Assembly: GCA_025060715.1 (NCBI GenBank)
Contig: JANXBG010000003.1
Coordinates: forward strand, 412 to 64,411
Direction: 5' to 3'
Length of the DNA: 64,000 nucleotides
DNA from: a candidate division WOR-3 bacterium
GTDB taxonomy: Bacteria > Hydrothermota > Tepidihabitantia > Tepidihabitantales > DTDR01
The notes beneath the pieces were generated by a model. It was not told the DNA's origin. It ran no database searches and worked only from the letters and a program-made list of their open reading frames with translations. Of the stretch, positions 1-64,000 are shown piece after piece (the first letter of the stretch is position 1; the number at the start of each line of letters is the position of its first letter). The translations under genes and the position numbers were made by a program.

Positions 1-112
1 CTCACAAAAATTTTCTAAACTTTCTTTCTTTAATATACATATATTTCTCTTGATATATTTCTTCTCCTATTATTGCTATGTTTTTTAGAATTCTTTTAAT
101 TCTCTCTTCCAT
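1..112 (-). CDS. hypothetical protein, first 37 codons only (runs off the left edge)
   Basis: The ATG at 112 (minus) opens the frame MEERIKRILKNIAIIGEEIYQEKYMYIKERKFRKFCE, which stays open to position 1. It lies 5 nt downstream of the MazG-like stop on the same strand. No motif recognised. Confidence 0.25.
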
Positions 113-117
113 CTTTA

Positions 118-417
118 TCAGCTTATTCTTTTCTTCTCTTTACACTGGCAAGGAATTTTTTTACATTTGGAACAGCCTTTTTTATATTTCTCTATTGCCT
201 TTTCCATATCAATTCCGTATAAACTTGCCAAAGTGACAAGCCAGGCAAAAACATCAGCAAACTCCTCTTCCCTATCCTTCTTATCGCCCCTTTTTAATGC
301 CCTTGCTAATTCGCCAATCTCTTCACAAAACCAAAGAAAAGTCCTCTCTTTTCCCCTTCTCTTATCTTTTTTATAATATATCTTCTCAATCAATTTTTGA
401 AACTCCCTTATCTCCAT
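118..417 (-). CDS. small MazG-like nucleotide pyrophosphohydrolase
   Basis: 99 aa. It has the EExGE-type motif (FCEEIGELARAL) and a second acidic helix (EEEFADVFAWLVTLA), as in all-alpha NTP pyrophosphatases. The tail is Cys-rich (CSKCKKIPCQC). Confidence 0.6.
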   Translation of the reverse strand: MEIREFQKLIEKIYYKKDKRRGKERTFLWFCEEIGELARALKRGDKKDREEEFADVFAWLVTLASLYGIDMEKAIEKYKKGCSKCKKIPCQCKEKKRIS

Positions 418-419
418 AA

Positions 420-3400
420 TTAAAACCTAAATAATACCCAAATATTTATATCAATTGTCTGCATTTTATCTTGTTTTAGAAGATTTCTTGAATTGGAATA
501 AGAAGCATTTAAACCAACTTGAGTATAAGTAGAAAGTTGATAAGAGAAAGAAAGAGAAAGATTATAATTATTGCTGCGGGAAAGAAAGGTTTTTTGTAAT
601 TCTCTTATGTAATAACTTTCATTTAAATTATAACTAAAATTACCATTAAAATTAATATCTTGAGTCAATTTTATCTTTTTTAATAAAGGAAGTTTTATCC
701 CCTCTTTTAAAGAGAAAGTATATCCATAAGAAAGCGAAAAACTTTTATTCTCATTATAATTTGAAAGATTACTTAAAGCATTGTAACTATGACCCTTCTT
801 GTAATTAATGGTTATTGAGGCATTCATTCGGTTTTTAAAGTTAAGTTGCCAACCAATTAAAGGAAAGAAATCGTAACTAATCTCTTCATTCCTTTCTCCC
901 CAAATAAAACTACCATCAGGTGCCAAACGGGAAGAAAGGGTTTTTCTTTTTTCAAATTTGGTATTTATCTGGGAAGAGGAAATTAATTTTGGTAATAACT
1001 TCTCCACATTACTAACAGCAATATCTAAAGAAGGAAATTTTATCTCCCTGCTTCCTTGTCTTGAAGAAAGACCATAAAAACTTTTCTCCCAATCCTTCCC
1101 ATAACTCCATCTTATTGAAACACTTGACAATCTAAAAGAACTAGAAAGTTCTAAGGAATACTCTCTATCTTTTGCCCTTTGCGAAGAATCGTAGGGCAAC
1201 TTTTCGGAAAGGCCGAATTGATATAAAAGACCTGGACGAAAATCAATTTTGGGATATTCTGTCCCTCTTGAAAAATTATAATCAAAGTTAATTACATCAA
1301 AATAATCACTAAGCTTTTCTAATTTTAATCTATCAAAAATTTCGGGCAAATCCAAATCGGTAGCAAAACTAAAAGAAAAATCATTAGTAATCCTTCGTTT
1401 GTCAGTATAAGTATCGCCTCGGATTTTCTCTCTTCCTTCATCATAACTACCATCAATAGAAAAATTGGGCTCTAAAATTTCAAAGAGAGAAAAATTATAA
1501 GAAATTCCAACATCCCTGTTAAATCCCTCATCTACTCCCAAAAAGGTTTTCTTTTCTTTTAGTCCAGTTTTAAAAACACCAAGTCGATTGAAATAATTGC
1601 CGCAAGAATATTCAATATTTAAATCCGAAATTGGTGAATAGGCAAAAGAGTAAGAAAAGCCAGCGTTCTTTGTTATTACTCTTGGTTGGATAGTAAAAGT
1701 GTCTTTTTCTTTTGCCCGATTTCTTCTCTTACTCTCATTATCACTTAAAGAAAGAGAAAGGGAAATATTATTGGGAAAGAGCTTAACCTTCTCGTCCTTT
1801 ATTTTTATTCCTAACTCGGGTGAAATATTATAAGAGAAATTTTGAGAAAGGGTGGTAGAAGTATCAATAGAGAGTGGTTGATTACTAAAACCAAATCTTT
1901 TAGAAAAGGAATAAGAGAAGGCATCAATGCTATATTTTAACAAAGGATTTTGTGAGGTTTTACTTCTCCTTAAAGAGAAGTTATAACTTTCGCTACCACT
2001 TTTTCCCTCAAAGATTTTGTCTTTCAAAACTAAATCAGGAATACTCGGTGAATAATAGGGTTTAGAAAGGGAAAGGGTTTTATTATAATTTATTGGTAAA
2101 GAAAAACCTAAAAGAGAAAGATAGGGAATCTTTGATAAATCAAAGGAAGAATTTAAAAAGTAGTTTAAGTTATCATTAGTTGCCGGAGTTGGTGTTTGGG
2201 TAAGTCGGGAAAAGAAAGGATTTTGCTTTTCAATATTAAAACTGGTATTAAAACCTAAATTTGGAATATTGAAATTGGTATTAATACCATAAATAAGACC
2301 ACTTTTATTTTTTGGTCTATTTGCCCTTAAATCATTAAACCACACATTGTAAGAAATTTTTGAAGGTAAAACATTACAGACTCCTAAGGCATAATATCTA
2401 ACATTATTTAAAGAAGGTTCTCCCTTAATTCTTGCTCCTTCAAAATATTTACCAATTTTTATTAAAGGTAAAGAATCTAAGAAGATTTGGATTTCATACC
2501 AATTTTCACCATAAGGGACCTTTCTTATTTTATAAAAACCTTCTCTCTCTTCTAAGGGCAATAAAAAAGCATAAAAATTACTACTATCAAGCCCGATTCT
2601 AAAATAGAGCATTATTGCCCTTTCTTCAATATTTTTTGGTTTATGAAAATAAAAACTAATCTGGGAATATTTTCTTAAATCTTGACCTACACTTAAAAAC
2701 ATCTCAGTAATACAAGTATCATAAGGAGAAAAAGAATCAATCTCTAAACAGAGGCTTGCTTCATTATAAATCCCTCTCAAATCCTTTTTCACTTTAAAAG
2801 GTGAGGTATATTCAGGAGCATTTTTATTAGATACTGAATATATTCTCGCCTTGCTTATTAAAGTATCTATTTCCCTTGATAGAAATCTTGGTTTTTTCCA
2901 GCGAATGCCACTAAATTTTATTGAATAAATCCGCATTTTAAAAGAATTGGAAAAATTATGGAAATATATTGCCAATTTTCTTATATCATTAAGATTAGGT
3001 CTACCAATCACTGTATCAAAAGCCCTTAAAGGAATTACTAATACTTTCCAATTATTGTAAAGCTCCTTAATATTTTTACTATTTTTTAAAGAAATTGTAT
3101 AAGAGTAATAATGGTTATTTCCCCTTGGGTCAAAACCTTGTAAATCAATATCTTCACTATTTAATAACCGATTTTTCTCTGTTCCCATTGGATTAAAATT
3201 TTCATCATAATCATCATTTTTGTCATCCTCTAAAATATTTAAGGAATCAAAACCCTCAACACCATCAAGACCAACATCTTCATCAATTTCCAATTCATTA
3301 TTACCATTCTTATCTTCGCTATCAAAGATATTATTATAGCCTACTATTCTCCCATCTTTTGTTCTTCTAGGCACATCCTCTTCTAAATAAGAAGCCAAAC

Positions 3401-5741
3401 TAAAAGAGATATCACCGTCATAGTCACCACTATCGATCCGAAATATCATCTCCAAATTTTCATAATTTTCCAATTGAAAACTACTTCCCCGAATAAGTGC
3501 CTGACAGAGTCCAAACCAAGAGTTGTTATTTAAATTATTATCAACTTCAATTATGAGATAATTGTCCTTTTCTCTTCCCTCTTCACCGATCTGGGGGCCA
3601 AAAACTGAATCCCTTCTTATATAATTTATTTCTTTTGGATTTCTTATTTTGGGGAAAATTTTAATGAAATTGTTAGTATCCCCAAAATAAGGACAAGGAG
3701 CAAAAAAGAAATAAGAGCCTTTAACTTCTAAATTATGCTCTAAACTTGTCTCTTCAAAATTGTCAATATAAGCATTATTAAGAGTATTGCTATTTTCAAA
3801 AGAACTTGCCAGCTCACCACCAATTTGAATTTTAAGAAAATCAAAATCTTTTAAATAAGAGAGATTAAAGGAAAAAATCCCTTTGTTAAAAGGCTCTTCA
3901 CCGATCTCAGGCTTATCCGTGTAAGTACCTTCACTTCTTACAAGGAAAGAGGAGCCTAAGGTAAGGTTTTCAAAAAGTTTAGTCTCCGCCCGAAAACCAC
4001 CAAAGGTCTTTGCCGAAATCGCAAAAAGAGGTAATTGTTCAAAGGTTACCTTAATTTCAGCATCCGGTGGCAATCTTAAGAAGGTTATCTTTCCTTGTTT
4101 ATAATCAATATTATAATCAACCCCTTTCTCAGCAAGAATACCATTAATATAAACCTTTTCACTATTCTCAATAATGTCTGTTGTTCCTAAGGAAAATTCT
4201 TGAATGCTACTTGCATATTCTATTACTATAAGATATTTGCCACCTTCTCCATAAGAAAGGGGTTCTTTAAAATAGATAACCGAATCCTTTACGGAAAGTT
4301 TTTCACTATTAAAAGGATAGAGATAAGGAAAGACAATTATCCCATAACCACTTTGGAAATAAGGAAAATTTATTTCACCATTATTATCTGGGTCTAAACC
4401 CAAAATTTTTAAAAAAGTTTCACCTTTATAATCGCCCTCGGTTTCATATTCAGTAAAATAACTTCCCGAGACTCTAAAAATCTTAGCCATTTTTATCCTT
4501 ATATTTTTTTCTCCTAAATAATAAATATTTCTCAAATTATATTTAAAAGTTGGTGAATTACTATCAAATCTTCTTTTTTTAATAAGTTTTAATAAAAGTA
4601 AAGAATCTTGATATCTTTTGCCACCAACCGTATCACCTTCAAAGGTTGTATAAAAACAAGCAAGATTACCACCTTCCACAGGTATATTAAGCTCAATAAC
4701 AGGAATTTCTCCATAAGGCAGAATTGTTAAAGTTCTTAAATAAAAATCTTTGTTGATCTCCAAACGGATAAAACCGGCTTTTATTCTTTCATCACTATTT
4801 ACGGGTTGAGAATCGGGAAAATCGGGATAGATGGTTGCTAAACATCTTATTGCATTTGTCTGAATATCATTGTAAGGGTTACCATCATCATAAAAAAGCT
4901 GAAAATTGTTTATTTTTAATAAAATATGAGGATTAGTATCTAAAATAAAGAATCTATATTTGGCATATTCATAATCATAAAAGGTATCAACCTTTACGCT
5001 TGCCTTTCCTTTAAATTCGGCTTCTCTTTTTTCTGATTGCTCCCGAGAAGCAACTGCATAAAAATTAATTGGTCCGAAAGCACCTTCACTTCTTAAACCA
5101 AATAAACCTTTATGTGAAGGAATATCTCCCGTATATCTTGTAGAAGGAAAACCAAAACTGATATCACCACCTTCCAACTTTCTAATAATCTCATCTTCGG
5201 TTCCCGAATAACTAACACTAATCTTATTTTTTGCCTCCATTCTTCTGGAATCGTGATCAATATTTATTTTTGTTTTCTCGCCAATCTCTCCAGTTACGGT
5301 TAATCGCAATTCTTGACTCATTTTCAATTCTGGCAATAATCTTCCCGAAGGAGCTCTTTGAAGCGGCGAAGAATAAACAGTCTGCCTTCCGCCAAAAGTT
5401 ATTCGGTCTTCACCCGAAATTTTTATTTTACTTTCACCAAAAAGAGGCAAAGAAGGAAGTTCAATCACTGGAATAAGCCCTGTCTGATAAGCTAAGGTTC
5501 TTTCTCTCTTTGCTTTTAATTCTTCATTAAGATTATATAAAAATTTCTCTTTAAAGCTTCTCTTAAGATAATCCTCAAAGGTCTCAACGGAAATAACCCC
5601 TAAAAATACTGAATCCCGCCATCTTTCAAGGTAAACTAAATTTTTCTTAAAATCAAACCTAACTTTTATGGTATCCTGAAAGGCAGACACCAAAGAAAAA
5701 GAAAGAAGGAGTGAAAAAATAATCAAACTACACCTTGACAT
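420..5741 (-). CDS. sprA: SprA/Sov-like T9SS outer-membrane translocon (giant beta-barrel protein)
   Basis: 1773 aa with an N-terminal signal peptide. The segment LEGGDISFGFPSTRYTGDIPSHKGLFGLRSEGAFGPINFYAVASREQSEK resembles the conserved SprA N-terminal block (LEAGNVS..LFG..FG....S.Q.S). The C-terminal half is long, Ser/Asn/Tyr-rich and has alternating beta-strand character, ending in aromatic F. Four T9SS-tail cargo genes lie in the same window. Confidence 0.6.
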   Translation of the reverse strand: MSRCSLIIFSLLLSFSLVSAFQDTIKVRFDFKKNLVYLERWRDSVFLGVISVETFEDYLKRSFKEKFLYNLNEELKAKRERTLAYQTGLIPVIELPSLPLFGESKIKISGEDRITFGGRQTVYSSPLQRAPSGRLLPELKMSQELRLTVTGEIGEKTKINIDHDSRRMEAKNKISVSYSGTEDEIIRKLEGGDISFGFPSTRYTGDIPSHKGLFGLRSEGAFGPINFYAVASREQSEKREAEFKGKASVKVDTFYDYEYAKYRFFILDTNPHILLKINNFQLFYDDGNPYNDIQTNAIRCLATIYPDFPDSQPVNSDERIKAGFIRLEINKDFYLRTLTILPYGEIPVIELNIPVEGGNLACFYTTFEGDTVGGKRYQDSLLLLKLIKKRRFDSNSPTFKYNLRNIYYLGEKNIRIKMAKIFRVSGSYFTEYETEGDYKGETFLKILGLDPDNNGEINFPYFQSGYGIIVFPYLYPFNSEKLSVKDSVIYFKEPLSYGEGGKYLIVIEYASSIQEFSLGTTDIIENSEKVYINGILAEKGVDYNIDYKQGKITFLRLPPDAEIKVTFEQLPLFAISAKTFGGFRAETKLFENLTLGSSFLVRSEGTYTDKPEIGEEPFNKGIFSFNLSYLKDFDFLKIQIGGELASSFENSNTLNNAYIDNFEETSLEHNLEVKGSYFFFAPCPYFGDTNNFIKIFPKIRNPKEINYIRRDSVFGPQIGEEGREKDNYLIIEVDNNLNNNSWFGLCQALIRGSSFQLENYENLEMIFRIDSGDYDGDISFSLASYLEEDVPRRTKDGRIVGYNNIFDSEDKNGNNELEIDEDVGLDGVEGFDSLNILEDDKNDDYDENFNPMGTEKNRLLNSEDIDLQGFDPRGNNHYYSYTISLKNSKNIKELYNNWKVLVIPLRAFDTVIGRPNLNDIRKLAIYFHNFSNSFKMRIYSIKFSGIRWKKPRFLSREIDTLISKARIYSVSNKNAPEYTSPFKVKKDLRGIYNEASLCLEIDSFSPYDTCITEMFLSVGQDLRKYSQISFYFHKPKNIEERAIMLYFRIGLDSSNFYAFLLPLEEREGFYKIRKVPYGENWYEIQIFLDSLPLIKIGKYFEGARIKGEPSLNNVRYYALGVCNVLPSKISYNVWFNDLRANRPKNKSGLIYGINTNFNIPNLGFNTSFNIEKQNPFFSRLTQTPTPATNDNLNYFLNSSFDLSKIPYLSLLGFSLPINYNKTLSLSKPYYSPSIPDLVLKDKIFEGKSGSESYNFSLRRSKTSQNPLLKYSIDAFSYSFSKRFGFSNQPLSIDTSTTLSQNFSYNISPELGIKIKDEKVKLFPNNISLSLSLSDNESKRRNRAKEKDTFTIQPRVITKNAGFSYSFAYSPISDLNIEYSCGNYFNRLGVFKTGLKEKKTFLGVDEGFNRDVGISYNFSLFEILEPNFSIDGSYDEGREKIRGDTYTDKRRITNDFSFSFATDLDLPEIFDRLKLEKLSDYFDVINFDYNFSRGTEYPKIDFRPGLLYQFGLSEKLPYDSSQRAKDREYSLELSSSFRLSSVSIRWSYGKDWEKSFYGLSSRQGSREIKFPSLDIAVSNVEKLLPKLISSSQINTKFEKRKTLSSRLAPDGSFIWGERNEEISYDFFPLIGWQLNFKNRMNASITINYKKGHSYNALSNLSNYNENKSFSLSYGYTFSLKEGIKLPLLKKIKLTQDINFNGNFSYNLNESYYIRELQKTFLSRSNNYNLSLSFSYQLSTYTQVGLNASYSNSRNLLKQDKMQTIDINIWVLFRF

Positions 5742-7554
5742 TTGCTTTTTTGTTAATCATTGTTAATATTATTTCTAACAAACTTTCACTATCCAATCTC
5801 TCGCTTTTAAAAATCTCCTCCCTTTTTCCGCATGAAAGGAATTTACTTTCAAATCCAAAGTTAATTATATTTCTATTAGGAAACTGACTTTTCAGATATT
5901 CACCAAAACCGCCCTCTTTAAAATTATCCTCAATAGTAAAGATTGGTAGATCCTCTTTAAATAAATCTTGATAAAAAGAGATTGGTAAAGGTTTTATCAC
6001 TTTTCCGTCAACCAGGGTGAAAGATATACCCTTTTCTTTAAGTTTTTTATTTAAAAGTATTGCAATTTTCGTCCCGCTTCCCAGACCAATAAGAATGCCG
6101 TCTTTTCCTTCGCTTAATATCTCTGGCTCAATTTTTCCTTTCTCTTCTTTAAATTCTCCTTGTTCTTTAGGATAGCGAATAAAAACTGGTGAATTTTTTT
6201 CTAAGGCAAAATAGATCATCTCTTTTAAATCTTCTAAAAAATAGGGGGCAAAAAAGGTGATATTGGGTAAAAACCTTAAATAACTGATATCATATACTCC
6301 TTGATGGGTCTCGCCATCTTCCGGTACACAACCAGCTCGGTCAATTAAAAATAATATCGGTAGATTATGTAAAAGGCAGGAATTTATTAATTGGTCATAA
6401 GCTCTTAAAAGAAAAGTTGAATAGATACAGATAATTGGTTTTAAATTTCTTAATGCCAAACCACAAGCAAAATCTACCGTATGTTGCTCACATATTCCAC
6501 AATCAAAAAATCTTTCTTTAAATCTTTCAGAAAGCTCTTTTAAACCACTTCCCAATCTCATTCCTGGAGTGATTACTACCACATCTTTTCTTTTTTCCAA
6601 TATTTCACAAAGAACTTTACCAACATATTCATTATAAAAAATGCCTTCTTTATTTTTACTTTCTTTACCACTTATTCCGTGGTAATATTCTGGATCCTCT
6701 TCGGCTTTCTTATAACCTTTTCCTTTTTTGGTTAATATATGGACCAAAATGGGTCCTTTTAAAGCTTTTACCTTTTCAAAAATCTTTATCAAATCTTTCA
6801 AAGAATGGCCGTCAATTGGTCCAAAATAACGGAAACCAATCTCTTCAAAAAAAGTGGTAGGTAAAAATATCCTTTTTAAACTTTTTTCTAATCTTTTTAA
6901 ATACTCTTCACTCTCTATCCTCAATTTTTCTGGTAGGAAATTTAAGAAAGCCTTTAATTCCTGTTTTAAACTTAAATATCTTTTATCAGTAATAATTTTA
7001 TTTAAGTATTTACTAAAAGCCCCTTGGGTTTTGCTTATTGACATTTCGTTATCATTAAGGATAACAATTAAGTCGCTTTGTAAAAAGCCACAATGGTTTA
7101 ATCCCTCAAAAGCTACCCCACTTTGAATTGAACCGTCTCCAATCACAACGATAACCTTCTCGTCGGGTTTTTTAAAAAGAGAAAGTCCAAGCGCTACTGA
7201 GATAGCGTCACCGGAATGGCCTGAACAAAAAATATCGTAGATACTTTCATTTCTTTTAGGGAAACCAGCTATTCCTCCCTTTTTTCTTAAATTTCTAAAT
7301 TCCCTTGCCCTTCCAGTTAAGATTTTATGGGTATAACATTGGTGACCAACATCAAAAAGAATTTTATCTTTATCCAAGTCAAAAACATAATGTAAGGCAA
7401 TGGTTAATTCAACAACCCCCAAATTGGATGATAAATGGCCACCATTCTCACAGACAACCTCAATAATGTATTCCCTAATCCTCCTTGCCAACTCTTCTAA
7501 TTCTTTTAAGGAAAGTTTTTTAAGTTCTCTATGATCAATCTTTGTTAAATCCAT
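5728..7554 (-). CDS. dxs: 1-deoxy-D-xylulose-5-phosphate synthase
   Basis: 608 aa. Motifs seen: GGHLSSNLGVVELTIALHYVFD, DVGHQCYTHKILTGR, a GDG TPP-binding motif (IGDGSIQSGVAFEGLNH) and a transketolase-like C-terminal half. Confidence 0.95.
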   Translation of the reverse strand: MDLTKIDHRELKKLSLKELEELARRIREYIIEVVCENGGHLSSNLGVVELTIALHYVFDLDKDKILFDVGHQCYTHKILTGRAREFRNLRKKGGIAGFPKRNESIYDIFCSGHSGDAISVALGLSLFKKPDEKVIVVIGDGSIQSGVAFEGLNHCGFLQSDLIVILNDNEMSISKTQGAFSKYLNKIITDKRYLSLKQELKAFLNFLPEKLRIESEEYLKRLEKSLKRIFLPTTFFEEIGFRYFGPIDGHSLKDLIKIFEKVKALKGPILVHILTKKGKGYKKAEEDPEYYHGISGKESKNKEGIFYNEYVGKVLCEILEKRKDVVVITPGMRLGSGLKELSERFKERFFDCGICEQHTVDFACGLALRNLKPIICIYSTFLLRAYDQLINSCLLHNLPILFLIDRAGCVPEDGETHQGVYDISYLRFLPNITFFAPYFLEDLKEMIYFALEKNSPVFIRYPKEQGEFKEEKGKIEPEILSEGKDGILIGLGSGTKIAILLNKKLKEKGISFTLVDGKVIKPLPISFYQDLFKEDLPIFTIEDNFKEGGFGEYLKSQFPNRNIINFGFESKFLSCGKREEIFKSERLDSESLLEIILTMINKKANVKV

Positions 7555-8245
7555 TTTTCAACCTTTTCTCATATTTTCTTTTTAACTCTAAAAGAAAAGG
7601 ATAATTTTCTTTATCTTTAATATCATCTTCAATCTGAAAAAGACTGCCATAATTTTCTCCCAAAAGGGCGTATCTTTTTTTATCTTTCATATTTAATAAT
7701 AAAGCTGCTATTTGAAAAATCGCTCTAAAAAGAGCAGCAGTTTTTTTCTTTATCACCTTTTCATATTCTTTTTTGGTAAAGTTTTTTTTCTTAATATCCA
7801 TAAATTCACCACAAACTAAATCAGTTGTTGCCTTTGTTAAAATTTTTAGAATTTCTATTTTTAAGGAACTTTCTATTTTCGCATCCCCTAAAATTTGAAA
7901 GGCTAAAGAAAATAAAGCATCACCAATTAAAAGGGCCTCTCCTTCACCAAAAACCTTATGAGTTGTTAATCTTCCTCGCCGATAATCATCATTATCAATT
8001 GCTGGTAGATCATCATGAACCAAAGAAAAGTTATGGATTAATTCAATTGCCAAAGCAATTTTCATTATATTCGCTTTTTTAATTTTTGTTTTTTTATCTA
8101 AAAGAGAAAGAAGAAGTAATGGTCTTATCCTTTTGCCACCACTCAGCGCATAAAAAATTCCTTTCTTTAATTCCAAAGGGTAATTTTTAGTATATTTTTT
8201 TAACTCTTTTTTTAAAAACCTTTCAAACGCCTTTCTTTCTTTCAT
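7535..8245 (-). CDS. ispA: short-chain polyprenyl (geranyl/farnesyl) diphosphate synthase, compact form
   Basis: It has GGKRIRPLLLL, a first Asp-rich motif (LVHDDLPAIDNDDYRRGRLTTH) and a second (FQIEDDIKD). At 236 aa it is shorter than typical IspA after the second motif. It overlaps dxs by 20 nt and folD by 23 nt. Confidence 0.8.
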   Translation of the reverse strand: MKERKAFERFLKKELKKYTKNYPLELKKGIFYALSGGKRIRPLLLLSLLDKKTKIKKANIMKIALAIELIHNFSLVHDDLPAIDNDDYRRGRLTTHKVFGEGEALLIGDALFSLAFQILGDAKIESSLKIEILKILTKATTDLVCGEFMDIKKKNFTKKEYEKVIKKKTAALFRAIFQIAALLLNMKDKKRYALLGENYGSLFQIEDDIKDKENYPFLLELKRKYEKRLKNGFNKD

Positions 8246-9086
8246 AACTTAAAAAAAGATTTTCTAACAGATTGATAGTTGTTAAAACCCCTACACCCCC
8301 CGGTACAGGTGTGATTGCTTTTACTTTATTTAAAAGCTCCTCATAACAGGCATCACCAACTATTAAACTTTTCCCTTCTTTTTCAATAACATTAATTCCA
8401 CAATCAATTATTACACTCTCCTCTTTTACCATATCGGCTTTCAAAAAATTTGGCTTACCTACCGCAGTAACAATAATATCAGCAATTTTTGTTAATTCCT
8501 TTAATTCTTTGGTCTTAGAATGAGCAACAATAACTGTGGCATCACCTATTTTATTTTTTCTTAAAAGGATTAAAAGTAAAGGTTTACCAATAATTATAGA
8601 ACGAGAAATTATTAATACCCTTTTCCCTTCTGTTGAAATTTCATAATTTTCTAAAAGGTCAACCACTGCCTTCGGTGTTGCTGGATAGAAAATTGGATTA
8701 TCCCAAACTAATCTTCCTAAATTATAAGGTGTTAAACAGTCAATATCTTTCTCTTTATCAATACTTTCAATAATTTTTAAAGAATTATATTTTTTAGGAA
8801 TGGGTTGTTCACAAATTACACCATAAATATCAGATTTTTTTTGCTCTTCTTTAATAAAATTTATTATCTCCTCCTCTTTACTATTCTCATCAAAATTTTT
8901 ATAAATTGGGGAAAAGCCTAATTTCTCACTTTTCTTTATCTTTTGTCGTACATAAACCTCTGTACTTTCATCTTTACCAATCTGAATTATCAAAAAAGAA
9001 ATCTTTTCTTTAATATTCTCTAATTTTTTCTTTAAACTCTCTTCTTTTTTTAATGCTAAACTTTTTCCTTCTAATATCAACGCCAT
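8223..9086 (-). CDS. folD: bifunctional methylenetetrahydrofolate dehydrogenase/cyclohydrolase
   Basis: The N-terminus ALILEGKSLA is FolD-like. It also has PATPKAVVDLLE and a Rossmann segment (GKRVLIISRSIIIGKPL...VAHSKT...VTAVGKPNF). Confidence 0.9.
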   Translation of the reverse strand: MALILEGKSLALKKEESLKKKLENIKEKISFLIIQIGKDESTEVYVRQKIKKSEKLGFSPIYKNFDENSKEEEIINFIKEEQKKSDIYGVICEQPIPKKYNSLKIIESIDKEKDIDCLTPYNLGRLVWDNPIFYPATPKAVVDLLENYEISTEGKRVLIISRSIIIGKPLLLILLRKNKIGDATVIVAHSKTKELKELTKIADIIVTAVGKPNFLKADMVKEESVIIDCGINVIEKEGKSLIVGDACYEELLNKVKAITPVPGGVGVLTTINLLENLFLSYERKKGV

Positions 9087-9179
9087 TTTTATTTAAAATA
9101 AAAAATTTTATTTAATCTTTCTGAAATTTCAATTCCAACTAAACATCTCTATTTTCCTTTTCACCTCCTTACTATTTCA

Positions 9180-9208
9180 ATTTTAAAGAAATCTTTTTAA
9201 AAAGTCAA
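9180..9208 (-). promoter_or_regulatory. sigma70-type promoter for the folD-ispA-dxs-sprA operon
   Basis: On the minus strand: TTGACT (9208-9203), a 17-nt spacer, then TAAAAT (9185-9180). This gives a ~87-nt leader to the folD ATG. Confidence 0.4.
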
Positions 9209-9211
9209 TCT

Positions 9212-11764
9212 TTAATAGTTAATTAATTTTTTAATAAAATCTTTAATTTCTGACAATTTTCTTATTTTACCGCCTCCTTCAGCCAAATCTTCTCTGCCAC
9301 CACCGCCACCTTCTAAAAATTCACCAAGTTTTTTTGCCAAGTCCTTTGCCTTAATTTTCTCTCTTAAATCTTTACTTACAAAAATAACAAATTCCCAATT
9401 CTCGTTCTCCCTTCTAAAAAGGATAGCAATCTTTTTCTCTTTATCTTTTAAATAATCACAAATCCTTCTTATTTCCTCTTTTTCTAAAAAAGAATAATCT
9501 TCAATAATTAATTCTATATCCTCTAATATCTTTTTGCCACTTAGATTATTAACAAGCATTGGTAAATATTTTTCAACAATTTTTTTTCTTTTTTTCTCTT
9601 CCTCTTTTAGATTTTCTACTATTTCTCTTATCTTTTTTAAAAGATTCTCTTCGGATACTTGCAATTCTTTTCTAAGCTCTTTTAATCTTTCATCTTTTAA
9701 AAGAAGGTATTCAAAAGCCTTTTTACCACAATAACCTTCTATCCTTCTTATACCCGCAGCGATACTTGTTTCATTAACTATTTTAAATAATCCAATTTCA
9801 CCAGTATAATCTAAATGGGTTCCCCCACAAACCTCTAAAGAAAAATCACCAATTTTAATCACATTCACATATTCACCATATTCTTCCAAAAATAAAGCAA
9901 TTGCTCCCATCTCTTTTGCTTTTGCTAAAGGTAAATTATAATATTTCTCTACCCGGATATTTTGTAGAATCTTTTGAAAAATTATTTTCTCAATTTCTAA
10001 TATCTCTTCTTCTTTTAAGGACCGATAAAAATTAAAGTCAAAATGTAATCTACCCACATCTACCAAACTCCCCTCCTGTCTTACTTCCTCTCCTAAAACT
10101 AATTTTAATGCCTTATGTAATAAATGGGTAGTAGTATGGGCGCGCATTATCTCATATCTCCTTTCCTTATCCACAACCGCCAAAACTTTTTTCCCTAATA
10201 AATCTATTTCTTTCTCCATCTTTATTTTATGAACCGGTACTTGATATTGATAATAACTGTCAATTACTGGTATTTCCAAATTTTCATAAATTATCTTTCC
10301 CGTGTCACCAATCTGACCGCCTTTCTCACTATAAAAAGGTGTAGGATTTAAAATAATTTCATATTCTAAAGGAGAAATCTTTTTCAAAGAAATAACCTCA
10401 CTCTCTACCTCTAATTTATCGTAACCACAAAATTCAACATTTTCTTTAGGAATCTCCCTTGAAACTGAGATCCTCTCTCTTTTTCTTTCTTCTATTTTCT
10501 TCTTAAATCCTTCAATATCTAATAATAGATTTTCACTCTTTGCCAGTTCTTCCATAATTTCAATATTTAGTCCAAAGGTATCATGAAGGAAAAACAGTTT
10601 TTCACCACTAATAACTTTTTCGCCTTTTCTCTTTATCTCCGAAATCACCTCTTCCCATTTGAAAATTGCCTTTTTTATTGTAAAAAGAAATCTCTCCTCT
10701 TCTTCTTTAATAATTAAAGGGACTTTATTTATACCTTCTTTAAGTTCGGGATAAAAATCACTATAATGATAAATTATTTCACTAGGTATTTGATATAGAA
10801 AAGGTCCTTGGGGAAATTCTTTTAAAAATTTATAATACAAAATTAATGTTCTCCTTAAAAGTAATCTCAAAACATATCCCCTTTCTTCATTGCTGGGTAA
10901 AACACCGTCACAGATAGCAAAAGTTAGTGCCCTTAAATGGTCACTTGTTACATAAAAGAATGGTTTATTTTCATCGCTTTTTTCTATGTTTAGTATCTTT
11001 TCCAATTTTTTAACAATAAAATCAAACAAATCAGTCTCAAAAATAGTTTTTTTATTTTGAATAACCATCGCTAATCTTTCTAAACCCATTCCTGTATCAA
11101 TCCCTCTATTTTTCAAAGGAAGTCTTTGACCATCTGGCTGTTGGTCATACATCGGAAAAACAATGTTATAAAGTTCCAAAAACCTATCACAAGAGCAACC
11201 AGGAGCACACTCTTCCTTACCACAACCAAATTCTTCTCCTAAATCGTAATATATTTCGGAAGAAGGTCCACAAGCACCCACACCACCTGCTGGTCCCCAA
11301 AAATTGTCTTCTTCGCCAAGTCGGTATATCCTATTTTCTTCTAAACCAATTATCTTATGCCAAATGTCATAAGCCTCATCATCTTCTTTAAAAACCGAAA
11401 CATACAGCCTCTTTTTATCTAACTTTAAAATTTCGGTTAAATATTCCCACGCCCAAATTAACGCTTCTTTTTTAAAATAATCACCAAAAGAAAAATTACC
11501 TAACATTTCAAAGAAAGTGCAATATTTAGGTGAAAAACCGACTTTTTCTAAATCGGTTAATCTTAAACATTTCTGGCAAGAAGTTGCCCTCTTATAAGGT
11601 AATGGTTTTATTCCTGCGTATAAAGGCTTAAACTGAACCATACCAGCGGTAGTAAAAAGTAAAGTGGGATCATCTCTTGGAACCAAAGAAGAAGAAGGCA
11701 CAACTGTGTGGTCCCGTTCTTTATAAAAATTTAAAAAGCTTATCCTTAAATCTTGTGCCTTCAT
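9212..11764 (-). CDS. alaS: alanine--tRNA ligase
   Basis: 850 aa. It has the class II AlaRS N-terminus (FTTAGMVQFKP, RLTDLEKVG, FFEMLGNFSFGDYFK), an editing-domain HTTTHLL motif and a C-terminal GGGG motif. Confidence 0.95.
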   Translation of the reverse strand: MKAQDLRISFLNFYKERDHTVVPSSSLVPRDDPTLLFTTAGMVQFKPLYAGIKPLPYKRATSCQKCLRLTDLEKVGFSPKYCTFFEMLGNFSFGDYFKKEALIWAWEYLTEILKLDKKRLYVSVFKEDDEAYDIWHKIIGLEENRIYRLGEEDNFWGPAGGVGACGPSSEIYYDLGEEFGCGKEECAPGCSCDRFLELYNIVFPMYDQQPDGQRLPLKNRGIDTGMGLERLAMVIQNKKTIFETDLFDFIVKKLEKILNIEKSDENKPFFYVTSDHLRALTFAICDGVLPSNEERGYVLRLLLRRTLILYYKFLKEFPQGPFLYQIPSEIIYHYSDFYPELKEGINKVPLIIKEEEERFLFTIKKAIFKWEEVISEIKRKGEKVISGEKLFFLHDTFGLNIEIMEELAKSENLLLDIEGFKKKIEERKRERISVSREIPKENVEFCGYDKLEVESEVISLKKISPLEYEIILNPTPFYSEKGGQIGDTGKIIYENLEIPVIDSYYQYQVPVHKIKMEKEIDLLGKKVLAVVDKERRYEIMRAHTTTHLLHKALKLVLGEEVRQEGSLVDVGRLHFDFNFYRSLKEEEILEIEKIIFQKILQNIRVEKYYNLPLAKAKEMGAIALFLEEYGEYVNVIKIGDFSLEVCGGTHLDYTGEIGLFKIVNETSIAAGIRRIEGYCGKKAFEYLLLKDERLKELRKELQVSEENLLKKIREIVENLKEEEKKRKKIVEKYLPMLVNNLSGKKILEDIELIIEDYSFLEKEEIRRICDYLKDKEKKIAILFRRENENWEFVIFVSKDLREKIKAKDLAKKLGEFLEGGGGGREDLAEGGGKIRKLSEIKDFIKKLINY

Positions 11765-11788
11765 TTAAAAATTTCTCAATTTTTTAAA

Positions 11789-12442
11789 TTATCCGCTAAC
11801 TTCTTCTAATACTTTTTCAATTGTCCGAATAGTAAAACCTCTTCTTAAAAGAAGTTCTTTTAATTTATTTTTTAGATAATTTTTGGGATTGCCACTTATC
11901 TTTTTTTCTAATTGCTTTTTAAACTTTGGTAAATATTTTTCTACCAATTCTCTTGCTGGCACTTCTTCGGAAATACCCGAAAGATAATCGTCAATCGCTT
12001 TTTCTTCAACCCCTTTTTTCAAAAGTTCTTGTTTAATTGCTATTTTCCCCCTTTTCCGAAAAGAAAGAGAATGAGCAACATAGTTTTTGATAAAATTTTT
12101 ATCGGAAAGATAATCCAACTCTTTAAGATTGTTTATCACCTGTTCTACTACATTTATTGAATAGCCTCTTTTTAAAAGCTTCTCTTTAAACTCTTGCTCT
12201 GAATAATCTCTCCGGGAAAGAAGCCTCAAAGAATAATCTTGCAGTCTTTTTACCTGATCTGTTTCTATCATCTTTGTCAACTCTTCTTCGGTTATGGTAT
12301 CTCCGACCTCTAAAGCAAATTTACGAATTGTAGATTTTAAAAAGGTGCCAACATTTTTTTTATCAAGAAAAAGAGTATAATAACGACCATTTTTTGACTC
12401 TTTTAGTTGAGTTACAGTATATTCAGTCTTCTCTTTTTTCAT
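11789..12442 (-). CDS. recX: RecX family regulator
   Basis: 217 aa, helical-repeat composition ([23 protein letters not shown]...). It sits immediately downstream of recA and overlaps it. Confidence 0.7.
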
Positions 12443-13457
12443 TTTTATCCTCCCTTTTTAGAGAAATTTGATAAATCTTATTTTCTATCTCCTGACAAAT
12501 TTTTGGATTTTTTAAAAGAAATTCTATTGCCTGTTCTCTTCCTTGGCCAATTTTTGTATCACCGTAAGAAAACCAAGCGCCACTTTTTTGAATAATCCCC
12601 AAATTAACACCTAAATCAACTATTTCTCCTTCCCGCAAAATTCCCTTACCGTAAATAATATCAAATTCAGCTTCTTTAAAAGGTGGCGCCAATTTATTTT
12701 TTACTACCTTTACCTTTGTCCGATTACCGATCGTTTCTTCACCTTTTTTAATACTTCCAACCCTTCTTATCTCTAATCTTAAACTGGCATAAAATTTTAA
12801 AGCTAAACCGCCTGGGGTGGTTTCGGGATTAGTAAAAAGACCGCCTCCAATTTTATAACGAATCTGATTGGTAAAAATAGCACAGGTTTGAGATTTATGA
12901 ATAACACCTGCCAATTTTCTTAATGCTTGGGACATTAGTCTTGCCTGAAGACCGATTTGGGCATCTCCCATCTCACCTTCTACCTCTATTCTCGGCACTA
13001 AAGCAGCAACCGAATCAATCACAAAGACATCTAAGGCACCACTTCTTGTTAAAATCTCAGCAATCTCTAATGCCTGCTCACCTGTATCGGGTTGAGAAAT
13101 ATACAAATTTTCTAATTCTACTCCCAAGTCTTGGGCATAAGAAGGATCAAAAGCATGTTCAGTATCAATGAAAGCACAAAGACCTTCTCTTTTTTGTGCT
13201 TGGGCAATAATAGAAAGAGCCAAAGTTGTCTTACCACTGCCTTCAGGTCCAAAAATCTCAATTACTCTACCCCGGGGCACACCACCAATTCCGGTAGCAA
13301 TATCTAAAGAAAGAGAACCTGTTGGAATAATATCTACCTCTACTTTAACTCCCTTTTCTCCCAATCTCATTACCGCCCCTTTGCCATAAGCCTTTTCAAT
13401 TTGGGAAAGAGCCACCTGCAAAGCTTTTAACTTTTCTTTTAAATTATCTTTCTTCAT
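12423..13457 (-). CDS. recA: recombinase RecA
   Basis: It has Walker A ([12 protein letters not shown]), Walker B ([12 protein letters not shown]) and the [14 protein letters not shown] motif. Confidence 0.97.
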
Positions 13458-13487
13458 TATATTTCCTCCATCAATTTTTCACCTTAA

Positions 13488-13515
13488 ATTTTAACAAATT
13501 TTTTAAAAATGTCAA
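13488..13515 (-). promoter_or_regulatory. sigma70-type promoter of recA (leadered, with SD)
   Basis: On the minus strand: TTGACA (13515-13510), 16 nt, TAAAAT (13493-13488). A ~30-nt leader carries GGAGG before the ATG at 13457. Confidence 0.45.
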
Positions 13516-13620
13516 TATTTATAAAAATTTTTATTGATATATCTATTTGTTAAAAAAGAAACAATGATATCTATATTTTTTGTCAATTTCATTAGAGATA
13601 TAATCAATTAATTTTTTCCC

Positions 13621-14002
13621 ATTCTTCAATCATTTTCTTAGCTATTAAAGGATAGCCCCTCATTGGACAGGACTTCAATTAATTTCCGCCTTGAGTATAT
13701 AAATACCAATTATATTACTCACCGCATAAAGGAAGAATACACAAGGAGCACAATCACCATACCAATTAATGTGAAAATAACCACTTTCTCTACCACCAGT
13801 AATACAACCATGGGAAGTTATTCCGTGGTTCCAAAAATTAGCAATCATTATCTTTTTCTTCCTCACTATTTTCCAACTCCTTTACCAAATCCATATTCGT
13901 TGCTTCGGGTCGGATTAAACTCAAATCAGTATCTCGGCCTATCAGTATATAATGAAAATAACCAACCATACGCCGTTTTTATCCTAAAAAGTCAATAAAT
14001 TC
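13621..14002 (-). pseudogene. decayed 3'-half copy of the radical SAM gene at 41125-42561
   Basis: The minus strand aligns at nucleotide level to 41932-42412. For example, KKIMIANFWNHGITSHGCITGGRESGYFHINWYGDCAPCVFFLYAVSNII matches KKIMIADFWNHGTTSHGCIAGGREGGYFHINWHGDCAPCVFFPYAVSNII. The copy has an early stop (GAC TTT TTA GGA TAA), frameshifting indels, and a ~95-nt internal deletion relative to about 42270-42360. The N-terminal CX3CX2C half is absent. Confidence 0.75.
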
Positions 14003-14094
14003 AAAAGTTATTAAAAACTTTGTCAAATAAAATAGATATGTTAAAGAATGGTTACTAAATTTAATAAACTTCTTAAAATAATAAAAAATCCGTA

Positions 14095-14225
14095 ACTGAT
14101 ATGCCATATAGCCATAGGAATAATACTTATCTTTATATACCTTTCCCCTATCAAATAAATATTATAATTTTTCTTGTATTTTGAGTTGCTTCTCTTTGAG
14201 GCCTTTTAAGAAAACTAATATTCTA
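14095..14225 (-). repeat. possible degenerate copy (E) of the intergenic repeat family
   Basis: The reverse complement reads ...TTTTCTTAAAAGGCC...TTGATAGGGGAAAGGTATATAAAGATAAGTATTATTCCTATGGCTATATGGCATATC. This loosely parallels TTTTCTTAATGC...AAGGGGG...CTATAAAGAAGGGGGCAGTATAGTATATGGTATAGG of copy A. The match is weak. Confidence 0.25.
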
Positions 14226-14362
14226 TCTTATAATATCTATGGAAAATTTTGTTAATTTTCTGAGATTATCACTACTCTGTATCTAGTAAACATATCTTAT
14301 CCAAGTATATGCCAAGGCAAGCGATATAGAATACTTTGTCTTTTTAAATATTTTAATAGTAG

Positions 14363-15883
14363 TTAAAAAATTTGCATCTTTTTTAAAAAAGATAAAAAAA
14401 TAAAACCACTAATAAGTAAAGTTAAAAAAAATGATAAAATATAGGAAATTTTAAGAAAGTTAAAAAAATGGTAAAAAAAATAAAGGGATAGGGAAAAAAG
14501 AATTAAAAAGTATGAAGTTTTTAAAAAGAATCCTTTTGTCTCCTTATTGATAATTTTTATTCCCACCTTCTTTTTAAGTAAAAAGTATAATATAATTGCT
14601 TGAAAAAAAGTAGCCAGAGAGGCACTTATTGGAAAGGCTTTGAAACCAATTTTTCTCATTAATAAAAGATTTAAAGAAATATTTAAAAAAACCGAAAGAA
14701 AGCCAATCAAGGCTGGTGTTTTTGTATTTTTTAAAGAATAAAATAGACTGGCAAAAACTCTTACCAAACTTGATGGAAAAATTAAAAGGCTATATAAGGA
14801 AAGGGCAATAGCAGTATAATAGGAATCAGCAAAAGAAAACCTTCCTCGCTCATATAAAATGCGGGTAATAGGTAATGATAAAATAATGAAGATAAGAGAG
14901 GCAGGAATAAGTAATAAAGTATTTATTTTTATCGGCACAAAAATATTATCCTTTATCTCTTCTTTTTCGGAAAAAGAAAATTCTTGTAAAGCAACACTTC
15001 CCACCGCCACACCAAAAAGACCTGCTGGTAAATGCATTACCCGATAAGCATAATTTAAATAGGTAATACTTTTCTCTTCTAAGAAGGTTATCAAAATAGT
15101 ATTAACAAAAAAGTTTATTTGATAAGCAGCTAAACCAAAGATTACTGGTAAATATAATTTGAAAACTTTTCTTAATGCCTCATCTTTTAAAGATAAATAA
15201 AAGTAGTATCTATAACCTAATCTTTTGAGAAAGATTATTAAGAAAAGAAATTGAAAAAGAGAACCAAAAAGAACACCGTAAGCCATTGACAAGATTGGTT
15301 CGTAATTTAGTTTCAAAAATAGCGTATAAGTAAAAAGGGGGATTAAAATAGAAAGGATATTAAAGATTGCGCTACTAACAGCCGAAACAAAAAAATAACC
15401 ATAGGCGATCAATATGCCCATTGCCCAACTTGCCAAGGAGATAAAAAATAAAAAAGGAAGCATTATCCTTGTTAAATTTAAAGTTAGATTAAATTTTATT
15501 AAATCTTGTGCAAAGCCAAAAGAAATAATTTTTACAACATAAAAAGAGAAAAGGATTAATAATAAAGTGATTATTCCAACAATCAATATAAGAAAGTTTA
15601 AAACATTAGAGGCAAAGAGAGAAAGGGAATAGTCCATATTTCTCTTTTCTTTTCCTTTCATTTTTTCGCAAAAAGTAGGAACAAAAGCAGCGGAAAGGGC
15701 ACTTTCGGAAAACATATCCCTTAATAAGTTAGGAATCCGGAAGGCAATATTAAAACAATCAGTAGCATAAGAAGCACCAAAAAGATAGGCAAAAACCATT
15801 TCTCTAAAAAGACCGGTAATTCGGGAGATTAAGGTGCCGAGAGTAAAAGAAGAAACTTTTAAGAAGAACTTTTTAAATTCCAT
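14363..15883 (-). CDS. murJ: lipid II flippase MurJ/MviN
   Basis: 506 aa, polytopic. The N-terminus is MurJ-like: SRITGLFREMVFAYLFGASYATDCFNIAFRIPNLLRDMFSESALSAAFVPTF. Confidence 0.85.
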   Translation of the reverse strand: MEFKKFFLKVSSFTLGTLISRITGLFREMVFAYLFGASYATDCFNIAFRIPNLLRDMFSESALSAAFVPTFCEKMKGKEKRNMDYSLSLFASNVLNFLILIVGIITLLLILFSFYVVKIISFGFAQDLIKFNLTLNLTRIMLPFLFFISLASWAMGILIAYGYFFVSAVSSAIFNILSILIPLFTYTLFLKLNYEPILSMAYGVLFGSLFQFLFLIIFLKRLGYRYYFYLSLKDEALRKVFKLYLPVIFGLAAYQINFFVNTILITFLEEKSITYLNYAYRVMHLPAGLFGVAVGSVALQEFSFSEKEEIKDNIFVPIKINTLLLIPASLIFIILSLPITRILYERGRFSFADSYYTAIALSLYSLLIFPSSLVRVFASLFYSLKNTKTPALIGFLSVFLNISLNLLLMRKIGFKAFPISASLATFFQAIILYFLLKKKVGIKIINKETKGFFLKTSYFLILFSLSLYFFYHFFNFLKISYILSFFLTLLISGFIFLSFLKKMQIF

Positions 15884-16953
15884 TTAATTATTTTAGCAAT
15901 TTTTTCAATATCCTTTATCGCGGAAATAAAACTTATACCAGCAATTTTTAACTTTATTAATTCTCCTATATTATTCAAATCAATTCCGCCAATCGCACAA
16001 ATTGGCACTTGGCTTTTTTTTAAAATCTCTTTTAAAGTCTTTATACCAACAACTTTCACATCTTCTTTTGTCTTTGATTTAAATATGGACCCCACAGAGC
16101 AGTAATCCACCCCTTCTTTTTCTGCTTTTTTCAAATCTTTAACGCTTCTTATCGTCTTACCGATAATCTTTTCTTCACCCAATATTTCTCTCGCCAATTT
16201 TACAGGCATATCCTCCTTTCCTAAATGAACCCCATCTCCATTAATTGCCAAACAGACATCCACCCGGTCATTAATAATCAGTTTAATATTTTTCTTTTTA
16301 ATTCTTTTTAAAATTTCTTTTCCAATCAAAATAAAATTTCTGGTTGGAAAATTTTTTGGTGCTCTTAACTGTAAAATTGTGGCTCCCTTTTTAATAAGTT
16401 TCAAGGCAAAATTACCATAATCTTTTATTTTTTTAAAATTAAAAGTGGCAATATCGATAATTGGATAAACCCTTAAATCCAATTTCTTTTTAAACTTCAA
16501 AAATATTTTCTTTTCAAAATCGTAAAGAAAAAATCTCTCCTTTTTAAAAAAAGAAGATATTTTTTCATTTTCTATCTTATAAAATTCTTCTAATATTCGA
16601 CAACTTTCTTGACACCTTTTTAAATTTCTTAAAAGAAGTTCTTTCTCATCTTTTATCTTTAAAGAGCTTTTATCATATTCATATTTCCTTCCCAAATCTG
16701 TCTTAACATTACGAAAAGGCAAATATTTTTCTTCTTCTTTTAAAATTATTTTTCTTATTTTTTTTACTTCTTTCCGAAAAGTAAAAAGTAGTTCTTTATC
16801 TTTTAAAGAAAATCTTAAAATATCTTCACAAATTTTTAGTGCCTCTCTTAAACGATTAAAATTGACATCAATAATCCTATTTTTTGGAAACAACAACTTT
16901 ACCATTTCTAATCCGATAATAATAACCAAAAGGCTCTTTTGGAATTGAATCAA
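15859..16953 (-). CDS. thiE: thiamine-phosphate synthase with a ~150-aa N-terminal extension
   Basis: The C-terminal ~210 aa is ThiE-like (LRVYPIID, ILQLRAPK, LIINDRVDVCLAINGDGVHLGKEDMP, GKTIRS, DYCSVGSIFKSKTK, PICAIGGI). The N-terminal helical region (NFNRLREALKICEDILRFS...) has no assignment. The start may be M16 (16908). Confidence 0.8.
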   Translation of the reverse strand: MIQFQKSLLVIIIGLEMVKLLFPKNRIIDVNFNRLREALKICEDILRFSLKDKELLFTFRKEVKKIRKIILKEEEKYLPFRNVKTDLGRKYEYDKSSLKIKDEKELLLRNLKRCQESCRILEEFYKIENEKISSFFKKERFFLYDFEKKIFLKFKKKLDLRVYPIIDIATFNFKKIKDYGNFALKLIKKGATILQLRAPKNFPTRNFILIGKEILKRIKKKNIKLIINDRVDVCLAINGDGVHLGKEDMPVKLAREILGEEKIIGKTIRSVKDLKKAEKEGVDYCSVGSIFKSKTKEDVKVVGIKTLKEILKKSQVPICAIGGIDLNNIGELIKLKIAGISFISAIKDIEKIAKIIKWNLKSSS

Positions 16954-17725
16954 TATATCCTTCCTTATAAAGTTCCAAAAGGGTATTAGGAAATCTTTTT
17001 TTATCTTCTTTAAATCTATCTAATGCCTTTTGTAAATATTCCAAATCCCTTTCCCTTTTTAACACCTTTAAACCCCTTTTGGCAATTTTCTTAAGTTGTT
17101 CGTTATCCGTAGAATTATAAATATCTTGCCAAAGAATTTCGGCAAACTCCTTTTTTGGTGATTTGCCGTAAGAAAAGGCAGCCCACCTTTCACTAATTTT
17201 CCAAGTTCCTGGTAATTGGGCAGCTAAATAAAAATAATAACCAGCCTCTTCATAATTTTTAGTTGTCATATAATTAATAAAACCTATATCAAAATAATGC
17301 TGCCAATTAAACGGGTCATAAGTTAATGCCCTTTTTAGAAGATATATAGCGCTATCAGGCTTTTTCGCATCCCAAGATAAACAAAAACTGCTAAAATGAT
17401 AGGCTCCACTGAAACGGGGGTCTAAAATGGTAATAATATCAAAGATATGAAAAAGATAGTCAAATTTTCTATCAGTGACCATATGAAAACCATAATATTG
17501 AATTGCCCTTAACCAAACAAAATCACTTAAGAGATTGTCATATTCAATTGCCATCTCTTTTAAAAATCTTCCGCTGGGAAAATACATAAGCTCTTGCAAT
17601 AAAATTTCCCGTAAACTTACCTTTTTTGTCTTATCAATAATAATTTGTAAAAAGGAAAAGAGAGTGAAGAAAAGAAAAATAAGGATTATCCTAAAAACTT
17701 TCATTTTAAAAATCTTTTCTTTCAA
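16877..17725 (-). CDS. membrane-anchored TPR-like protein, function unknown
   Basis: It has an N-terminal TM helix (VFRIILIFLFFTLFSFLQIII). TPR-like helical repeats follow (AIYLLKRALTYDPFNWQHYFDIGFINYMTTKNYEEAGYYFYLAAQL). It overlaps the ABC permease gene. Confidence 0.4.
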   Translation of the reverse strand: MKEKIFKMKVFRIILIFLFFTLFSFLQIIIDKTKKVSLREILLQELMYFPSGRFLKEMAIEYDNLLSDFVWLRAIQYYGFHMVTDRKFDYLFHIFDIITILDPRFSGAYHFSSFCLSWDAKKPDSAIYLLKRALTYDPFNWQHYFDIGFINYMTTKNYEEAGYYFYLAAQLPGTWKISERWAAFSYGKSPKKEFAEILWQDIYNSTDNEQLKKIAKRGLKVLKRERDLEYLQKALDRFKEDKKRFPNTLLELYKEGYIDSIPKEPFGYYYRIRNGKVVVSKK

Positions 17726-18467
17726 AGATTAAAAAAGAAAAATATAAGAGGCCAAGGGTCCAAAGAACTCCGTAAATTATTGGTAGATAAATATGGGCTG
17801 GAAAAAGAGGAATTTCGTGGACCACTTTTCCTTTAATATCAAAATTACTAAGATTGGGCAAAGTATAATATAAAAAATTAGCAAGAGCTTTTACTATCAC
17901 TGATTTGGAAATTTGGGCTAAGGCTTTTAAATCCCTTGTTAAATGACCAATAAAATAAAGTAGAAAAGTAAAAACCGAAGCAGTTAAAGGGGTAGTAAAG
18001 GTTGAAAAAAATATTGCCAAGGAAGTAATTATTGATAATTGAAAAAGAAGCAATAAATTAGGAAGGAGAATAAGATAATTAGCCTTTATATTAGCTAAAA
18101 GTAAAACGATACCAAAGGCAATTGTTAAAATCCCAATAACAATAAAAAGCAAAAGCATCTGTCCAAAATATTTTCCTAAAATAAACTCTCCTCTCTTTAT
18201 CGGTTTAGATAATACTAAATAAATTGTTCTTTTTTCAATCTCTTTATAAATTAATCGGCCACCAATAAGAATAGCAATTAAAACGGAAATAAAATTGGTT
18301 GTAGAGAGAGATAAATCTTTAATAATTTTTGCCTCTTCTCCTAAAGCTAAAGGTTTAATAAATCTACTACTAGCCATCAAAATAAAACCAACGATTAAAA
18401 GGACTAATAATATCTTATCCCTTAAACTTTCAATAAAGGTATTTAAAATAATTGCTTTAAGGCGCAT
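17706..18467 (-). CDS. ABC-2 type transporter permease
   Basis: 253 aa with six predicted TM segments. It carries the EIEKRTIYLVLSKPIKRGEFILGKY motif typical of NosY/ABC-2 permeases and overlaps the ATPase gene. Confidence 0.7.
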   Translation of the reverse strand: MRLKAIILNTFIESLRDKILLVLLIVGFILMASSRFIKPLALGEEAKIIKDLSLSTTNFISVLIAILIGGRLIYKEIEKRTIYLVLSKPIKRGEFILGKYFGQMLLLFIVIGILTIAFGIVLLLANIKANYLILLPNLLLLFQLSIITSLAIFFSTFTTPLTASVFTFLLYFIGHLTRDLKALAQISKSVIVKALANFLYYTLPNLSNFDIKGKVVHEIPLFPAHIYLPIIYGVLWTLGLLYFSFLIFERKDF

Positions 18468-19389
18468 ATCTTTTTTCCTTCATAAAAGTAAAAAAATATT
18501 CTTCCAAACTTTTTCTTCTGGGAATTAGACTATGAATTTTTCCACCAAAATTTTGAATTAAGGAAAGAATTTCTTCCTTTTTTCTCTCATCTTCACAAAT
18601 TACCATTAACTTGTCGCCACTTTTTATTAAATCTTTTGCTAACCTTTTTATTTCTGTTAAATAAACCTCTGGAACCTGCGAAAAGATTATTTCATGTTCA
18701 TAAACCTCTTCGCCTACAATTTCAGAAATTGTTCCTTCTTTTACTTTTTCTCCTTTTATTAAAATGCCAATCCGGTCACAAAGCATTTCAGCATCTGATA
18801 AAATATGGGAAGAGAAAATTATTGTCTTACCAGCCTTTTTTAATTGAATTATTAAATCTCTTATTTCCTTTCTACCTATTGGATCAAGACCTCCCATTGG
18901 TTCATCTAAGATTAAAATCTTTGGATCTGTAACAAGACAACAAGCAAGTCCAATTCTTTGCAACATTCCTCGGGAATAATTTTTTAGATACATATCCTTT
19001 GCCTCAATCATTCCAACAAGTTCTAAAATTTCATAAATCCTCTTTTTAGAAACCTCCTTCCCATACATTTGACTAGTTAAATAAACCAGCTCATAACCAT
19101 TAAGATATTCATAAAAATAAGGTTGCTCGGGCAAAAAACCAATTTCTTTCCTTACCTCACTGTCCTTTGGTTCTTTCTTCATTATCCAAACCTTTCCAGA
19201 AGTAGGCCTTGCCAAACCCACAAGCATTTTTAAAGTAGTTGTCTTACCTGCTCCATTAGGGCCTAAAAGTCCGTAAATTTCACCTTCATTAATCATTAAA
19301 GAGAGATTATTTACCGCAACTACCTTCTTTAATTTCCAAAAGCCACTACGATAGATTTTAGTTAGATTCTCACAATGAATAATTGCCAC
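18457..19389 (-). CDS. ABC transporter ATP-binding protein (GTG start)
   Basis: It has Walker A (GPNGAGKTTT), an ABC signature (YSRGMLQRIGLA), Walker B (ILILDEP) and an H-loop (SSHIL). Confidence 0.9.
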   Translation of the reverse strand: MAIIHCENLTKIYRSGFWKLKKVVAVNNLSLMINEGEIYGLLGPNGAGKTTTLKMLVGLARPTSGKVWIMKKEPKDSEVRKEIGFLPEQPYFYEYLNGYELVYLTSQMYGKEVSKKRIYEILELVGMIEAKDMYLKNYSRGMLQRIGLACCLVTDPKILILDEPMGGLDPIGRKEIRDLIIQLKKAGKTIIFSSHILSDAEMLCDRIGILIKGEKVKEGTISEIVGEEVYEHEIIFSQVPEVYLTEIKRLAKDLIKSGDKLMVICEDERKKEEILSLIQNFGGKIHSLIPRRKSLEEYFFTFMKEKRYAP

Positions 19390-19394
19390 TCTTT

Positions 19395-19422
19395 ATTATA
19401 CAAAAAGAGTAAATAAAGTCAA
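19395..19422 (-). promoter_or_regulatory. sigma70-type promoter 5 nt upstream of the ABC ATPase GTG (leaderless type)
   Basis: On the minus strand: TTGACT (19422-19417), 16 nt, TATAAT (19400-19395), AAAGA, then GTG at 19389. Confidence 0.4.
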
Positions 19423-19435
19423 AATTTATAAAATC

Positions 19436-20911
19436 TTATTTTACAATAATCTTTTTTATCTTTTTATCCACCAAGCTAAAATATACCCCCCTTTTAATTT
19501 TTTTAACTTTTTGCCCAGCAATATTAAAGATTAATAAATTGGTCATCCTTTTTCTTTCAATTTTTTTAACCTCTTCTCTCCCCTCTTTTATTTCCATAAA
19601 AGGTAATGGAAAATCATATTTATAAAACCAAACTTCATTTGTATTATTTCCTTTTAAAGCAAAGAGTCCGCCAGCAAAAAGTAAAAGCGAGGCACCGCCT
19701 TTTACTTTTTTATTAGAAGGAGCTATAGGCAGCGGCGGCAACTCATGCCAAGAATCGCTCTTTACAAAATATGCCCAAAATTCCGTTGTATTACCTCCTT
19801 TAAAAGCAAAAATAACATCCTGCCCTTGTTCATAAACTATAAAGGCGCCCTCCTTGACCTTCTTTTTTATTCCAGCTTTACTATAAAGAGGCATACTTTT
19901 TCTTATTTCCCATTTATTAGAATCTGCCTTATAAAAGAAAAATTCATTTGTTCCACCTTTTAAAAGATAAATATTCCTTCCATCCGAACAGAGGCAACTA
20001 CCTTTTTTAATTCCTGTTTCTCTTCCTAAATAAGGCGTGCTGGCTCTTTCAATCCAAGTATCTTTGTTGATATCATAAGCATAAAATTCTCTCGTGTTAC
20101 TTCCTTTGATGAGAAATAAATAATCTTTATTTAAAATCTTTCCCTTAGCTAAAGAGGAACCACCCTTTAAATTTTTGAAAGAGGGTCCTAAAGGAATTTC
20201 CCTCTTTTTCAACCAACTATCACCTGTCAAGGAATAAGCGAGAAACTCCCTGGTATTATTCCCAACTGCTAAATAGATAAAATCTCCGGCTCTACAAAAA
20301 GAGCTACCCTTTTTAGGTAAATATTTAGCCGACAATAAGTAGTTGGGGATTGAGCATTTTCTTGTCCAAGAATTGATAATCGGATCATATAAGTAAAACT
20401 CATTTGTTTTATTTCCTTTTATTAGAAAGATTTTCTTATCATTCTTAATTGAACCATCACACATTCCCCCACCCTCTTTAACTTTTTTTCTTCTTTCACC
20501 TAAAGGAACACTATCCCACAATACCCATTGATTTAAAGAAATTTCCACAATCCTCAATTTACTTGACAGTGTATCATTTTGAGGATTTGTATCATTGACA
20601 CAATATAAAGAACATTTTAGAAAATAAATTCCAATAATTGCGTTAAAAGAAATAAAATCAATTGACAATGTCGTATTACCCTTAATTATTATTTGCTGGG
20701 AATCGAGATATATTTGATTTTCTGTTGGTAATTGTAAGATTTTTAAATATACTGAAGCATTGGCATCTTCGGAAGATTCATTTTTTATTTGCACTCGGGG
20801 AATATAATTACCGGGTTCTTTAATACCCGTGGGCCGGACAATATTTTTTACTGAAAGGTCTACTCCTAATACCAAAAAGGAAATAAACAAAAATAAAAAA
20901 ATCTTTCTCAT
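19436..20911 (-). CDS. secreted Kelch-like beta-propeller protein with a T9SS C-terminal sorting tail
   Basis: The start is placed at MRKIFLFLFISFLVLGV (signal peptide), with GGAGG 5-9 nt upstream. Six repeats of the type N(T/N)xEF(Y/W/L)xY....(D/N)xW are present (NEFYLYDPIINSWT, REFLAYSLTGDSWL, REFYAYDINKDTWI, NEFFFYKADSNKWE, TEFWAYFVKSDSWH, NEVWFYKYD). The tail is IFNIAGQKVKKIKRGVYFSLVDKKIKKIIVK. Confidence 0.6.
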   Translation of the reverse strand: MRKIFLFLFISFLVLGVDLSVKNIVRPTGIKEPGNYIPRVQIKNESSEDANASVYLKILQLPTENQIYLDSQQIIIKGNTTLSIDFISFNAIIGIYFLKCSLYCVNDTNPQNDTLSSKLRIVEISLNQWVLWDSVPLGERRKKVKEGGGMCDGSIKNDKKIFLIKGNKTNEFYLYDPIINSWTRKCSIPNYLLSAKYLPKKGSSFCRAGDFIYLAVGNNTREFLAYSLTGDSWLKKREIPLGPSFKNLKGGSSLAKGKILNKDYLFLIKGSNTREFYAYDINKDTWIERASTPYLGRETGIKKGSCLCSDGRNIYLLKGGTNEFFFYKADSNKWEIRKSMPLYSKAGIKKKVKEGAFIVYEQGQDVIFAFKGGNTTEFWAYFVKSDSWHELPPLPIAPSNKKVKGGASLLLFAGGLFALKGNNTNEVWFYKYDFPLPFMEIKEGREEVKKIERKRMTNLLIFNIAGQKVKKIKRGVYFSLVDKKIKKIIVK

Positions 20912-20987
20912 CCTAACCTCCTTGTTATATATTTTAATTTTAATATAGCTTTCATTTTCATAAAAATCAATAATTATCAATAATTAT

Positions 20988-21015
20988 TTGACTTTATAAT
21001 TTTTTTAATTATACT
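20988..21015 (+). promoter_or_regulatory. sigma70-type promoter of the cold-shock gene
   Basis: TTGACT (20988-20993), 16 nt, TATACT (21010-21015). This gives a ~60-nt leader. Confidence 0.4.
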
Positions 21016-21028
21016 TACTTTAAGCCCC

Positions 21029-21052
21029 AACCAGAAAAATAAATTTCTGGTT
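21029..21052 (+). promoter_or_regulatory. stem-loop in the csp 5'UTR
   Basis: AACCAGAAA (21029-21037) pairs perfectly with TTTCTGGTT (21044-21052), giving a 9-bp stem around a 6-nt loop. It lies between the promoter and the SD (AAGGTAGG). Confidence 0.4.
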
Positions 21053-21081
21053 AAACTTGGGCTAAAAGGTAGGTGAAGAAT

Positions 21082-21288
21082 ATGTTTGGTAAAGTAAAAT
21101 GGTTTGACAGTAAGAAGGGTTATGGTTTTATTGAAGCCGAAGATGGTAGTGGCGATGTATTTGTTCATTATACCGATATCTTAAGTAAGGGTTTTAAGAC
21201 TTTAAAAGAAGGTGAAAAAGTAAAGTTTGAAATCGCTGATAGCCCAAAAGGTAAAAAAGCAGTTAAGGTAGAAAGAGTTTCCGAATAA
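21082..21288 (+). CDS. cspA: cold-shock protein (CspA family)
   Basis: [33 protein letters not shown] carries the RNP1 (KGYGFI) and RNP2 (VFVHY) motifs. The ATG at 21082 with an SD is preferred over the GTG at 21073. Confidence 0.9.
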
Positions 21289-21304
21289 TCATAAATAAAA
21301 TAAA

Positions 21305-22414
21305 TTAATCAATAAGAAATTTACCATTTTTAAAGATAAGCTCATTATCAGCGAAAATTTCTCCCTCTTTTCGTAAATCACAGACCATATCCCAATGGAT
21401 ACTTGACTTATTTTTTCCACCGGTTTCAAACAAAGAAGAACCGAGAGCCAGATGGATTGTGCCTCCAATCTTTTCGTCAAATAAAGTATTTTTTACAAAT
21501 TTTTGAATATTATAATTTGTTCCAAAGGAAAATTCACCAACCCTTCTTGCCCCTTCATCAGTTTGAAGTAAAGCTAATAAATAATCCTCATTTTTTTGGG
21601 CTTTTGCCTTTACTACTTTTCCTTCTTTAAAATGAAGTTCTACCCCATCTACTTCTTTTCCACCGTAAACACAAGGAAAACTAAATTTTATAAAACCATT
21701 AACCGAATCCTCTATTGGCGAAGTAAAAATCTCTCCATCTGGAAAATTCTCCTTACCATCACAATTTATCCATTTTCGACCTTTAACAGCTAACTCCAAA
21801 TCAACATTATTACCAACAACTTTTATTTTTTCTTTTTTTGATAAATATTTTATCAATTTTTCTTGCCATTTACTCAATTTTTCCCATTCTTTTATCGGCT
21901 CTTTTTTATCTAAAAAACAGGCTTTAAATATAAAATCCTCATATTCACTTAAAGACATTTCCGCATCCATTGCATTAGCAATATCTGGATAAGCAGTTCC
22001 ACACCATTTTATTTCTTTTTTAGCAATTTTTGATAACAATCTAGCATAATAATTTTTTCTTGCCTTACGAAATAAAGCAATCCTTTCCGACGGTACATTC
22101 GTTAAGTATTTTTTATTAAAATCTGTCCAAATGGTTAACCAGGAATTTACTTTTTTAAGTTCTAACCACTCAGTAGGAAATATAAATTTTAATTGAAATT
22201 CTTTTGCTTTTTTATAAAAAATTTCCATTGTATCTTCAATGATAATTTTTACAAAAGGAGAAGAATTATTTTCTAACACTTCTTCATAAAATGCAATAAT
22301 TAAAGGTAAAGAGTTATATTTTCCTTCAATTTTTACAATTTCTCCCTTTTTAATATTTAAAGAATAATGGCATAAAACTTTTGCTAATTTTTTCACATAT
22401 TCGTTTATCATCAT
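21305..22414 (-). CDS. aminopeptidase, M29 (AmpS/PepS) family
   Basis: Motifs seen: NFPDGEIFTSP, GEFSFGTN, LFDEKIGGTIHLALGSS and SSIHWDMV. GGAGG precedes the ATG. Confidence 0.8.
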   Translation of the reverse strand: MMINEYVKKLAKVLCHYSLNIKKGEIVKIEGKYNSLPLIIAFYEEVLENNSSPFVKIIIEDTMEIFYKKAKEFQLKFIFPTEWLELKKVNSWLTIWTDFNKKYLTNVPSERIALFRKARKNYYARLLSKIAKKEIKWCGTAYPDIANAMDAEMSLSEYEDFIFKACFLDKKEPIKEWEKLSKWQEKLIKYLSKKEKIKVVGNNVDLELAVKGRKWINCDGKENFPDGEIFTSPIEDSVNGFIKFSFPCVYGGKEVDGVELHFKEGKVVKAKAQKNEDYLLALLQTDEGARRVGEFSFGTNYNIQKFVKNTLFDEKIGGTIHLALGSSLFETGGKNKSSIHWDMVCDLRKEGEIFADNELIFKNGKFLID

Positions 22415-22464
22415 TCCTCCTTAAAATTTAATAATATTTTTTATTATTATAATTGTGTAAAAAT

Positions 22465-22584
22465 TGTGGAAAACTTAAGAAATTATATATTTTATAAGAC
22501 ATTATCTTCCACATTTTCCAAAATTTTTAATGTGGAAAATAAGAAAAAGTAGCACTTTTCCACATTTTCCACAGTTTTTCCACA
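22465..22584. promoter_or_regulatory. oriC-type cluster of six DnaA boxes with an adjacent AT-rich stretch
   Basis: TTTTCCACA occurs at 22556-22564, 22565-22573 and 22576-22584. Its complement TGTGGAAAA occurs at 22465-22473 and 22531-22539, and TCTTCCACA at 22505-22513. The stretch 22421-22456 is almost pure A/T. The cluster lies directly 3' of dnaA. Confidence 0.7.
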
Positions 22585-22600
22585 TAAAATTAACAAAAGA

Positions 22601-23914
22601 TTATACACTATTTATTTTATTTATTATTCTTGTTAAAATTTCTGAGAATTTAATATCATTTTTCCTCATTTCTTCAATCCGGCAGCAGGCATAAAGGACT
22701 GTGGTATGATCTTTTTTTCCAAAGTAAGAGCCAATCTCTAATAAACTCATATTAAGATAACGTCTACACAAATACATTGCCACTTGCCTTGCTAATGAAA
22801 TGTTTTTATTTCTTTGAGGCGATTTTAAAATTTCTGCCTCTAAACCAAATTCTTTTGAAACCTCCTTAACAATATCCTCTATTGTAATCCCATTTCTTTT
22901 TTGTAATAGATCTTTTAAAAGATGCTCAATTTCTTCAATAGACAAATCTCTTTCTCTTAATTGGGAAGCTAAAATAACCCTTTTTAACGCTCCTTCTAAT
23001 TCCCTAATATTTGTTTTTATTCTTTCTGCTAAAAATATTATTACATCTTTTCTTAAAGACACATTTTCCTCTTCTGCTTTTTTATTTATTATCGCAATTC
23101 TTGTTTCTAAATCTGGTGGTTGAATATCACAGACAAGCCCTTGATTGAGTCTGGAAATAAGTCTTTCTTCTAACGTTGGAATTTCCTTTGGCGGTCTATC
23201 AGACGTAAAAACAACTTGAACATTTTTTGACTGTAAATAATTTAAATTATGAAAAAGCTCTTCCTGAAGCCTTTCTTTACCTACCAAATAATGGATGTCA
23301 TCAATCAAAAGTAAATCTAAAGAGCGATATTTGTTCCGAAATTCAACAATACTATTTTCCTGAATTGCCTGGATTAATTCAAGAAAGAAGTTTTCTGCCG
23401 ATGTGTAAAAAATCCGATAATAGGGATAATGTTTTTTTACGTAGTTTCCAATAGAACAGATAAGATGGGTTTTCCCTAATCCAACACCACCATAAATGAA
23501 TAATGGATTATAATATTTTCCTAACCCTTCACAAACTCTCCGACAAGCAGCAAAAGCAAAACGATTACATTCGCCTACTACAAAGTTATCAAAAGTGAAC
23601 CTTTCGGGAATTTTTATGCCATAATTGATAAAGACCTTTTTTTCTTCGGTTTCTGGTTCAAATTTAAACTTTTTAGGAACTATTTCAAATTGGATTTTAG
23701 AAATTCCACATTGTTTAGCTGCCTCTTTTATTATAGAGAGATAATGTTCACTTATCCATTCAACAAAAAAATTGTTTGGAACCTCTAATATCATTAATCC
23801 TTCGTTACCCATTTTTGCCTTTATCGGTTCAATCCAAGTATGAAAACCATCCTCTGTTATTCTATCTTTTAAATATTTTAAAATTTCCTCCCACATATTT
23901 TCTACGTTAATCAT
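22601..23914 (-). CDS. dnaA: chromosomal replication initiator DnaA
   Basis: 437 aa. It has AAA+ Walker A (GGVGLGKTHL), Walker B (LLLIDDIHYL) and a C-terminal DNA-binding helix (ARQVAMYLCRRYLNMSLLEIGSYFGKKDHTTV). Confidence 0.95.
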   Translation of the reverse strand: MINVENMWEEILKYLKDRITEDGFHTWIEPIKAKMGNEGLMILEVPNNFFVEWISEHYLSIIKEAAKQCGISKIQFEIVPKKFKFEPETEEKKVFINYGIKIPERFTFDNFVVGECNRFAFAACRRVCEGLGKYYNPLFIYGGVGLGKTHLICSIGNYVKKHYPYYRIFYTSAENFFLELIQAIQENSIVEFRNKYRSLDLLLIDDIHYLVGKERLQEELFHNLNYLQSKNVQVVFTSDRPPKEIPTLEERLISRLNQGLVCDIQPPDLETRIAIINKKAEEENVSLRKDVIIFLAERIKTNIRELEGALKRVILASQLRERDLSIEEIEHLLKDLLQKRNGITIEDIVKEVSKEFGLEAEILKSPQRNKNISLARQVAMYLCRRYLNMSLLEIGSYFGKKDHTTVLYACCRIEEMRKNDIKFSEILTRIINKINSV

Positions 23915-24052
23915 ATGACCTCCTAATTTTTTATTAATTTTATAATTAAAATAAACTAAATTTTTAACCCTTCCACAAAAACTAATAAAAGGATAATATT
24001 ATTTTAAGTTAAGTCAAGAAATTTTTTAAATTGAGATGATCCTATAGATTAA

Positions 24053-24074
24053 AAATGTTCCACGTGGAACATTT
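24053..24074 (-). terminator. perfect 22-bp palindrome; candidate intrinsic terminator or paired DnaA-box-like site
   Basis: The sequence is AAATGTTCCACGTGGAACATTT. On the minus strand it is followed by TT AAT, giving a T5 run. It overlaps the stop of 24073-25221 and lies ~140 nt upstream of dnaA. Each half, TGTTCCACG, is 7/9 to the local DnaA box. Confidence 0.4.
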
Positions 24075-25221
24075 ATCCCTCTTCCTTAGGTTGTTCTTCT
24101 TTCTTTTCTTCGGTAGGAGTAATTATTTCCTCCTTTTCTTCTTTTTCTTCTAATAAATCCCTATCGTCTTTTTTCTTAACTAAATTTAAATAAACTAATG
24201 TTTGTCCTGTTGTCCAAATATTAACACCGTAGGAAAGGACAAAAAGATAAAGTAAATAAAAGGTTAAGGCAAAAAATATGGAAAGGACAGCAATTCCCCA
24301 ATTATTGGGGATAAAGGATATATTTGGCTCTAATAAATAAAAAAGTCCTAATCTTTCTATTAGGTTACTCCAAAATTGATAATAAAATCCGGTATTCTCC
24401 GGAGGAGAAATTTTTATAAAATAATGGGCGAGGGAAAAGGCTTCGTTAATTTTATCAGGAATTAAAATAGATAGAATAGTTTTACCAATCTTTATTGAAA
24501 TAAAAGTGGCATAACCAAAGATAAGAAAGCCCAGAAAAGATAATACTTTTAAAATAATTGAATACCAAATTAATCTGGCAGGTTGTTCATTTACGCAAGA
24601 GAAAACTTCAAATAAAGTATCAAAGGTGTCAGAATTTGTGCAACCAACGATAATAGGGGAGAGGATTAAAGAAAAGAAAAGGATTATTAAAAGATATAAA
24701 ATGAAAATAGAGGCACAGAAAGCGGGTATACTCATAATCCCTACAAATATATCACCAAAATAAGGAATTTTTCCAATCAATGCTAAAATAATTCCGGCAA
24801 TTATAATTAAAATTATAAAGGCGATAAGAAAAAGAGGAGAGAAAAAATAAGATTTAAAATTTTTAAAGGCAAATTTTAAACTTTCCTTAATTTCAAAAAA
24901 TTCGTCGCCCCTTAATTGTTCAAAAGTAATTTTCGCTACTGCATTTTGAGCAATAAAAAAGATAATTAAAAAGGAAATAATTCCAATTATCCAAAGAATA
25001 TAAGAATAATAAGGAAGATTATTTGTTAAAAATGGAAAAAAACGAAAAGAGTGCCATATTTCATTAAAAGAATAACCAGAAATAAGAAGAGCTAGATAAG
25101 AAAATATATTGTAAAAAATGAAAGCAACAAAAATGGAAATGGTCATTATTGCCAATTTTTTTAAAGAAAAGGCTAACCGGATACTTTTGAAAATATCCTT
25201 ATAGTTATAATGTAGTTTCAT
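24073..25221 (-). CDS. polytopic membrane protein, function unknown
   Basis: 382 aa with ~8 hydrophobic segments. The tail is acidic/lysine-rich (EEKEEKEEIITPTEEKKEEQPKEEG). GGAGG precedes the ATG. Confidence 0.5.
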   Translation of the reverse strand: MKLHYNYKDIFKSIRLAFSLKKLAIMTISIFVAFIFYNIFSYLALLISGYSFNEIWHSFRFFPFLTNNLPYYSYILWIIGIISFLIIFFIAQNAVAKITFEQLRGDEFFEIKESLKFAFKNFKSYFFSPLFLIAFIILIIIAGIILALIGKIPYFGDIFVGIMSIPAFCASIFILYLLIILFFSLILSPIIVGCTNSDTFDTLFEVFSCVNEQPARLIWYSIILKVLSFLGFLIFGYATFISIKIGKTILSILIPDKINEAFSLAHYFIKISPPENTGFYYQFWSNLIERLGLFYLLEPNISFIPNNWGIAVLSIFFALTFYLLYLFVLSYGVNIWTTGQTLVYLNLVKKKDDRDLLEEKEEKEEIITPTEEKKEEQPKEEG

Positions 25222-25233
25222 TCTTCCTCCTTT

Positions 25234-25362
25234 TTAAAAGTATTTAAAAATTCTAACAATTATATAAAATAAAAGAGCTATTAAAATAATTAAAAAATAC
25301 CATAAATATTTTAAAGGTAAAAAATAATTTTTCTCTTTAAAAAATTTTCTTTTAAAAAACAT
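25234..25362 (-). CDS. candidate 42-aa single-pass membrane peptide (below the ORF-track cutoff)
   Basis: It reads MFFKRKFFKEKNYFLPLKYLWYFLIILIALLFYIIVRIFKYF. Its ATG lies 7 nt after a -10 hexamer. Its stop is 12 nt before the next gene's ATG, across that gene's SD. Confidence 0.3.
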   Translation of the reverse strand: MFFKRKFFKEKNYFLPLKYLWYFLIILIALLFYIIVRIFKYF

Positions 25363-25369
25363 ACTAAAT

Positions 25370-25397
25370 ATATTAACAAATTTTAAAGAAATGTCAA
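25370..25397 (-). promoter_or_regulatory. sigma70-type promoter, leaderless type, for the small ORF/membrane protein/dnaA unit
   Basis: On the minus strand: TTGACA (25397-25392), 16 nt, TAATAT (25375-25370), 7 nt, then ATG at 25362. Confidence 0.4.
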
Positions 25398-25454
25398 GAA
25401 AAGAGGAGGAAAGTTAATTACTTGACAAATTACAATATATGTATTTAGTGAAAG

Positions 25455-25826
25455 CTTTATTGCCGATGATAAAGTTGCGGTTATTTAAAAAGTTAGTAGA
25501 GTTTTCGTTTAAAGTAAACAGATTAAGAGTTTTTGGCTTTTTATATAGGCTAAAAATTCTTTTACCACAAACCAATTATCATTTAACAACTTGTATAACC
25601 TATATACTGTTTACTAATACAGTTCTCTCCTCTATAGAAAGTAAAATTCCTTTATATTGTTAATGGGGCATTAAGAAAATATTTAAAAGAATTGTTATTT
25701 AACTGCTACCGAAAGGGTATATACTTTCCTTAATCTTTCCTTTTTCTTAGTCAAATTTTTTAAAATCTAATATATTATAACGAAAAAGGTAGCCCCAAAG
25801 GTTAATAATTTTTTAAGGTTTTTATT
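25455..25826 (-). repeat. intergenic repeat family, copy B
   Basis: The reverse complement aligns along ~370 nt with copy A (45184-45535). 25668-25693 is 25/26 identical to the reverse complement of 45353-45378. 25633-25646 equals the reverse complement of 45400-45413. Further shared blocks are TAACCTTTG.GG, TTTTCGTTATA, TAAGAAAAAGGA and ATAATTGGTTTG.GGTAAAA. Confidence 0.7.
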
Positions 25827-25857
25827 AAAAGGCATTAAAAAACAAAGTTATGTTAAT

Positions 25858-25886
25858 TTGACAAAAATGGAAATTTTTTTTATAAT
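25858..25886 (+). promoter_or_regulatory. sigma70-type promoter of the OmpA-family gene
   Basis: TTGACA (25858-25863), 17 nt, TATAAT (25881-25886), 8 nt, then ATG at 25895. Confidence 0.45.
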
Positions 25887-25894
25887 TAATTTTT

Positions 25895-27820
25895 ATGATT
25901 AAAAATTTTAAAAAGGAGGAAGGGATGAGAAGTATTTTATTTTCATTGCTTTTTATCTTCTCTTTAGTTTTTTCTCAATATAGCTTTTATCCAACAGATG
26001 GCCTTTTTTTAATGAAGGATGCTGAAATTATAGAAAGTGGTAAACTAAGATTGGGTACTTATTTTCTCTACTATCCAAAAGAAAAGGAACATTACTTTGA
26101 TTTATCTTTTCCGACAGTTGTTTATTCCCTTACTGATTTTTTAGAAATAGGTGGATATTATGGTAGGACTTTTTATTACAATGAGCCAAAAGAAAGTTTA
26201 GAACATTTACCTTATGATGGTATTTTTTCAGGAAAGATTTCCATTCCCTTTTTACCGGTTGTAAAACTGGGAGCTTTTTTATCCTATCCATTAAAAATTC
26301 GTGAAAAAACCTGGAATATTTTACCGATTTTCCCCTTTCAAGAAAAGAAATTAGCTTATTCTTTTCTATTAAAGTTAAAATTTTCTGACCTTCTCTCTTC
26401 TTTTCCTTCTTTATTAGTAGAAAAAGGTTATTTTAGGTATAATAATATTCGCTATCAAACTTTAGGGTTAGGAGTTCTTATTTCAGCAAAAAAATTATCA
26501 ATTTTTGGTGAATTGTTTATTGAAAGCCGAGAAAAAGAAAAGATATTTGATTTTGATAGAAATCGGATAAGACTAACACCAGGATTTAATATCTTTTTAG
26601 GTGAGCTTTTTAATATCGGTTTTAGCGTTTCTAAACGGTTAAACGAACTTCCTGAATTGCCTGATTGGCAATATAATCTTTCACTATCCTTTTCTTCTTA
26701 TTTTTTAAGAAAACCACCAAAGAGAAAAGGGGTTTTAACCGGTCGCATCTTAGATTTTGAAACAAAATTACCCCTTTTAGCAAAATTGACTATTGAAAAT
26801 TTTAAGGAAATATATTCTGATTCTATTACTGGCATTTATACTTTTAGTAAAATTCCTGAAGGACAATATGTGCTATTTGTTGAAAAAGATGGTTATTATC
26901 GGGAAGCAATTCCTGTGTTTGTAGAAGGTGAAAAGACCGCCACTATTGATATATATTTAAAACCAATTTTACAATACGGAACAATTGCGGGTAGAGTATA
27001 TGATAAAGAGACAAATCAACCTCTTTTAGCAAAGATTTTATTAAAAGAAAAAGGAATTGAAATATTTTCTGATTCAATAACAGGTGGTTTTCGGATTGAT
27101 AATATTGAGACGGGTATTTATACGATAGAGGCAATAAAAGATAATTACTTTCCATACACCTATACTCTGGAGGTAAAAGCAAAGGAAGTTAAAAATTTAG
27201 AGATTCCTTTAGCAAAAAAGGGTGCCTTTGGAACCATTACTGGTCAAGTTTTTGATTATAAAGAAAAAAAGCCCTTAAAAGCGACGGTTGAAATAAAAGA
27301 AGCGAACGTGAAGGTGGAGACCGATACAATAACTGGTATCTATAAATTAGAACTACCTGTGGGAACATATACTGCAATTGTTAGTAGTGAAGGTTATATT
27401 GCTCAAACTTCGCCAATTATTGTTGAAAAAGATAAAGCGCAAGAAAAGAATTTTTATTTAGTTAAAAAGGGAATGGTAATAACTTTAAGAGGAATATACT
27501 TTGATTTTAATAAAGCCACTATTAAAAAAGAATCTTATCCAACCTTAGATTCAGCTGCCCAAATCTTAAAGGATAATCCAAAAATTATCGTAGAAATTCA
27601 GGGTCACACTGATAATATTGGTGATGCCGAATATAATAAAAAACTTTCTTTAAGAAGAGCGCAAGCAGTAGTCAATTATTTTGTTCAAAAACATGGAATT
27701 GATATTAGAAGATTAAGAGCAACAGGATATGGCGAAGAGAAGCCGATCGCTGATAACGCTACTGAGGAAGGAAGGGCATTGAATAGAAGGGTTGAATTTG
27801 TAATCATAAAAGAGGAGTAA
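25895..27820 (+). CDS. OmpA-family outer-membrane protein with three CarboxypepD_reg-like domains
   Basis: The C-terminus is OmpA_C (GIYFDFNKATIK...IQGHTDNIGDAEYNKKLSLRRAQAV...GYGEEKPIADNATEEGRALNRRVEFVI). Three ~80-aa repeats start G(V/T)(L/I)(T/A)G(R/Q)(I/V)(L/Y/F)D. There is an N-terminal signal peptide. An alternative start is ATG 25925 behind AAGGAGG. Confidence 0.85.
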   Translation: MIKNFKKEEGMRSILFSLLFIFSLVFSQYSFYPTDGLFLMKDAEIIESGKLRLGTYFLYYPKEKEHYFDLSFPTVVYSLTDFLEIGGYYGRTFYYNEPKESLEHLPYDGIFSGKISIPFLPVVKLGAFLSYPLKIREKTWNILPIFPFQEKKLAYSFLLKLKFSDLLSSFPSLLVEKGYFRYNNIRYQTLGLGVLISAKKLSIFGELFIESREKEKIFDFDRNRIRLTPGFNIFLGELFNIGFSVSKRLNELPELPDWQYNLSLSFSSYFLRKPPKRKGVLTGRILDFETKLPLLAKLTIENFKEIYSDSITGIYTFSKIPEGQYVLFVEKDGYYREAIPVFVEGEKTATIDIYLKPILQYGTIAGRVYDKETNQPLLAKILLKEKGIEIFSDSITGGFRIDNIETGIYTIEAIKDNYFPYTYTLEVKAKEVKNLEIPLAKKGAFGTITGQVFDYKEKKPLKATVEIKEANVKVETDTITGIYKLELPVGTYTAIVSSEGYIAQTSPIIVEKDKAQEKNFYLVKKGMVITLRGIYFDFNKATIKKESYPTLDSAAQILKDNPKIIVEIQGHTDNIGDAEYNKKLSLRRAQAVVNYFVQKHGIDIRRLRATGYGEEKPIADNATEEGRALNRRVEFVIIKEE

Positions 27821-27865
27821 ATTATTATAATCAATCTTATCTTTTATCTATTTTCTTTAAAGGTT

Positions 27866-28657
27866 GTGATAAATGATTTGACTTATGAGTGGCGAGTATT
27901 TTCTTATTTCTTACTGCCCAAGGAAACTCTAAAAATCAAAATAATTTCTCAAAAGCCAATTGGTTATTTTTATGAGGACGGTGAAGTAATTGAAAAGGCA
28001 AAGGAAGATAGTATAAAAGAGATTTATTATATTTTTGATACCCAAAGGCCTTATACCAAAATGGTTATTAGTGATGGTAAAAAAGAGATAAGGATAAATT
28101 TTCTTTCTCTAATTCCTTATAATAAAGAAAAGAGGCTTGGTGAATTTTATATTGGTAAGTATCCAAAATATAGCCGTCATCCTAATTTAAAAAATGTTAA
28201 AGGTTTTTTAAAAGTCTTACCCGAAATAAAAGATTTATATCTTTCTCCAGATTATCAATTAAAGGATTTTTTAAATTGCCGAAGTTCTTATATTTATTTA
28301 AGAGAAGAGCTTATTTATAAACTTCAGCTTTTTAGTGATTATTTAAAAAGTAAAGGGATAAAGAAAAATAAATTTAAAATCTATTCAGCCTTTCGGACAC
28401 CGGCACAAAATTATAGTGGTGGAGGGGGAAGAAATAGTTGCCATATGTATGGCGGTGCCTGTGATATTGGTTTAGATTTAGATGGCAATGGTAAAATTAG
28501 CTTAAAAGAAAAAAAAGAGCTATATAATTATGCACAAGATTTTGAAGAAAAAATATCAAAGGAATATCCTAAATTAGTTGGGGGCTTAGGTTATTATAGA
28601 AGAAAACCCTTTATCCATATAGATGTTCGAGGAGAAAAAGAAAGGTGGTTTAGATAA
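27866..28657 (+). CDS. peptidase M15A / DUF882 (YcbK-like) cell-wall peptidase (GTG start)
   Basis: The pattern SAFRTPAQN....SCHMYGGACDI...IHIDVR matches the zinc-ligand pattern S(G/A)(Y/F)R.P..N...S.H..G.A.D...H.D. Confidence 0.55.
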   Translation: MINDLTYEWRVFSYFLLPKETLKIKIISQKPIGYFYEDGEVIEKAKEDSIKEIYYIFDTQRPYTKMVISDGKKEIRINFLSLIPYNKEKRLGEFYIGKYPKYSRHPNLKNVKGFLKVLPEIKDLYLSPDYQLKDFLNCRSSYIYLREELIYKLQLFSDYLKSKGIKKNKFKIYSAFRTPAQNYSGGGGRNSCHMYGGACDIGLDLDGNGKISLKEKKELYNYAQDFEEKISKEYPKLVGGLGYYRRKPFIHIDVRGEKERWFR

Positions 28658-28674
28658 TTAAAAAGGAGGAAAAG

Positions 28675-30090
28675 ATGAAAAAACTTATTTTTCTTGTATT
28701 ACCCTTATTTGTTTTTAGTTATTATGATTTTTCATTGAGAAAATACTCCGAAATTTCTGAGCTTTTAGAAGACCCTTATGTGGATTATTATCTTAATCCT
28801 GCTCTTCTTACGGAATTAAAAGAAAGGTTTTTAAGTTTTAGCATCTACGGAAGTAATGGAAAAGCACAATTTACCAATTTAAGTTTTTTAAATATAAATA
28901 AACTTCTACCGTATGCTTTAATTTTTAATAATTTTGAAACGGAATTCTCTTCGGAAAAAAGTCTTTCCCTTCTTTTAGCAAGGAAAAGAAAAGATTATTC
29001 TTATGGATTTAAATTCCAAATTGGCGAAATAAGAAATTTTTATGAAGATCATTTTAATTATGAAGAAAGTGAGTACTATTTAGAAACGGAAGGGCCAATA
29101 GGAGACTCCACTGAGGATTATTTCTTTTTTGAAAATCATTATGATTTAGAAAAAACATTATCTAAAGAAATTTTTTCTTATTACGAAAAAAGTACCCTTC
29201 TTTTCTTCCCTTTCTCTTTTTATCTCAAATTTAAAGACTTAGAGGTTGGTATTGATTTAAAAAATTCCATAGAAAAAAGGATAAGGGCTGATAAAGAAGA
29301 AGAAGAAATATTAGAGATTAGAGAAGAATATTCCTATGAAAAAAATGGCGATACCACTTTAAACTTTTTGGAAGAGTATTTAATAAGTGAAATTAATTTT
29401 GATAACTATCGGACAGAAACAATAGAAACTTTAAAAGTATGGAACAAAGATATTTCGCTATTTTTAAGAAAGAGATTTAAAGGGATTAAGGAAAAGAAGA
29501 TCTTATTTAATAAAATTGGTTATTCCTTTGAAATTACAAAGGGAGTTTCTTATGAAAAAGCTTTGGAGAATATTTATGAAAGTCTTTTAGAATGGGAAAA
29601 GAGTTATGAAGATGGTGAATGGTATTTAGAATCTTCCTTTGAAGAAGATAGTAGTAGTACGAAAGAGGAATGGAGAGAACTTATTGCAGAAAAAAAAGAA
29701 AATCTTTATCAAGAAGGTGGCTTTGGTTTTACTTATTATTTTTCTTTTTTAAAACTGGATAATACGATATTTTTAGGAGTTAAAGAAAAAATCGATTTGA
29801 TTAAGAAAGAAGAAAAAAAATGGGAAAAGAAGGGTAAAGTCCTTTTTTATTTAGGAAATAATTTTGAAAAAGGCAAATTTTCTTTCTTACCAATATTTAT
29901 CCCTTATTGGACCTTTGAAGAGGATAAAACTGAAAATGATAATAAAATAAAAGTAAGTTACAATTATCAAGTGTTTTTTGATTTAAAATTTAAACTCTTT
30001 GATTTCTTAACTGGGCGTCTTAGTTATTTATTGCCGGCAGAAAAAGAAGCTTATAAAAGATGGATTTTAAGTCTTTATCTTAATTATTGA
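28675..30090 (+). CDS. secreted Glu/Lys-rich protein, possible outer-membrane protein
   Basis: It has a signal peptide (MKKLIFLVLPLFVFS), AAGGAGG upstream, and a C-terminus ending LSLYLNY (aromatic terminal residue). No recognisable domain. Confidence 0.4.
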   Translation: MKKLIFLVLPLFVFSYYDFSLRKYSEISELLEDPYVDYYLNPALLTELKERFLSFSIYGSNGKAQFTNLSFLNINKLLPYALIFNNFETEFSSEKSLSLLLARKRKDYSYGFKFQIGEIRNFYEDHFNYEESEYYLETEGPIGDSTEDYFFFENHYDLEKTLSKEIFSYYEKSTLLFFPFSFYLKFKDLEVGIDLKNSIEKRIRADKEEEEILEIREEYSYEKNGDTTLNFLEEYLISEINFDNYRTETIETLKVWNKDISLFLRKRFKGIKEKKILFNKIGYSFEITKGVSYEKALENIYESLLEWEKSYEDGEWYLESSFEEDSSSTKEEWRELIAEKKENLYQEGGFGFTYYFSFLKLDNTIFLGVKEKIDLIKKEEKKWEKKGKVLFYLGNNFEKGKFSFLPIFIPYWTFEEDKTENDNKIKVSYNYQVFFDLKFKLFDFLTGRLSYLLPAEKEAYKRWILSLYLNY

Positions 30091-30695
30091 GATAGGGCAT
30101 AAAGAAAGATATTAATCCCCATTCTTATCGCCTCTTCTCTTTTTTCGGGTGGGTCATTATATCTATCAGTCCAACCATCGCTAATGTTCGTATTCCAAGT
30201 ATAGAGAAGAATTAATCTTTTTTTATGAAAAATCCCAAAAGCCTTTGGACTTCCTTCATAATGCTCGTGGATTTTTGGCAATTTATTAAAAGAGTAAAAG
30301 ATATGAAAAATTGGAAAGTCAATAGGTAGTTCTATAAGTTCTTTGTCAGGAAAAACCTTTTTTATCTCTCGCCTAAAAGCAGTATCCATTCCATAATCAT
30401 CATCGGCATATAAAAAACCACCATTTAATAAATAATCTCTTAAATTCTTTGCCTCCTTTTCAGAAAAATTGATATTACCATGGCCGGTCATAAAGATAAA
30501 GGGATATTGATAAAGATTTTCCGAAAGTAAGGTTATTATCTCTTCCTTCTCTTCTACTTTTACACTGGTTCTTCTATTTATCTCTTTTGCCAAATTGGGA
30601 ATGATTTCCGGGTCATTATACCAATCGCCACCACCTTCATATTTTAAGCGGGCAATCGTCAGATTAAAGATTATTGAGAAAATAAGAAAAAACAT
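30084..30695 (-). CDS. DUF4159 domain protein
   Basis: ARLKYEGGGDWYNDPEIIPNLAKEI matches the DUF4159 hallmark (KY.GGGDWY..P..LPNL). It also has GHGNINFSEKEAKNLRDYLLNGGFLYADDDYGMD. Confidence 0.65.
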   Translation of the reverse strand: MFFLIFSIIFNLTIARLKYEGGGDWYNDPEIIPNLAKEINRRTSVKVEEKEEIITLLSENLYQYPFIFMTGHGNINFSEKEAKNLRDYLLNGGFLYADDDYGMDTAFRREIKKVFPDKELIELPIDFPIFHIFYSFNKLPKIHEHYEGSPKAFGIFHKKRLILLYTWNTNISDGWTDRYNDPPEKREEAIRMGINIFLYALSQ

Positions 30696-30716
30696 AATTA
30701 ATTATTATCTAAAAAA

Positions 30717-32186
30717 TTATTTTTTCAAATATAGGGAATATATCCTATCTTTTTTTAATAGATAAAAATTGTTTAAGAATTTCTTTTGGTAATCTTCATC
30801 TTGATAAAAAAGCACATTATAATAATTGTTATTAAAGAATTTATGAAAGCGAAAAGAGAAATCATTAAGGTTATTTTCAATAACAACTAAATCACAATAT
30901 TTTTCCGGTTCTTTCATTATTTTAATAATCTCCTTTTCATACCTATCATATTTATCATAGGCGTCAAAGATATTTTCGGGTCTTATTTTCAAAGCAAAAG
31001 AAAATACCTGAAATTCTTGACAAGATGGAATTAAAATTCTTTTATTTTTTAAATTAATATCTTTAAAAAAATCTTGAAAATATAAAATCTTCTCTTTTAC
31101 TATGGGATAATTAATATCAAGATGATGACCATAGGGAAATTTTTTGTCATAATGGTTTTTACCTGTGGATAAAATAGAAAAGATAGGGAGATTAAAAAAG
31201 AAATTGAAAAAGATTAAAAAAATAGTAAGGATTTTAAAAAGATTATTTTTTAAATTTTGGAGAGAGAAAAAAGGGGTTATAGTAAAAAAGGGAAGGGATA
31301 GTAGATAAAACCGTGAATAACCTAAACTGATATTAAGATATTCCAAAAGGAAATGGATAAATAAGGGAAGAAGAAGTAAGATTATTTTAAAATATTTTTT
31401 GTGAATTAAATATAAAAAACTGAGAAAGGAGATAATTGGTAAATAGCCAAATAATTCTTTTAAAATTTTAATATTAAAATTCAATAGATTTTTTAAATTA
31501 TAGGCATAGGGCAATATTCCACAAGTATCTTTTATTACTGGATGGTTATAAAAATAAAAGGGGTCTGAATATAGAAAATAATTCCAGATAAGCCAAAAGA
31601 TAATGCCTAAAAAGAATAAAAATACTTTCTTTGATTTTCTTAAATAAAAGAAGAATAAAAAAAAGGCAATGGGATAAAATTCATAACGGGTTAAAGTTCC
31701 TAAATTAACAACAATAATTAATTTACTTAAATCATCTTTAAGAAAATAATAAAAAGTTAAGATTAGAAAAAAAATTGTTAAAATCTCGGTCATCGGCGAG
31801 ATAGTATAGATTAATAGATAAGGATAAAATAAAAAAAGAAGAGAAGAGAAAAGAGAGTAAGGATGGGGGAGAAGTTTAAAAAGAAAATAGATAATTAAAA
31901 AGAGGATAAGAATATTGAGAATAGCACCAGCAAAGCCAGTAAAATATAAGTTATCAAAGAAAACAAAGGGTATTAAAAGAAGATGATAAAGAGGTAGCCA
32001 ACAAGTTCCCAGATTTTTAATTGTTGAATATTTACCATTATGGATAATATTTTTGGCAATATATAAATGGGAAAGACCATCTAAACAAGAGCTGGTATTC
32101 AAAAATTTTTGATAAAGAAAAAAGGCGGTTAATAAAGGAATAATTATTGTTAGAAAAAATATAAAAATTTTAAGAAATTTCATCAA
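30717..32186 (-). CDS. polytopic GT-C-like (ArnT/PMT-type) membrane glycosyltransferase candidate
   Basis: 489 aa, of which ~330 aa are multi-TM and ~150 aa form a soluble C-terminal domain. The first-loop D-containing motif is LDGLSHLYIAKNII. The call rests on architecture only. Confidence 0.35.
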   Translation of the reverse strand: MMKFLKIFIFFLTIIIPLLTAFFLYQKFLNTSSCLDGLSHLYIAKNIIHNGKYSTIKNLGTCWLPLYHLLLIPFVFFDNLYFTGFAGAILNILILFLIIYFLFKLLPHPYSLFSSLLFLFYPYLLIYTISPMTEILTIFFLILTFYYFLKDDLSKLIIVVNLGTLTRYEFYPIAFFLFFFYLRKSKKVFLFFLGIIFWLIWNYFLYSDPFYFYNHPVIKDTCGILPYAYNLKNLLNFNIKILKELFGYLPIISFLSFLYLIHKKYFKIILLLLPLFIHFLLEYLNISLGYSRFYLLSLPFFTITPFFSLQNLKNNLFKILTIFLIFFNFFFNLPIFSILSTGKNHYDKKFPYGHHLDINYPIVKEKILYFQDFFKDINLKNKRILIPSCQEFQVFSFALKIRPENIFDAYDKYDRYEKEIIKIMKEPEKYCDLVVIENNLNDFSFRFHKFFNNNYYNVLFYQDEDYQKKFLNNFYLLKKDRIYSLYLKK

Positions 32187-33331
32187 TAGATTTTCTTTAT
32201 CTTCTTTTTGGGATAATAATGGGAAAGGATTTCTTTATAATTATAACCTTTTTTTGCCATTGCCATTGCTCCATCTTGACACATTCCTTTACCATGGCCG
32301 TAACCATAACCAAGAATTTTTATTTTATCACCCCTCATCTTTATTTCCAACAATCTTGATTTTAGATCTAAGAGGCTGCGAAATTTCTCACCGGTAAGAT
32401 AAAAAATTCCAGCATTGGTATAAAATCTTATCTTTTTAACCCTTTGGGATTTTCTCTCTTTCTCTAATTTTATCTTTTTAATCCTTAAGGGTTTTTTCTT
32501 TTGATAATTTATTATTTTTTTTAAAATATTAACCAAATCATCCTTTTCTAAGCTTTTTTCCCATTTATAATTTTTACTATATTTACAGAAAGGAGGTTTA
32601 TGAAGGGAATATTTTTCGCTATCCCTTTTTCCACTATAAAGGAGACCGCCACAATTAGCGTGATACATCGCCTTAAAAATTCTGCCACTATTTATCAATA
32701 TCTCTCCTTTTGTTTCTTTTACTGCCTTAGTGGTTAAAAAGGTTTCTTTCTTCTTTCCCTCATAGGCTTGGTCTAAAATTGGTGAGGCAAAAATATCATA
32801 AATTTTTTTTTGATTTTGGAGCATTCTAAATAAAGCATAACTTCTGGCAGCAACCGCCTGTGCCTTAGCACTCTCATAATTTTTCTCATCAATCGGACCA
32901 ATCTCACAACTAACTACTGAAAAGAGATATTCTTCTAAAGGCAAGATATTGATAAGACAAGGTTTTTTATATTTCCAAACTGCTCCATAAACAATCTTAA
33001 AATATCCCCGATAGGCTTTATCCCGAAAATGAAGATAGGTATGGGGATAAGGAGTAATAATAACCGGTTCTTTTTCTAAATCAAATAAGAGCGAATCTTT
33101 TAAATAAACTTTATTTTCTTTTACCTTTATTAATCTATCTCTAATTTCTATCTTTTTATCCTTTTGGCTTAAAGTAAAATAACCCTTTAAGGAAAAGGTA
33201 TCTTCTTCAAAGCTGATTAAAACCCTAATATTTGGCTCAAATATTTTTCCTCTTTTCACAAAAGGAGCACAGGATATAAATAAAAGAACAAAGAAAAATC
33301 TATAAAAGTAAACTTTCTTATTTAATAACAA
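32183..33331 (-). CDS. SpoIID/LytB domain protein (amidase enhancer / lytic transglycosylase family)
   Basis: It has AQAVAARSYALF, YHANCGGLL and GHGKGMCQDGAMAMAKKGYNYKEILSHYY. Its stop overlaps the next gene's start (ATGA). Confidence 0.8.
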   Translation of the reverse strand: MLLNKKVYFYRFFFVLLFISCAPFVKRGKIFEPNIRVLISFEEDTFSLKGYFTLSQKDKKIEIRDRLIKVKENKVYLKDSLLFDLEKEPVIITPYPHTYLHFRDKAYRGYFKIVYGAVWKYKKPCLINILPLEEYLFSVVSCEIGPIDEKNYESAKAQAVAARSYALFRMLQNQKKIYDIFASPILDQAYEGKKKETFLTTKAVKETKGEILINSGRIFKAMYHANCGGLLYSGKRDSEKYSLHKPPFCKYSKNYKWEKSLEKDDLVNILKKIINYQKKKPLRIKKIKLEKERKSQRVKKIRFYTNAGIFYLTGEKFRSLLDLKSRLLEIKMRGDKIKILGYGYGHGKGMCQDGAMAMAKKGYNYKEILSHYYPKKKIKKIY

Positions 33332-34634
33332 TCTTTCTAAAAGAGCAAGAGGTCTCTTTTTGATAAAGAATAAAGTAAATCCCTTTTTTAAGAGGTTTAT
33401 TATTTTCCAAGATCTTTCTACCTAAAAAATCATAAATCTTTATTTTTCTAAAGGTGTTCGCTTTCTTTGGTTTTCTCTCTTCTATTTTGCTGATTCTTTC
33501 GCCACCGGAAAAGATGATTACCGGATAATCCGAACTGGGCAAAGAAAGGGCTTCTCTTATTAAACTTCTCTCATTAGGTGACAAAGGTAAAGTTAAAGAA
33601 CCTGCTAAATTTAAAGATTTTGCCTGTAATAACATTTGGATACCAACAAAGCCAGCCTCTAATAATTGATAATTAGAACTGGTGTCACCAACTGAGATAA
33701 CGATATAAACCGGAGCGGTTTGGGGAATTCGGGGGATAGCATTTCTTAAAGCACTTCTTCTATCTTCATTAACAATTAATTCAATTCTGTGGTCAGCAGT
33801 TGTCAAATTTGTTCCTGGCGGCAAGCGGTTATGATAACGATAAACACCATATTCGTTGACTAAATAGATTCTTCTTGTTAGGTAATAATTAGCGATCGCA
33901 CTAGGGACAGTTAAACCTCGCCGGTTATTGGCAGTCATATGAGGAGTAACCCCATAACCTGCCCATAAGATTTGAGAAACTTTGCTAAGAGATAGGGGAG
34001 TAGGTAAAAATAAAGTATCAAAACCTAAATTATTTATTAAGATTTCAAAAGTATCGTTCTGATAGATAACCGGTCTTGGTAAAGAAGAGTCGGAAGAGAT
34101 AGCAATATTCGTTGTATCAATTCCCCTTCTTTGGGCAAAACCGTGAATATTAACCATTCTAATTGGATGATAGGGTGACCAATTATTATTGGCATAATTA
34201 GTAGCACTTTGCATTGGACAGGAGACGGCATTAGATAAAGAATCCCAGAAACTGGTTGCTGAAAGTAAGCCAAGTTGGATTAAAAAACCGGCCTCTTCGT
34301 ACCTTTCGGTAGCAACACCAATCTCAAAGGCGGAACTACTATTAGAACGGCGATTGCCAGAAAGATGTAAAACTAAGGCATGATTTTCGGGATTATAGAG
34401 ATAAAGATTGTTTGGTTTGGCAACATAAATTTCCCGATAACTACCAATTTGTGGTGCCCTTGACATTGCCCATAAAATATTACTCAATACTTGATCCGAT
34501 AGATTAGCAGTAAAACCTGAATGAAAAGAATAACGGCTATTACTAATAACCTCAAAGGAATTCCTATTTATTACCGGTGACGGTAGAGTTTCCACTGGTA
34601 GGATAAGAAAAGAGAAAAAAATAAAATTAATCAT
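33318..34634 (-). CDS. secreted tandem nitroreductase/SagB-like domain protein with a T9SS tail
   Basis: The N-terminus is a hydrophobic leader. Two halves each show an NTR-fold signature. Half 1 is LSDQVLSNILWAMSRAP...REIYVAKPNNLYLYNPENHAL...EEAGFLIQ. Half 2 is LSKVSQILWAGYGVT...RRGLTVPSAIANYYLTRRIYLVNEYGVYRYH...LLEAGFVGIQMLLQAKSLNLAG. The tail is IKIYDFLGRKILENNKPLKKGIYFILYQKETSCSFRKIVIK. Confidence 0.55.
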   Translation of the reverse strand: MINFIFFSFLILPVETLPSPVINRNSFEVISNSRYSFHSGFTANLSDQVLSNILWAMSRAPQIGSYREIYVAKPNNLYLYNPENHALVLHLSGNRRSNSSSAFEIGVATERYEEAGFLIQLGLLSATSFWDSLSNAVSCPMQSATNYANNNWSPYHPIRMVNIHGFAQRRGIDTTNIAISSDSSLPRPVIYQNDTFEILINNLGFDTLFLPTPLSLSKVSQILWAGYGVTPHMTANNRRGLTVPSAIANYYLTRRIYLVNEYGVYRYHNRLPPGTNLTTADHRIELIVNEDRRSALRNAIPRIPQTAPVYIVISVGDTSSNYQLLEAGFVGIQMLLQAKSLNLAGSLTLPLSPNERSLIREALSLPSSDYPVIIFSGGERISKIEERKPKKANTFRKIKIYDFLGRKILENNKPLKKGIYFILYQKETSCSFRKIVIK

Positions 34635-34640
34635 TACATA

Positions 34641-34668
34641 ATAATATTAAAAAATATTAAAAAGTCAA
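34641..34668 (-). promoter_or_regulatory. sigma70-type promoter, leaderless type, of the envelope operon
   Basis: On the minus strand: TTGACT (34668-34663), 16 nt, TATTAT (34646-34641), 6 nt, then ATG at 34634. Confidence 0.45.
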
Positions 34669-34894
34669 GAAAATTAAAGAATTATTTCGATCTTAATTTT
34701 GAAAATAAAAAGGCTACAAAGTGATAGGCTTAATCAGTTATTCCTTCTTTACTTTATTAATGTTTCAAAAAAAATCTAAGGCATTGTTGATTTTTAATTT
34801 TTATTATTTTATAATTTTTGTTATGTTGTTTTTCTTTTCTAACGGATGACAATTGGTGTAGATAGGTTGTTAGTAATAGTTATCTAAAAGTTTA

Positions 34895-35690
34895 ATGAAG
34901 CGATTTTGGATAGTTGATTTTTTTATTAATTTTCCCGTGTATATTTCTCCGATTATTAGTCATAACGGTTTTTATTATTTAACAAACCAATATGGCAATT
35001 TTTCAAAAAATTTATATGATATTTCACCAACTATCTTTTTTAGAGATAATCTCTTTCATAGCATTTGGATAAAAAGTTTGGAAGATAATGGATATAAACT
35101 TTATTATTCCATTGGTAGAGTAGATTCTTTTTGCATCTATCAAATAAAAAATAGTACCCTCGGCGATTTTGGTTTTAAGGAAGGTCCTTATATTTCCGTT
35201 TTGTTCAAAAGAATTTGCCTCCTCAGTTATTGGAATGGTAATTTTAAGAGATACCAATTTTCAGTGAGAAGGTTTGATAACTACTAAAATTTATAACAAA
35301 GAAAATAAGGAGATATTCTTTTATGCTTCAGGAATAGCGGTTGGAGAAAAATCTGTTGTTTTTATAAAACAGCAGATTCCAAAATTTAAGAATTTTATTA
35401 ATTGATGAGCAATACTAACACTTCTGAATATGAAAAGTTTCTTTGTAAAAGATGATAAGGTGCATATTTTTTGGAAAAGAATAAACGGTAATTTTGCAAC
35501 AAGAATGATTTGGTGTTCTTCTAATTTTACAAATCATGAGGTAGATTTAAAAGGCTTAGCAGATGTTAGAACTAATGGTGGTTTAGCTATTAGTTATTTT
35601 TTACTTACCTATCAGGGCGATATCGGTTATCCTATTTTCTGCTTAAAAAGCCAAGTTTTTTCAAGCGTAAAAAAAGAGAAAATTGATTAG
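34895..35690 (+). pseudogene. probable disrupted gene of unknown function (three in-line ORF pieces)
   Basis: ORF 34895-35287 stops at TAA. A second frame is open from 35268 to 35402 (EGLITTKIYNKENKEIFFYASGIAVGEKSVVFIKQQIPKFKNFIN) and ends in TGATGA. The same frame then continues as ORF 35430-35690. One frameshift plus an in-frame double stop would give ~265 aa. Confidence 0.35.
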
Positions 35691-36777
35691 AATTCCTTTC
35701 ATTGATTTAAAAAGAGAATACCAATTTTTTAAAAAGGATTTTAAGAAGTTAGATAGTTTTTTAAAAAAAGGAAAGTATATTTTAGGAAAGGAGTTAGAAC
35801 TTTTTGAGAAGACCTTTGCTAAATTTTTTTCTTTTAAAAATAATTTGTATGCCATTGGTGTTAATTCGGGAACTGATGCTTTGATTTTGGCATTAAGGGC
35901 ATTAAAAGTAAAAGAAGGAGATGAGATAATAACCACCTCTTTCTCTTTTATTTCTACTGCTTTAGCAATCTTACACTTAAGAGCAAAACCGGTTTTTGTT
36001 GATATTAAAGAAGATTATAATATTTCACCAAAGGAAATAAAAAAAGCAATATCAAAAAAAACAAAGGGAATAATTATTGTTCATCTTTTCGGGCTTCCTT
36101 GCGATATGGAAGAGATATTAGATATTAAAAATAAATATGGACTTTTTCTGATTGAAGATTGTGCCCAAAGTTTTGGTGCAAAATATAAAGATAGTTATTG
36201 TGGCCTTTTTGGTGAAATTAGTTGTTTTTCCTTTTATCCAACAAAAAATTTATCCTGTTTCGGTGATGGAGGGATGTGTTTGACCAAATCTTTTTATTTT
36301 TATAATAAAATAAAAGAATTGCGAAATCCCAATTTAGATAAAGCAATTGTTGATGATATCGGGTGTAATTCCCGTTTAGACGCCCTTCAGGCGAAAATTT
36401 TAAGAATAAAATTAAAAAAGATAAAATTTTTATTAAAAAAAAGAAGGACTTTTGCCAAAATTTATAACAAAAATTTAGCTTCCCTGCTAATTTGTCCAAA
36501 AGAAGAAGAAAATAAAATTCATGCTTACAATATTTATACAATAAGAGTAGAGGATAACAAAAAATTAAAAAAATATTTAGAAAAATTAGGAATTGAAACC
36601 AAAATTTATTATCCTTATCCATTATTTTATCACCCGATTTTTAAAAATAATTCTCGGATAATTTCCTTTTCTAATGCCGAAAGGTTTTCTAAACAGGTTT
36701 TAAGCTTACCTTTATATCCCTTTTTAAAGAAAAAAGAGATAAGAGAAATTATTAATGGAATAAAAAGTTATTTTTAA
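35683..36777 (+). CDS. DegT/DnrJ/EryC1/StrS family sugar aminotransferase
   Basis: It starts IPFIDLKREY and has GKELELFEKTFA, NSGTDALILALRAL and a PLP-lysine motif (FSFYPTKNLSCFGDGG). Confidence 0.85.
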   Translation: MIRIPFIDLKREYQFFKKDFKKLDSFLKKGKYILGKELELFEKTFAKFFSFKNNLYAIGVNSGTDALILALRALKVKEGDEIITTSFSFISTALAILHLRAKPVFVDIKEDYNISPKEIKKAISKKTKGIIIVHLFGLPCDMEEILDIKNKYGLFLIEDCAQSFGAKYKDSYCGLFGEISCFSFYPTKNLSCFGDGGMCLTKSFYFYNKIKELRNPNLDKAIVDDIGCNSRLDALQAKILRIKLKKIKFLLKKRRTFAKIYNKNLASLLICPKEEENKIHAYNIYTIRVEDNKKLKKYLEKLGIETKIYYPYPLFYHPIFKNNSRIISFSNAERFSKQVLSLPLYPFLKKKEIREIINGIKSYF

Positions 36778-36865
36778 TAAAATTACTAAATTTCAAATTC
36801 AACTTTTTATAACTTTGCCAAAAAATGTCGCTATTTGTCACAATCTCTCTTTACTTACTATCTCT

Positions 36866-36953
36866 TAGTTTTTCCTAATATTATTTGAAGATTTTAATTA
36901 AAAAAGGGAAGGGGGTATGATAGGGGGTATGGTCTTAGGGTCTAATAAAGATT
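36866..36953 (+). repeat. possible degenerate copy (G) of the intergenic repeat family
   Basis: TAGTTTTTCCTAAT...AAAAGGGAAGGGGGTATGATAGGGGGTATGGTCTTAGGGTCTAATAAAGATT parallels TAGATATTTTCTTAAT...AAAGAAGGGGGCAGTATAGTATATGGTATAGGTATTAAATAATAATT of copy A. It lies upstream of and co-oriented with the tRNA-Ala promoter. Confidence 0.3.
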
Positions 36954-37226
36954 AACTTTCTTATTTATATTTTTATTCAGCAGTTATTAATGATTTTTAT
37001 AGTGTTTTTCTAGTTTAATAAAATATGATATTTTTATCTTAATAAAATAGAGTTTAATGGTTTAATAGGAGTTAAACTATGGGAGTGGATGGGGAATTTA
37101 GTTGATAAATGCCAGTGAGAATTGGAGTAGAGATAAGTAATAAAAGTAATACAATTAATCTTTTAAATGAAATGATTTTGTCTTTGGATAATTTGAGCGG
37201 GTGCTTTTTATTTAAATTAAAATCGC

Positions 37227-37254
37227 TTGACGAATAGAAAAATTTTGTTAAAAT
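37227..37254 (+). promoter_or_regulatory. sigma70-type promoter of the tRNA-Ala/pdaD unit
   Basis: TTGACG (37227-37232), 16 nt, TAAAAT (37249-37254). It ends 23 nt upstream of tRNA position 1. Confidence 0.45.
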
Positions 37255-37277
37255 TTTACATAATAAAAATGAGGTCT

Positions 37278-37349
37278 GGGGCAGTAGTTCAGTGGGAGAA
37301 CGCCTCGTTCGCAACGAGGAGGTCGGCGGTTCAAATCCGCTCTGCTCCA
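37278..37349 (+). tRNA. tRNA-Ala (anticodon CGC), CCA not encoded
   Basis: The cloverleaf was folded by hand. The acceptor is GGGGCAG/CTGCTCC with the G3:U70 alanine identity pair. The anticodon stem CCTCG/CGAGG carries loop TTCGCAA, and the T-arm is GGCGG TTCAAAT CCGCT. The discriminator is A, followed by AAA. Confidence 0.9.
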
Positions 37350-37368
37350 AAAGTTTTTTATAAAGTAA

Positions 37369-37911
37369 ATGGTTCCAAAAAGAGTTTTTTTCACTAAAGG
37401 AGTTGGAAAACATCGTGACCGTCTTTCATCTTTTGAAGCTGCTTTGAGAGATGCAGGTATTGCTCAATTTAATATTGTTCAAGTGTCAAGTATTTTACCA
37501 CCTGGCTGCAAAATCATTTCTAAGCAACAAGGATTGAGGTATATTGTCCCTGGTGAGATTATTTTCTGTGTGATGAGCTCTAACGCTACTAATGAGCCTC
37601 ACCGTTTAATTGCCGCTTCTGTGGGGGTGGCGATTCCTCGGGATAAAAACCAATATGGTTATCTTTCAGAATATCATTCCTTTGGTGAATCAGAAGTGAA
37701 AGCGGGTGAATATGCTGAAGATTTAGCAGCCCAAATGTTAGCCACTACCTTAGGCGTAGAGTTTGATCCTTATACCAGTTATGATGAAAGAAAAGAGATT
37801 TGGAAAATATCGGGTAAAATCTATCGAACAATGAATATTACCCAGACAGCAATTGGTGATAAAAACGGCTTATGGACAACGGTAATCGCGTGTGCCGTTT
37901 TAATCCCGTGA
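37369..37911 (+). CDS. pdaD: pyruvoyl-dependent arginine decarboxylase
   Basis: 180 aa. FFTKGVGKH...[18 protein letters not shown] carries the Ser-Ser self-cleavage site, as in archaeal PdaD (LIRISSIMPP). Confidence 0.85.
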
Positions 37912-38927
37912 AAGAAGAATTTTTAAAAGAGCCAACAAAGCCTTTTGAGATAGACCCAAATGATTCAATATATGACATTTTAAAAAAGATGGAAAAGATT
38001 TCCTTTCAGGGAAGAACCCTTGCTCAAGCATTAAGTATTTGGGAGAAGATGCTTTTGGATGATGTGATTATCTTCTTTGGATTGGCGGGAGCAATGGTTC
38101 CAGCAGGAATGAGAAAGATAATTGTCTATTTGATAAAAGAGAGATTTATAGATTGTCTTGTTTCTACCGGTGCTAATCTTTTTCATGATATCCATGAGAT
38201 AAGGGGGAAATATCATTATCTTGGTAATCCCAATGTGAATGATATTCTATTAAGAAAATGTAAAATTGATAGGATTTATGATACTTTTGCTAGTGAGGAG
38301 GAATTTATTGATACAGATAATTTTATTATTTCTCTTTGTGAGAAATTTGAGCAAAAAAGATTTTATTCCACAAGAGAGTTTTTATATCTTTTGGGTAAGG
38401 AATTAGATGAATTTAAAGAGGAAGGAATTTTAAATACCGCTTATAGATATAATATTCCAATCTATTGTCCAGCAATTGGGGATTCTTCCATCGGTATTGC
38501 CTTGACTGAAGGAAAAAGAAAAGGAAAGGTAGATATAAAATTTGATGTGATAAAAGATGTTTATGAGACTGCTTATTTAACTTCTTTAAAGAAATCAGGG
38601 GTTATTTATATTGGTGGTGGAATTCCTAAAAATTTCATTCAACAGACCGAAGTTACTGCTCCCTTTTTGGGGTTTAAAACTAGTGGCCATTCTTATGCTA
38701 TTCAGTTCACAATGGATGCTCCCCATTGGGGCGGTCTTTCTGGTTGTACTTTTTCTGAGGCCCAATCTTGGGGCAAGATCTCTTTGGATGCTAAGATGAT
38801 AACCTGTTATTGCGATGCCACTATTGCTTTACCAATCGTTGTTACTGCCTTGGCGCAGAAGAAGATAAAAAGAAATAAAGTTATTCAATTTAAAGATTTA
38901 GATAAGGAAGAATTTAAAATAATTTAA
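37872..38927 (+). CDS. deoxyhypusine synthase-like protein (DHS / homospermidine-synthase-type)
   Basis: It has an NAD-binding [11 protein letters not shown] motif and the catalytic-lysine block [11 protein letters not shown] (compare the eukaryotic EAVSWGKI), plus [14 protein letters not shown]. The likely true start is GTG 37908, overlapping the pdaD TGA (GTGA). Confidence 0.8.
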
Positions 38928-38948
38928 AATAGTTTAAAAGGAGGGGAT

Positions 38949-39242
38949 ATGGCAATTGTTGATATTAGTGTTGTGCCTATCGGCACTGGTACACCCAGTG
39001 TTAGTAATTTTGTAAAAGAGGCAATTGAGATAATTAAAAAATCGGGTTTAAAATATCAGGTAAATCCAATGGGAACAACTATTGAGGGAGATTTGGTAAA
39101 AATTTTAGATTTAGTAAAAGTAATTCATCAACATTATTTTGTTCTTGGTGCTCAAAGGATATTAACCACAATTAGAATTGACGAAAGGATTGATAAGTAT
39201 CAGACAATGGAAGAAAAAGTAAAAAAAGTGATTGAAGAATAG
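38949..39242 (+). CDS. MTH1187/YkoF family (DUF77) thiamine-binding-like protein
   Basis: 97 aa. The sequence AIVDISVVPIGTGTPSVSNFVKEAIEIIKKSGLKYQVNPMGTTIEGD is typical of the family. Confidence 0.7.
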   Translation: MAIVDISVVPIGTGTPSVSNFVKEAIEIIKKSGLKYQVNPMGTTIEGDLVKILDLVKVIHQHYFVLGAQRILTTIRIDERIDKYQTMEEKVKKVIEE

Positions 39243-39250
39243 GAGGATTT

Positions 39251-39538
39251 ATGTCCTCTTTGTGGGAAAAAGTAAAAAATTGGTTAGAGGATACCACTAA
39301 ACAGGTTTTAAAGGAGACCGAAGATTTGTCACGGAAAGGAAGGTTAAAAATGCAAATCAGTTCTTTAAACCGTGAGATTGATAAGAAATTTTCTTATTTA
39401 GGAGGCTTGGTTTACCAACTGATTAATGAAGGAGAAAGTGATATTAGTAAAAATGAAAAAGTGAAAGAAGTAATAGAGGAAATAAAAAAATTAGAAGAGG
39501 AATTAAAATTAAAGGAGGAGGAATATAAAAAAGTTTGA
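39251..39538 (+). CDS. small coiled-coil protein, unknown function
   Basis: 95 aa, Lys/Glu-rich heptad-like sequence. AGGAGG lies upstream, and its stop overlaps the next start (ATGA-type overlap). Confidence 0.35.
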   Translation: MSSLWEKVKNWLEDTTKQVLKETEDLSRKGRLKMQISSLNREIDKKFSYLGGLVYQLINEGESDISKNEKVKEVIEEIKKLEEELKLKEEEYKKV

Positions 39539-40305
39539 TGGATGAAAAAGAAAGAATATTAAGATTATTGGAAGATGGAAAAATTTCTGCAGAAGAGGCA
39601 ATAAGATTATTAGAACTTTTAACTAAAAAAGAAAAGAGAGCTTCCTTCTTTGATATCTTTGAAGAAATTCCAGAAGTGATAAATGAAATTTTTATTAAAA
39701 TTGGCGACTCCTTAAAAAGCCATCAAGAAACTTTATTTCTCTCTCCAAGAAATAAAATAATTATTGAAAACGTGGGAGGAGATACTCAGATTTTTGGCAA
39801 AGATATTTCAGAAATAAAGATTGAAAGGAGAGGATTGGCTAAGATTAATAGTGAAAAGGATTTTTTAAAAATCTCTTCCTTAAAAGGAGATATGAAAATT
39901 GAGACCAATTATGATACCGAAATTGAAATTTCCACAATTAGGGGAGATTTTTCTCTTTTTTCTATTAAAAAGAAAATAGTTTTCCAAACTGCTTCCGGAA
40001 AGATTTTTGGTAAGGATATTTCGGGTAAGATTAAGGGAGAGACAATTTCAGGAAATATGGAATTTATGATTGACGATTTTTCGGAAATAGACCTTCATAC
40101 CAAAAGCGGTGACATTTTTTTAGAGTTGAAAGAAGATACGGAGGCAATTTTAGAATTTTATGGAAATAGAGAAAAGATGATCTGTGATTTCCCTTTAGAG
40201 GTTATAGAGGAGAGAGAGGAGTATTTAAAAGGGATTATTAATAAACCAAAAAATTTAATAAAAATAAGAAACGAATTGGGAAGACTAAAGATAAGAAAAA
40301 GATGA
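39535..40305 (+). CDS. DUF4097 (YvlB/LiaX-like) beta-repeat protein with an N-terminal SHOCT-like helix
   Basis: The N-terminus is ERILRLLEDGKISAEEAIRLLELL. Repeated short beta units follow (GDTQIFGKDIS, GDMKIETNY, GDFSLFS, GKIFGKDISGKIKGETISGNMEF, GDIFLEL). Confidence 0.5.
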   Translation: MMDEKERILRLLEDGKISAEEAIRLLELLTKKEKRASFFDIFEEIPEVINEIFIKIGDSLKSHQETLFLSPRNKIIIENVGGDTQIFGKDISEIKIERRGLAKINSEKDFLKISSLKGDMKIETNYDTEIEISTIRGDFSLFSIKKKIVFQTASGKIFGKDISGKIKGETISGNMEFMIDDFSEIDLHTKSGDIFLELKEDTEAILEFYGNREKMICDFPLEVIEEREEYLKGIINKPKNLIKIRNELGRLKIRKR

Positions 40306-41066
40306 AAAAGATTCTTTTAACAAATGATGATGGAATAAATTCGCCCTCTTTGGAATATCTGTATGAAAAATTAAAGGATTTGGGAGAGGTTTATGTTTGT
40401 GCTTCTGACGAAAATCGTTCAGCGGCCAGTCATTCATTTACACTAAGAAAGCCGATAAAGATTTGTGAAATAAAGAAGAATTGGTATAGTGTTTCTGGAA
40501 CACCAACTGATGCAGTTTTACTCTTTTATCATGCCCTTTCCAATAAAAAAGTTGACCTTTTGATTGCAGGAATAAATGATAGTCCAAATTTAGGAGAGGA
40601 TATTTTATATTCCGGAACAGTGGCTTGTGCTTTGGAAGGAACGATTTTAGGGATTAATTCTTTTGCTGTTTCCTTTGTTGAAAATAACAAAAACTTAGAT
40701 GTTGCTTTAGAATTGGTTTATAATTTGGCAAAAAATATTTTAAAATATGGCTTACCCAAAGGTACTTTTTTAAATATTAACATTCCCAATAAAGAGATAA
40801 AGGGGATAAAGATAACAAAATTAGGGAAAAGGATATATAAAGATATGGCTTTACCAGTAAAAAATGAAAATAATGAATTATGCTATATTATTGATGGTGA
40901 AACAGATTTTGAGCATAAAAGAGGTTCTGATTTTACAGCAATTGAGAAGGGCTATATTTCAATAACTCCTCTTCATTTGGATATGACCAATTATAAAGTG
41001 ATAAAAAATTTACAAAAAAGGTTTAGAAATTTATTAAAAATTAAGACTAAACATAAGGAATTTTAA
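40302..41066 (+). CDS. surE: 5'/3'-nucleotidase SurE
   Basis: The N-terminus is MKKILLTNDDGINSP. It also has SGTPTDAV, GINDSPNLGEDILYSGTVACALEG and ISITPLHLDMT. Confidence 0.9.
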   Translation: MKKILLTNDDGINSPSLEYLYEKLKDLGEVYVCASDENRSAASHSFTLRKPIKICEIKKNWYSVSGTPTDAVLLFYHALSNKKVDLLIAGINDSPNLGEDILYSGTVACALEGTILGINSFAVSFVENNKNLDVALELVYNLAKNILKYGLPKGTFLNINIPNKEIKGIKITKLGKRIYKDMALPVKNENNELCYIIDGETDFEHKRGSDFTAIEKGYISITPLHLDMTNYKVIKNLQKRFRNLLKIKTKHKEF

Positions 41067-41089
41067 AACAATATCATAAATTTAAATTA

Positions 41090-41117
41090 TTGACGAAAAA
41101 AATAAATTTATTATAAT
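41090..41117 (+). promoter_or_regulatory. sigma70-type promoter, leaderless type, of the radical SAM gene
   Basis: TTGACG (41090-41095), 16 nt, TATAAT (41112-41117), 7 nt, then ATG at 41125. No SD. Confidence 0.5.
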
Positions 41118-41124
41118 TTTTGAA

Positions 41125-42561
41125 ATGAAAAAAGAAGAAAATTTAATAATTAAAATAATAAAATTAGGAGCAAATTTAGACCGATTAGTTCCTTTTTCAC
41201 CGATTAGAGGACTTTCTAAATTCACTTTTAATTTATTCTCACCGAAATTAAAAGAAGCTTGTTTAAATAAAGAGCATACCTCTTCTTATCAAGTGGGTTT
41301 GGACCTTTATTACATGATTTATGCAATGTTGAATTCAGCTTTAAGAGTTTCCTGGTCGATAAACTCTTTAAATATTTTTTTAAGAGCAATCTTTCAAAAT
41401 AAGGATGCTTCAAGAATTAAAAGGGAGTGGCGCGAAAAATATGGTGAAGGTCCACCGGGATTCTTGGTTATTTCGCCAACAAAGGCTTGTAATTTAAAAT
41501 GTTATGGTTGTTATGCGAATGCGGCTAAAGAGAGGGATAAATTACCAAAGGAGGTATTTGAAAGGATAATAAGAGAGGCGATTAATCTTTGGGGTGTTAG
41601 GTTTTTTGTTATTTCTGGTGGTGAGCCGTTGATGTATAAAGATAAGGGAGAGGATTTACTTTCTATTTTAAGCAAATTTCCTGAAGCGATATTTTTGTTT
41701 TATACGAATGGTTTATTAATAGATGAGGAGCGAGCGAAGAGGATGGCGGAGATGGGAAATGTGACGCCGGCGATATCGGTGGAAGGTTTTAAAGAGACGA
41801 CCGATAAAAGGAGGGGAGAGGGCAGTTTTGAGAAAATCTTAGAGGTTATGGAAAGATTAAGGAAGAAAAAGGTGTTATTTGGTATTTCATTAACGGCGAC
41901 GAGGTATAATTGCGAAGAGATACTTTCTAATGAGTTTATTGACTTTTTCTTTTTTAAGATAAAAGCGGCGTATGGTTGGTTATTTCATTATATGCCGATA
42001 GGTCGGGATGCTGATCCCAGTTTAATGCCGACACCGAAGCAGCGAATATGGATGTGGCAAAGGAGTTGGGAGATAGTGAAGAAGAAAAAGATAATGATTG
42101 CCGATTTTTGGAATCACGGGACAACTTCTCATGGTTGTATTGCTGGTGGTAGAGAAGGTGGTTATTTTCACATTAATTGGCATGGTGATTGTGCTCCTTG
42201 TGTATTTTTCCCTTATGCGGTGAGTAATATAATTGATATTTATAATCAAGGTGGAAATTTGAACGATGTCTTATTTACACCTTTTTTTAAGGCGATAAGG
42301 GAATGGCAGAAAGGGTATGGGTTTTTATCAGGTGGAAAAGTGAGTGGGGATTGGCTAAGACCTTGTCCAATAAGGGACCATTTTTTAACGGCTAAGAAAA
42401 TGATTGAAGAATACGGTGCAAGACCCATTGATTATGCACCAGAAGAGAGTCTAAAAAACCAAGAATATATAGAAAAAATGGCAAACTACGATAAGGAATT
42501 AGAGGCTCTTACTACACCGATTTGGGAAAACATTTATTTAAATCATCATTCTAAAAAATAA
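41125..42561 (+). CDS. radical SAM protein with a C-terminal Cys-rich (SPASM/twitch-like) region; substrate unknown
   Basis: The CX3CX2C motif is at PTKACNLKCYGCYA, with a GGEPL motif (ISGGEPLMY). The auxiliary Cys region is SHGCIAGGREGGYFHINWHGDCAPCVFF...LRPCPIRDH. A ~115-aa N-terminal extension precedes the core. Confidence 0.8.
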   Translation: MKKEENLIIKIIKLGANLDRLVPFSPIRGLSKFTFNLFSPKLKEACLNKEHTSSYQVGLDLYYMIYAMLNSALRVSWSINSLNIFLRAIFQNKDASRIKREWREKYGEGPPGFLVISPTKACNLKCYGCYANAAKERDKLPKEVFERIIREAINLWGVRFFVISGGEPLMYKDKGEDLLSILSKFPEAIFLFYTNGLLIDEERAKRMAEMGNVTPAISVEGFKETTDKRRGEGSFEKILEVMERLRKKKVLFGISLTATRYNCEEILSNEFIDFFFFKIKAAYGWLFHYMPIGRDADPSLMPTPKQRIWMWQRSWEIVKKKKIMIADFWNHGTTSHGCIAGGREGGYFHINWHGDCAPCVFFPYAVSNIIDIYNQGGNLNDVLFTPFFKAIREWQKGYGFLSGGKVSGDWLRPCPIRDHFLTAKKMIEEYGARPIDYAPEESLKNQEYIEKMANYDKELEALTTPIWENIYLNHHSKK

Positions 42562-45016
42562 TAATTTTTATTGCCCCTTTTTTATTATTTTCATCTTTTA
42601 AAAAATAAATTCCTTTTGAAATTTTATTCAAATCATCTAATTTTAATAAATTTCCATTTTTATTATAAATTTTAATGTTTGAAAAAAGAAAGTAATTTTT
42701 TATTCTTTCTCTATTTTCTTCTTTTAAGAAAATTATTGATGTTTTAAATTTGAAATTACTTTCCAAATGTTCCTCAATACCTGTTTGGGAAAAGGTTAAT
42801 TTAAAAAATATGTCCCAATTTCTTAAATTTCTATTGTCCTCCCAGGTATAAGCTACATAACGTGAATTTGCGGCACAACTTTGCCACGCCCATTGGTGAA
42901 CATAAGGATAAGGGTCAGTATGAATACAATAATTTCTACCAATTCTTCTACCACTAATGTGAAATTTCTGTGCCATCACATTTAAATTCCCTTCTTCACG
43001 AAAATCAGTAAAAGTTACATACAAAATAGTATCCCCATCATAAGCCCAAAAGGGATACCAATGGTCACATCTAAAATTATCATCGTTGATTTTAAATTCT
43101 TCACCGATTATACCATTCTCATTAGCCCGCCGCCCATAAATTTCGACACTTCCGCCACGTTGATCCATCCATACAATCCATACAATATCATTTTTATCTT
43201 TAATAATAGAAGGTGAAGAAACGTGGGTATGCGGGGTAATTCTAATCGGCGGTGTTAATGGTTGATAAAGAGAATCAAATTTTCTTAAATAAATATATCC
43301 GTCATCCCAAGCCACCCAAAAACTTTTATCGTTATTTAAATAAGGAGAAGGCCAATAACCTCTTTCATTAATTCTGAAATTTCTGCCAATTGGTTCACCA
43401 TTTCTTCTATAAAGTTGACAATAAGGAATTAATTCATTATGCGGACTCCAAGCGATGATAAAATCTCCCGAATCGTTTATAGAAACAAAAGATGGGGGCC
43501 AAGCCTCGGAAAAGGAATTTTCACTCACTTTAATATTTTGGCCGACCCTATTTCTATCCTCATCAAAAATTTGACAATAAACATTATAATTACCCTCTCG
43601 GTTATCATTCCAAACCACTACCGCCCTTCCTTTTTTATTTACTGCTAAAAAGGGAAATACCTGGTTATTTCCTTGACCGTCATCATTTATTCGGAAATTA
43701 TTCCCAATTTTGATTCCTAAGCTATCAAAATATTGTCCGTAAATGTCAATATCTCGAAAACCATTCCGGTGGTCATACCAGACAACAAGAGAATTTCCCT
43801 TTTCATCCATTCCTACACACATAAAGTCTTGAATAGAAGAGGCAAAATCATCATTAATTTTAAAATCGTTTCTTAAAGGATGAGCAGCATAAATATCTGG
43901 ATTATTTTCCCTTGAATCCTCCCAAACTACTAAATAAAGAGTTTCGTTCGCCAAGGCAATCTTTGGTGTTACTTGACCGACTGAAAGATTAGAGATAGGG
44001 AAATTATTACCGATTTTATTTCCCATTGAATCAATAAATTGGCCATAAATTTTACAACCTTCTCGGGTATCACACCATACAATAATAGATTTTCTTCTAT
44101 CCGATAAAGTAGTAATCGCTGGTTGCCTTTCCCAATTTATTGGAAAGGTATCATTAATGAGAATTGGTGAAGTTAGGCGTTGACCAGTAGAATCAAAAAG
44201 AATAAGGTAGATATTTCGGTAAATACCGGTTTCTTCTTCACCACCCACAAAAAAATAGCCATTTTTATCCATTGCACAAAAAGAATTTTTTGCCGGAAAA
44301 GGAAAGATATAAAAACTATTTCCTAAAGGTATGCCAGTTTTGGAAAATCTTCTTCCGTAAAGATAACAACTATTACCGATTTTTTGCGTCCAAGTAACAA
44401 GAAAACCCGAAGAGTTAGCCGAGACGGAAGGTTGAAATTGTTCATATCCTGTCATTTCGCTTATCCGAAAATTGGAAGAAATAAAATTGAAATTAGAATC
44501 TAAAATTTGACCATAAAGAGTTCTTATTCCCTCTCGCCAATCTTCCCAGATAAAGATATAGTAATTTTGCGAAATTGCTACTTTTGGTAAATCCTGATTT
44601 ACATTTTGCCAATCGTCATTTAAAATAATCATTGGAGAAATTGGTTGTAAATTTAAATCAAAAAATTGGCAATAAATATCCCAGTTCCCCCTCCTTCTGT
44701 CGGGATAAACAACAACAATTTTATTTTTATTAATCGCAATATCTGGGGCACCATTGCTGTAATTCCAAATATTTCTTGAAGGTTGATCTTCAATAAGGTT
44801 AATATTTTTATTAATTTTATTACCCAAGATATCTAATTTTTGTAAATAAAGATCGCTATCATAATCATTTACCCGATAATCTAACCAGATAACATAGAAA
44901 TTAAAAAAACTATCTATGGCAATCGCAGGAAAATATTGAGGAGCGCCTCCAGTTGTATCGTCGTTTACAAGAATCTCTTCCCCTATTTGAAAAAAAAGAA
45001 AAAAAAGGAAAATCAT
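42551..45016 (-). CDS. secreted ~14-repeat beta-propeller-like protein with a T9SS tail
   Basis: About 14 units of ~55 aa follow the form (V/I)(V/I)W.D.R.G..(D/N)IY(G/C)Q.F...G..(I/V)G.NF.I(N/S). Examples are VWCDTREGCKIYGQFIDSMGNKIGNNFPIS, VVWYDHRNGFRDIDIYGQYFDSLGIKIGNNFRIN and VVWNDNREGNYNVYCQIFDEDRNRVGQNIKVS. The tail is IKIYNKNGNLLKLDDLNKISKGIYFLKDENNKKGAIKIIIF. Confidence 0.6.
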   Translation of the reverse strand: MIFLFFLFFQIGEEILVNDDTTGGAPQYFPAIAIDSFFNFYVIWLDYRVNDYDSDLYLQKLDILGNKINKNINLIEDQPSRNIWNYSNGAPDIAINKNKIVVVYPDRRRGNWDIYCQFFDLNLQPISPMIILNDDWQNVNQDLPKVAISQNYYIFIWEDWREGIRTLYGQILDSNFNFISSNFRISEMTGYEQFQPSVSANSSGFLVTWTQKIGNSCYLYGRRFSKTGIPLGNSFYIFPFPAKNSFCAMDKNGYFFVGGEEETGIYRNIYLILFDSTGQRLTSPILINDTFPINWERQPAITTLSDRRKSIIVWCDTREGCKIYGQFIDSMGNKIGNNFPISNLSVGQVTPKIALANETLYLVVWEDSRENNPDIYAAHPLRNDFKINDDFASSIQDFMCVGMDEKGNSLVVWYDHRNGFRDIDIYGQYFDSLGIKIGNNFRINDDGQGNNQVFPFLAVNKKGRAVVVWNDNREGNYNVYCQIFDEDRNRVGQNIKVSENSFSEAWPPSFVSINDSGDFIIAWSPHNELIPYCQLYRRNGEPIGRNFRINERGYWPSPYLNNDKSFWVAWDDGYIYLRKFDSLYQPLTPPIRITPHTHVSSPSIIKDKNDIVWIVWMDQRGGSVEIYGRRANENGIIGEEFKINDDNFRCDHWYPFWAYDGDTILYVTFTDFREEGNLNVMAQKFHISGRRIGRNYCIHTDPYPYVHQWAWQSCAANSRYVAYTWEDNRNLRNWDIFFKLTFSQTGIEEHLESNFKFKTSIIFLKEENRERIKNYFLFSNIKIYNKNGNLLKLDDLNKISKGIYFLKDENNKKGAIKIIIF

Positions 45017-45022
45017 TAATTA

Positions 45023-45050
45023 AATATATTTAAAAAAATTTTTATGTCAA
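45023..45050 (-). promoter_or_regulatory. sigma70-type promoter, leaderless type, of the 821-aa cargo gene
   Basis: On the minus strand: TTGACA (45050-45045), 16 nt, TATATT (45028-45023), 6 nt, then ATG at 45016. Confidence 0.45.
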
Positions 45051-45183
45051 ATAAAAGTAAATGTGTTAAGACCTGGTTAACAGCTTAATAAGAAATTATA
45101 AAATAATAGGCGTTCCTGAGAAAAAGACCCCTTTACTAACGCCAAAGGAATACTAAACATATTTTTGATAAAAAGTGCTAACC

Positions 45184-45535
45184 TTTGTGGGTGTTTTTTC
45201 GTTATATATAAAGGAGAAGTTTATGGCTAATAAGATAAGAAAATATTATTTCTCTTTGGACTGGGATTATCTAACAAATTGCTAAAGAATTTAATTAAGA
45301 AAAAAGGAGGTATTAGGGAAGTTATATATTTCTTTGTTAAAAAATAATTAAGTAATTCTTTTAGATATTTTCTTAATGCTACCTTGATAAGACAAGGGGG
45401 TTTTACTTTCTATAAAGAAGGGGGCAGTATAGTATATGGTATAGGTATTAAATAATAATTTGGTTTGCAGGTAAAACAAAGATTTGGTTTTTAAGTATAC
45501 TGATATTTCTTTTATGACAACGAAAAGAGGTTTAA
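45184..45535 (+). repeat. intergenic repeat family, copy A (longest)
   Basis: It aligns with the reverse complements of 25455-25826 (copy B) and 56711-56855 (copy C). The core 45391-45444 is ACAAGGGGGTTTTACTTTCTATAAAGAAGGGGGCAGTATAGTATATGGTATAGG. It carries a ~85-nt insertion (about 45211-45290) absent from B. Confidence 0.7.
45223..45285 (+). CDS. candidate 20-aa ORF inside the copy-A-specific insertion
   Basis: AAGGAG lies 6 nt before the ATG. The peptide is MANKIRKYYFSLDWDYLTNC. No other support. Confidence 0.15.
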   Translation: MANKIRKYYFSLDWDYLTNC

Positions 45536-45587
45536 CTTATTAGATAATTATGTTCGTGATTATTGTCTCATTATGGTTTAGTAACCC

Positions 45588-45668
45588 AAATACAAAAACT
45601 GGCTTCCAACCCCACCCCCGTTGGAAGCCAGCAGAGGAATCCTTTAGACAACTACCTTCTTAAATTAA
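45588..45668 (-). ncRNA. candidate ~80-nt small RNA (own promoter plus intrinsic terminator)
   Basis: A minus-strand promoter at 45702-45675 has no ATG within 30 nt of the predicted start. A 12-bp perfect hairpin (45630-45598) is followed on the minus strand by TTTTTGTATTT. Confidence 0.35.
45598..45630 (-). terminator. intrinsic terminator hairpin (minus-strand polarity)
   Basis: CTGGCTTCCAAC (45598-45609) and GTTGGAAGCCAG (45619-45630) form a perfect 12-bp stem around a 9-nt C-rich loop. The T-tract is present only on the minus-strand side (plus-strand CAAAAA at 45592-45597). Confidence 0.5.
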
Positions 45669-45674
45669 CTAATT

Positions 45675-45702
45675 ATTATAATATATTTTCATAAAAAATC
45701 AA
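45675..45702 (-). promoter_or_regulatory. sigma70-type promoter of the candidate sRNA, divergent from the B12-rSAM promoter
   Basis: On the minus strand: TTGATT (45702-45697), 16 nt, TATAAT (45680-45675). Confidence 0.4.
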
Positions 45703-45715
45703 TATTTATTTTCTT

Positions 45716-45744
45716 TTGACTTTATCTTCTTTAAGAGTTATAAT
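45716..45744 (+). promoter_or_regulatory. sigma70-type promoter, leaderless type, of the B12-binding radical SAM gene
   Basis: TTGACT (45716-45721), 17 nt, TATAAT (45739-45744), 8 nt, then ATG at 45753. No SD. Confidence 0.5.
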
Positions 45745-45752
45745 TTGGTATT

Positions 45753-47093
45753 ATGAAATTACTTTTAGTTGTGCCGGCAAAGGAAGAGAGAAAAGAAAGA
45801 AGGCTAAAAGGAAAAGCTTTTCAAATACCGCAGCTCTCTTTAGGAATTCTTGCTTCTTTAACACCCGAAGATGTAGAGGTTGATTACGTTGATGAAAATT
45901 TAGAAGATATAAATTATGAATGGGGGGCCGATTTGGTAGCAATTACTGTGATGACTGCCACTGCTCCCAGAGCCTACGAAATTGCTCAAAATTTTAAGAA
46001 GTTTGGTGCTAAAGTTGTTTTAGGAGGAATTCACCCTTCTATTCTACCTTATGAAGCTCTTAAATATGCGGATTCAGTAGTGGTAGGGGAAGCAGAATAT
46101 GTTTGGCAACAAGTTATCGAGGATTTTAAAAGAAAGGAGTTAAAACCAATCTATTATGGGAAAAGAGTAGATAGTAAAGATATTATTTCTCCAAAAAGAG
46201 AGATTTTTAAAAATAAGGGTTATTATTTTACTTCCATTTTACAAGCTACGAGAGGTTGTCCTTACGATTGTGATTTCTGTTCAGTATCTCTTTTCTTTGG
46301 TCGTTCCTTTCGCAATCGTCAAATAAAAGATATAATTAAAGAGATTGAAGAATTGAATCATCCTTTAATTGGATTTTTGGATGATAATTTAATAGGAAAT
46401 AAAAAGTTTGCTAAGAAATTATTTTACGAACTTATTCCTTTAAAAATCCGTTGGCTTGCTCAGGCATCATTAACAATTGCTGATGATTTAGAATTGTTAA
46501 GATTGGCAAAGAGAAGTGGTTGTGCAGGCCTTTTTATTGGTATTGAGAGTATTAGTGAAGGTGGTTTAAAAGAAATAAATAAAAGATACCAAAAAGCAAA
46601 AACTCTTTTAGAAAAAATAAAAAGAATTCAGGAAGAAGGAATTTTAATTGAAGGAAGTTTTATTTTTGGTTTAGATAGTGATACCCCTGATGTGTTTGAC
46701 GAGACTTTGGAATTTGTTTTTAAGTCAAAAATGGCATTAGCCAGTTTCGGTATTTTAACCCCTTATCCGGGAACAAAATTACAAAAGAGATTGATAGAAG
46801 AAAATCGGATTATTACTTATGATTGGCGACTTTATGATTGTGGCCATGCAGTATTTAAACCAAAAAATATGACAATTGAAAAGCTCCAAGAAGGTCTTGA
46901 CTATTGTTGGTATCAATTCTATTCTTATAAGAATATCTTTAAAAGAGTTTTTTCTTTGGGTTATCGTTTCCCCCTTTTAGGCATTCCGGTGCTTATTTTA
47001 AATCTTTCTTATAAAAGAATGCTTTTTAAAACTACTGATATCTCTTCTTGGTTTTCTCAAAAGAATTACGGTTTTATCCCAGAAACTATTTAA
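45753..47093 (+). CDS. B12-binding-domain radical SAM protein (class B), substrate unknown
   Basis: The N-terminal cobalamin-binding Rossmann-like domain is DLVAITVMTATAPRAYEIAQNFKKFGAKVVLGGIHPS. The CX3CX2C motif is at ATRGCPYDCDFCSV. Confidence 0.85.
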   Translation: MKLLLVVPAKEERKERRLKGKAFQIPQLSLGILASLTPEDVEVDYVDENLEDINYEWGADLVAITVMTATAPRAYEIAQNFKKFGAKVVLGGIHPSILPYEALKYADSVVVGEAEYVWQQVIEDFKRKELKPIYYGKRVDSKDIISPKREIFKNKGYYFTSILQATRGCPYDCDFCSVSLFFGRSFRNRQIKDIIKEIEELNHPLIGFLDDNLIGNKKFAKKLFYELIPLKIRWLAQASLTIADDLELLRLAKRSGCAGLFIGIESISEGGLKEINKRYQKAKTLLEKIKRIQEEGILIEGSFIFGLDSDTPDVFDETLEFVFKSKMALASFGILTPYPGTKLQKRLIEENRIITYDWRLYDCGHAVFKPKNMTIEKLQEGLDYCWYQFYSYKNIFKRVFSLGYRFPLLGIPVLILNLSYKRMLFKTTDISSWFSQKNYGFIPETI

Positions 47094-47096
47094 AAT

Positions 47097-48353
47097 TTAA
47101 TAAATAATAATTTTCTTAATTTCTTTCGCTTCTTTTAAAAAATAGACACCTTTAGAAGAGATTTTAGAAACTTTGATTTTTTTGCCAGTAATATCAAAGA
47201 TTTCAGTAAAATATCTATTTTTAGAAAGAGAAATAATTTTTTTCTCATTTATTGCGGGCAAATAAAGGAGTTTCATTAAGTAAATATCTCTATTATTGTT
47301 TTCTCCTATCCAACCAGAGATATAAATATGGTTAAGATTATCTAAATTGATATCTTCTCCACCCATATAAAAGGCGAAATTATAATGATGAGAGAAAAGA
47401 CTTTCGCCATTAGAAGAGTATTTTAAGAGAAAGCAATCAGAGTAGCGAGGCATTGTTTCTTTTACAACAACTCCGGTAATAAGGATGTTTCCTAATTGGT
47501 CAATAGCAATTCCCCAAGGAAGATTTTCATATCTTGTTATGTATTTTCTTGTGAAAAGGGTTTCACCATTTGGAGCATACTTTATTAAAATTGAAAAGAT
47601 ATCCCAGTCATGACCAACAACACCACAAGCATAGATATTGTTAGAGGAATCAACTGCTATATCATGGCCTGTATCTATCTCCTCAAAATCAAGGCTTTTT
47701 TGCCAAATGAGAGTTCCATTTTTATCAAATTTCATTGTTAAAAAATAGGTATTATCCAAAAGTCCATAATCACCGGTTCCAATTATATTTCCTTCTTTAT
47801 CTAAGGTAACCGAATAAAGACCTTCCCAATCATTCCATCCTAAATCATAGATTCTTTGCCAGATTAAATCACCAGAGGGTGAAAATTTAGCAAGAATAAT
47901 ATCCTCATCATTACTTTCAGTTAGAGTGCCAGAAACAATTATATTATTTGAATCATCTATTGTTACGCCATAAAGAGCACCATATTCACCAAGTTCTAAT
48001 CTTCTTGACCAAAGAGTTTCGCCATCAGGTGAAAATTTGATTACATGGACATTACGATGAGGCTCCTGCCAGCGTCCAATAATAATTATATTTCCTTCTT
48101 TATCACAAGCCAATCCGCGTGGGCTCCCATTGATGTTAAAATTTCTTGTCCAGATTATTTCACCAGAAGAAGAATATTTCACAATAAAAATACAACTCCA
48201 ATCTTCAGGAACAGGAGCAAGAATTATGTTGCCCTCTGGGTCAATTGTTGAAGAACTTCCATATTCATTCGTCCCGGTATCAAATCTTCTAAACCATAAG
48301 GTATCGTAAGGATAAGCAAAAAAAAATAGAAGGAATAAAATAAAATATCTCAT
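47097..48353 (-). CDS. secreted SBBP-like beta-propeller repeat protein with a T9SS tail
   Basis: The start is moved to MRYFILFLLFFFAYP (ATG 48353), 1 nt after the upstream stop. The repeats are SSGEIIWTRNF, PDGETLWSRRL, PSGDLIWQRIY, KNGTLIWQKSL, PNGETLFTRKY and SNGESLFSHHY, each followed by D..GN(I)(I/Y). The tail is EIFDITGKKIKVSKISSKGVYFLKEAKEIKKIIIY. Confidence 0.6.
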   Translation of the reverse strand: MRYFILFLLFFFAYPYDTLWFRRFDTGTNEYGSSSTIDPEGNIILAPVPEDWSCIFIVKYSSSGEIIWTRNFNINGSPRGLACDKEGNIIIIGRWQEPHRNVHVIKFSPDGETLWSRRLELGEYGALYGVTIDDSNNIIVSGTLTESNDEDIILAKFSPSGDLIWQRIYDLGWNDWEGLYSVTLDKEGNIIGTGDYGLLDNTYFLTMKFDKNGTLIWQKSLDFEEIDTGHDIAVDSSNNIYACGVVGHDWDIFSILIKYAPNGETLFTRKYITRYENLPWGIAIDQLGNILITGVVVKETMPRYSDCFLLKYSSNGESLFSHHYNFAFYMGGEDINLDNLNHIYISGWIGENNNRDIYLMKLLYLPAINEKKIISLSKNRYFTEIFDITGKKIKVSKISSKGVYFLKEAKEIKKIIIY

Positions 48354-48354
48354 T

Positions 48355-48993
48355 TTAAGGTTGTTGTATATTACACCAATCTTCATCATAAGTTCTTGCA
48401 TCACAAATTGTGTCTGGTTGTCTCCATTTCCACCAATGCCAACCGTTAAGGGTTACTCTTAATATATTACCTACCGAACGGAAACCAACCCACGATACGC
48501 TTGCACGATAATTGCCACTTTTTACTACTCGTGTATGGCTACCACTTCTTTCACTTCTTAATACTCCATCAACATATTTTCTTAAAACTGCGTAGACACG
48601 AATTTTTTCATTAATATTATAACTTACTGTGTTTGAAATAGCAACAAATTTTGCATATCTCACTTGTGTATCATACCAACAGTCTACATAAGAAAATGCC
48701 CAACGGGTTGGGTCAATATAAACAGTTTCGGGTATTGCTTTTAACACTTCTAACCATTCCTCAGCGGTTAAATATCCTTTTTGGTGTAATTCTTCTAAAC
48801 TAACTTTTACAAATCCCTCAGGGATTGATTCTGGTGGTATTGAATCGCCTTCTAATAAACAGGCTTCTTTTAACCCATCTTCGTTTATCCATTCTTTAAG
48901 ATAATAATGGGTCTCTTCGGAAATTGGCTCTTCTTGATTGAAAATAAAGAAAGGAATAAAAGTGATTAAAGATAAAATTAAAAACTTCTTCAT
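48355..48993 (-). CDS. secreted protein, unknown function
   Basis: It has a signal peptide (MKKFLILSLITFIPFFIF) and a Trp/Arg-rich C-terminal half. It sits in an operon between the lipoprotein and the SBBP cargo. Confidence 0.4.
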   Translation of the reverse strand: MKKFLILSLITFIPFFIFNQEEPISEETHYYLKEWINEDGLKEACLLEGDSIPPESIPEGFVKVSLEELHQKGYLTAEEWLEVLKAIPETVYIDPTRWAFSYVDCWYDTQVRYAKFVAISNTVSYNINEKIRVYAVLRKYVDGVLRSERSGSHTRVVKSGNYRASVSWVGFRSVGNILRVTLNGWHWWKWRQPDTICDARTYDEDWCNIQQP

Positions 48994-49057
48994 AATATTT
49001 CCTTTTTAATTCTTATGTATTTTAAAATAATATTTTTAAAAAGTCAATAAAAAATTA

Positions 49058-49801
49058 TCAATCTTTTCTAACAAAAATGATAATCTCATCGTTTGTTTGG
49101 GATGAGAAATGGCCCAAGCCATGATATAAGGTATCAAGTTCGCCCCTTTTTATTGTCCATTGATAACGATTGTAATCAAAGGCATAGACTCTTAATTGAT
49201 AATAAGAAGTGGTATCAAATAAAGCTTCTTTTATTTCTCTAATATCTAAAAAGGTATCTTGGGTAAATAAGGGGAAATATTCAGCCAAGGTATCTCTTGG
49301 TAACCTAAAAATAAATAAAGCATAAGCAACGGCACCCCTGCTTCTTTCCCAATTAAAATAGTTTAAACTATCATAATGAAGGGTATCATTATTTTTGGGA
49401 AAAGTAATTGAAAAGGTATCAGGAACGATTGTCTTTTTGGTTAAGGTATCATTTTGGAAGATTACCCAAAGGGAATAGGTGTTTAAAGGTTTTACAAAAA
49501 AATCTAAATTGGGCCAACGCAAATTAGTTTCCTGATAAATTCCATTCCAGTAATGTCTAAGGTTTAAAGTTTCTTTGGTTTCTTCATTAACAATAAATAC
49601 TTTTGCCTCAGTAATTCCATAAGTTTTTACTTCTTTTTCTATTGAATAATTACTATCAACAATACAGGTAATATAATATTCTTTTGGATTTAAAATAGAA
49701 AAGGCATATATCTTTCTTTCCCAATTTTCTTCTATTCCTATTTTTTTACAAGATAAAAAAACCAAGATAATTATAAAAATTCTCTTAAAAGGCATATTCA
49801 A
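49058..49801 (-). CDS. lipoprotein, possibly DUF4249-like partner of the TonB-dependent receptor
   Basis: It has a lipobox-like FLSC. The gene overlaps the 3' end of the receptor gene, the usual position of DUF4249 genes next to CarboxypepD_reg-type receptors. No motif-level proof. Confidence 0.35.
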   Translation of the reverse strand: MNMPFKRIFIIILVFLSCKKIGIEENWERKIYAFSILNPKEYYITCIVDSNYSIEKEVKTYGITEAKVFIVNEETKETLNLRHYWNGIYQETNLRWPNLDFFVKPLNTYSLWVIFQNDTLTKKTIVPDTFSITFPKNNDTLHYDSLNYFNWERSRGAVAYALFIFRLPRDTLAEYFPLFTQDTFLDIREIKEALFDTTSYYQLRVYAFDYNRYQWTIKRGELDTLYHGLGHFSSQTNDEIIIFVRKD

Positions 49802-51965
49802 TTGACAGAGACGGTATTATCGGTAATTGATAGAATACTTTTCTTACCGGTGGCTCAATTTTGTAGTCATAATAGTAAAAGAGGAAGTTCTTTTGGTTAT
49901 ATAAATTGAATATGTCAATTCTTATTTTTAATCTTTTAATCTCCTTTTCCCAACTTAAATCCAAACGATGATAATTGGGATAGCGAGAAGCATTTTTCTC
50001 GCCATACTCCTCAAACCAATAATAACGCCATTCACGGGTTATATATCGATAATAAAAATAACGATAACGAGAAAGAATTTCGGTATAAGGGGTTCCCGTA
50101 TAAAAGGCAAAACGAAAAGATAGATTACTTTTTAATAGGAAGGGTAGAATAATTATAAAATTAATATTATGCCTTCGGTCATAAAAAGGATGATAAGAAA
50201 GATTATCAAAATAGTTCTTTACCCAACAATAGGAATAGGTAAGATAGGTTAGAAAATCTCCCGCCTCTTTTTTTATCAATAGGTCAAAACCATAAGCCTT
50301 AGATTTACCTCTTTTTAATAATGTTTTTTCAATATTAAAAGGATCGTTTGTTTCGTTATATTCATAAATCAAAGGATAATATTTATAATAAGGCTCAATA
50401 TTGAAATAGATATTCTCAAAAAAATAACCCTCAAAACCTAAAATATAATGCCAGGCCTTTTGGGGTGAATAAGGACCAAAGGTTGGTATCCAAACATAAA
50501 GAAAAGGTATTGGTTGAAATTCGGGTAATAAGGCCGTTATTAATTGGGAATATTTACCAAAGGAGAATTTTAAAGAAATAAGGTCTAAAAGAAAATATTT
50601 TAATGAAAACCGAAAATCAATTGGCTTATACCATCTATTGCCATAATAGGAGGTAAATTGATTATCCTGTCTTATCCCGGCTTCCAGAAGGAATCTCTTA
50701 AAAACACTTCTTTGGCTTAAATAGAAAGATAAATTTCTTGGTTTTCCTAAAATATCATATTTTATTCCTCCCATTATTTTAGTATCATAATAAAAATCGT
50801 TCAATTTTCCTTCTATCCCAAATTTTAAAGTATGATTATGAGATAAATAATAATTAAAATCCCCTTTGAAACTCAACTCTTTTATCCAATTATTGACAAA
50901 AACAAAGTTATTATAAAAATTAATATAATAATGGTAATAAGAAAAAGTTAAGAAAGATTTTAAGAAGAATTTCGGTGAAAAACTATAGAGGTAAGATAAG
51001 GAAGATAAATAGTTTCCCCATTTAAAATGTAATAAAAAATCTGAATAGTTAAAATTGTCATAAGTAATAAAATTGGTAAAGAAAATTTTTCCTCTTTGGT
51101 TTAATTCATAATTGGCCTTTAAAAAACCTTCTAAAAAATAATAGGGAAAATTGACTTTAAATAGTTTTAGAAATTTATCAAAATAACTTCTTCTAAAAGT
51201 AAGAATATAACTACTCTTCTCTTTGATAAGAGGCCCTTCTAAGATAATTTTTGTTAAAAGATTATTTATTTCTAAATTTAGATTTCTTTTGTATTTATTG
51301 CCTTCTTTTAGAGTAATATCTAATACTGAAGAAAGTCTTTGTCCATATTCAGAAGAAAAGCCACCAGTATAGAAATCTGCCTTTTTAATAATCTCTTGTG
51401 GCAAACTTCCGATAAATCCTCCAAGATGGTAGGGGTTATAAAAGTTTATTCCATCTAATAAGATTAAATTCTGATCGGCTGAACCACCTCGTACATATAA
51501 AGCTGAAGAAAAATCAGTGGCCATCAAAACACCAGGAAAGACTTGTAAAGAGCGAAAAAAATCAGAAGAAAAAAGTCGAGGAAAGAGTTTAATATCTTTG
51601 TCAGCAATCTCAATCTTACTAATACCAATCTCTTGTTTTATCCTTGCCTTTCTGCTTTCGATTAATACCTCTTTTAAAGTTAAAGGACTTCTTTTTAAAT
51701 AGATATTCAATTTTAAGACTTCCCCCTTTATTAGATTTACTTCCCTTTTTTCTTCGGAATAGCCAATATAAGAAAAGACAATGGAATATTTTCCTTCCGG
51801 GACTTGTAAGATATAATAACCTTCTTTATTTGTTGTTGTGCCGTAAATTGTATTTTCTAAATAAATATTGCAACCAATTAAAGGTTCCTTTGTTTCATAA
51901 TCATAAACATAGCCAGAAATTATTGAGTTGGAAAAAGAAATAAGAAATAAGAAAATTATTTCCAT
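49785..51965 (-). CDS. TonB-dependent receptor with an N-terminal CarboxypepD_reg-like domain
   Basis: The N-terminal domain is ISGYVYDYETKEPLIGCNIYLENTIYGTTTNKEGYYILQVPEGKYSIVFSYIGY. The plug region is LQVFPGVLMATDFSSALYVRGGSADQNLILLDGINFYNPYHLGGF. A long beta-barrel follows, ending SIEYAF. Confidence 0.8.
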   Translation of the reverse strand: MEIIFLFLISFSNSIISGYVYDYETKEPLIGCNIYLENTIYGTTTNKEGYYILQVPEGKYSIVFSYIGYSEEKREVNLIKGEVLKLNIYLKRSPLTLKEVLIESRKARIKQEIGISKIEIADKDIKLFPRLFSSDFFRSLQVFPGVLMATDFSSALYVRGGSADQNLILLDGINFYNPYHLGGFIGSLPQEIIKKADFYTGGFSSEYGQRLSSVLDITLKEGNKYKRNLNLEINNLLTKIILEGPLIKEKSSYILTFRRSYFDKFLKLFKVNFPYYFLEGFLKANYELNQRGKIFFTNFITYDNFNYSDFLLHFKWGNYLSSLSYLYSFSPKFFLKSFLTFSYYHYYINFYNNFVFVNNWIKELSFKGDFNYYLSHNHTLKFGIEGKLNDFYYDTKIMGGIKYDILGKPRNLSFYLSQRSVFKRFLLEAGIRQDNQFTSYYGNRWYKPIDFRFSLKYFLLDLISLKFSFGKYSQLITALLPEFQPIPFLYVWIPTFGPYSPQKAWHYILGFEGYFFENIYFNIEPYYKYYPLIYEYNETNDPFNIEKTLLKRGKSKAYGFDLLIKKEAGDFLTYLTYSYCWVKNYFDNLSYHPFYDRRHNINFIIILPFLLKSNLSFRFAFYTGTPYTEILSRYRYFYYRYITREWRYYWFEEYGEKNASRYPNYHRLDLSWEKEIKRLKIRIDIFNLYNQKNFLFYYYDYKIEPPVRKVFYQLPIIPSLSIEYAF

Positions 51966-52091
51966 TGTTTTATCTTATTTAAGCCTTTTTTAATTTTAAT
52001 CACTTTATCATTTTCGTCAATAATTTTATTTTTCATTTTAAATATTTTAAGTTTGGTTGCTTTTCAAAGGCTTTATAATACTAAAATAATC

Positions 52092-52178
52092 GAAAGATGT
52101 GATTTCTAATGCCGCGTTATAATGTCTAAATCTATAAAGAGTAGAGTTTATGGTTAAGTAGGCAGAAGTATAATTTAG
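52092..52178 (+). repeat. possible degenerate copy (D) of the intergenic repeat family
   Basis: GATGTGATTTCTAATGCCGCGTTATAATGTCTAAATCTATAAAGAGTAGAGTTTATGGTTAAGTAGGCAGAAGTATAATTTAG parallels GATATTTTCTTAATGC..TTGATAAG...TTTCTATAAAGAAGGGG...TATGGTATAGGTA of copy A. It lies upstream of and co-oriented with the pepP-efp-accC unit. Confidence 0.3.
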
Positions 52179-52471
52179 TCTATTTCAATAGCTTATCAAA
52201 AGCCTTTAGCGCCTCTTCATAAAGAATGAGGTGATTTAAAATATTACCTTTATTATTCTAAAATTAAGCCCAATAAGAAGTCTATTTCCGTTACCCTTTC
52301 TAAAGTTTTTAATGTTTTGAGTTATTATTTTTCTTACCCACTTTTTTCTTAACTAAAGTAGTAACAAAACTCAGTTTTTTACGCAATCGTTTATTAAACG
52401 AATTTAACACTGTCACAAAACCTGACCAATATTAAAAACATCCATCTTTAAAATCTTTCTTAATAGTTAAA

Positions 52472-52500
52472 TTGACTTAATTAATTTTCTTATTTAAAAT
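52472..52500 (+). promoter_or_regulatory. sigma70-type promoter, leaderless type, of the pepP-efp-accC unit
   Basis: TTGACT (52472-52477), 17 nt, TAAAAT (52495-52500), 5 nt, then ATG at 52506. Confidence 0.45.
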
Positions 52501-52505
52501 ATTCA

Positions 52506-53594
52506 ATGTTACAAATCTATAAAGAAAGGCAAAAAAAAGTTTTTGATTATCTTTCTAAAAACAATATAGATAGTTTTTTGGTTTCTGATTTGGTGAATAT
52601 TCGTTATCTTGCCAATTTTACTGGCAGCAATGGTTATCTGTTATTTTTTGATAGTAAGGTATATTTTTATACCGATTTCAGATATGAACTCCAAAGTAAA
52701 AGAGAAGTGATTTGTGATGAGATAATTATTATTAAAAAGAATCTCTTTGCAAGTCCACCAAAGGAATTTTTAAAATTTAAAAGATTAGGGATTGAGAAAG
52801 AAAATATCACTCTCGACAGTTACAATAAAATTTTAGAATATTTTAAAAAGAAAAATAAAAGGATAAAAATAATCCCTCTCCCCAATTTTATAAAAGAGGA
52901 ATTTAGGGCAGTAAAAGATGAAGAAGAGATAAAGTTAATAAGTAAGGCAGCGGAGATTACCGATAGGGTTTTTTTAAAGGTATTAGAAGAAATAAAAGAA
53001 GGGGTAAGGGAAAAAGAATTGGCTTTCTTTATTGAGAGTGAGTTCAGGAAAGAAGGAGAGCTTTCTTTTCCGGTGATTGTGGCTAGTGGTGAAAATTCTG
53101 CATTACCTCACGCAAGGGCAAGTGATAAAAAGATAAAATCTGGTGAGGCGATTGTTATTGATATTGGTTGCCGATATCAGGGTTATTGTTCAGATATGAC
53201 AAGGACAGTATTTTTCGGAAAGGTTAATAAGGAACTTAAAGAGATTTATCAGATTGTTTATGATGCCCAAAAAAGAGCAATTGATTTTCTATGGGAAGAT
53301 AAAAAGATTAAGGCAAAAGAGTTAGATTCTAAGGCAAGGGATTATATAAAAAATAAGAATTATGGAAAATATTTTGGCCATGGTTTAGGTCATGGGGTTG
53401 GTTTAGAGGTCCATGAGAAGCCTTGGGTCTCTTTTCTCTCAAAGGATAAAATAAAAGAGAATATGATTTTTACCATTGAGCCAGGAATTTATTTGCCTAA
53501 TATTGGTGGTGTAAGGATTGAGGATTTAATTCTTTACAAAGAAAAGGAAATTATTTTCCTTTCTAAAAGTGATAAAAAACTTTTGGTATTATAA
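52506..53594 (+). CDS. Xaa-Pro aminopeptidase/dipeptidase, M24B family
   Basis: It has a creatinase-like N-domain. The pita-bread metal ligands appear in IDIGCRYQGYCSDMTRT, FGHGLGHGVGLEVHE, FTIEPGIY and GGVRIED. Confidence 0.85.
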   Translation: MLQIYKERQKKVFDYLSKNNIDSFLVSDLVNIRYLANFTGSNGYLLFFDSKVYFYTDFRYELQSKREVICDEIIIIKKNLFASPPKEFLKFKRLGIEKENITLDSYNKILEYFKKKNKRIKIIPLPNFIKEEFRAVKDEEEIKLISKAAEITDRVFLKVLEEIKEGVREKELAFFIESEFRKEGELSFPVIVASGENSALPHARASDKKIKSGEAIVIDIGCRYQGYCSDMTRTVFFGKVNKELKEIYQIVYDAQKRAIDFLWEDKKIKAKELDSKARDYIKNKNYGKYFGHGLGHGVGLEVHEKPWVSFLSKDKIKENMIFTIEPGIYLPNIGGVRIEDLILYKEKEIIFLSKSDKKLLVL

Positions 53595-53605
53595 AAGGAG
53601 GGAAT

Positions 53606-54166
53606 ATGATAACACCCAATGATTTTCGTTTTGGTACTATCATTAAATTAGAAGATGGTTATTATCAAGTAATAGAATATCAAAGAATAAAGATTGCTCA
53701 AAGAAGGGCTTTTGTAAAAACCAAATTAAAAAATCTAATAACAGGTCAAGTAATTGAAAAAAATTTTGATTCTGATGAGACCTTTGAGGAGATTGAGGTA
53801 GATAGAAAAAAAGGGCAGTTTCTCTATTCCGAAGGAGATAATTATTATTTTATGGATTTAGAAAGTTATGAGACCATCTTTTTTTCTAAAGAGGTTTTAG
53901 GTGACCGTATTTATTATTTAACAGAGAATTTGGAAGTAACGATTTTGTATTTACAAAATAAGCCGGTAAATATTGAGGTGCCAACTTTTGTTGTCTTACA
54001 GGTTGTGGAAACTCAAGCTTCCTTTAAAGGAGATACGATGTCGGGTTCTTCCAAACCAGCAAAACTTTCTACAGGTTTAGTAATTGATGTTCCTTTCTTT
54101 GTAGAAGTGGGTGATTATGTGAGAATAGATACTAGAACAAATAGTTATGTGGAGAGGGTATTATGA
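53606..54166 (+). CDS. efp: elongation factor P with a non-canonical beta3-beta4 loop
   Basis: 186 aa, starting MITPNDFRFG. The C-terminal motif is KGDTMSGSSKPAKLSTGLVIDVPFFVEVGDYVRIDTRT. The loop reads KIAQRRA (residues 29-35) where KPGKG.A or KSGRNAA is expected. Confidence 0.9.
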   Translation: MITPNDFRFGTIIKLEDGYYQVIEYQRIKIAQRRAFVKTKLKNLITGQVIEKNFDSDETFEEIEVDRKKGQFLYSEGDNYYFMDLESYETIFFSKEVLGDRIYYLTENLEVTILYLQNKPVNIEVPTFVVLQVVETQASFKGDTMSGSSKPAKLSTGLVIDVPFFVEVGDYVRIDTRTNSYVERVL

Positions 54167-55497
54167 TTAAGAAGGTGTTGATTGCCAATCGGGGTGAGAT
54201 TGCGGTTAGAATAATTCGGGCTTGTAAAGAATTGGGATTAAAAACAGTGATTGTTTATTCTGAGGCAGATAAAGAAAGTTTGGGAGTGAAGTTAGCAGAT
54301 GAGAAGGTTTGTATTGGTAAAGGACCTTCTCAGGAGAGTTATCTTCTTGCCTCGCGAATTCTTTCTACTTGTGAGATAACTAATGCGGATGCTATTCATC
54401 CTGGCTATGGATTTTTATCAGAATCAGCAGATTTTGCTGATGCCTGTGAAGAGATGAAGATAATTTTTATTGGTCCAAGGGCAGAGACTATTAGGCTTTT
54501 TGGTGATAAGATAGAAGCCAAAAAGATGGCAAAAAAATACGGCTTAAAAACAATTCCTGGCTCAGAAGGGGAAGTGGAAAATGAAAAAGAAGCAATAAGG
54601 ATTGCTAATCAAATTGGCTATCCAATTCTTTTGAAAGCAGCTGCTGGAGGTGGTGGCAAAGGGATAAAATTAATAAAAAGTGAAGAAGAATTGATAATCA
54701 ATTTTGGAGTAGCAAAAATGGAGGCGAAAAATGCCTTTTTGGATGATAGAGTGTATATTGAGAAATACTTAAACCCAATAAGACATATTGAATTTCAAAT
54801 TTTAGGTGATGGTAATGGGAATGTATTAGTCTTTCCACCAAGGGATTGTACTATTCAATTTCGCCATCAGAAGATAATTGAGAAGAGTCCAGTAGTTAAT
54901 ATTCCGGTAGAAAAAATTAGGGAAGTTCAAGAAAAGATATTAAAATTATGCTCGGAGATAAAATATCGGAGTGCTGGAACGATAGAGTTTCTTTATTACG
55001 ATGATTTTTATTTTATGGAAGTAAATACCCGAATACAGGTGGAACACCCAGTAACCGAAATGATTACTGGAGTAGATTTAGTGAAGGAACAGATAGAGAT
55101 TGCTCAAGGCAAAAGTTTAACTTCAGGAATTATTGATGGTAATGGTTTTGCCATTGAAGCCCGACTGAACGCCTGTGATCCAGAAAATAACTTTCTTCCT
55201 TCCCCAGGCAAAATCGAAAAACTTTATTTACCCTCTTATCCTTTTGTCCGTATTGACACCCATATATATGAAAATTATGTTATTCCTCCTTATTATGATT
55301 CTCTTTTGGCAAAATTTATTGCCTGGGGCAGAGATCGGGAAGAGGCAAGGATTAGATTAGGTAATGTTTTAAGAGAAACAAAAATTGATGGAATAAAAAC
55401 TAATAAAGATTTTTTAGTTAAAATCTTGGAGGACGAAAGTTTTTTAAAGGGAGAATATTACAAGATTACTGAGAGGTTAAAAGAGGGAAGTTTCTAA
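54163..55497 (+). CDS. accC: biotin carboxylase (AccC / PycA type)
   Basis: The N-terminus is KKVLIANRGEIAVRIIRA. It has an ATP-grasp segment (GYPILLKAAAGGGGKGIKL) and EMNTRIQVEHPVTE-type VNTRIQVEHPVTEMITGVDL. Its start overlaps the efp stop (ATGA). Confidence 0.9.
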   Translation: MIKKVLIANRGEIAVRIIRACKELGLKTVIVYSEADKESLGVKLADEKVCIGKGPSQESYLLASRILSTCEITNADAIHPGYGFLSESADFADACEEMKIIFIGPRAETIRLFGDKIEAKKMAKKYGLKTIPGSEGEVENEKEAIRIANQIGYPILLKAAAGGGGKGIKLIKSEEELIINFGVAKMEAKNAFLDDRVYIEKYLNPIRHIEFQILGDGNGNVLVFPPRDCTIQFRHQKIIEKSPVVNIPVEKIREVQEKILKLCSEIKYRSAGTIEFLYYDDFYFMEVNTRIQVEHPVTEMITGVDLVKEQIEIAQGKSLTSGIIDGNGFAIEARLNACDPENNFLPSPGKIEKLYLPSYPFVRIDTHIYENYVIPPYYDSLLAKFIAWGRDREEARIRLGNVLRETKIDGIKTNKDFLVKILEDESFLKGEYYKITERLKEGSF

Positions 55498-55498
55498 T

Positions 55499-56134
55499 AT
55501 GGAATTTAACAAAAAATTAAAATGGGGAAGATTAGTGTGGTGTCTATTTTTATTTATCTACTTTTTCCATTTCTTTAAAAATCTCTTTCTTTCTTCTCTT
55601 TCTCAAAATTTTTTAATTCCTATAATTTTTTTTATTACCCTTTCCTATTGGATGATTATTGAATATTATTTTTCTTCCCCTTTTTTTCAATCTGGGATAG
55701 TGGAGTATCATCAAGGATTAAGGATTATTTACTCTCTTTATTTCTATCCCTTTTTAATTTTTAATGGTGTTGATTATTGTTATTCCTCTTTTTCGCAAAT
55801 AGAATTTTTAAAACCAGGGATAAATATTTTTGGATTGATTATTTTTTTTATTGGTACTTTTTTAAGAATTATTACTCTTTTTATTGCCTTAATAAGTTCT
55901 TTAAAAGAGTTGCCAAAAAGAATAATTTATAGAAAAATTAGTCAACCGAGATACTTAGCAACTCTGATACAACTGATAAGTATTCCCTTTACTTTTTCTT
56001 CTTTTTTGGGTTTTCTTTTATTACCCTTAGGGATTTTGATAATTATTTATGAGGCAAAATATGAGAATAAAATATTGATAAAATATTATAATAAAGAGTC
56101 AAGGATTTTCTTATTAATTCCCAAATTAATTTAA
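55499..56134 (+). CDS. polytopic membrane protein, weak ICMT/PEMT-like resemblance
   Basis: 211 aa with 5-6 TM segments. The C-terminal part (ISQPRYLATLIQLISIPF...) only loosely recalls the RHP.Y..... motif of isoprenylcysteine carboxyl methyltransferase-like proteins. Confidence 0.3.
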   Translation: MEFNKKLKWGRLVWCLFLFIYFFHFFKNLFLSSLSQNFLIPIIFFITLSYWMIIEYYFSSPFFQSGIVEYHQGLRIIYSLYFYPFLIFNGVDYCYSSFSQIEFLKPGINIFGLIIFFIGTFLRIITLFIALISSLKELPKRIIYRKISQPRYLATLIQLISIPFTFSSFLGFLLLPLGILIIIYEAKYENKILIKYYNKESRIFLLIPKLI

Positions 56135-56295
56135 AATTGGTAATAACAATAGGGACATTCTTTTGCGGAAAGAGGAATAAACCTATCACAATAGGGACAC
56201 TTTTTAAATTCAATTTGGCAAATTTTACAAAAGATATTTTCTTTGGCTAATTCTTGATTACAGAAAGGGCAATGGCAATTATTCTCCTCTTTCAT
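56131..56295 (-). CDS. 54-aa double zinc-ribbon protein (below the ORF-track cutoff)
   Basis: It reads MKEENNCHCPFCNQELAKENIFCKICQIEFKKCPYCDRFIPLSAKECPYCYYQF, with four CxxC pairs. Its ATG lies inside the last codons of iscU (17-nt overlap). Confidence 0.45.
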   Translation of the reverse strand: MKEENNCHCPFCNQELAKENIFCKICQIEFKKCPYCDRFIPLSAKECPYCYYQF

Positions 56296-56665
56296 TTTTT
56301 CCCTTCTTTTTTAAATAATTTTCAATTGCTTTATGTAAGGCATCGGCACCTAGATTAGAGCAGTGCATTTTATGAGGTGGTAAGCCACCGAGTTCTTTGG
56401 CAACCATTTCGTTTGTTATTTTTAATGCTTCTTCAATTTTTTTGCCCTTTGCCATCTCGGAAACCATACTGGCGACAGCAATCGCGGCACCACAACCAAA
56501 GGTTTTATATTTCACATCTACTAAAATTCCATCTCTTACTTTAATATAAAAAGTCATCATATCTCCACAGACCGGATTACCTACTTCCCCAATACCATCA
56601 GCATCAGGGATTTCCCCAACATTCCTAGGATTTAAAAAATGCTCCATTACTTTTTCCGAATACAT
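56279..56665 (-). CDS. iscU: Fe-S cluster assembly scaffold IscU/NifU-like
   Basis: It has YSEKVMEHFLNPRNVG, GNPVCGDMM, FGCGAAIAVASM and LPPHKMHCSNLGADAL. The start is set at M13 (ATG 56665), which lies 7 nt after a -10 hexamer. Confidence 0.85.
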   Translation of the reverse strand: MYSEKVMEHFLNPRNVGEIPDADGIGEVGNPVCGDMMTFYIKVRDGILVDVKYKTFGCGAAIAVASMVSEMAKGKKIEEALKITNEMVAKELGGLPPHKMHCSNLGADALHKAIENYLKKKGKNERGE

Positions 56666-56672
56666 CAAAATT

Positions 56673-56701
56673 ATTATAATAAATAATTTTGTAAAAATCA
56701 A
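56673..56701 (-). promoter_or_regulatory. sigma70-type promoter, leaderless type, of iscU
   Basis: On the minus strand: TTGATT (56701-56696), 17 nt, TATAAT (56678-56673), 7 nt, then ATG at 56665. Confidence 0.5.
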
Positions 56702-56710
56702 ATGAAATAA

Positions 56711-56855
56711 ACTATATTATATACTATATCGTCCCCTTCTTTATAGAAAATAAAATCCCTTTGTTTTATAAAAAACCTCCCTTTAAAATTCCTTTCTTAG
56801 TACTACTACTGGGAGATTAATCTTTGATAATATATAACAAAAAATAACCCTAAAG
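56711..56855 (-). repeat. intergenic repeat family, copy C (short form)
   Basis: The reverse complement of 56711-56766 is AAACAAAGGGATTTTATTTTCTATAAAGAAGGGGACGATATAGTATATAATATAGT. This matches copy A 45391-45444 at roughly 45 of 55 positions by eye. The upstream blocks CTTTAGGGTTATTTTTTGTTATATAT and ACTAAGAAAGGAATTTTAAAGGGAGG also match A and B. It lacks the 26-nt AATTCTTTTAGATATTTTCTTAATGC block. Confidence 0.65.
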
Positions 56856-56890
56856 ATCATTACTTTTTTTATTCAAATATTTTAAATTTA

Positions 56891-56919
56891 TTGACTAATA
56901 GATAAAATTTTGTTATTAT
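56891..56919 (+). promoter_or_regulatory. sigma70-type promoter, leaderless type, of rpsP
   Basis: TTGACT (56891-56896), 17 nt, TATTAT (56914-56919), 6 nt, then ATG at 56926. No SD. Confidence 0.5.
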
Positions 56920-56925
56920 TATTTA

Positions 56926-57198
56926 ATGGTTAGGATAAGATTAACAAGAATGGGGAGAAAAGGCATTCCCCATTATAGAATTGTAGTTACAGATTCAAGA
57001 AATCCCCGAGACGGTAAATATATTGAGTGTGTTGGTTATTATAACCCAGAAAGAGAACTTTTAAAAATTAATAAAGAAAGAGTTTCCTACTGGCTCTCGT
57101 GTGGAGCCCAACCTACTGAGATAGTAAAACGTTTGCTATCAAGAGTAGAAAAAAACTTAAACCAATCTTTAAAAGGAGGTAACTATGATGTCCCTTAA
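56926..57198 (+). CDS. rpsP: 30S ribosomal protein S16
   Basis: The sequence is [41 protein letters not shown]. Confidence 0.95.
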
Positions 57199-57424
57199 AG
57201 AACTTCTTGAAAACATAACAAAAGCAATTGTTGATAATCCCGACCAAGTGCAACTTAAAGAGATCGCTGGTGAAAGAACTGTTCTTTTTGAACTTCGTGT
57301 TGGTCAGGGCGATTTAGGAAAAATTATTGGTAAAGAAGGAAGAACAGCAAAAGCCCTGAGACAACTTTTAGCAGCTGCAGCAATGAAACAAGGAAAGAGA
57401 GCCCAGTTGGAAATTCTTGAATAA
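57185..57424 (+). CDS. KH-domain RNA-binding protein (YlqC/UPF0109 family)
   Basis: 79 aa with a [23 protein letters not shown] motif. It occupies the conserved position after rpsP. Confidence 0.8.
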
Positions 57425-57465
57425 CCACATTCTTAATATATTTACCGTCTCGGGGAGGTACCAAT

Positions 57466-58203
57466 GTGAAAGTTCATATAATTACAATCTTTCCTGAATA
57501 TTTCCAAGGTATAATCAACACAGGAATAATAAAAATTGCACAAAAAAAAGGATTTTTAGATTTGAAAATTTTAAATTTGAGAGATTTTACTTCTGACCCT
57601 TATCGGCAAGTAGATGATTATCCTTATGGTGGTGGTCCAGGGATGGTTATGAAACCTGAGCCAATTTTTAAGGCGGTTAATTCTGTAAGAGAGAAAGATT
57701 CTAAAGTAATCTTACTTTCACCCCAAGGAAAGGTTTTTAATCAAAAAATGGCTTTTGAATTATCTAAACTACCCCATTTAATATTTATCTGCGGACGTTA
57801 TAAAGGTGTTGATGGTAGAGTAAGAGAATACCTTGTTGATATGGAAATCTCTATTGGCGATTATATTCTTTCCGGTGGAGAAGCAGCCTGTGCAGTAATA
57901 TTGGAAGCAGTGGTAAGATTGATTGAAGGAGTAGTGGGTGATTATGAATCTGTTGAAACAGATTCTTTTGTTTCTGGTTTATTAGACGCTACTTATTATA
58001 CCCGACCACAAGAGTTTATGGGTTATAAAGTGCCTGAAATTTTGCTTTCGGGTAATCATGAGTTAATTAGAAAATGGAAAAGAAAATCTGCTCTTTTAAA
58101 TACTTTGAAAAATCGCCCCGATTTATTAAAAACTGTTTCTTTAACCGAAGAAGATAAAGAATTATTAAAAGAAATTGAAGAAGAATTAAAAAAAGAAAAA
58201 TGA
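57466..58203 (+). CDS. trmD: tRNA (guanine37-N1)-methyltransferase (GTG start)
   Basis: It has IITIFPEYF, DDYPYGGGPGMVMKPEP, LSPQG, CGRYKGVDGRV, SIGDYILSGGE and YTRPQEF. Confidence 0.95.
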   Translation: MKVHIITIFPEYFQGIINTGIIKIAQKKGFLDLKILNLRDFTSDPYRQVDDYPYGGGPGMVMKPEPIFKAVNSVREKDSKVILLSPQGKVFNQKMAFELSKLPHLIFICGRYKGVDGRVREYLVDMEISIGDYILSGGEAACAVILEAVVRLIEGVVGDYESVETDSFVSGLLDATYYTRPQEFMGYKVPEILLSGNHELIRKWKRKSALLNTLKNRPDLLKTVSLTEEDKELLKEIEEELKKEK

Positions 58204-59528
58204 AAAAGTATTTTATCAAAACCTATGGCTGCCAAATGAATCAGGCAGATAGTTTGGTAGTAAGTAGAATTTTGGATGAGGCCGGTTTTAAAAATGTGAA
58301 AAATCTAAAAGAAGCCGATGTGATTTTAATTTTAACTTGTGCAGTAAGAGAACATGCTGAAAGAAGGGCTTTAGGACAGATTTTCTCTTTAAGTTCTTTA
58401 AAGAAAAAAAAGAGATGTCTAATTGGAATATTGGGATGTATGGCAAGGACTTTAAAAGAGAGATTAATTGATGGTTGCCTAAAAGAAGGACTTTTTGACT
58501 TTCTTTTAGGTCCTGATGCCTATCGGAGATTGCCAGAAATAATCGAAAACAAATTTAAAAATTATGAAGATAGACCAATTGCTATTATTGAAGAAGAAAA
58601 GGAAACTTATTCTGATATTTTGCCTCAAATTAATTATGAAGGAATAGAAGGTTTTGTTACAATTATGCGCGGTTGCGATAATTTCTGTTCCTATTGTATC
58701 GTTCCTTATGTTCGAGGAAGAGAAAGGTCAAGGCCCATTTCTTCTATTATTAAAGAGATTGATTTTTTATTATCAAAAGGAAAAAAATTAATAACCCTTT
58801 TGGGACAAAATGTTTTTGGTTATAAAAATATAGAAAATGGAAGAATATTAAATTTTGCCGATTTATTAACAAATATTTTTGAAAAATTTTCCAATTTAAA
58901 ATACCTCCATTTTTTAACTTCCCATCCAAAGGATTTATCTTTTGAATTGATTGAAAAAATTAGCAAATTGATGAAAGAAGGTAAATTGTTTAAAGAGCTT
59001 CATTTACCCCTTCAATCAGGTTCAAACCGAATTTTAAAATTAATGAACCGGAAATATACCCGAGAAGAGTATTATGAAAAGGTTAAATATTTAAAAGAAC
59101 TTATTCCTGAGATAAGCATAACTACCGATTTGATTGTTGGTTTTCCTACCGAAACCGAAGAGGATTATGAAGCAACCTTAGAGATGGTAAGAAAAATTGA
59201 ATTTGATTTTGCCTATATGTTTAAATACTCCGAAAGACCTTATACCAAAGCACGAGAAATTTTTCCAAAAGTAGAAGAAGAAGTTAAACAAGAAAGATTA
59301 GAAAAATTGATCAGTTTACAAAATGACATCACTAAAAGAAAAAATGAAGAAATGATAAATAAAAGTTATCCCATTATTATTATTAAAGTTCAAAATAAGG
59401 AATCTTTGGGAAGATTACCAAATAATAAATTGGCGGTAGTGAAAGAAGAATTAGAAGTTGGTAAAGAATATATAATAAAAATAATAAAAATTGATGGTTG
59501 GACTCCGATTGGTGAAATTATTAAATAA
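58200..59528 (+). CDS. miaB: tRNA-i6A37 methylthiotransferase MiaB-type radical SAM enzyme
   Basis: It has the UPF0004 N-domain (YFIKTYGCQMNQADS...LTCAVREHAE...GCMA), a radical SAM motif (RGCDNFCSYCIVPYVRG) and a TRAM-like C-terminus. Confidence 0.9.
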   Translation: MKKYFIKTYGCQMNQADSLVVSRILDEAGFKNVKNLKEADVILILTCAVREHAERRALGQIFSLSSLKKKKRCLIGILGCMARTLKERLIDGCLKEGLFDFLLGPDAYRRLPEIIENKFKNYEDRPIAIIEEEKETYSDILPQINYEGIEGFVTIMRGCDNFCSYCIVPYVRGRERSRPISSIIKEIDFLLSKGKKLITLLGQNVFGYKNIENGRILNFADLLTNIFEKFSNLKYLHFLTSHPKDLSFELIEKISKLMKEGKLFKELHLPLQSGSNRILKLMNRKYTREEYYEKVKYLKELIPEISITTDLIVGFPTETEEDYEATLEMVRKIEFDFAYMFKYSERPYTKAREIFPKVEEEVKQERLEKLISLQNDITKRKNEEMINKSYPIIIIKVQNKESLGRLPNNKLAVVKEELEVGKEYIIKIIKIDGWTPIGEIIK

Positions 59529-59555
59529 ATTATTTAAAGTGAATAAGGAGGGTTT

Positions 59556-59861
59556 ATGAATATTTTAAGGATTATTTTGGTTTTTTTTATTTGTTTTCTA
59601 TTGATTACTATTACTTTACAAAATTTGGGACGGGTAGAAAGGGTAAAATTATTTTTTGATGAATTTTATAATGTCCCCTTGGCAAGCATTATTCTTATTG
59701 CTTATCTTTTCGGATTATTAACAGTAGGAATTTTTGCCCTTATTGGCGAAATAAGAGTAAAAAGTGAAATAAGAAAATTGAAAAAGGAAAAGGAAGCTTT
59801 GCTTGCCGAATTAAGCGATTTAAGAAATTATTTTTTAATTGAAAAAGGAGAAGAGAAATGA
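59556..59861 (+). CDS. LapA-like (DUF1049) inner-membrane protein
   Basis: 101 aa with two TM helices, then a coiled-coil tail (KLKKEKEALLAELSDLRN). AAGGAGGG lies upstream, and it directly precedes a LapB-like gene. Confidence 0.5.
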   Translation: MNILRIILVFFICFLLITITLQNLGRVERVKLFFDEFYNVPLASIILIAYLFGLLTVGIFALIGEIRVKSEIRKLKKEKEALLAELSDLRNYFLIEKGEEK

Positions 59862-60955
59862 CGATTTTGATAATTTTTATAATCTTTGTTCTTTTTGTTG
59901 CTTTTTATTCAATAATTATTAATCTAATTAAAAAACCAAAATTTTTCCCTCTTCTTTTTACAGAGAGTTTAATTTCTTATATAACGGGGAAAAAAGAAGA
60001 AGCAATAAAAAAAATGGAGGAGTTAGTAAAAAGTAATAGTGAATTTATTGACGGCTATCTTTATTTAGTTAACTGGTATCAAGAAAGAGGAGAAAAGGAA
60101 AAGGCAAAAAGGATTACCGAATTATTATCCTTACGTCGGAATTTACCGAAAGATAAAGAATTAATTATTTTCAAAAAGCTCTCCCATTTTTTAGCAGAGG
60201 ATGGCAGATATTTTAAGGCAATTAGTCTTTTAGAGGAAATAATAAAAAGCGGTTTTAAAGATAAAGAGAGTGGTTTGTTTCTTTTTACTTTATATTTAAA
60301 AACTGAAAACTATTCTCAAGCCAGGGATTTTTTAAATAAGTACGGAAAAGACTTGTTTAACAACGAGCAATTGGCTACTTATTATGCCGAATTGGGAAAT
60401 CGTTTATTAAAAAATGATAAAAAAGAAGGAAAAGAATATTTAGAAAAATCCTTAAAATATAATGAAAAATCTTTTTACAGTTTATTTTATTTAGGAAAAT
60501 ATTATGAAGAAGAAAAAGAATATGAAAAAGCAATTTCCTATTGGTTAAAAATCTTAAATTATTATCCCCATAAACTTTCTTTTCTTAAAGAAAAATTGGC
60601 TAATGCTCTATTCTCTTTAGGTCGTTATGATGAATTAGTAAACATTTATAAAGAATTGGGCAGAAAAACAAAGGAGAAAGAGTATTATTTTGAGATTTTT
60701 GAATTTTATGAAAAAATGGAAAATTTAAAAGAGGCGATTAATATTTTAGAAAAAGAAAAAGATAGTATACCCGAAATTTATCTTCTTTTAACCAAGGGTT
60801 ATTTAAAATTGAATGAGTGGGAAAAGGCTTATAGAAGTCTTGATAATTATATAGAAGCCCTTAAGGAGACAAAAAAACTTAACTGTCCTTATTGCCAAAA
60901 AGAACTGGGAGAGATAAGTGCGGTTTGTTTTGAATGTTGGCAATGGAATGTCTAA
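59858..60955 (+). CDS. LapB/YciM-like TPR protein with a C-terminal rubredoxin-type zinc motif
   Basis: It has an N-terminal TM helix, multiple TPR-like repeats, and a C-terminal CPYCQKELGEISAVCFECWQW (CxxC...CxxC), as in LapB. Confidence 0.55.
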   Translation: MTILIIFIIFVLFVAFYSIIINLIKKPKFFPLLFTESLISYITGKKEEAIKKMEELVKSNSEFIDGYLYLVNWYQERGEKEKAKRITELLSLRRNLPKDKELIIFKKLSHFLAEDGRYFKAISLLEEIIKSGFKDKESGLFLFTLYLKTENYSQARDFLNKYGKDLFNNEQLATYYAELGNRLLKNDKKEGKEYLEKSLKYNEKSFYSLFYLGKYYEEEKEYEKAISYWLKILNYYPHKLSFLKEKLANALFSLGRYDELVNIYKELGRKTKEKEYYFEIFEFYEKMENLKEAINILEKEKDSIPEIYLLLTKGYLKLNEWEKAYRSLDNYIEALKETKKLNCPYCQKELGEISAVCFECWQWNV

Positions 60956-63527
60956 AGAGAGATTAACCCCTCTTTTAGCTCAATATCACCAAATTAAGAA
61001 AAAATATCAAGATGCGATTTTACTCTTTCGTTTAGGTGATTTTTATGAAATGTTTTATGAGGATGCAAAAATTGCTTCTAAAATTTTAGGACTTACCTTA
61101 ACTTCCCGTTCTTATGGAAAAAGTGAAAGAATTCCTTTGGCTGGAATTCCTTACAAATCTTTAGATAGCTATTTAGAAAAATTAATAAAAGCTGGTTATA
61201 AGGTAGCTATCTGTGAACAATTAGAAATTCCCGAAACTTCTCAAAAAATTATTAAAAGGGAGGTAGTGGAGGTTATAACTCCCGGTGCAATTTCTCGACC
61301 TTCTCTTTTAGAAGAGAAAAAAAACCATTTTCTTCTTTCCCTTTATTTAGAAGAAAATTGTGGAATTGCTTATTGCGATATCTCTACCGGTGATTTTTAT
61401 GTTGCTTTAATTAAAAAAGAAGAATTAAAAGAAGAGTTATTAAAAATTGAACCAAAAGAAATTATCTATCCTCAAGATAAAAAAGAGATCGAAGAGATGT
61501 TAAAAAAAGATTTCTGTCTCACCCCCCTTGAGCCTTATTATTTTTCTTACGATTTTGCTTATGAAAAAATAAAGAAAGTTTTTAATGTTACTAATTTGGT
61601 AGGTTTTGGTATAGAAGATCTTTTTGAAGTTATTTCGGCTGCTGGGGCTTGTCTCTATTATCTAGAGGAAAATCAAAAAGGCGCTTTAAATAATATCTCT
61701 AAAATTACTTATCAAGAGTTAAAAAATTATTTAGTTCTTGACAAACCAACCAGAAGAAATTTAGAATTGTTAGAGAGGATCAGTGATAATAGTGTAGAAG
61801 GGTCTTTATTATCGGTGATTGATAAAACTTTGACTCCTCAAGGTGGTAGGTTATTAAGAAGATGGCTTTTATACCCATTATTAGATATTAAAGAAATTAA
61901 TGAGCGTTTATCAGCAGTAGAGAAGATTTATTCTTCCTATTCTTTAATGAAAGATTTAGAGAATATTTTAGAAAAAATTGGTGATATTGAAAGGATTGCT
62001 TCCCGGATAGCAACCGAAAGAGCAAATGCTCGTGATTTGGTAAATCTTAAAGAATGGTTAAAATTCTCAATTCCCTTAAAAGAGTTATTACTTGCTAATG
62101 ATAATGAGCGATTGCAGAATTTAGGGAAGAAAATCGCCAATTTTGGTATTATTATTGAAAAAATTGAAAAGACAATTGTTGAAGAAGCACCTTTGACAAT
62201 TACTGAAGGAGGAATTATTAAGGAGGGGGTTTCTGAACTTCTTGATGAATTGCGAACCCTTTCTCAAAATGCCAAAGATTATATTTTAAAAATTGAAGAA
62301 AAGGAGAGGAAAAGAACCGGTATTCCTACTTTGAGAATTGGCTATAATTCAGTTTTTGGTTATTATATTGAAGTAACAAAATCTTATATTAAATATGTTC
62401 CTAAGGATTATATCCGAAAGCAAACTTTATCCAATGCTGAAAGATTTATTACACCGGAATTAAAAGAATACGAAACAAAAATTTTAACTGCTGATGAAAG
62501 GATTAAGGCTTTAGAATACGAAATTTTTATTAATTTAAGGAAAGAGATAAGTAAAGAAATAAAGGAAGTGTTTGAATTTGCTAAAGTGATTGCGGAAATT
62601 GATGTCTATCTTTCATTGGCAAAAGTGGCTAAAGAGAGGAATTATGTAAAACCAATAATAGATGAATATGATGAAATTGTTATTAAAGATGGCCGCCATC
62701 CGGTAGTGGAAGAACAGTTAGGTGAAAGTTTTATTCCTAATGATACCTATTTAAATAACACTACCCATCAAATTCTATTAATTACTGGTCCTAATATGTC
62801 GGGAAAATCTACCTATTTAAGGCAAGTTGCTTTGATTGTTATTCTCGCCCAAATGGGTTCGTTTGTTCCGGCAAGTTATTGTAAAATAGGAGTGGTGGAT
62901 AAAATTTTCACAAGAATCGGTGCTTCGGATGATCTTTCTCGGGGGGTCTCAACCTTTCTTGCTGAAATGCAAGAAACAGCTAATATTCTTAATAATGCAA
63001 CTGAAAGAAGTTTAGTAATTTTAGATGAAGTTGGTAGAGGAACTGCTACTTATGATGGTTTAGCGATTGCCTGGGCAACAACCGAATATCTTCATTCCCA
63101 TCCAAAAACAAGACCAAAAACTATTTTTGCTACTCATTTCCACGAACTTACTGATATTGCTCGTTATTTACCAAGGGTAAAAAATTACACTTTTTTAGTA
63201 AAAGAACAAAAAGATGAAATTATTTTTTTAAGAAAACTTGTAGAAGGTAGTAGTTCCCGAAGTTATGGAATAGAAGTGGCAAAACTTGCTGGACTTCCTA
63301 AGGAAGTGATTGAAAGAGCAAGGGAAGTATTAAGATATTTAGAAAATGGTGAAGAAGTAAGTTTAAGAGGACTAAAAGATAGAAACCCTTTACAATTAAC
63401 TTTATTTTATCCGATTGAACACCCGATTTTAGAAGAATTAAAAAAATTAAACCTTAATGAACTTTCACCTCTGGAAGTTTTTCAAATTGTTCTTAATTGG
63501 CAGAAAAGATTAAAAGAAGAGAAATAA
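60948..63527 (+). CDS. mutS: DNA mismatch repair protein MutS
   Basis: The start is set at MSKERLTPLLAQYHQIKKKY (ATG 60948, overlapping the lapB-like stop). It has GDFYEMFYEDA, Walker A (ITGPNMSGKSTYLRQ), Walker B (LVILDEVGRGT) and FATHFHEL. Confidence 0.95.
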   Translation: MSKERLTPLLAQYHQIKKKYQDAILLFRLGDFYEMFYEDAKIASKILGLTLTSRSYGKSERIPLAGIPYKSLDSYLEKLIKAGYKVAICEQLEIPETSQKIIKREVVEVITPGAISRPSLLEEKKNHFLLSLYLEENCGIAYCDISTGDFYVALIKKEELKEELLKIEPKEIIYPQDKKEIEEMLKKDFCLTPLEPYYFSYDFAYEKIKKVFNVTNLVGFGIEDLFEVISAAGACLYYLEENQKGALNNISKITYQELKNYLVLDKPTRRNLELLERISDNSVEGSLLSVIDKTLTPQGGRLLRRWLLYPLLDIKEINERLSAVEKIYSSYSLMKDLENILEKIGDIERIASRIATERANARDLVNLKEWLKFSIPLKELLLANDNERLQNLGKKIANFGIIIEKIEKTIVEEAPLTITEGGIIKEGVSELLDELRTLSQNAKDYILKIEEKERKRTGIPTLRIGYNSVFGYYIEVTKSYIKYVPKDYIRKQTLSNAERFITPELKEYETKILTADERIKALEYEIFINLRKEISKEIKEVFEFAKVIAEIDVYLSLAKVAKERNYVKPIIDEYDEIVIKDGRHPVVEEQLGESFIPNDTYLNNTTHQILLITGPNMSGKSTYLRQVALIVILAQMGSFVPASYCKIGVVDKIFTRIGASDDLSRGVSTFLAEMQETANILNNATERSLVILDEVGRGTATYDGLAIAWATTEYLHSHPKTRPKTIFATHFHELTDIARYLPRVKNYTFLVKEQKDEIIFLRKLVEGSSSRSYGIEVAKLAGLPKEVIERAREVLRYLENGEEVSLRGLKDRNPLQLTLFYPIEHPILEELKKLNLNELSPLEVFQIVLNWQKRLKEEK

Positions 63528-63532
63528 AATAA

Positions 63533-64000
63533 TTACAATTGTCTAAACTCTTCAATAGGTATTTCTTTTATATTTCTCATTAAATAGATATTCATTAAAA
63601 AAAGAATTATCATCCAGACTAAAAGTATTATTACCGAATTTAAAGGATGAAGTAATTGAAATTCTCTAATAACTTCACCCCATTTAAAAGGGATTGGTTT
63701 TCCTAAATATGCATAAGCTGTTAAAGTATATATATTATTGAATGGTGAGGTATATATTATAGTTTTATCAGCAACACCAAAAACTTGAAGATAAACTAAG
63801 GCATAACTTATCATCATTGGAAAAAAGGAGACTAACCGAACAGATTTAACTTTTTTTATAAGTATAAGAATAAAAATAATTGCCGCAGCTAATAAATAAT
63901 AGAAGACACCACCCATACCAATAACTAAAAAAGCAGTTACCGGCATCGCTGGTGAAAGATTAGTAGAGAAGGCACGGCTAAAAATTCCGTAAGTAAAAAT
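63533..64000 (-). CDS. membrane protein, unknown function (frame remains open to the right edge)
   Basis: The ORF-track Met is at 63946. The same frame continues upstream without a stop to position 64000 (...IFTYGIFSRAFSTNLSPAMPVTAFLVIG...), so the gene may start outside the window. Several TM segments are present. Confidence 0.35.
   Translation of the reverse strand: MFTYGIFSRAFSTNLSPAMPVTAFLVIGMGGVFYYLLAAAIIFILILIKKVKSVRLVSFFPMMISYALVYLQVFGVADKTIIYTSPFNNIYTLTAYAYLGKPIPFKWGEVIREFQLLHPLNSVIILLVWMIILFLMNIYLMRNIKEIPIEEFRQL

Follow-up and report, generated by a model that had tools for sequence, protein, structure and literature searches.

Some bacterial MITEs carry promoters of their own, as do the Correia elements of Neisseria, and several other families of intergenic repeats, namely the pneumococcal BOX elements (boxA-boxB-boxC), RUP and the enterobacterial ERIC, are modular. 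The REPs are palindromes of 20-40 nt, often arranged as inverted doublets, that are mobilised by RAYT transposases. Small, tightly packed genomes are usually thought to be poor in repetitive DNA.

The element described here was found in a 64,000-nt stretch of DNA (hereinafter, the window; G+C ~30%) from a MAG of the candidate division WOR-3, a lineage to which homologues of DnaA and MiaB are also assigned. Three copies, denoted A, B and C, occupy intergenic spacers of the window, and a fourth copy, D, is present in a related locus, L052. The element is a new family of an ordinary, familiar kind. With moderate confidence, A, B and C are interpreted as a young, lineage-restricted, non-coding, non-autonomous insertion element, or decaying relics thereof, that entered these sites after the split from the nearest sampled relatives, and not as a conserved regulatory region.

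Paralogous copies within the window

The three copies of the window are the following:

45163-45575, plus strand: copy A, inside an insertion of ~525 nt (45057-45581); alignable with B and C
~25830-25446, minus strand: copy B, boundaries approximate; alignable with A and C
56876-56705, minus strand: copy C, the short form (HMM match 56875-56699, E=1e-26)

Copies A, B and C are genuine paralogous DNA, with similarity far above chance. In a self-blastn of the window, A and B align over 227 nt (70% identity, E=2e-26), A and C over 61 nt (84%, E=4e-12), and B and C over 111 nt (67%, E=2e-7), the best of the unrelated AT-rich matches reaching only ~41 bits; a repeat search of the window likewise returned A/B (77 nt at 78%) and A/C (61 nt at 84%). 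When each local alignment was compared with 200 dinucleotide-preserving shuffles, a control proposed in an earlier note on this DNA, the z-scores were 25 (A-B), 10.9 (A-C) and 7.4 (B-C) and none of the 200 shuffles attained the observed score, in agreement with the claim of that note that the shared blocks are too long for chance. The 26-mer that it had matched between A and B stands at 25 of 26 identical positions, with none expected by chance, once the coordinates in A are shifted by one base (45354-45379 versus 25693-25668). The exact A/B match and the recurrence of the core in C hold as well: the window has precisely three occurrences of the 20-mer TTTTAYTTTCTATARAGRAG (45401, 25646 and 56755), against an expectation of 0. 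A profile HMM of the four copies recovers only A, B, C and D from the window and 266 kb of related loci, and its reversed-sequence control yields no matches.

Block structure and mosaic conservation

Direct reading of the three window copies reveals a common ordered set of blocks, numbered 0-5. Block 0 is an A-run, block 1 is CCTTTnnGGGTGTTTTTTCGTTATATAT (the promoter-like motif can also be written TAACCTTT-N13-CGT), block 3, the core, is ACAAGGGGGTTTTACTTTCTATAAAGAAGGGGGCAGTATAGTATATGGTATAGG and is found in all four copies, and blocks 4 and 5 are common to A and B only. The core comprises two G-runs, a short CUUUCU/AGAAGG inverted repeat and rTATAG-N6/7-rTATAG. The parts are distributed as follows:

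45057-45581, plus strand: whole copy A insertion relative to sister species; both flanks align to the empty site
45057-45162, plus strand: 5' extension of A, common to copy D (L052) only and absent in B and C
45166-45212, plus strand: blocks 0/1 of A, an A-run followed by the ECF-sigma-like TAAC (45179-45182)-N17-CGTTAT (45200-45205)
45354-45379, plus strand: block 2 of A, AATTCTTTTAGATATTTTCTTAATGC; in A and B, recognisable in D
45392-45445, plus strand: core (block 3) of A, consisting of a G-run, TTTTACTTTCTATAAAGAAG, a second G-run and GTATAG-N6-GTATAG; in all four copies
45446-45575, plus strand: blocks 4-5 and 3' tail of A, common to B only
25804-25777, minus strand: ECF-like motif of B, TAAC-N18-CGTTAT
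25693-25668, minus strand: block 2 of B, matching A at 25/26
25656-25599, minus strand: core of B
56876-56828, minus strand: degenerate block 0/1 of C, with AAC and the C of CGT lost
56766-56711, minus strand: core of C; the middle of the element is deleted

The copies are modular and unequal, ranging from at least 280 nt, possibly ~1.1 kb, in D through 525 nt in A and ~385 nt in B to ~172 nt in the internally deleted C. In the 3' tail, the A-B alignment scores 59 compared to a shuffle maximum of 52 (0/200), and the A-D and B-D alignments over this tail are not significant. L052 shares the 5' extension, its segment 9945-9895 matching the opening ~60 nt of the A insertion (GTAAATGTGTTAAGACCTGGTTAAC...; window 45054-45115; 47/61 identical, E=4e-8); the motif GTGTTAAGAC of 45057-45162 is present only in the window and in L052 among the related loci, and the sole near match of the 5' motif GTAAANGTGTTAAGAC elsewhere in the window is inside a csp coding region. 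In the window, a cold-shock protein gene (21083-21288, plus strand) has a long 5'-leader hairpin (~21023-21062) and stands amid minus-strand genes.

Conservation is strongly mosaic. The variance of identity in 25-nt windows is 4-10 times the permuted value (0/1000), a statistic that is inflated by indels. Conservation is highest in block 0/1, block 2 and the core, and the two modules that are kept best are the 5' TAAC-N17/18-CGT and the purine-run/TATAG core. Across A, D and B, the TAAC...CGT block is the best conserved of all, A and D being identical at 31 of 33 positions there versus 64% overall. This pattern suggests some constraint at the level of the host, such that 'pure junk' would be an incomplete account, and, being so strongly mosaic, makes a function at the DNA level, as a promoter or a binding site, possible.

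Empty sites in sister species

The loci of sister species were obtained via DnaA (86-91% identical), the TonB-type receptor (76-85%) and MiaB (74-83%). Much closer to the window are contig JAOACO010000003.1 (GCA_026417775.1), with 99.97% identity over the 7.3 kb compared, and a second, equally close MAG, GCA_033580715.1.

The spacer that harbours copy A, between the gene for an 821-aa protein and the B12-radical-SAM gene, is 736 nt long in the window versus 195, 193 and 159 nt in L052, L057 and L055, respectively, the TonB-type receptor orthologues of which are 76-85% identical to that of the window. The left flank (ending at 45056) and the right flank (from ~45582) both align to a single stretch of the empty site, which in L052 and L057 reads ...ATGTCAAATAAAAAACTGGCTTCC.... 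On its left, copy A is bordered by CAAATAAAA and on its right by CAAATACAAAA, i.e., by the same 8-11 nt, CAAATAAAA(AA), of the empty site. This AT-rich and imperfect repeat looks like a target duplication; its AAATACA may also end copy B, and the true duplication is possibly only 3-4 nt.

Conservation in element-free relatives extends to the strong hairpin at 45599-45632 and to the rSAM promoter at 45716-45744, both of which are therefore older than the element. The hairpin is G+C-rich and 12 bp long, with a T-run after it on the minus strand and a sigma-70-like promoter (45702-45675) before it. The entire stretch 45593-45702 (minus strand), which gives no significant Rfam match, is conserved in relatives without the element and may be a minus-strand small RNA of ~75 nt or a terminator/insulator between the divergent genes.

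At the B site, the spacer between the OmpA gene and the membrane-protein/dnaA unit spans 673 nt in the window versus 310-340 nt in five contigs (L046-L050) with DnaA 86-91% identical to that of the window, and copy B is not present in the orthologous spacer of these contigs. Homology to them ends near 25853 and returns around 25445-25453, immediately 5' of the TTGACA promoter, itself conserved, that serves the membrane-protein/dnaA unit. The 382-aa membrane-protein gene is preceded by a 42-aa hydrophobic ORF (25234-25362, minus strand), which in all relatives is highly conserved at the nucleotide level, more strongly than the spacer around it, and is possibly a small membrane peptide or a leader. 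The possibility that copy B is oriC was rejected, with B containing only one DnaA box, with a single mismatch, and the real cluster being at 22454-22584. There, a 186-nt spacer just downstream of dnaA contains nine DnaA-box-like sites, five of them perfect (TTTTCCACA), and this is likely the replication origin; the cumulative GC skew reaches its minimum near 24 kb, and the genes change orientation at 25.2-25.9 kb.

Copy C fits exactly between the iscU promoter (56701-56673, minus strand) and the rpsP promoter (56891-56919, plus strand). In L058, an iscU orthologue with 94% identity is preceded by a spacer of 98 nt that contains the same TTGAyT-17-TATAAT promoter and no element. Synteny at this locus differs: relatives have rpsP 35-105 nt after two peptidase-M16 genes and iscU at another location. 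A comparison of window 56279-56925 with L058 20179-20963 places iscU next to rpsP in the window and next to an hpf-like (S30AE) gene in L058. The promoter of iscU has been retained in this change of neighbourhood, and copy C is at the junction of the rearrangement. Without the elements, the lengths of the three spacers would be 211, 147 and 88 nt, ordinary values for the lineage and near those in relatives.

Copy D in a related genome

The search of relatives with nhmmer, proposed in the earlier note, brought up the fourth copy when run with A: copy D, at 9110-8832 of L052 on the minus strand (A versus D by blastn: 283 nt, 64%, E=4e-20). It lies in a 1375-nt spacer between the gene for a 478-aa radical-SAM protein and an ABC permease gene, a site that is not orthologous to that of A. 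The A site of L052 itself is empty, and the family is therefore present in at least two species, at different sites and with different lengths.

The 5' piece and the main body, which adjoin in A, are ~830 nt apart in L052. Six-frame translation of this interior shows stops throughout and no Pfam match was obtained, the best score (E=0.04) being to an unrelated family, and a decayed transposase was rejected accordingly. Two exact 31-nt repeats (ATCCCTTTTTAATCAGGGAAGGAATTCTGAC), 86 nt apart and each with a 5-bp internal palindrome, are found at 9420-9536 of L052, in the same spacer as D and upstream of the ABC permease genes. These are CRISPR-like or part of another repeat; Rfam gave only a non-significant Moco-riboswitch match (E=0.99), and the inter-repeat sequence is without viral match. 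A CRISPR leader was likewise discarded as an identity for the element: the window contains no array, and the L052 31-nt repeats are ~310 nt from D rather than adjoining it.

Setting between divergent promoters

In a consensus scan, each of the three window copies was found between the outward-facing -35 boxes of two back-to-back promoters, which lie outside the element and are conserved in relatives:

45050-45023, minus strand, and 45716-45744, plus strand: sigma-70-type promoters flanking copy A
25397-25370, minus strand, and 25858-25886, plus strand: sigma-70-type promoters flanking copy B
56701-56673, minus strand, and 56891-56919, plus strand: sigma-70-type promoters flanking copy C

Copies occupy three of the six divergent spacers of the window and none of the other 26 spacers (chance ~0.007 by count, 0.04 by length). 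In a divergent spacer, either orientation faces a gene, and co-orientation is therefore uninformative; the observation that each copy points toward a downstream unit is correct as far as it goes, but, all three copies being in such spacers, carries no information. The proposed placement of the family upstream of operon-first promoters does not stand as worded either, the resident sigma-70 promoters lying outside the element and predating it. The distribution is consistent with survival of copies at only those sites where an insertion harmed neither a promoter nor a terminator nor an operon junction. The copies would persist in the gap between the -35 boxes, the one place where a compact genome would tolerate extra DNA, and the element neither replaces nor interrupts the resident sigma-70 promoters.

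Other long spacers

Three weaker copies proposed earlier (52092-52178, 36866-36953 and 14095-14225) are indistinguishable from noise by both the HMM and the shuffles. None of them is among the 40 best matches of the four-sequence HMM with all HMMER filters off. Pairwise z-scores of the three regions are mostly ~0 in 24 tests, the two highest being 3.2 for A versus 36840-36990 and 4.3 for B versus 52060-52240, the latter in the orientation opposite to the one claimed. The spacer at 13.5-14.4 kb, to which 14095-14225 belongs, was rejected as the site of a weak copy, being the remnant of a decayed radical-SAM gene. Its length of 905 nt is due to this pseudogene (13619-14047, minus strand), which consists of three-frame fragments of a 470-aa radical-SAM gene, the intact counterpart of which is located between murJ and recA in relatives (L046 19551-20963); a 211-nt part of it is a 91% inverted match to a paralogue at 42034-42244.

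The proposed six-member family upstream of, and co-oriented with, operon-first promoters is accordingly reduced to three real members in the window. The contention that the copies account for most of the long spacers stands for three of the seven longest and fails for the other four. The spacers 51966-52505 (540 nt) and 36778-37276 (499 nt) contain no copy of the element and no Rfam match, and show no similarity to the related loci that were fetched except for 29 nt at 37227-37255. The latter conserved stretch is ~20 nt upstream of tRNA-Ala.

Origin of the element

Among the three options offered in the earlier note, a regulator-binding platform, a decayed non-autonomous element and an unknown cis-RNA, the second is favoured by the absence of the element from the orthologous sites of sister species, the presence of D elsewhere, the variable blocks and the lack of coding capacity, and the third is not. 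Both the repeat bordering A and the presence of D at a non-orthologous site of L052 suggest transposition, and the element would accordingly have been spread by mobility. Going by motif resemblance, block 1 is possibly an ECF-sigma promoter, and the element would then carry its own alternative-sigma promoter firing through it to the adjoining gene, as in some bacterial MITEs. Like MITEs, the element is small and non-coding, has several copies and differs in presence between relatives. A classical MITE was nevertheless rejected since there are no terminal inverted repeats and the termini are not common to the copies: an inverted-repeat search of the three spacers returned none, the ends of A, GTAAATGTG... 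and ...TTTAGTAACC, are not complementary, and the ends differ among A, B, C and D. Neither the Pfam-scanned genes flanking the copies in the window nor those next to D include a transposase or recombinase, and no related autonomous element was detected in the scanned window genes, the L052 spacer, plasmids or phages. The small number of copies (three in the window and one in the related loci) counts against an insertion, and the element-free relatives could, in principle, be one clade that lost the element.

The element appears, from sequence searches, to be restricted to this lineage. The core 20-mer has 42 single chance matches in unrelated taxa among 185,579 species genomes, none of them element-like under the HMM, and a 24-mer has one chance match, in a coding region, in the JGI metagenomes, the source genome being evidently absent from both collections. 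The blastn search of plasmids and phages gave nothing. A viral origin was rejected, one pattern being too degenerate and giving only noise and the other yielding one chance match.

Alternative explanations

The alternative that survives best is a portable regulatory module kept by selection, in which an ECF-sigma promoter and a leader upstream of the resident promoter would place the downstream genes (the B12-rSAM gene, the membrane/dnaA unit and iscU, as well as the rSAM gene in L052) also under a stress sigma factor. Such a module is compatible with a mobile origin and differs from it in asserting a present-day function. In many ECF -35 regions, AAC is followed by nTTT. The signature of ECF-sigma promoters is AAC in the -35 region and CGT in the -10 region (PMC3426412), and block 1, the best-conserved block, contains both at a spacing within 16-18 nt: TAAC-N17-CGTTAT in A, TAAC-N17-CGTATT in D and TAAC-N18-CGTTAT in B, with C degenerate. 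Block 1 thus shares with ECF promoters TAAC, a gap of 17-18 nt, CGT(T/A) and nTTT after AAC, and differs in having a gap near the upper limit of the usual length and in that the motif is confined to the repeat copies. Of the four neighbouring genes, three are Fe-S related (iscU and two radical-SAM genes), but radical-SAM genes are common in this genome and such adjacency is weak evidence.

Several observations make the module rather unlikely. No ECF sigma gene and no sigma/anti-sigma pair was identified among the annotated window proteins scanned, no other ECF-like site was detected in the window, and none that is informative in 266 kb of relatives. Copy C, which precedes iscU, lacks AAC and the C of CGT, the orientation of the copies in divergent spacers is uninformative, the relatives express the same genes without the element, and the conserved 12-bp hairpin and ~300 nt separate the A element from its gene. 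A more specific proposal, that of a mobile promoter cassette, is unlikely. In it, the selected cargo of a non-autonomous repeat would be the ECF promoter (TAAC-N17-CGT) and a purine-rich leader; landing immediately 5' of resident -35 boxes, the repeat would bring unrelated genes, in particular iscU and those of Fe-S enzymes, into a stress regulon of a single WOR-3 lineage.

Decidedly unlikely is a family of small non-coding RNA genes that would extend from block 1 to a hairpin and UUUUACUUUCU near the core and act in trans, e.g., as a sponge with several A(N)GGA/GGGG motifs. In A, B and D, block 2 (AAUUCUUUU) could pair with the G-run that immediately precedes UUUUAC to form a helix of 9 bp, with changes from G-U to A-U or G-C, a short hairpin of the Y-run and the R-run (CUUUCU/AGAAGG) is possible in all four cores, and a terminator-like site was flagged at 45382-45397 in A. 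The consensus fold, however, amounts to only -3.7 kcal/mol over 363 columns, and changes on both sides that keep the pair affect only 4 of 25 predicted pairs, too few for a structure; pair changes as a whole are mostly G-U wobble exchanges in pyrimidine-run/purine-run pairings. With four sequences, and hence low power, there is neither a fold that beats the shuffles nor covarying helices: three of the four copies fold worse than shuffles (z = +0.77 for A, +1.26 for D and +0.91 for C, compared to -1.71 for B). The inner hairpins are unlike between copies, and conservation is lowest between promoter and core, a region of which C has lost the greater part. At the gathering threshold, Rfam 15 recovers tRNA-Ala only; at E<=5, the best scores are 13-20 bits versus thresholds of 38-82 bits, and the copies have no match even there. 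The same results, i.e., the missing Rfam match, folds no better than shuffles and the weak consensus, speak against the unknown cis-RNA of the earlier note.

A DNA-level binding platform for a regulator or nucleoid protein, for which the candidate sites would be the near-palindrome TAACC-N5/6-GGKTR, the phased G-runs and CTATA...TATAG-N6/7-TATAG, is very doubtful. It would account for the short conserved blocks with variable DNA between them, for the location of every copy immediately upstream of -35 boxes and for the ~22-nt periodicity inside copy C (56732-56784). Yet the candidate sites matched no known motif, their half-sites are imperfect and differ among copies, the same promoters are present in relatives without the element, and the single DnaA-box-like site in B compares poorly with the real box cluster at 22454-22584.

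Finally, a gene for a small hydrophobic, type I toxin-like peptide across block 1, with the rest of the element as its regulatory RNA, is hardly credible: the short block 1 ORFs encode similar residues (A, MLTFVGVFSLYI...; D, MVTFMGVFSYYIY...; B, ..LLTFGATFFVIIY; C, MIFRVIFCYIL..), but lack a Shine-Dalgarno sequence, as opposed to the AAGGAGG of real window genes, and have unrelated lengths and C-termini, a 1-nt indel inside block 1 of B puts TTTTTCGTTATA in another frame, conservation is at the nucleotide rather than the amino-acid level, and hydrophobic peptides arise from T-rich DNA in any frame. Neither strand of the copies has a conserved ORF or frame, and mismatches are without codon-position bias; the conserved hydrophobic ORF with a ribosome-binding site that characterises type I toxin-antitoxin systems is missing from the element.

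Comparison with known repeat families

If the interpretation as an insertion element is correct, this is a previously undescribed dispersed repeat family in uncultured thermophilic WOR-3 bacteria with small, tightly packed genomes, a modest finding. The copies would then mark recent genome change, two of the four (C and D) being at synteny breakpoints, and for annotation the lesson would be that such long spacers are not to be taken for conserved leaders or riboswitches. Were the internal ECF-like promoter active, the element would be a natural example of regulon growth via a mobile promoter.

The element differs from REPs and REPINs in its length of 170-500 nt and in that no dominant palindrome and no RAYT gene were seen, and resembles them as a dispersed intergenic repeat without a transposase of its own. 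With BOX, RUP and ERIC, there is no sequence similarity, the long imperfect palindrome or stable stem-loop is missing, and the host belongs to the phylum WOR-3; in common with these repeats, the element consists of separable blocks in varying combinations and is non-coding, lineage-restricted and located near promoters. Compared to Correia-type MITEs, the element is without terminal inverted repeats, common termini or a parent insertion sequence found, varies in length from 172 to >500 nt and has been seen in four copies. Like these MITEs, it is short, non-coding, multi-copy and intergenic near promoters, varies in presence between close relatives, has a short flanking direct repeat (at copy A) and possibly contains an internal promoter.
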